Positions 1 through 20,000 of a stretch of 20,000 bases of DNA are shown one piece after another. Position 1 is the stretch's first letter; every line of letters begins with the position of its first letter. This DNA comes from an uncultured virus (IMG/VR IMGVR_UViG_3300032293_002550) (taxonomy: Duplodnaviria; Heunggongvirae; Uroviricota; Caudoviricetes), in the IMG/VR virus record IMGVR_UViG_3300032293_002550. One strand, 5' to 3'. The notes under the pieces were generated by a model, which searched no databases, was not told the DNA's origin, and saw only the letters and a list, made by a program, of their open reading frames with translations. The position numbers and the translations under genes are program-made.

Positions 1-1092
1 AATGAATCCACCAATTTGGCCTTCTCTTTTTCCTTCCCCTGGGTACCAACCCTTGATAACCAAATCACATTCGTTAACCTCCTTGAGTTTAATCCAATTC
101 TTAGACCTCTTACATTCATAGACGTGATCTGGATTTTTCAAAATAACTCCCTCACCACCACGGCTTACAATATGATTATAGTAGTCGTATATGAGTTCTT
201 TTTCCCTAGCTATAAAAGATTCTGCCAGCACCACCAAAGATGTCGTACACGTATTAAAAACAGCTTCTAATGAGGCCCTTCTTAGGGAGAAAGGAATAAC
301 TCCTTTACCATTTTTAAGTGTTTCTGCATCTTCAAGATCAAAAACATTAAATAGAAGATCATTTCCTATTGAGTCTTGTGGTTTTCCTTTGAGCATTTGA
401 TTGACCTTTCCTGAAACAGTTTTGCGATTTGCATCTGTAAGTTCTCCGTCAAAAAACCAATCACCTTGTAAACCAGAGTGTTCTATAAGCTCCAAACACT
501 CATCAGCAATTTTCTTTAAGTAGTGTGAGGGGATTTCATTAAATGCTCGTGTAAAAAATTTAACCTCCCTTCCTGATACGAAAGCTGCTATACGAACACC
601 ATCATACTTTTCCTCACAAATGATTTGTGGCCAGTTGTTGATTTCGTCTTCGTCATCTTGGGCTAGCATCAGACTTGGATCAGGAATAAGCTCAATTCCT
701 ACCGCTTTGTTGATGAGTTTTGCTCCTATCCCAATGTTCAATCTCTTAGTCAAAATCTTACCTAGTAACTTCCTGTGTTCAAAAGGAAGATCTATACAGT
801 TGACTAGTTCGAACGCTTCCTCACGAAATTTGTCATTTGGAGCTGGAGCCACGAATAGTCTGGAAGTAAGATCCTCGAACTTTTCGAAAGGATCGTAGTC
901 GACAAGATAGGGGCTATGTTCGATAACCTCCAGTTTGTGAAGTTTAGTAGTTAGAAAGGGGTTGAGTGCAACTTTCAGAAAATAATCAAGGACCTGTCCT
1001 CGATTTCCTTTAATGAGTTCTTGTTTGAATTTTTGTGAGCCCTCACCAGTGGTTGACTCTACCTTAAGCAATACCTCTAATTCCTGTTTCAT
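1..1092 (-). CDS. ATP-dependent DNA ligase (T4 gp30-like), 3'-truncated by the window edge; missing from the ORF track
   Basis: Manual translation from the ATG at 1092 (MKQELEVLLKVESTTGEGSQK...) stays open to position 1. It contains ligase motifs I EEKYDGVR, III FFDGEL, IIIa FNVFD, IV EGVILK and V KRSKNWIKLK. Confidence 0.95.
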   Translation of the reverse strand, partial: MKQELEVLLKVESTTGEGSQKFKQELIKGNRGQVLDYFLKVALNPFLTTKLHKLEVIEHSPYLVDYDPFEKFEDLTSRLFVAPAPNDKFREEAFELVNCIDLPFEHRKLLGKILTKRLNIGIGAKLINKAVGIELIPDPSLMLAQDDEDEINNWPQIICEEKYDGVRIAAFVSGREVKFFTRAFNEIPSHYLKKIADECLELIEHSGLQGDWFFDGELTDANRKTVSGKVNQMLKGKPQDSIGNDLLFNVFDLEDAETLKNGKGVIPFSLRRASLEAVFNTCTTSLVVLAESFIAREKELIYDYYNHIVSRGGEGVILKNPDHVYECKRSKNWIKLKEVNECDLVIKGWYPGEGKREGQIGGFI

Positions 1093-1108
1093 ATTTCTTG
1101 ATTTGATA

Positions 1109-1136
1109 CAAATGTAGAAATTCCTACAGAATCAAA
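1109..1136 (-). promoter_or_regulatory. Putative Bacteroidota-type housekeeping promoter for the ligase
   Basis: The minus strand reads TTTG (1136-1133), 16 nt, TACATTTG (1116-1109). This matches the -33 TTTG / -7 TAnnTTTG consensus, although the spacer is shorter than typical. It lies in the intergenic gap before the ligase ATG. Confidence 0.55.
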
Positions 1137-1159
1137 AAAATGAATTGAGATATTATTTG

Positions 1160-2800
1160 CTAAGCTGTCTCCTCTCCTCCTTCAGCAGGGGCTTCGGTTT
1201 CAGGAGTGGCCGCTGGTGCCTCTTCCTCTGCTCCTCCTTCTGGAGCTTCAGCAGGAGCCGATTCAACCTTCTCTGTTTGCTTATATTTTTTGTTAGCCAT
1301 TATGTCTTCATATGAAAGACCCGACCATCTTTCAATTAAGAAGTCTTGGTCAAAATATTGTACCTCCTCTTCATTGACGGTTTCTTTGATTTCACCCAAT
1401 GAATTAATAAAATCTATGTGCTTGAGTAGTTGCTCAATTTCTCTAGATTCACCAAACGTGTTGTCGCTTTCATATTTGATTCCTATTTGGCTTCTAAACT
1501 CTGAATCATTTTTTAAATTGGGAAAGTCCAAACACATCTGGATCCAAAGTGGCTTCACCATGATCTCTTGGAAAATAGATCTTAAACGAGTTATGAATTT
1601 GGCAAAACGCACTTCATCCCTTTCAGAACCATCGGCTGGTATTTTATAAGCTGCTGCAGAACCAGATCCCCATCTTGCTGAGAATCTATTATAGGGAATT
1701 TTAGAATCCATTCTGAGTTTATTATAGAAATAAACTACAGAATCCATTATGTTGAGATTGGGACCTTGTGCATTGATCGTCTCTACCTTGGTTGATTCTC
1801 CCCCAGCTTGTGGAAAAAGATAGTTCTTATAGAATTGCAAATCTGGTCTACCATTAATAGCAAGTTCTCCAGAACTTGTGTCTAGCTTAATATCTTCTTT
1901 ATAAGCAGACATTAGCTCTCCCAATGTTTCCTTTGCCTTTTGTGGAGACTTGCTCCCTATTGGAACAGTCATCTTAATTCTATATTGGGAGTTCATCACA
2001 TTCCAAATGATTCTAGAATGCTCCATGATTTTCAACAAGTTGTAAGATCGAACTAGTCTTTCACAATAAGATGTTCTAGCAACCGTGTTTGATTTAGCAT
2101 AAGAAATGTAAATCAATTGAGCATCCAACAATTTTCTTTGTCTAGTTGTCTCTCCATAATACTGCCACCAGACACTCTCTCTGGTACCATCAGGTTTCTT
2201 TTCAACCGCAGGGGTCAAACTTGTTGCATCCAATTCTTTGAATCCAACTATATCCTTTCCATCACTAGAATATATGATTTCAAATGCCAGAAATCCTTCT
2301 ACCAGAAGTTGTCTAAAGTATTGCCAAGCTGTTAATCCGTTGGTGAAGTTGTGTAGGACGTAGAGCTTTCTGAAATTCTTTCTTAGAGCTTTCATGACCT
2401 CATCCTTCAAATCCATGTTCATGGTTGCGGGATGACAAAAGAAGTTTTTCTCGTCATAAACTATCCCCTCGTCACAAAGAGTATCTAGAATGTATTCTAT
2501 CTCGGAGTTGAGCGCAAAAGTTCTTAGAAAGTCCCTTCTTACAGGGTAGTCCTTATCAAAATAGGCAATGTATTTTCTGTTAGATGAATCTTGCGCTGCA
2601 ATACTATAAATGAAATCCTCATCATCTTGAGCGTATCCGAATCGTTCTCTCATGTTGGCTTCAGAAATACCGATTGCCATCGAATCCTGAATCACCATGT
2701 CCTTGTATTCCATTCCAAAGGATCCCAATCCACTGATCGTTTTAATGATTCTTGAAACGTTGGGGTTGATTTTCCCTAAATTATCTATAAATCCTGCCAT
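1160..2800 (-). CDS. Portal vertex protein, T4 gp20-like (paralog B, acidic Ala/Glu/Pro tail)
   Basis: gp20-like blocks include SEIEYILDTLCDEGIV, YFYNKLRMDSKIP and RDEVRFAKFITRLRSIF. It is 546 aa and lies near gp2/gp4. Confidence 0.88.
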   Translation of the reverse strand: MAGFIDNLGKINPNVSRIIKTISGLGSFGMEYKDMVIQDSMAIGISEANMRERFGYAQDDEDFIYSIAAQDSSNRKYIAYFDKDYPVRRDFLRTFALNSEIEYILDTLCDEGIVYDEKNFFCHPATMNMDLKDEVMKALRKNFRKLYVLHNFTNGLTAWQYFRQLLVEGFLAFEIIYSSDGKDIVGFKELDATSLTPAVEKKPDGTRESVWWQYYGETTRQRKLLDAQLIYISYAKSNTVARTSYCERLVRSYNLLKIMEHSRIIWNVMNSQYRIKMTVPIGSKSPQKAKETLGELMSAYKEDIKLDTSSGELAINGRPDLQFYKNYLFPQAGGESTKVETINAQGPNLNIMDSVVYFYNKLRMDSKIPYNRFSARWGSGSAAAYKIPADGSERDEVRFAKFITRLRSIFQEIMVKPLWIQMCLDFPNLKNDSEFRSQIGIKYESDNTFGESREIEQLLKHIDFINSLGEIKETVNEEEVQYFDQDFLIERWSGLSYEDIMANKKYKQTEKVESAPAEAPEGGAEEEAPAATPETEAPAEGGEETA

Positions 2801-2803
2801 CTT

Positions 2804-4393
2804 TTAAATTGTAAATTCTCCCTCTTTTTCACCGCCTTCTTTCTTTTCTCCCTCTCCTGATTTTTCCTTTTTCTTTTTGGCTTCTTCTTTGAATTTCTCG
2901 TTGTCGAGCATATCTTGGTTAGACATCCCTAACCATCTATCTAGGGCAAATTTCAAATTGAAATATGACTTGCCTTCTGAATCTTTCAAGCCTAGTATTT
3001 TGATGACCTGGTCTTTTCTTGCTGTCATTACCTCCATCTCTTTGGCCTCCTTGAACATGTTCTCTTTAACGTAATCTAATCCAAACTCCGATTTGATTAG
3101 ATAGTCATTTTTCATTTGTGGAAAGTCCAAACAAAATTGGACCCAAAGGGGCTTCATCAGAATCTCTTGGTAGATAGAGCGAAGACGATTTATAAACTTA
3201 CCAAATCTTATTTCCTCCTGGTCTAGACCATCAGCAGAGAATGTGATAGTTCCCTCTGATCCAGAATCATCCCTACCGAACCTACTGGCAGGAACTTTAG
3301 AATCGATCCGAAGTTTGTTGGCAAAATATTGCAGAGCCTTCGTGTCAGAAAAAGCAGTTGCGTCTCCTGCTCCAGTCAATGGCTGAATATCAGGTGTACC
3401 ATTCGGTGAGGATGGCATGAGATAGTTCTTGAAAAATTGAATCTTAGGACGTCCATCAACAGTCAATTCACCACTATCAGTGTTGAGTCTTATGTCCTCC
3501 TTGTAAATGCTCATCAATTCACCAAGCGTTTGTTTGGCTTTCTGTGGGGATTTGGTCCCAATAGGAACTGTCATCGCCATCCTGAATGAGGAATTCATCA
3601 CGTTCCAAATTATTCTGGTGTGCTCCATAATCCTCAATAAGTTAAATGACCTAATAAGCCTCTCAACATAACTAATTCTAGCAGCGGTTCCTCCACCCTT
3701 TGCATAACTTATGTAGATAATTTGGGAGTCATAAAGTTTTCTTGTGAGTGACGGATTATCTGGGTATTGAATCCAAATGTCAACATAAGAACCATCTGGT
3801 TGCTGCTCAACTGTGGGAACTAATGAAGCAGCATCGATCTCCTTGAATCCTATGATGTTTTTTCCTTTCTTGTCAAATATGATTTCGAATGATAGATTTC
3901 CCTCGACCAGAAATTTTCTGAAGAGGTGCCAAGCAAGAATGTCTTGGTTAAACCCAAACAAATTATAGATTTCCTTATATCTTTTTTGAACCTTAGAAGA
4001 AACATCTTCATCCACATCATCATGTTGCATGAAAGAAAAATAAGCCCAAAAGTTTTTCTCGTCGTAAACTATCGATTCGTCACAAATTGTATCAAGAATG
4101 AATTCAATCTCTGGGTTTTGTGCAAAACCCTGTACATAGTGTCTTTTGTTCTTAAAATCTTTATCAAAATAAGCTATGTATTGCTTTGTTGTTGTATCAG
4201 ATCTTTTTAAACCAAATAGAAAAGCCTCATCTTTGATCCCTCCTTTTTTGAGAAACTGTGCTTCAGTGACCCCAACGGCTTGTGAATTTTTGACAACGAG
4301 ATCTCCATAGGCCATTCCAAAACTGCCTACTTTCCTAATGTTTTCGATTATTGTATCAAAAAATGTTTTCTTTCCGTCAGTAAATCCAGCCAT
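2804..4393 (-). CDS. Portal vertex protein, T4 gp20-like (paralog A, Lys/Glu tail)
   Basis: gp20-like blocks include NPEIEFILDTICDESIV, YFANKLRIDSKVP and EEIRFGKFINRLRSIY. It is 529 aa and collinear with the ORF at 1160-2800. Confidence 0.88.
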   Translation of the reverse strand: MAGFTDGKKTFFDTIIENIRKVGSFGMAYGDLVVKNSQAVGVTEAQFLKKGGIKDEAFLFGLKRSDTTTKQYIAYFDKDFKNKRHYVQGFAQNPEIEFILDTICDESIVYDEKNFWAYFSFMQHDDVDEDVSSKVQKRYKEIYNLFGFNQDILAWHLFRKFLVEGNLSFEIIFDKKGKNIIGFKEIDAASLVPTVEQQPDGSYVDIWIQYPDNPSLTRKLYDSQIIYISYAKGGGTAARISYVERLIRSFNLLRIMEHTRIIWNVMNSSFRMAMTVPIGTKSPQKAKQTLGELMSIYKEDIRLNTDSGELTVDGRPKIQFFKNYLMPSSPNGTPDIQPLTGAGDATAFSDTKALQYFANKLRIDSKVPASRFGRDDSGSEGTITFSADGLDQEEIRFGKFINRLRSIYQEILMKPLWVQFCLDFPQMKNDYLIKSEFGLDYVKENMFKEAKEMEVMTARKDQVIKILGLKDSEGKSYFNLKFALDRWLGMSNQDMLDNEKFKEEAKKKKEKSGEGEKKEGGEKEGEFTI

Positions 4394-4986
4394 TAAAACT
4401 GCATATTTTTCTTATATATCTCTTCAATCGGGGTCCCTTCAATTGCTCTAGTGTGAAGATAAACTATTCTAGTCCATTCTTCGACAGGAATTTCTATAAT
4501 GTCTCTCACTTTTTTAAGATCCCACACCCTGTAGGAATTCTTGAAGGGAATTCCAGTTAATATGGTGTTGAGAGTTTCATAGTCAGTTTTGAACTGAATT
4601 TGACTCTTTGCCTGTCCCTCTTCAACTTTTTTGATGTTGGTTTCGATCTGGGAACCGAATACACTTTGAATTTTTGTAAAGAATGGAATTCTGATCATCG
4701 GAGGCATAAGAATTAAATCAATACCGCTGAAAAGATTTTTTTCTTCTTTTATGAAATACCCGGTAAAAAAAACAACGGGTCTTTTATTTATGAATTTTTT
4801 ACTTTTTTCCAGTTTGTCATTATACTCAAAAGAATAAACCTTTCCCGTTAGAAATTCATCAGGGTTGAATTCTTTTCTTTGGTTAACGTAATTTTCAAAC
4901 CAGAATAGAAAAGAATCCTCGCCTGGAGAATTGAGAGTGGAAGATTGTAATCTAAAATCCTCAAATCTTTGATTGAAAGGTTTCAT
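4393..4986 (-). CDS. DNA end protector protein, T4 gp2-like
   Basis: GKVYSFEY..K, FSGIDLILMPPMIR and EIPVEEWTRIVYL resemble gp2 blocks (G-x-x-Y-x-F-x-Y, GLNLHYxPP, EIxPxDW). It follows gp4, as in T4-like phages. Confidence 0.78.
   Translation of the reverse strand: MKPFNQRFEDFRLQSSTLNSPGEDSFLFWFENYVNQRKEFNPDEFLTGKVYSFEYNDKLEKSKKFINKRPVVFFTGYFIKEEKNLFSGIDLILMPPMIRIPFFTKIQSVFGSQIETNIKKVEEGQAKSQIQFKTDYETLNTILTGIPFKNSYRVWDLKKVRDIIEIPVEEWTRIVYLHTRAIEGTPIEEIYKKNMQF
4413..4420 (-). promoter_or_regulatory. Putative late promoter GATATATA upstream of the portal genes
   Basis: Exact GATATATA 19 nt upstream of the portal A ATG, embedded in the 3' end of gp2. The same 8-mer occurs at 8453-8460 and 15342-15349. 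Confidence 0.55.
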
Positions 4987-5483
4987 CGCATTATGAACTT
5001 CTCGTTAATAGCTCCAAATTTATATCCTCTTGACTCAGCGAATCTTGTTGCAGCTTCAAACTTAGCACGATTAGTTATCCAGATTTGAAGCTTTTGGTTG
5101 TATGCTCTAACTTTCTTTTCTGTAAGATTGCCTACAGGTTCCTTTGGTCTCTTGTTAATATCATATTGGTTTTCCGGCTTTATTTCAATCAACCAATCTT
5201 CAATTGTTCCATCAAGTTTTTTGACCTGTATGTAATAGTCAACGAAATAAGTGTGCTCCTTCTTGTCAATTGGTGACCAATATTTTATTCCAGAAAGTGG
5301 CTCAGAAGACCATTTAACGATGTTGGGATTTGTATCACAATATTGGCAAAACTTCCTTTCCCAAGAACTTCTATAGATTATATTGTTGATGTCTCCAATA
5401 TACTTAGAGGGATTTAAAGGAGCATACAATCCTTGTTTGTATTTGGAATTTTTTGTGGGCCTTAAATTCTTGATGTTCTTCAT
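4983..5483 (-). CDS. Head completion nuclease, T4 gp4-like (TnsA-like fold)
   Basis: KYKQGLYAPLNPSKYIGD..NIIYRSSWERKFCQYCD.NPNIVKWSSE, HTYFVD, LIEIKP and NRAKFEAA match the gp4 family pattern. Confidence 0.92.
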   Translation of the reverse strand: MKNIKNLRPTKNSKYKQGLYAPLNPSKYIGDINNIIYRSSWERKFCQYCDTNPNIVKWSSEPLSGIKYWSPIDKKEHTYFVDYYIQVKKLDGTIEDWLIEIKPENQYDINKRPKEPVGNLTEKKVRAYNQKLQIWITNRAKFEAATRFAESRGYKFGAINEKFIMR

Positions 5484-5517
5484 AGAGGTGTGGCCTTTCT
5501 AAAATTGCCAAAAGCAA

Positions 5518-5874
5518 TCAAATATTATAATTTGTGTTTTCTTCTTTCACGATTCTTGAAAATGGGATAGTCTTGATGGACTTAGGTGGATGAATTTTTT
5601 TCCACCCTTTTTTCATTCCATTATGAGCTATTTGGGAGATGAATGCGAATGGATTGTCAGACTTCTCTGGATCATATCGATTCCAATACTTTATGAGATC
5701 CTCAAGACCAGACGAGATACAATCTTCACGATCTTCTGTGTCTCGATATGAATGTGTCTTGCTCATTCCATTGACAATAAGAGTGAACATCTTAATTGTT
5801 TCTGAGGTTAGTTCACCTTGTTCTTTGCTTTCTAATAAAGCTCTTTTGAGTTCTTTGTTTTTAACGTAGATCAT
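5518..5874 (-). CDS. Late-transcription sigma factor, T4 gp55-like
   Basis: YVKNKEL, REDCISSGLEDLIKYWNRYDPEKSDNPFAFISQIAHN parallel gp55 YVNNKEL...EMIADGIE...NFD...NPHAYITQ. It is short (118 aa). Confidence 0.85.
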   Translation of the reverse strand: MIYVKNKELKRALLESKEQGELTSETIKMFTLIVNGMSKTHSYRDTEDREDCISSGLEDLIKYWNRYDPEKSDNPFAFISQIAHNGMKKGWKKIHPPKSIKTIPFSRIVKEENTNYNI

Positions 5875-6119
5875 TGTTCGATAGGGAGATTTTTTTGGAA
5901 CTTTTCGATTTGATTTTCTAAGCTTGTCTTCAATTTTTCCAAATTTTCCCTAGAACCCTTAATTACCTCTATCCCTATTCTACCATTTTCTAAACTGGAA
6001 GTTTCCAATTCAGTTAGTTTATCCAAACATGTCTTTAAATCATCCAAAACAAAACTGAGTCTATTTCCTAATCCCTCTTCGGGCAAGGAAACAGACTCAG
6101 ATACTAAACTCGATCTTAC
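5871..6119 (-). CDS. Coiled-coil segment, probably the -1 frameshift extension of the 772-aa protein (ORF track: 5871-6086 with TTG start)
   Basis: The frame opens just after a TAA at 6134-6132, has no ATG, and reads VRSSLVSESVSLPEEGLGNRLSFVLDDLK... Its TGA overlaps the gp55 ATG (ATGA). Confidence 0.65.
   Translation of the reverse strand, partial: VRSSLVSESVSLPEEGLGNRLSFVLDDLKTCLDKLTELETSSLENGRIGIEVIKGSRENLEKLKTSLENQIEKFQKNLPIEQ
6046..6100 (-). other. Long RNA hairpin plus U-rich tail (frameshift stimulator and/or intrinsic terminator)
   Basis: CTGAGTCTGTTTCCT (6100-6086) pairs with AGGAAATAGACTCAG (6069-6055), giving 15 bp with one G-U. An inner CCC-GAAGA-GGG stem extends it, and TTTTGTTTT follows. 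Confidence 0.75.
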
Positions 6120-8434
6120 TTTTTTTTTGTTTTAGGAGCAGAAGAAAGAGTAGCTCTTTTTTCGTCTTCCATAAACTTCTTGTTGTTCCTTTTGTGATTT
6201 CCTGGCGCTTCTGCCAAATTAGCATCTGTTTCTTTTTCAATAAACTTCTTTGGCTTTGGCATCTTGGCTTTAGGAGCTTTCTCAATGTGTGAGTTCTTCT
6301 GGCTTTCTTTTAAAGCCAAGTTGTGACCTTTTAAATCTTCGATAAATTTAGATGCACTTTTAATGACTGACGAAGGTGCCTTTGCAAGATTGGAATTGTT
6401 TAGATCCTGTGCAAAGTTTTTGCCTTTACCACTTTTACCACCTGGAGCTGAAGCTAGGTTTTGTTTTTTCGTTTTAGCTGAACCAGTCACTGGAGAATTT
6501 TTAGCTTCACCTTTAACACTGGCCATGTTAGCATTTTTTGGATCGTTGATGAATTTAGGGCTAGACTTTGTTTGTTTCGAAGGAGCAGCTGCCATATTCT
6601 TACGAGCTTGTCCCATCAAAGCACCATCTTTTTTTGTCCCTCTTGTTGGAGCAGGTGCAGTAGAGAATCCTTGGTTCATAGCCTCATTAGCCTCACCACT
6701 AAATTCTAGACTCATGTCGGGAGTTTGGATGTCGTAGTTATCTACCTCATCAACTAAATCCTCAACATCAGAGAAGAAATATTCTCCGGTTTTACCTTCC
6801 TTAAATAAAACAGTATATGTTTTAGAACTACCATCTACACCTACGATTTTACCCTTATTACCGTTTCTTTTGATTCTAACCTCTGTATCAATAGGATATC
6901 CCATTTCTTCGTTAACAGAAATTTCATTTGCTGAACTTTCGAATCTTTTGATCCCAACATTAATTTGGTTCCATTTATCCTTTAGAATCTGAAGTTCATT
7001 TTCTAGGGACTCTTCTAGATTTAATAATTGTGTGGAATTTGCGATCAAAGGATTTTCTGATTTTACTTTCGTGATCTTGATCAGTTCTGCCTCAAGAAGT
7101 TCAATGTTTTTAACAATCTCTTTCTTATCATTTTTCATGACACTTAAGAAAGCTTGTTCCCCTTGTAAGAACTCTGTTAGAGACTCAGAAATGTCATATT
7201 TCATGAACTCTTTGATGATATTGATGGCCTGGGTTGCGTTTGACTCGTAAATCTTGTTCAAGCGCATCGCAGGATTTACTGTTTGCACGTAAATTCTGTT
7301 TTCATACTTGAAAATGTTTGCTTCCACACCTTCGTATAATTTTGATTTGATCTTCTTACCAAAATCGATATCTACAATTTCATCGGCCGTTTGTGCAATG
7401 AAAGCAGCTTTAGCCGCTTTATAATTAGAGTTCTCTAAAAGGTTGTTTGTGGTCACACTAATAGCAGCTGGAAGATCTGCTTCATGAATGTGTTTGCCAT
7501 CTAAGTAAATTCTCTTTTGTTCATTTTCGAAAACAATGTCAACTTTACTTTTACCAACATTCAAAGAAATTCTGTCACCATCAATTCTAACCTCTCTATC
7601 TACAACGACAAGAGCCTTGTTTTGAAAATCTGCTGGAACATCTTCAGCTGAACACTCATTGATAGTTTTAGATGCATCGTCAATTGCTAAAAATTTCCCA
7701 CTGGAAAAGAAAATGGATCCACTTTCTGTAACCATTATTGGGGAATAAATATTAGTTACGTGACAAATGTTATTATCAACACCAAGATTGAACTTGTTTG
7801 GATTGCTGTTTTCGTGGAGTGAAAGGAAGCTAACGAGGTTTCTAACCAAAGGATTGAATCCAAATCTTTTTAATCCGTGAATCAATGTATCAGAAACATG
7901 ATTTTCTGAAATTAACCAATTCTTCATTTGAGAAGTTGCATCAGAAAACAAATCTTTTCCCGGAGCTGCCTTAATTGATTCGTAAACTTTAACAACTTCA
8001 ATTTCCCTTCTTCTATTGGCAAATATTTGGTTCAAATTTTCCACCACAGAAACAACTGAGGTCTCCCAAGAAAATGACTTGAGATCGTTCAAAAAAGATT
8101 CAAATACAAAAGCTTCTGAAATTCCGTTATGAAGAATCAAGGACTCATATTTGTCAAGTAATATTTTTCCCGCAGGCAATTCGTTAAGAGTAGAATTACG
8201 CAAAGCTGAGATGGTATTAACTAATCCAAAACTGAAGACCGTATTGTTTGATTTTGGAAAATATTCGTTGTTTGCAGACTCTTTCAACATTTGGGCGGTT
8301 GACCCATTAAGAAAAGAAGATGCAACAGGTGATTTAGAAACATCCAAACCCCCCCAAGACTTCATTGATTCAGCAACACTTTTTGAAGTCTCCATGTTTA
8401 ATCTGTCGATCTCTGGATTATTATTTTTTTCCAT
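6116..8434 (-). CDS. Large hypothetical protein, probable internal head/prohead-core protein with an SH3/KOW-like segment and basic 23-aa C-terminal repeats
   Basis: 772-aa ORF preceded by GATATATA. It has many hydrophobic-x-E(S) motifs, a coiled coil, the beta-rich segment EVRIKRNGNKGKIVGVD..TYTVLF, and NLAxAP repeats. The function is inferred. Confidence 0.6.
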   Translation of the reverse strand: MEKNNNPEIDRLNMETSKSVAESMKSWGGLDVSKSPVASSFLNGSTAQMLKESANNEYFPKSNNTVFSFGLVNTISALRNSTLNELPAGKILLDKYESLILHNGISEAFVFESFLNDLKSFSWETSVVSVVENLNQIFANRRREIEVVKVYESIKAAPGKDLFSDATSQMKNWLISENHVSDTLIHGLKRFGFNPLVRNLVSFLSLHENSNPNKFNLGVDNNICHVTNIYSPIMVTESGSIFFSSGKFLAIDDASKTINECSAEDVPADFQNKALVVVDREVRIDGDRISLNVGKSKVDIVFENEQKRIYLDGKHIHEADLPAAISVTTNNLLENSNYKAAKAAFIAQTADEIVDIDFGKKIKSKLYEGVEANIFKYENRIYVQTVNPAMRLNKIYESNATQAINIIKEFMKYDISESLTEFLQGEQAFLSVMKNDKKEIVKNIELLEAELIKITKVKSENPLIANSTQLLNLEESLENELQILKDKWNQINVGIKRFESSANEISVNEEMGYPIDTEVRIKRNGNKGKIVGVDGSSKTYTVLFKEGKTGEYFFSDVEDLVDEVDNYDIQTPDMSLEFSGEANEAMNQGFSTAPAPTRGTKKDGALMGQARKNMAAAPSKQTKSSPKFINDPKNANMASVKGEAKNSPVTGSAKTKKQNLASAPGGKSGKGKNFAQDLNNSNLAKAPSSVIKSASKFIEDLKGHNLALKESQKNSHIEKAPKAKMPKPKKFIEKETDANLAEAPGNHKRNNKKFMEDEKRATLSSAPKTKKK

Positions 8435-8452
8435 CTTGATTCTTTTTTTTAG

Positions 8453-8460
8453 TATATATC
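8453..8460 (-). promoter_or_regulatory. Putative late promoter GATATATA
   Basis: Intergenic, 18 nt upstream of the ATG at 8434, followed by an A-rich leader. Confidence 0.6.
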
Positions 8461-8492
8461 CATTCTATTCCTAGATTTCTATGAAATGAAGA

Positions 8493-8834
8493 TCAGAATC
8501 TTTTTAGTTTTCCAATTCCATCAATCTTATAGTTAATTACTCCAGTAAAAACACCCATAGATTTCTCGATAATGTTCATGTATACTAGAGCAAATTCTCC
8601 TTCAATATTGATAGATGCTTTGAAAGAGTTGTACCAAGTGCTAAGTTCGTCAGATTTTTCTTGAGCTACGTTTGTGTATGTTTGGGCTCTTACACTTTCA
8701 ACTAATGTTCTTTTTGCGATTCGATCCTCTGGATCAGTAGACAAAAACAACGATAATTGCTCAGGTGTGAAATCGATCCGATTTACTTCTTTCCAGTTTC
8801 CTTCTAGAGTTGAAAGATAATTTTTTAAAGGCAT
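8493..8834 (-). CDS. Hypothetical protein (113 aa)
   Basis: ATG-started ORF that fills the gap on the coding strand. No recognisable motif. Confidence 0.7.
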   Translation of the reverse strand: MPLKNYLSTLEGNWKEVNRIDFTPEQLSLFLSTDPEDRIAKRTLVESVRAQTYTNVAQEKSDELSTWYNSFKASINIEGEFALVYMNIIEKSMGVFTGVINYKIDGIGKLKRF

Positions 8835-8906
8835 ATCATTTCATTGATTGATCAATTCTTAATCGAAAAAAAAGCATTTTTAAAATCTAGTAGATACGAA
8901 AAAATT

Positions 8907-9545
8907 TCAATTATTTTGGAAATATTTTTTGATTCTCTTACTTAATCTCACTCTCGGGTCGTTTGAACTTCTATTTAATTGTTCGTATTTCAACAAAAAA
9001 CCAAAGCTCAAGAAAATTCTTCTTGAATTAAACTCTTCTGTCCAATGTTTATATAAAGAGGCTTCAAAACCATAAAGGTCTGTTTGTTCGATGTTTATTG
9101 ATTCTTTATCTAAGAATAATTGGTAATTGTCAGATAATACACTAACATTACATTTATAATTTATATAACCATCTAATGAAGCGTCATAATGTGGATCAAT
9201 CTTCCCACCTTTATCCATATCAACCGCTTGTAAAAACACGTTGTCTTTCGGGAAATCAAATTCTTCTGATATTTTGTCTAATATTTTGTAAATAAAATCG
9301 GGTAATATTTCGTAGGAAACCTTAGTTATTGATTGAAATTTCGTAATGTAATTTGTTAGAGAAGAATTGGATATATCAAAAATAAAAGATTTACCATTGA
9401 GAGTTTTGGATAGTTCTGTCAGGTGATGGTTTGTGTCATTTTGAGCATGTTGAAGTCCTTGAATCCAATTCACTATTTTGGTTACCTCATCGTTTGTGAT
9501 GAAATTTTTTTTGTATCTACATATATTTGATTCCGTGTTTTCCAA
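8907..9545 (-). CDS. 2OG-Fe(II) oxygenase superfamily protein
   Basis: HxD motif (GGKIDPHYD), distal His (LYKHW) and a 2OG-binding R (RRIFLSFGF). The TTG start follows an A-run. Confidence 0.8.
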   Translation of the reverse strand: MENTESNICRYKKNFITNDEVTKIVNWIQGLQHAQNDTNHHLTELSKTLNGKSFIFDISNSSLTNYITKFQSITKVSYEILPDFIYKILDKISEEFDFPKDNVFLQAVDMDKGGKIDPHYDASLDGYINYKCNVSVLSDNYQLFLDKESINIEQTDLYGFEASLYKHWTEEFNSRRIFLSFGFLLKYEQLNRSSNDPRVRLSKRIKKYFQNN

Positions 9546-9783
9546 TTTTTTTCAAGTTGTGTTTTTCTAAGAATTCTTTTGGGTTCATAGCCTCAATGAT
9601 GGTAAATTCAGCTGAATTAATCATATTTTCAGCCTTCTCCTCTGTAACTGCCATAACACACATTTTATGAGTTGCCGGCAATTCTCCAGTTGGTGATAAA
9701 TCTATATTTAAGATGTTACCATTTTTCATTTTTTCTCTTACTTGTGAAAGTTTAGATACTTCACATAATATACAGATCCTCAT
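9517..9783 (-). CDS. Hypothetical protein (88 aa)
   Basis: ATG-started ORF between the fibre and oxygenase genes, with an A-rich leader. Confidence 0.7.
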   Translation of the reverse strand: MRICILCEVSKLSQVREKMKNGNILNIDLSPTGELPATHKMCVMAVTEEKAENMINSAEFTIIEAMNPKEFLEKHNLKKIGKHGIKYM

Positions 9784-9796
9784 ATTAATTATTTTT

Positions 9797-13117
<3,321 letters not shown>

Positions 13118-13131
13118 TTTCTTTATCTCAT

Positions 13132-13686
13132 TTAAAAAGTTAAAAAGTCCCCATCTTCATTGACAAGTACATTTCCATTCTCATCTATCAAGTAGTTTGT
13201 AATTTCACTGCTCAATAATCCCTCTGCTATAACAACTTCCACGTTGACTTTAACAGAATGGGGATTATAAAGAAGCATCCCTCCCTGTTCAAAATAGGGA
13301 GATTCTATATCACTTCCATCTGGATCTAAGTCCCATCCTCCAAAAATATAATTTCCATTTCCAGTCAGAATCATCAAGGACGAAATTGGAAGGTAATTTC
13401 CCTCATAAATCATATTTATGAAACGACTTGCCACAGGAAGTGTTGGTGGATAGCTGACTTTAATCATAATAAAGTCCACACTGTTCAATCCCTCGCTACT
13501 CAAAAGCAAACTTGAGTTTCCATAAACACATCCATTAAATGAAGTGAAGTTGTTTAGAATGATATCGGTGTCACATAATCCAATCTCTCTTAAAACAGTG
13601 GTCCCTTTCACTATTTGTAAATTACACCTTTGAAAGATCGATCCTTCAAATTCTATTGTATTACAAATCAGTGGAGCAGTCGCCAT
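13132..13686 (-). CDS. Hypothetical, probably structural protein (paralog of 13686-14267)
   Basis: Shares FQxCNLxI..G..VL..I.LCD, SLMILTG, GWDL and GG.L..NP with the upstream ORF. It ends in [18 protein letters not shown]. Confidence 0.75.
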
Positions 13687-14267
13687 TAGTTGAATACCAA
13701 TATTTCTAATTCCACGTCGTACTCGCCTGGATTGTTGAAGAGAATTCCACCAAAAGTGTAATTCGGTGATGTGACAGGAGGGAATATTGAGGGTGAAAAT
13801 CCTGGAACCGGTGGGTTATTCGAATAATAACTCAAATCCCATCCTTGCCAAGGAATATCTGGTTCGGTTCTGCCTGTTAAAATCATCAAAGAATTGATAA
13901 CATAAACATTGCCTTTGTATTCCCAAGTCAAATACCTATCCTCGTTTTTTTGTTCTTTTTTATACTTCACTTTCACAACTATAAGTTGAACCTCCCCTTG
14001 TGCTTGCCCAACCTCTGTAGCAGTTAGAGTATAATTAGCTCCTGAAGCTAAGGTGAAGGATCTTTTCAAACTCCCCCCACAGCCTCCAAGTTCTGAACTA
14101 CCCAACGACTCCAATTTAAAATCGCACAAAGAAATTCGGGAGAGAACATTTGGACCCTCTTTGATATCTAAATTACATGACTGAAACCCCACTCGCCTGA
14201 AAACACCAGGATTGCAATCCAGATACTTGATGTATTGTGAATTGGTTGTGTATATAGGTTTTATCAT
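13686..14267 (-). CDS. Hypothetical, probably structural protein (paralog of 13132-13686)
   Basis: Has the same shared blocks as 13132-13686. Its start and stop overlap the neighbouring genes on both sides. Confidence 0.75.
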   Translation of the reverse strand: MIKPIYTTNSQYIKYLDCNPGVFRRVGFQSCNLDIKEGPNVLSRISLCDFKLESLGSSELGGCGGSLKRSFTLASGANYTLTATEVGQAQGEVQLIVVKVKYKKEQKNEDRYLTWEYKGNVYVINSLMILTGRTEPDIPWQGWDLSYYSNNPPVPGFSPSIFPPVTSPNYTFGGILFNNPGEYDVELEILVFN

Positions 14268-15337
14268 CTTAGACTCAAGGGATTGATACTATCTTGAGAA
14301 GGGATAGGTTTAGCTTTGTAACCACCAAAAACCTTCTCATTGTATTTATCCAAATTTTCGTTCGATTCCTCTTCGGAATCTTGTTTTATTTCTTCGTGAT
14401 TTTGCACAGGTGATTCTATCGCAATTTGTGGATCTAAAGTTGTCTCGAATGTAATCTCCATTTCATCATTAACAACCGATTCTTCCTCCCTAAGATCTTT
14501 TAGTGGTGGTGTTTGTAGTTGTGGTTCCTCTGAATTTTGAATTTTTATTCTAGAAAAAGCAAAGTTAGATGCTAAGACCAGTGCTATTGCCAATGGATCA
14601 AAAACGAACATCAAAATCAATATGTACCAGTTTACCACCTCGGCCAAAGATCTTCCAGTCAAATCAGCAATATACTTAAGAGGACCAACCTCCTTAGCAA
14701 GGTCTGAATCTGTGGAAGCTTCTAATTTTTGATTTTCCAAACTTGTTATTTGGTAATTTTTAGAAGAAATAGAATCATTAAGAACTTGTATCTCCGAATC
14801 AATTCTTTTGATTTCAGAATCTATCTCTTTTATTTGTCCTCTAATCGAAGAAGTTGCCTTAGATTGAGAAATAAGTTGGTCTTGTGCTTGTTGTAAACTT
14901 GTTCTTATATTGGTGACTTGCACAGCCCTATTATTTTTTTGTGTGACCTGGTTCTCAAAACGAGAAATTTCTCCTTGGATTATTTTGATTCTCTTATCAA
15001 ACATCCCAACGTTCTTATCTTGATTTTCCACCTTGAAAGCTGTTTCTTGGTAGGCAGAGGATAAGAATCCGTAAATACCGGCCGAGGTAATCAAGATCAA
15101 AACGATTGTTGATACCAACAAATAATATTTAAGTACTTGATTTAATTTGTTCCAGTATTCATAGAGAAGAGAAGCGGTAACTAGCTTGGCAAATTCCAAG
15201 CTTCCAGCCAAAATCATAACTTGTAGAGAAGCACCTGCAAACATTTTTCCAAGCCCAGAAACTGAATAAAAAGCAGCGGAGGCAGAAACAGACAGAGCAG
15301 AAAGTGCTATTATCCATGGTAGAATCTTGCGTTTCAT
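14264..15337 (-). CDS. Membrane protein with three N-terminal TM helices, a long coiled coil, a C-terminal TM helix and an acidic tail
   Basis: Hydrophobic segments (ILPWIIALSALSVSASAAFYSV; YYLLVSTIVLILITSAGIYGFL; WYILILMFVFDPLAIALVL) flank a heptad-rich region. Confidence 0.8.
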   Translation of the reverse strand: MKRKILPWIIALSALSVSASAAFYSVSGLGKMFAGASLQVMILAGSLEFAKLVTASLLYEYWNKLNQVLKYYLLVSTIVLILITSAGIYGFLSSAYQETAFKVENQDKNVGMFDKRIKIIQGEISRFENQVTQKNNRAVQVTNIRTSLQQAQDQLISQSKATSSIRGQIKEIDSEIKRIDSEIQVLNDSISSKNYQITSLENQKLEASTDSDLAKEVGPLKYIADLTGRSLAEVVNWYILILMFVFDPLAIALVLASNFAFSRIKIQNSEEPQLQTPPLKDLREEESVVNDEMEITFETTLDPQIAIESPVQNHEEIKQDSEEESNENLDKYNEKVFGGYKAKPIPSQDSINPLSLR

Positions 15338-15341
15338 CTCT

Positions 15342-15349
15342 TATATATC
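15342..15349 (-). promoter_or_regulatory. Putative late promoter GATATATA
   Basis: Lies just after the terminator and only 4 nt before the ATG at 15337. Confidence 0.6.
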
Positions 15350-15353
15350 ACAC

Positions 15354-15384
15354 AAAAAAAGACCCAGAATAAAATCTGGGTCTT
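15354..15384 (-). terminator. Rho-independent terminator closing the early/middle cluster
   Basis: The minus strand reads AAGACCCAGA-TTTTAT-TCTGGGTCTT-TTTTT, a perfect inverted repeat with a U-run. Confidence 0.9.
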
Positions 15385-15420
15385 GCCGTTTGTTAAAAAT
15401 CTTCTTATATTTTTATGGGA

Positions 15421-15915
15421 CTACTCGATTTCGATACCTTGTTCTGCAGCTTGGAGTTCTTTTTCTAACTCTTTGAGCTTGGAATTGTCTTGGTGGATAA
15501 GTGTAAGGGTTTCCTCAAATGATTTCCAAAGTGTCACAAAGTCATTAATTTGGCTGTTTCCTTTTCCCTCCCACTTGAGAATGAAATAATGTGAGGCCTC
15601 CACCTCAAGATTAGTAAAATAACCTACACCGTCTTTAATGCCCTCTTTTTTAATTTGCTCAATTCTCTTTAATATTTCCATGACCCCTAGAGCCTCTTTC
15701 GATCTCCATTGAACTTGATTTCTCATGAAATCTTCAAATTTATCTAGGAAATTTTGATCTAGGGAAACTGCATATTCTTTTCCTGATAATGACTTCTTAT
15801 AGTCTTCTATCTCTTTTTTGAGTTTCTCCACTTTTTTAGTGTCGACTTTCTGAATGAACTTTTCTAGAACCTCCTCGTTATTTGATTCTGAGCTGATGCT
15901 TTTGATCTTGGACAT
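15421..15915 (-). CDS. Hypothetical charged/coiled-coil protein (start revised to the ATG at 15915, MSKIK...)
   Basis: The ATG at 15915 follows an A-rich leader like other genes here. The ORF-track start at 15945 is a TTG in intergenic-like sequence. Confidence 0.7.
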   Translation of the reverse strand: MSKIKSISSESNNEEVLEKFIQKVDTKKVEKLKKEIEDYKKSLSGKEYAVSLDQNFLDKFEDFMRNQVQWRSKEALGVMEILKRIEQIKKEGIKDGVGYFTNLEVEASHYFILKWEGKGNSQINDFVTLWKSFEETLTLIHQDNSKLKELEKELQAAEQGIEIE

Positions 15916-15952
15916 TTTTTTATTTTTTATATTCGTTTTTTGCAATTAGTTT

Positions 15953-16699
15953 CTAAAGTTGGTTGATTTTTCTGAATTCATCGAGAAGATCCAAAAATTC
16001 TTTAAGATAATTCTTCATCTCGTAATCGTGGACTGTGAATGTCTGAATGTCTTTATTTTGCTCGTTTGAAATCCTAATCTTACCCATCTTGGGAATCTCG
16101 TTAAACTTCTCCGCACACATGAACATGTAAGCCGAAATTTGCAACTTATAATGATGAATATCCTGCTCATCTTTCGGGGATGTAGAAGATTTGAAATCCT
16201 CTACAATCAGGTTTCCTTCAAGGTCTCTATAAACAAAATCTGAAGCTCCTGCCCACCCTCCCTTAAAGGTGGTGTAAAGAAAAATTTCATTCTCAACTAT
16301 TTCCGAGATGTTTTCCCAAAATCTATCTTCATAGAAATTCCAAAATAATGTCCTACCTCGATCTACTATTCTAAACATTTTTCCGTCATCCTTTCTTGAC
16401 TCTTCGATAGCAAAAACCTGTGCTTTTCTAAGGGATCTCTCAACGTCTCTTCCCCTATCCCATTCAAGCAAGAAAAGTTCTAGCATTTTGTGCATGACAT
16501 TTCCCCTTTCTGCAGAATCATTCAATATTTTTTCCCATCTTGTTTCACCAAACTGTTCCCTAAGCATTTCATACTTGGGATTCTTAACAAGTTTAAGCAC
16601 AGTCGTAACTGAAGGCAACACCAGAGGGGTCTCATCAAGACCTTCAACGATATAGGCTCTTCCCCATGGGTAGCTTTTCCGTTCTATTTTAGGCACCAT
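15953..16699 (-). CDS. PD-(D/E)XK superfamily exonuclease
   Basis: Motifs PSVTTVL, RGNVMHKMLE, AGASDF, VEDFKSS and YKLQISAY. Confidence 0.85.
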   Translation of the reverse strand: MVPKIERKSYPWGRAYIVEGLDETPLVLPSVTTVLKLVKNPKYEMLREQFGETRWEKILNDSAERGNVMHKMLELFLLEWDRGRDVERSLRKAQVFAIEESRKDDGKMFRIVDRGRTLFWNFYEDRFWENISEIVENEIFLYTTFKGGWAGASDFVYRDLEGNLIVEDFKSSTSPKDEQDIHHYKLQISAYMFMCAEKFNEIPKMGKIRISNEQNKDIQTFTVHDYEMKNYLKEFLDLLDEFRKINQL

Positions 16700-17137
16700 C
16701 TACAGCAAGTTGGTTAACATCTCCCAAATATTGAACTTTTTCTGCAACCAAATCAGAAGAAAGATGAGCGTAATTCTATACAACACCCACTTTATGGAGA
16801 GCCTTTGAAAATATGGGGAATAAATTAGAAGATAAGAAATAGAATCAGGTATGGCTCTCATCTCCGGAATCAAAATCTCTTGGAGATTGAGCTTTGTCAA
16901 ATACTCGTTTATTGGCTTAGACTCTTCCAAGACGTAAGCAGGTCTTATTTCTTGTGGAGAATCAGGGGAATAAATCACTTCGGGTGGAAGATTCACAACT
17001 GTGTAAATTCTTCCTATCCAATCAACCCTAAGGTTGTATTTCTTCCACTCGAAGGTATTCTCATTTTTCTTGATAGTTTTTTTGAGAAAGAAATAATTGT
17101 TGATATCAACTATAATTTTTTTAAAAGGATAGTTCAT
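16700..17137 (-). CDS. Hypothetical protein with a C-terminal hydrophobic helix
   Basis: 145-aa ORF containing WVLYRITLIFLLIWL. Confidence 0.7.
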   Translation of the reverse strand: MNYPFKKIIVDINNYFFLKKTIKKNENTFEWKKYNLRVDWIGRIYTVVNLPPEVIYSPDSPQEIRPAYVLEESKPINEYLTKLNLQEILIPEMRAIPDSISYLLIYSPYFQRLSIKWVLYRITLIFLLIWLQKKFNIWEMLTNLL

Positions 17138-17171
17138 TTCTTTTTCTTAGAATAAAATTAGAAAAAATTTC

Positions 17172-17795
17172 TCAATCATTGAATGTTAGGTTTATACCAG
17201 GAAACATGTCTCTGACCTTGATTCTTGCTCGTCTAATTCTTGTAGCAATAGCTCTTTTCTTCATTCCATGCTTATCTGCTATATCTTGGTACTTCATTCT
17301 TAATATCTCTCGGTCGAAAAGAATCTCCTTATATATTTCAGGGAGATCATTCATTTTTTCGACAACATTTTCGTAAAGTCCCTCCATCTGGTTTCTATCC
17401 TCATTGCCATAGGAAATCTCGAAATAATTTTCTTCCTCAAATTTATTCATATAAACTTGTGAATCGTCAGGATTGTCGTCCCCACCCTTAACAAATTCTT
17501 GCAGAATAGGCATGTACCTGTCTTCACTCTTTTTGATCACTAGTGACTCATTTCTTGCGATGTTGTAAACCCAGGTTGAGAAATTACCTCTCAATGGGTC
17601 ATACTGTGAGATTTTGGTCCATATCTTTGCCATAGTGTTTGAAACAGCATCTTCTGCTGCCTCTTGCTCAATTAAAATTGATTTACAATGGTGGAGAAGA
17701 CCAGGTTTGATTCTTTTGTAAAGTTCAACAAAATCCTTCTCGGATGATGTTCTCATAAAACTTTCTGCCAATTGTTGAATGTTTTTAGCTGCCAT
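17172..17795 (-). CDS. ECF-type (sigma-70 family) RNA polymerase sigma factor
   Basis: Region 2 reads AEDAVSNTMAKIW...YDPLRGNFSTWVYNIARN. Region 4 reads LPEIYKEIL...MKYQDIA...AIATRIRRAR. Confidence 0.92.
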   Translation of the reverse strand: MAAKNIQQLAESFMRTSSEKDFVELYKRIKPGLLHHCKSILIEQEAAEDAVSNTMAKIWTKISQYDPLRGNFSTWVYNIARNESLVIKKSEDRYMPILQEFVKGGDDNPDDSQVYMNKFEEENYFEISYGNEDRNQMEGLYENVVEKMNDLPEIYKEILFDREILRMKYQDIADKHGMKKRAIATRIRRARIKVRDMFPGINLTFND

Positions 17796-17806
17796 GCTGT
17801 AGGTTG

Positions 17807-18226
17807 TTAGATTTTTAGATGTTTAATTTCGATATTTGTGTTTTTAAAAAGTTCAAATGATTCTGTATTTCTATATAATTTTGCGAAGACTACCCTTTGA
17901 ATTCCTGCTTGTATTATAAGTTTTGCACAATCAAAACAAGGAGAAAGAGTTATATAAAGAGTTGCCCCATCAGAACTATTAGTACTTGTTGCTAACTTGA
18001 GAATTGCATTGGCCTCTGCGTGGAGAACTATTGGGAGCGTCTTGTTTTGTTCATCCTCACAAACGTTTGGAAACCCAGTTGGTGTACCATTGTAACCATC
18101 GGAAATAATCCTTCTGTCTTTGACCACCAAGCATCCCACTTTGCTTCTTTCACAATGTGAGTTTTCAGCCCAAACCGCAGCCATTCTCAAATATAAAGTG
18201 TCAATCTTATCCTGCTTGCTCAGCAT
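17807..18226 (-). CDS. dCMP deaminase (start revised to the ATG at 18226, MLSKQDK...)
   Basis: Motifs SHCERSKVGC, SDGYNGTP, HAEANAI and SPCFDCAK (Zn-binding deaminase). Confidence 0.93.
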   Translation of the reverse strand: MLSKQDKIDTLYLRMAAVWAENSHCERSKVGCLVVKDRRIISDGYNGTPTGFPNVCEDEQNKTLPIVLHAEANAILKLATSTNSSDGATLYITLSPCFDCAKLIIQAGIQRVVFAKLYRNTESFELFKNTNIEIKHLKI

Positions 18227-18473
18227 TGGCTGGGGTCTCACTTTGATTGTTTTTAAGCTGTGTAACCTCAACCTTGAATCTCTCAACTACGTGAAAAACG
18301 TCACGTAATCTGAATGAACCAAGCAAATTTAAAATTTCGTTTACTTCTTGTTCTGTAAACTCATTCTTATCCTCATTTTTCAAATTGTCTAAACACTTTG
18401 CATAGTTAGCATAGCCGTTCAGGAATTCAACTGTTGTCTTTCTTAACTCTTCAGTAATTTCGTAATTGTTCAT
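18207..18473 (-). CDS. Hypothetical protein (88 aa)
   Basis: ATG with an A-rich leader. It is the first gene after the TATATTTG promoter and overlaps the dCMP deaminase start. Confidence 0.75.
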   Translation of the reverse strand: MNNYEITEELRKTTVEFLNGYANYAKCLDNLKNEDKNEFTEQEVNEILNLLGSFRLRDVFHVVERFKVEVTQLKNNQSETPANAEQAG

Positions 18474-18495
18474 TATTGATTTTTTTTAGATGTTT

Positions 18496-18526
18496 CAAAT
18501 ATAAAAGATGTTTTTTGAAAAGTAAA
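18496..18526 (-). promoter_or_regulatory. Putative Bacteroidota-type housekeeping promoter
   Basis: The minus strand reads TTTA (18526-18523), 19 nt, TATATTTG (18503-18496). It is intergenic and matches the -7 TAnnTTTG consensus. Confidence 0.6.
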
Positions 18527-18528
18527 CA

Positions 18529-20000
18529 TCAGTCAAACTTTTTTGTTGTTGGAGTTACTAACAAGGGACTTGAAAGCGTATCATTCAATTGAGACAAAAG
18601 AAAAATCATTGAATCCATTTTCTTAGCAAGCTCATCATTTGAATTTTCTTGATTCTGATTTTGTTGTCCTTGGTTCACTTTGGTCGCTTCTTTTTCTTGT
18701 TCAGTTCCTTTGTTTTCTACATAAGTTGGAGTGTCGTTAGACTTAGATTGTGCCTGTTCCTCCCTTATTTTCTGCTCGGATTTTTGTGTTTCTGTGGCAG
18801 TCTTTTCTGGGACGATTACGTCACTCAACTTTTGTGGTGTATTCTCTTTTATACTACTAGGGGACAAAGAAGTTTCAGCTTCAGTTACATTTTTTTCTTG
18901 AATTTTTTCTGTTGATGTTGCCATCACCATCGTTTGCCCCATGCTAACGCTTTCGTTAGGAATAGGTTCGTTTGATGCCTCAATAGAAGCTCCCCTTGAA
19001 GAAGAAGGAGCCGTTTGATTGGTCTGTAACCCAGATTTTGTTGTTTCTACCTTAGGTTCAGCATTTTTTGTTTCTTCAAGCTTGGATGTTTCTTCTTTGT
19101 CCTTGGAAAACAACTTTTTGATTCTTCCAAAAACTCCTTTTTTTGTATCTTCTTCAGACGATTCTATTGTTTGTGGATTTTGTGTTTGTAATTTTTCCTG
19201 GGTCCTAGATACCATTGGAGAAGTTTCACCAACTGATGTAGATGTTTGAGCTTGTTGTTTATCCTCTAATGAAATTTCTTGCGATTGGCCAAGCTGTTGT
19301 GGGGTTTGGACCAAGCTAGATTCTTCCAAGCTAACTTCTTCGTTTGTTGAAATATCTTTTGCAGCTCCTGAATTTTCAACGACATTTTCTTTATTCTTTG
19401 TACCCTCGATTTGGGATGTAGTATTAGCATCAGGATTAAGAGATTCTTGATTCTTTTGGTCAATTACATTTCCTTGAATAGGTGGTGTATCTCCAGTACT
19501 CTTAGCATTTTGTTGTTTTTCTGTATTCTCTGGACCTTCTTTTTTTTCATCCCTTTTAAAAATTTGTCCAATAGTTTTAAGTAAACTAGGTCTAGTAGAT
19601 TCTCCCCCCTTAGATGGTTCAACTGCTCCACCTAATTTTTGTATGTTAAACCCCAACAAGGGTTTTGCAAGAATCCCCGCCACCGCTTTAGCAGGTTCTA
19701 TCATCGACTTAATTTCAGACCCCTTTTCTTGTGCCTCTTCCTTTTGGCTTCCAGTAGGCACAGGAGACGTAGATTGCTTAGTCCCCTCTGTTGGTGCAAC
19801 CTTGGATGTTTGGGGATTTACAGCCTCAACCATTCCTTGTGGATTCACAACGAGTTCTGGTGCTTGAGTTGGAGCAGGTACAGCTGGTGTGGCAGGTACA
19901 GCTGGTGTAGCAAGTGTTGGAGCAACAGGAGCACCAGCAGCCTCAACCATTCCTTGTGGATTCACAACGAGTTCTGGTGCTTGAGTTGGAGCAGGTGTAG
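18529..20000 (-). CDS. Long low-complexity (Q/E/S/T/K/P/A-rich) protein, 5'-truncated by the window edge
   Basis: The frame stays open from 19965 to the window edge (TPAPTQAPELVVNPQ...). The composition is mostly disordered-type, with a short helical C-terminus (ELAKKMDSMIFLLSQLND). Confidence 0.75.
   Translation of the reverse strand, partial: TPAPTQAPELVVNPQGMVEAAGAPVAPTLATPAVPATPAVPAPTQAPELVVNPQGMVEAVNPQTSKVAPTEGTKQSTSPVPTGSQKEEAQEKGSEIKSMIEPAKAVAGILAKPLLGFNIQKLGGAVEPSKGGESTRPSLLKTIGQIFKRDEKKEGPENTEKQQNAKSTGDTPPIQGNVIDQKNQESLNPDANTTSQIEGTKNKENVVENSGAAKDISTNEEVSLEESSLVQTPQQLGQSQEISLEDKQQAQTSTSVGETSPMVSRTQEKLQTQNPQTIESSEEDTKKGVFGRIKKLFSKDKEETSKLEETKNAEPKVETTKSGLQTNQTAPSSSRGASIEASNEPIPNESVSMGQTMVMATSTEKIQEKNVTEAETSLSPSSIKENTPQKLSDVIVPEKTATETQKSEQKIREEQAQSKSNDTPTYVENKGTEQEKEATKVNQGQQNQNQENSNDELAKKMDSMIFLLSQLNDTLSSPLLVTPTTKKFD
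19821..19996. repeat. Exact 59-bp direct repeat, 117-bp period, in frame
   Basis: 19821-19879 is identical to 19938-19996 and encodes PAPTQAPELVVNPQGMVEA. Confidence 0.92.

Follow-up and report, generated by a model that had tools for sequence, protein, structure and literature searches.

Putative programmed recoding at a conserved nine-adenine run upstream of a late sigma factor gene in uncultured T4-like phages

The stretch of uncultured viral DNA analyzed here (20,000 nucleotides, hereafter the window) carries on its minus strand, where all the features described below are located, a gene coding for a 772-residue protein (6116..8434) followed by a gene encoding a gp55-like late sigma factor (5518..5874; phrog_234 at 1.8e-16, Sigma70_r2). 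As an earlier note on this sequence had stated, the first of these genes ends in ACA AAA AAA AAG TAA, with ACA at 6130-6128, AAA at 6127-6125 and 6124-6122, AAG at 6121-6119 and the zero-frame stop codon TAA directly after the last codon of the run (6118-6116). These codons contain an uninterrupted run of nine adenines (A9; 6120..6128), the only A9 or T9 run in the window, encompassing the overlapping heptamers A_AAA_AAA (6128-6122) and A_AAA_AAG (6125-6119). The second of these, to which the earlier note had drawn attention, abuts the stop codon, conforms in the zero frame to the X_XXY_YYZ pattern of dnaX/IS3-type sites and has the -1 frame open across it. The -1 frame is closed by a TAA just upstream of the run (6132..6134) and opens at 6131, so that a shift into it must take place within the run. 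It then reads GTA AGA TCG and onward (VRSSLVSESVSLPEEG...PIEQ), giving an extension of 82 codons (VRSS...PIEQ; 5871..6119, its TGA included) predicted to form a helical hairpin. The terminal TGA (5873-5871) overlaps the ATG of the sigma factor gene in an ATGA arrangement (5874-5871) that the earlier note did not mention. Two ORFs thus overlap across an unbroken run of nine adenines, in keeping with slippage sites of the 9A/9T class, which call for at least nine A or T.

The 772-residue protein encompasses an N-terminal folded part and a tail (residues 566-772) rich in Lys, Ala, Ser and Pro, with about six repeats ending in N[LM]A.AP. A weak SH3-like stretch was detected at residues 518-544, with a sub-threshold MSSS SH3 match in 22 of 45 homologues. 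Searches against Pfam and PHROGs returned no match at threshold, and no function could be assigned from these two resources, a PDB sequence search or the Atlas. In the phage GenBank collection, no DNA matched, and at the protein level only one uncultured phage, itself unannotated, gave a weak match. Upstream of this gene, 18 nt from its ATG, lies a GATATATA motif (8453..8460) that we regard as a candidate late promoter. This motif occurs three times in the window, against 0.55 occurrences expected, and all three matches are on the coding strand just upstream of the portal gene, the gene for the 772-residue protein and a tail-like gene. In the 31 homologous loci examined, a TATATA invariably precedes the ATG by 21-35 nt. 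The window does not contain the T4 late promoter consensus TATAAATA, and a simple promoter scan revealed no convincing promoter.

To place this arrangement in a comparative context, 78 related viral loci were fetched, three of which are cut off, leaving 75 that show the end of the gene. The run, the stop codon and a -1 ORF of 79-86 codons are present in 66 of these 75 loci, corresponding to 42 distinct sequences with 41-100% protein identity. The recurrence of the whole arrangement in these loci, together with the uniqueness of the A9 run in the window, indicates more than chance, and the alignment of homologous loci proposed in the earlier note revealed conservation of run, stop codon, -1 ORF and a covarying stem alike. 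Conservation of the run and of the ORF organization in non-identical homologues, here down to 41% identity, is the comparative criterion set out in the relevant part of PMC1088944. The 42 sequences are related to one another, so these counts do not represent independent events, and one record (G001) is the same contig as the window, with 100% identity, and does not constitute independent evidence. The nine loci without the run (L058-62, L082 and L084-86) also lack the -1 ORF, their -1 frame spanning only 2-24 codons. In a quick tree, which carries a long-branch warning, they fall into two separate groups, and the sister of each is a clade that bears the run. Their spacers are similar in length to those of run-bearing loci and contain stop codons in all frames, and the spacer of L082 resembles a decayed copy of the -1 ORF. 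The longer proteins of L084 and L086 (848 and 845 aa) were considered as possible fusions and discarded, since their C-terminus is unlike the extension (hhalign probability 0.09%).

The sequence around the run is tightly conserved. An A9 or A10 run is kept in the 66 loci, with a length of exactly nine in 41 of the 42 distinct sequences, and the transition from run to stop codon reads C-A9-G-TAA in 37 of them, C-A9-G-TAG in two, and G-A9-G-TAA, C-A9-C-TAA and C-A10-TAA in one each. The A9C lineage retains the whole system. In all 66 run-bearing loci the stop codon (TAA in 63, TAG in three) adjoins the run, and a G follows the run directly in 40 of the 42 distinct sequences. The codon before the run ends in A in 42/42, even though just 38% of ACN/TCN/GCN codons in these genes do so, and the last lysine codon is AAG in 40/42, although AAA makes up 75% of lysine codons; the run is thus capped. 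Coding-strand adenine runs in 294 kb of related loci comprise 356 A7, 39 A8 and 61 of at least nine, 56 of which are the recoding site. At the protein level, 104 of the 120 homologue clusters listed end in KKK. The DNA encoding tail variants that would break the run (KRK, KRN) was also sought; for P0083, viral and metagenome contigs alike gave no match.

The earlier note had cautioned that a one-base error in the A9 run would look the same, and either such an error or a recent frameshift mutation would imply that the true run is A10 and the real gene a continuous ORF of 854 aa. Homopolymers are error-prone, and the run is bridged under a 31-letter rule by one contig only (X2 record 4), which shows no difference and may itself be the source of the window DNA. 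In a further contig (X3 record 7) the run is flanked on one side by just 18 letters, short of that rule, and 6116-6149 is covered gaplessly by three 34-nt pieces from relatives; the contigs are Logan assemblies, and all of this falls below read-level proof of A9. The interrupted layout is nonetheless found in 42 distinct sequences from many assemblies, the homologues in all 120 clusters listed are at most 785 aa long, no fused form appears among 1.84 billion representatives, and the A10 lineage still carries an in-frame stop codon directly 3' of its run. An error or recent mutation as the origin of this layout is accordingly an exceedingly improbable explanation.

The extension has the marks of coding sequence under purifying selection. 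Its median dN/dS is 0.315 over 781 pairs, codon-position entropies of 0.78/0.53/0.99 place most variation at third positions, and pN/pS is 0.42-0.60 from residue 8 onward. From the run to the conserved region, 66/66 loci retain the frame, whatever their linker length class. An Atlas model of residues 12-82 (pLDDT 0.72) resembles two-helix arms. The open frame might instead be an untranslated by-product of nucleotide constraints, such as those imposed by terminator and promoter signals in an intergenic spacer. DNA and RNA signals are indeed kept even in ORF-less relatives, and spacer length is similar in both kinds of loci. Yet those same relatives carry stop codons in all frames, and the run-bearing loci maintain 79-86 stop-free codons in 42 distinct sequences that are AT-rich and have abundant stops in both other frames. 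Third-position variation and a dN/dS of about 0.3 are likewise coding-like, and we regard an untranslated spacer as highly unlikely.

The extension, as judged from the aligned loci, has no conserved start codon of its own. The -1 ORF of the window contains no ATG, as noted earlier, and neither do 34 of the 42 distinct -1 ORFs, three of which lack ATG, GTG and TTG altogether. In 36 of the 42, the first of these codons lies at codon index 24 or beyond, inside the conserved protein, or is absent. An ORF finder places the start of a 71-aa gene at a TTG (6084..6086) that is not conserved. The -1 ORF could thus be proposed to be an ordinary small gene, starting at TTG 6086 or another internal codon, with the A9 run reflecting no more than a lysine-rich C-terminus, and gene callers do report a few short proteins here (five clusters of 51-71 aa and eight representatives of 45-74 aa). 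These products, however, begin at varied profile positions (11-39), while protein conservation starts at residue 8, upstream of the candidate starts. As pointed out in the earlier note, the TTG lies inside a 15-bp stem and lacks the A-rich leader of other genes; within that stem it occupies the upper end of the 5' arm. The run and the ORF, moreover, are lost together. A self-standing small gene is therefore very improbable, and the TTG gene sometimes called at this position should be treated as an annotation artefact.

The earlier note had also reasoned that an independent ATG or an in-frame fusion among homologues would speak against recoding, and neither a conserved start codon nor a fusion was found. 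None of the 120 homologue clusters listed exceeds 785 aa, and the extension domain was not detected in any protein of 145-2000 aa. A profile search of 1.84 billion representatives identified no in-frame fusion and no full-length stand-alone gene, its nine matches consisting of eight truncated ORF calls of 45-74 aa and one weak match of 494 aa. Comparative evidence, namely conservation and the absence of both a conserved start codon and a fused form, strongly supports the suggestion that recoding at the run gives rise to two isoforms, of 772 and about 854 aa. We thus consider it very probable that this is a site of programmed recoding, of either the transcriptional or the ribosomal kind. The aligned loci show a conserved anatomy, coding selection on the extension, no start of its own and joint loss of run and ORF, from which the production of the long isoform, the machine involved and its role are inferred. 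Most expression would stop at the TAA at 6118-6116, generating the 772-aa protein, and a minority would continue in the -1 frame, adding to the same 772 residues an 82-residue helical tail.

A salient feature of the recoded ORF is a strong hairpin (6055..6100) that, in agreement with the earlier note, begins 18 nt after G6119. It comprises a 15-bp outer stem and an inner CCC/GGG pairing, and both folding and covariation attest to it. The region 6020-6135 folds with a minimum free energy of -37.2 kcal/mol (z = -6.7), equaled by none of 200 shuffled sequences, and 6040-6119 with -30.8 kcal/mol (z = -5.8). In an alignment of 39 sequences over 14 pairs, pairing holds in 92.3% of cells, versus 30-40% when slid; compensatory changes occur in seven pairs, and none of 500 shuffles reaches the score. 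Directly 3' of the hairpin lies a U-rich tract, TTTTGTTTTGG (6044..6054), which had escaped mention in the earlier note. In the window the stem is followed by UUUUGUUUU, and U-rich tails 3' of the stem are present in all 42 distinct sequences. A stable, G+C-containing stem-loop with a U-rich tract directly 3' is the composition of an intrinsic terminator, and ORF-less relatives devoid of the slip site carry hairpin and U-tract at the same place. Because a U-tract follows the hairpin, and because both persist in relatives without the slip site, we identify this element on sequence grounds as a putative intrinsic terminator, that of the late gene, embedded in the recoded ORF. A simple promoter and terminator scan missed it since the loop exceeds the limit of 8 used in that scan. 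A search against Rfam returned only a chance miRNA match (E = 0.53).

These observations argue against the hairpin as a classical stimulator of -1 frameshifting, the function attributed to it in the earlier note: it lies 18 nt away, it carries a U-tract in 42/42 sequences, and it persists without slip site or -1 ORF. The spacer does exceed the usual 5-9 nt, as that note had conceded, so that the window lacks the 3' structure located some 5-9 nt after the heptamer in dnaX/IS3-type sites. In relatives the spacing varies between about 16 and 29 nt; these spacings refer to the core stem, without weak A:U extensions that in some relatives lengthen the helix until its base is 7-13 nt away from the run codon. 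Likewise, the heptamer is not the conserved unit by itself, since the full A9 run, bounded by C or G on one side and G or C on the other, is what is kept. Of the -1 ribosomal shift initially proposed, the two isoforms are strongly supported, while the stimulatory hairpin and the heptamer as the unit of conservation are not.

Conservation of the full run, beyond the heptamer, is at least as suggestive of slippage by RNA polymerase as of slippage by the ribosome. Slippage of RNA polymerase on A9, adding one extra A in a fraction of transcripts, would bring the extension in frame, and we lean, with modest confidence, toward this as the main route. Nine A or T residues is a known run length for efficient bacterial polymerase slippage and matches the 9-10 bp RNA:DNA hybrid, according to the pertinent section of the review in PMC5009743, and a conserved 9A run in a conserved ORF overlap has been put forward as a criterion for functional slippage (PMC1088944, in the portion concerned). 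Other slippage products would be harmless, since the +1 frame stops after 2-8 codons. Stop adjacency in 66/66 loci is more than polymerase slippage requires, though tssM1, discussed below, has a similar layout. In addition, the overlapping heptamer A_AAA_AAA depends just as much on the first A, and hence A9 conservation is compatible with ribosomal slippage as well.

Ribosomal -1 frameshifting, in which tRNA-Lys would slip on A_AAA_AAG or A_AAA_AAA with the help, with or without the hairpin, of slow decoding of the adjacent stop ("shifty stop"), is a possible but less likely main route; it may also add to polymerase slippage on the same run. The heptamer in the correct frame, the adjacent stop in 66/66 loci and the G after the run in 40/42 sequences are consistent with it, as is a conserved and covarying downstream structure that, in some relatives, A:U extensions bring as close as 7-13 nt to the run codon. 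The known A_AAA_AAG sites of dnaX and IS3, for example, contain only six A's. In this locus, by contrast, conservation extends beyond the A6G heptamer, and one lineage has A9C and another A10. The variable distance of the core hairpin (18 nt here, about 16-29 nt in relatives) also argues against this route, and its persistence with the U-tract where the slip site is missing indicates that it exists for another reason. The sequence upstream of the run in the window, TCTGCTCCTAAAACA, contains no Shine-Dalgarno (SD)-like stimulator of the dnaX type some 10 nt 5' of the run, GGGAG being found upstream of the run in a single lineage (the L023 group), and gene starts in the window have A-rich leaders without SD. 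In its passages on this heptamer, the review in PMC5009743 presents A_AAA_AAG as very prone to shifting when both codons are decoded by one tRNA-Lys, and AAG as poorly slippery where two tRNA-Lys exist.

The closest parallel to polymerase slippage at this locus is tssM1 of Citrobacter rodentium, with tssM of Yersinia pseudotuberculosis, for which the relevant part of PMC4256274 describes an A run immediately before the zero-frame stop codon. Extra A's in the transcript bring a downstream ORF in frame, generating by slippage two length variants with a shared N-terminus, and both forms and their ratio are needed. The tssM1 run has 11 A's rather than nine, and its long form regains a canonical domain that other species carry as a fusion, whereas none of the searches found a fused homologue for the phage gene. 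Unlike tssM1 as there described, the phage site belongs to a late gene whose recoded ORF spans a putative terminator and stops at the start codon of the gene that follows. The Thermus thermophilus dnaX tau/gamma system (PMC5009743) and IS transposases and mapW (PMC1088944) share with the phage locus a run of exactly nine A or T, which in those systems is used productively by polymerase slippage. In contrast to the phage gene, slippage in T. thermophilus dnaX yields the shorter product, the IS cases are OrfA-OrfB transposase fusions, and none of these systems, in the portions of the two papers that present them, combines a phage structural or late gene with a terminator placed within the overlap. 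T4-like phages have been reported to lack frameshifting for the tail assembly chaperone (reference 44 in PMC10885494, as cited there), and a search of the literature returned no published description of the present recoding site.

Among ribosomal systems, E. coli dnaX and the IS3/IS911 family resemble the phage locus in the heptamer, its phase and a C-terminally different second product. Their sites combine six A's with a 3' structure at a distance of about 5-9 nt and, in many cases, an SD-like element on the 5' side; the phage site, unlike these, has nine A's, a structure 18 nt away that is a putative terminator, and no SD-like element. Two-isoform systems are also known in phages, including the tail assembly chaperone G/GT and the T7 capsid proteins 10A/10B. 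They too consist of a major short and a minor C-terminally extended late protein encoded in overlapping frames, but differ from the gene for the 772-residue protein in gene family, slip sequence and, probably, mechanism.

Whichever machine is responsible, the locus would represent a deeply conserved recoding event, invisible to gene callers, in a widespread clade of uncultured freshwater T4-like phages: the extension is present in dozens of genomes, yet accounts for only five to eight truncated ORF calls. From an annotation standpoint, where a conserved A9 run leads straight into a stop codon, that stop should not be taken as the only end of the gene. The locus is also a natural test case for telling polymerase slippage from ribosomal frameshifting on one sequence.

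The layout is unusual in that a putatively translated frame crosses both a putative terminator and a promoter region before it reaches the start codon of a late sigma factor gene, on which it ends with an ATGA or one-base overlap in 60 of 66 loci. A recoded ORF that crosses a terminator is a puzzling arrangement, and one that counts against the favored explanation. With an efficient terminator, most recoded messages would break off some 70 nt into the extension, before any stop codon, and the yield of full-length 854-aa protein could then be very small. We also entertain, as a rather doubtful proposal, that the recoded ORF, besides encoding a protein tail, acts as a regulatory bridge. In this scheme, ribosomes in the -1 frame would translate through the terminator hairpin and on to the ATGA of the sigma factor gene, and those stopping at the TAA would halt 15 nt short of the hairpin, leaving it free to fold. 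Recoding would in that case suppress termination of the late transcript and couple sigma factor translation to it, so that late transcription would feed back on its own sigma factor supply at a rate set by the poly-A slip site.

Putative control DNA of the sigma factor gene would also lie, together with the terminator, inside the recoded ORF. The TTGGAAACTT motif (5999..6008), which encodes ELETS in the extension, is kept in ORF-less relatives too and is probably part of the control region of the sigma factor gene; a search for it with mismatches elsewhere in the window was uninformative. Closer to that gene, an extended -10-like TGGTAGAAT sequence (5977..5985), a candidate promoter element, is conserved as GGTAnnAT, including in the ORF-less relatives.

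The genes of the window are all encoded on the minus strand, and re-reading of the sequence located every element that the earlier note had described at the end of the 772-aa ORF (6116-8434, minus): the A9 end, the heptamer, the -1 frame, the TTG and the hairpin. The gene ends ACA AAA AAA AAG TAA, with nine A's at 6128-6120 followed by a G and the stop codon at 6118-6116. The -1 frame opens at 6131, directly after a TAA at 6134-6132, and continues for 82 codons past the run (VRSSLVSESVSLPEEG...PIEQ) up to a TGA at 5873-5871, which by our reading of the sequence overlaps, as ATGA (5874-5871), the start of the next gene, encoding a gp55-like late sigma factor (5518-5874, minus; phrog_234, Sigma70_r2). 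A hairpin with a 15-bp outer stem (6100-6055, minus) starts 18 nt past the run codon, with TTTTGTTTTGG directly on its 3' side; its folding energy is -37.2 kcal/mol (z = -6.7), a value equalled by none of 200 shuffles. The window contains 16 coding A6G heptamers. The sole other in-frame A_AAA_AAG, at 18538-18544 (minus), stands three codons ahead of the stop of a 478-aa gene, and the -1 frame there closes immediately.

A word-indexed search returned 155 homologues of the 772-aa protein. Among the 120 listed (42-96% identity), 104 present a KKK C-terminus and all are 785 aa or shorter, with no in-frame fusion of roughly 855 aa. A scan of viral contigs yielded 78 loci, three of which end before the end of the gene. 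The run, stop and -1 ORF singled out by the earlier note are common to 66 of the remaining 75 loci, as an A9 or A10 run, an adjacent stop and a -1 ORF of 79-86 codons; the +1 frame of these loci reaches a stop after 2-8 codons. The 66 loci represent 42 distinct sequences of the region: C-A9-G-TAA (37 distinct sequences, 56 loci), C-A9-G-TAG (two, 3 loci), G-A9-G-TAA (one, 1 locus), C-A9-C-TAA (one, 2 loci) and C-A10-TAA (one, 4 loci). A scan anchored on the hairpin arms only identified 31 related loci, mostly on the same contigs, with A9 in all of them. The extension meets the sigma-factor start through ATGA in 48 of the 66 loci and through a one-base overlap (TAATG/TGATG) in 12; the sigma-factor ATG lies 8 or 18 nt past the extension stop in five, and one was not matched by the search pattern. 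It had been cautioned that a one-base error in the A9 run would look the same. The interrupted layout recurs in 42 distinct sequences drawn from many assemblies, and no fusion turned up among the listed homologues or in the profile search described below, which argues against a sequencing error. One contig bridges the run without difference, which, for a contig that may be the window's own source, constitutes weak read-level support.

In the nine runless loci (L058-62, L082 and L084-86 among the related viral loci), the gene ends in ...KKSK, ...KNSK, ...KNKLK or ...KKGK, and is followed by a plain hairpin and U-tract, then by about 150-230 nt in which every frame has stops, and then by the sigma-factor gene. 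In a quick maximum-likelihood tree of 37 proteins, from which L082 was omitted because its gene is truncated, the ORF-less label amounts to two changes, subject to a long-branch warning: the distant run-bearing clade has L084/86 as its sister, the main one L058/59/61. Given this placement and the homology between the extensions of both run-bearing clades, we infer one origin of the site and at least two losses, each removing run and ORF together. The L082 spacer aligns to the ORF with indels, resembling a decayed copy. The long proteins of L084/86 (848 and 845 aa) were considered as fusions and excluded (hhalign probability 0.09%).

The 42 extensions align end to end, with the consensus ...ES...EG.GNRL.F.LDDLK.CL.K.KELETSS.ENGKIGI..I..SRKNLE.L...LE.QIEKLQNN.P. 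Their median dN/dS is 0.315 (781 pairs), their entropy by codon position is 0.78/0.53/0.99, and their pN/pS falls by segment from 1.10 in the seven-residue linker that follows the run to 0.60 across the hairpin and then to 0.46 and 0.42 in the segments past it. In 66/66 loci the conserved part stays in frame with the run despite lineage differences in the length of the linker and the hairpin loop. ATG is absent throughout the extension in 34 of the 42 distinct sequences, and three extensions (L076, L081 and L083) are devoid of ATG, GTG and TTG alike; 36 of 42 either have no such codon or have their first one at index 24 or later, well within the conserved protein. The TTG of the window (6086) lies within the stem and lacks the A-rich leader present before other genes, as the first reading had it, and is furthermore not conserved among relatives. 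This ORF is very rarely annotated by gene callers, which account for 5 clusters of 51-71 aa. Searched exhaustively with a profile, 1.84 billion representatives contained no fused form or full-length stand-alone gene and gave nine matches, eight of them calls of 45-74 aa starting at profile positions 11-39; the ninth, a weak, multi-stretch match of 494 aa, was taken as coiled-coil noise. A longer-protein search likewise returned no fusion, which is weak evidence. Overall, these comparisons point to an extension that is translated but lacks an initiation codon of its own.

The protein product, ...T-K-K-K-V-R-S-S..., is identical whether the polymerase or the ribosome slips. The sequence of the run leads us to regard RNA polymerase slippage, with modest confidence, as the main route. 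All but one of the 42 distinct sequences have a run of exactly nine; PMC5009743 gives nine A's or T's as the length for efficient bacterial polymerase slippage, matching the 9-10 bp hybrid. The codon before the run (ACA, TCA, GCA or AGA) is A-ending in 42/42, in genes where these codon families are 38% A-ending and over 50% T-ending, and the last lysine codon is AAG in 40/42, versus 75% AAA among lysine codons, so that the run is capped. Coding-strand runs in 294 kb of distinct related loci comprise 356 of A7, 39 of A8 and 61 of nine or more, 56 of the latter being this site. Conservation of 9A within a conserved ORF overlap is the published comparative criterion for slippage (PMC1088944), and tssM1 has the same layout of run then stop and works by slippage (PMC4256274). 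The earlier note had placed a -1 ribosomal frameshift here. The heptamer A_AAA_AAG is indeed in phase at the run; in addition, the first A of the run also serves as the X position of another heptamer, A_AAA_AAA, the stop adjoins the run in 66/66 loci, and sliding of ribosomes on poly-A is also possible according to PMC4363877. We consider ribosomal slippage the less likely main route. All other routes, even taken together, appear improbable. No tRNA genes were detected in the window.

In each of the 42 distinct sequences, folding predicts a strong hairpin with a U-rich tail on its 3' side; the stem sequence differs in the group of 41-43% identity. Across 39 aligned sequences, 92.3% of the cells of a 14-pair helix are paired, versus 30-40% with the partner slid, and seven pairs carry compensatory changes, with a covariation score reached by 0 of 500 shuffles, supporting a covarying stem. 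The proposal that this stem aids frameshifting as a classical -1 stimulator fared less well: among relatives, the core stem starts about 16-29 nt past the run codon, too far and too variably for that role, and the hairpin is kept in relatives without the slip site. Where an A-rich linker forms weak A:U pairs with the U-tract, as in some relatives, the helix base comes to lie at 7-13 nt, and a side effect of the hairpin on ribosomes may occur there. Because hairpin and U-tract also stand at the same place in relatives lacking both slip site and ORF, the comparative evidence is that the primary role of the hairpin is that of a terminator. The hairpin arms of L082, CUGAG...CUCAG, are the same as those of the window. 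A simple terminator scan did not list the hairpin, only because its loop limit is 8, and no Rfam family matched it. Directly 3' of the U-tract, about 70-105 nt past the run, most relatives with at least 57% identity (L012-L047 and others) have a further conserved hairpin of the UAGACGAUUUGAAAGAUUGUCUA type. The window has a weak version of it, and in some of its folds the U-tract is paired to an A-rich stretch further downstream.

Three elements within the -1 ORF are conserved at the DNA level: TTGGAAACTT (6008-5999, minus), which encodes ELETS, the GGTAnnAT element TGGTAGAAT (5985-5977, minus) and a CCAAAATAATT-like sequence (about 5884-5900, minus) just before the sigma-factor ATG. They are kept in ORF-bearing and ORF-less loci alike (the latter being L058, L059, L061, L082, L084 and L086) and are probably promoter and leader in the sigma-factor gene's own control region. 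With these motifs and the terminator lying inside it, the extension would overprint both a terminator and a promoter region.

The window contains three copies of GATATATA (expected, 0.55; three attained by 3 of 200 shuffles), each on the minus strand and just upstream of a gene start: that of the first portal gene (4413-4420), that of the 772-aa gene (8453-8460) and that of a tail-like gene (15342-15349). TATATA is found 21-35 nt upstream of the ATG in 31/31 homologous loci examined, including relatives without the recoding site, and all 31 are GATATATA by eye. The T4 late promoter consensus TATAAATA is absent from the window, and GATATATA is a candidate late promoter of this clade, different from that of T4; taken as such, it would make the 772-aa gene probably late. 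At about 15353-15385 (minus), a clear hairpin with a T-run (gacccagattttattctgggtcttttttt) follows the 15421-15945 gene, just before the GATATATA of the next gene, a terminator-then-promoter layout as at the studied site.

Residues 566-772 of the 772-aa protein (window 6119-6739) form a basic tail of low complexity, rich in Lys (17%), Ala (13%), Ser and Pro, in which a repeat of the type KKF[IV]EDLK..NLA.AP, ending N[LM]A.AP, occurs about six times; the short form ends in this long basic tail, which is probably disordered. An SH3-like stretch (aa 518-544) scores below threshold and recurs in 22 of 45 homologues. The protein matched no Pfam or PHROG family, and no relative was found among known structures by sequence search or among cultured phages by DNA and protein comparison. 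The long form is predicted to add a folded two-helix element: the Atlas model of extension residues 12-82 (pLDDT 0.72) most closely resembles helical arms, among them the N-terminal domain of seryl-tRNA synthetase, and these matches name no function. Some other phage proteins exist as a major short form and a minor C-terminally extended one. By analogy, the likeliest purpose here would be to equip a fixed minority of the molecules with an additional module for interaction. If the terminator is efficient, most recoded messages would end within the extension, so a reading of the ORF as a regulatory bridge is kept as a novel but improbable case. Poly-A recoding that yields a C-terminally extended isoform is of a known kind; the papers listed by literature searches do not describe this gene family and phage clade.

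The window has a G+C of 30-41% and derives from an uncultured T4-like phage contig. The nearest record (G001) is the same contig (100% identity; 29.6 kb, estimated completeness 11%), and the sequencing runs containing this DNA are lake-water metagenomes. Beyond the sigma factor, the region downstream of the site encodes head completion gp4-like and DNA end protector gp2-like proteins, two tandem T4-type portals and a DNA ligase; upstream lie small genes without assigned function and a 1106-aa collagen/PA14 fibre protein. A second sigma-factor-like gene is located at 17172-17795 (minus; phrog_1740, 1.6e-23). The tandem portal (gp20) genes (1160-2800 and 2804-4393, minus) encode proteins of 546 and 529 aa that share 49% identity over 515 residues and each match Portal_T4 at about 1e-59, a duplication unusual for a T4-like phage. 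The 1106-aa protein (9797-13117, minus) is probably a fibre or adhesin; it carries collagen-like GxT repeats close to the N-terminus, a long repeat region rich in Asn and a PA14 domain.
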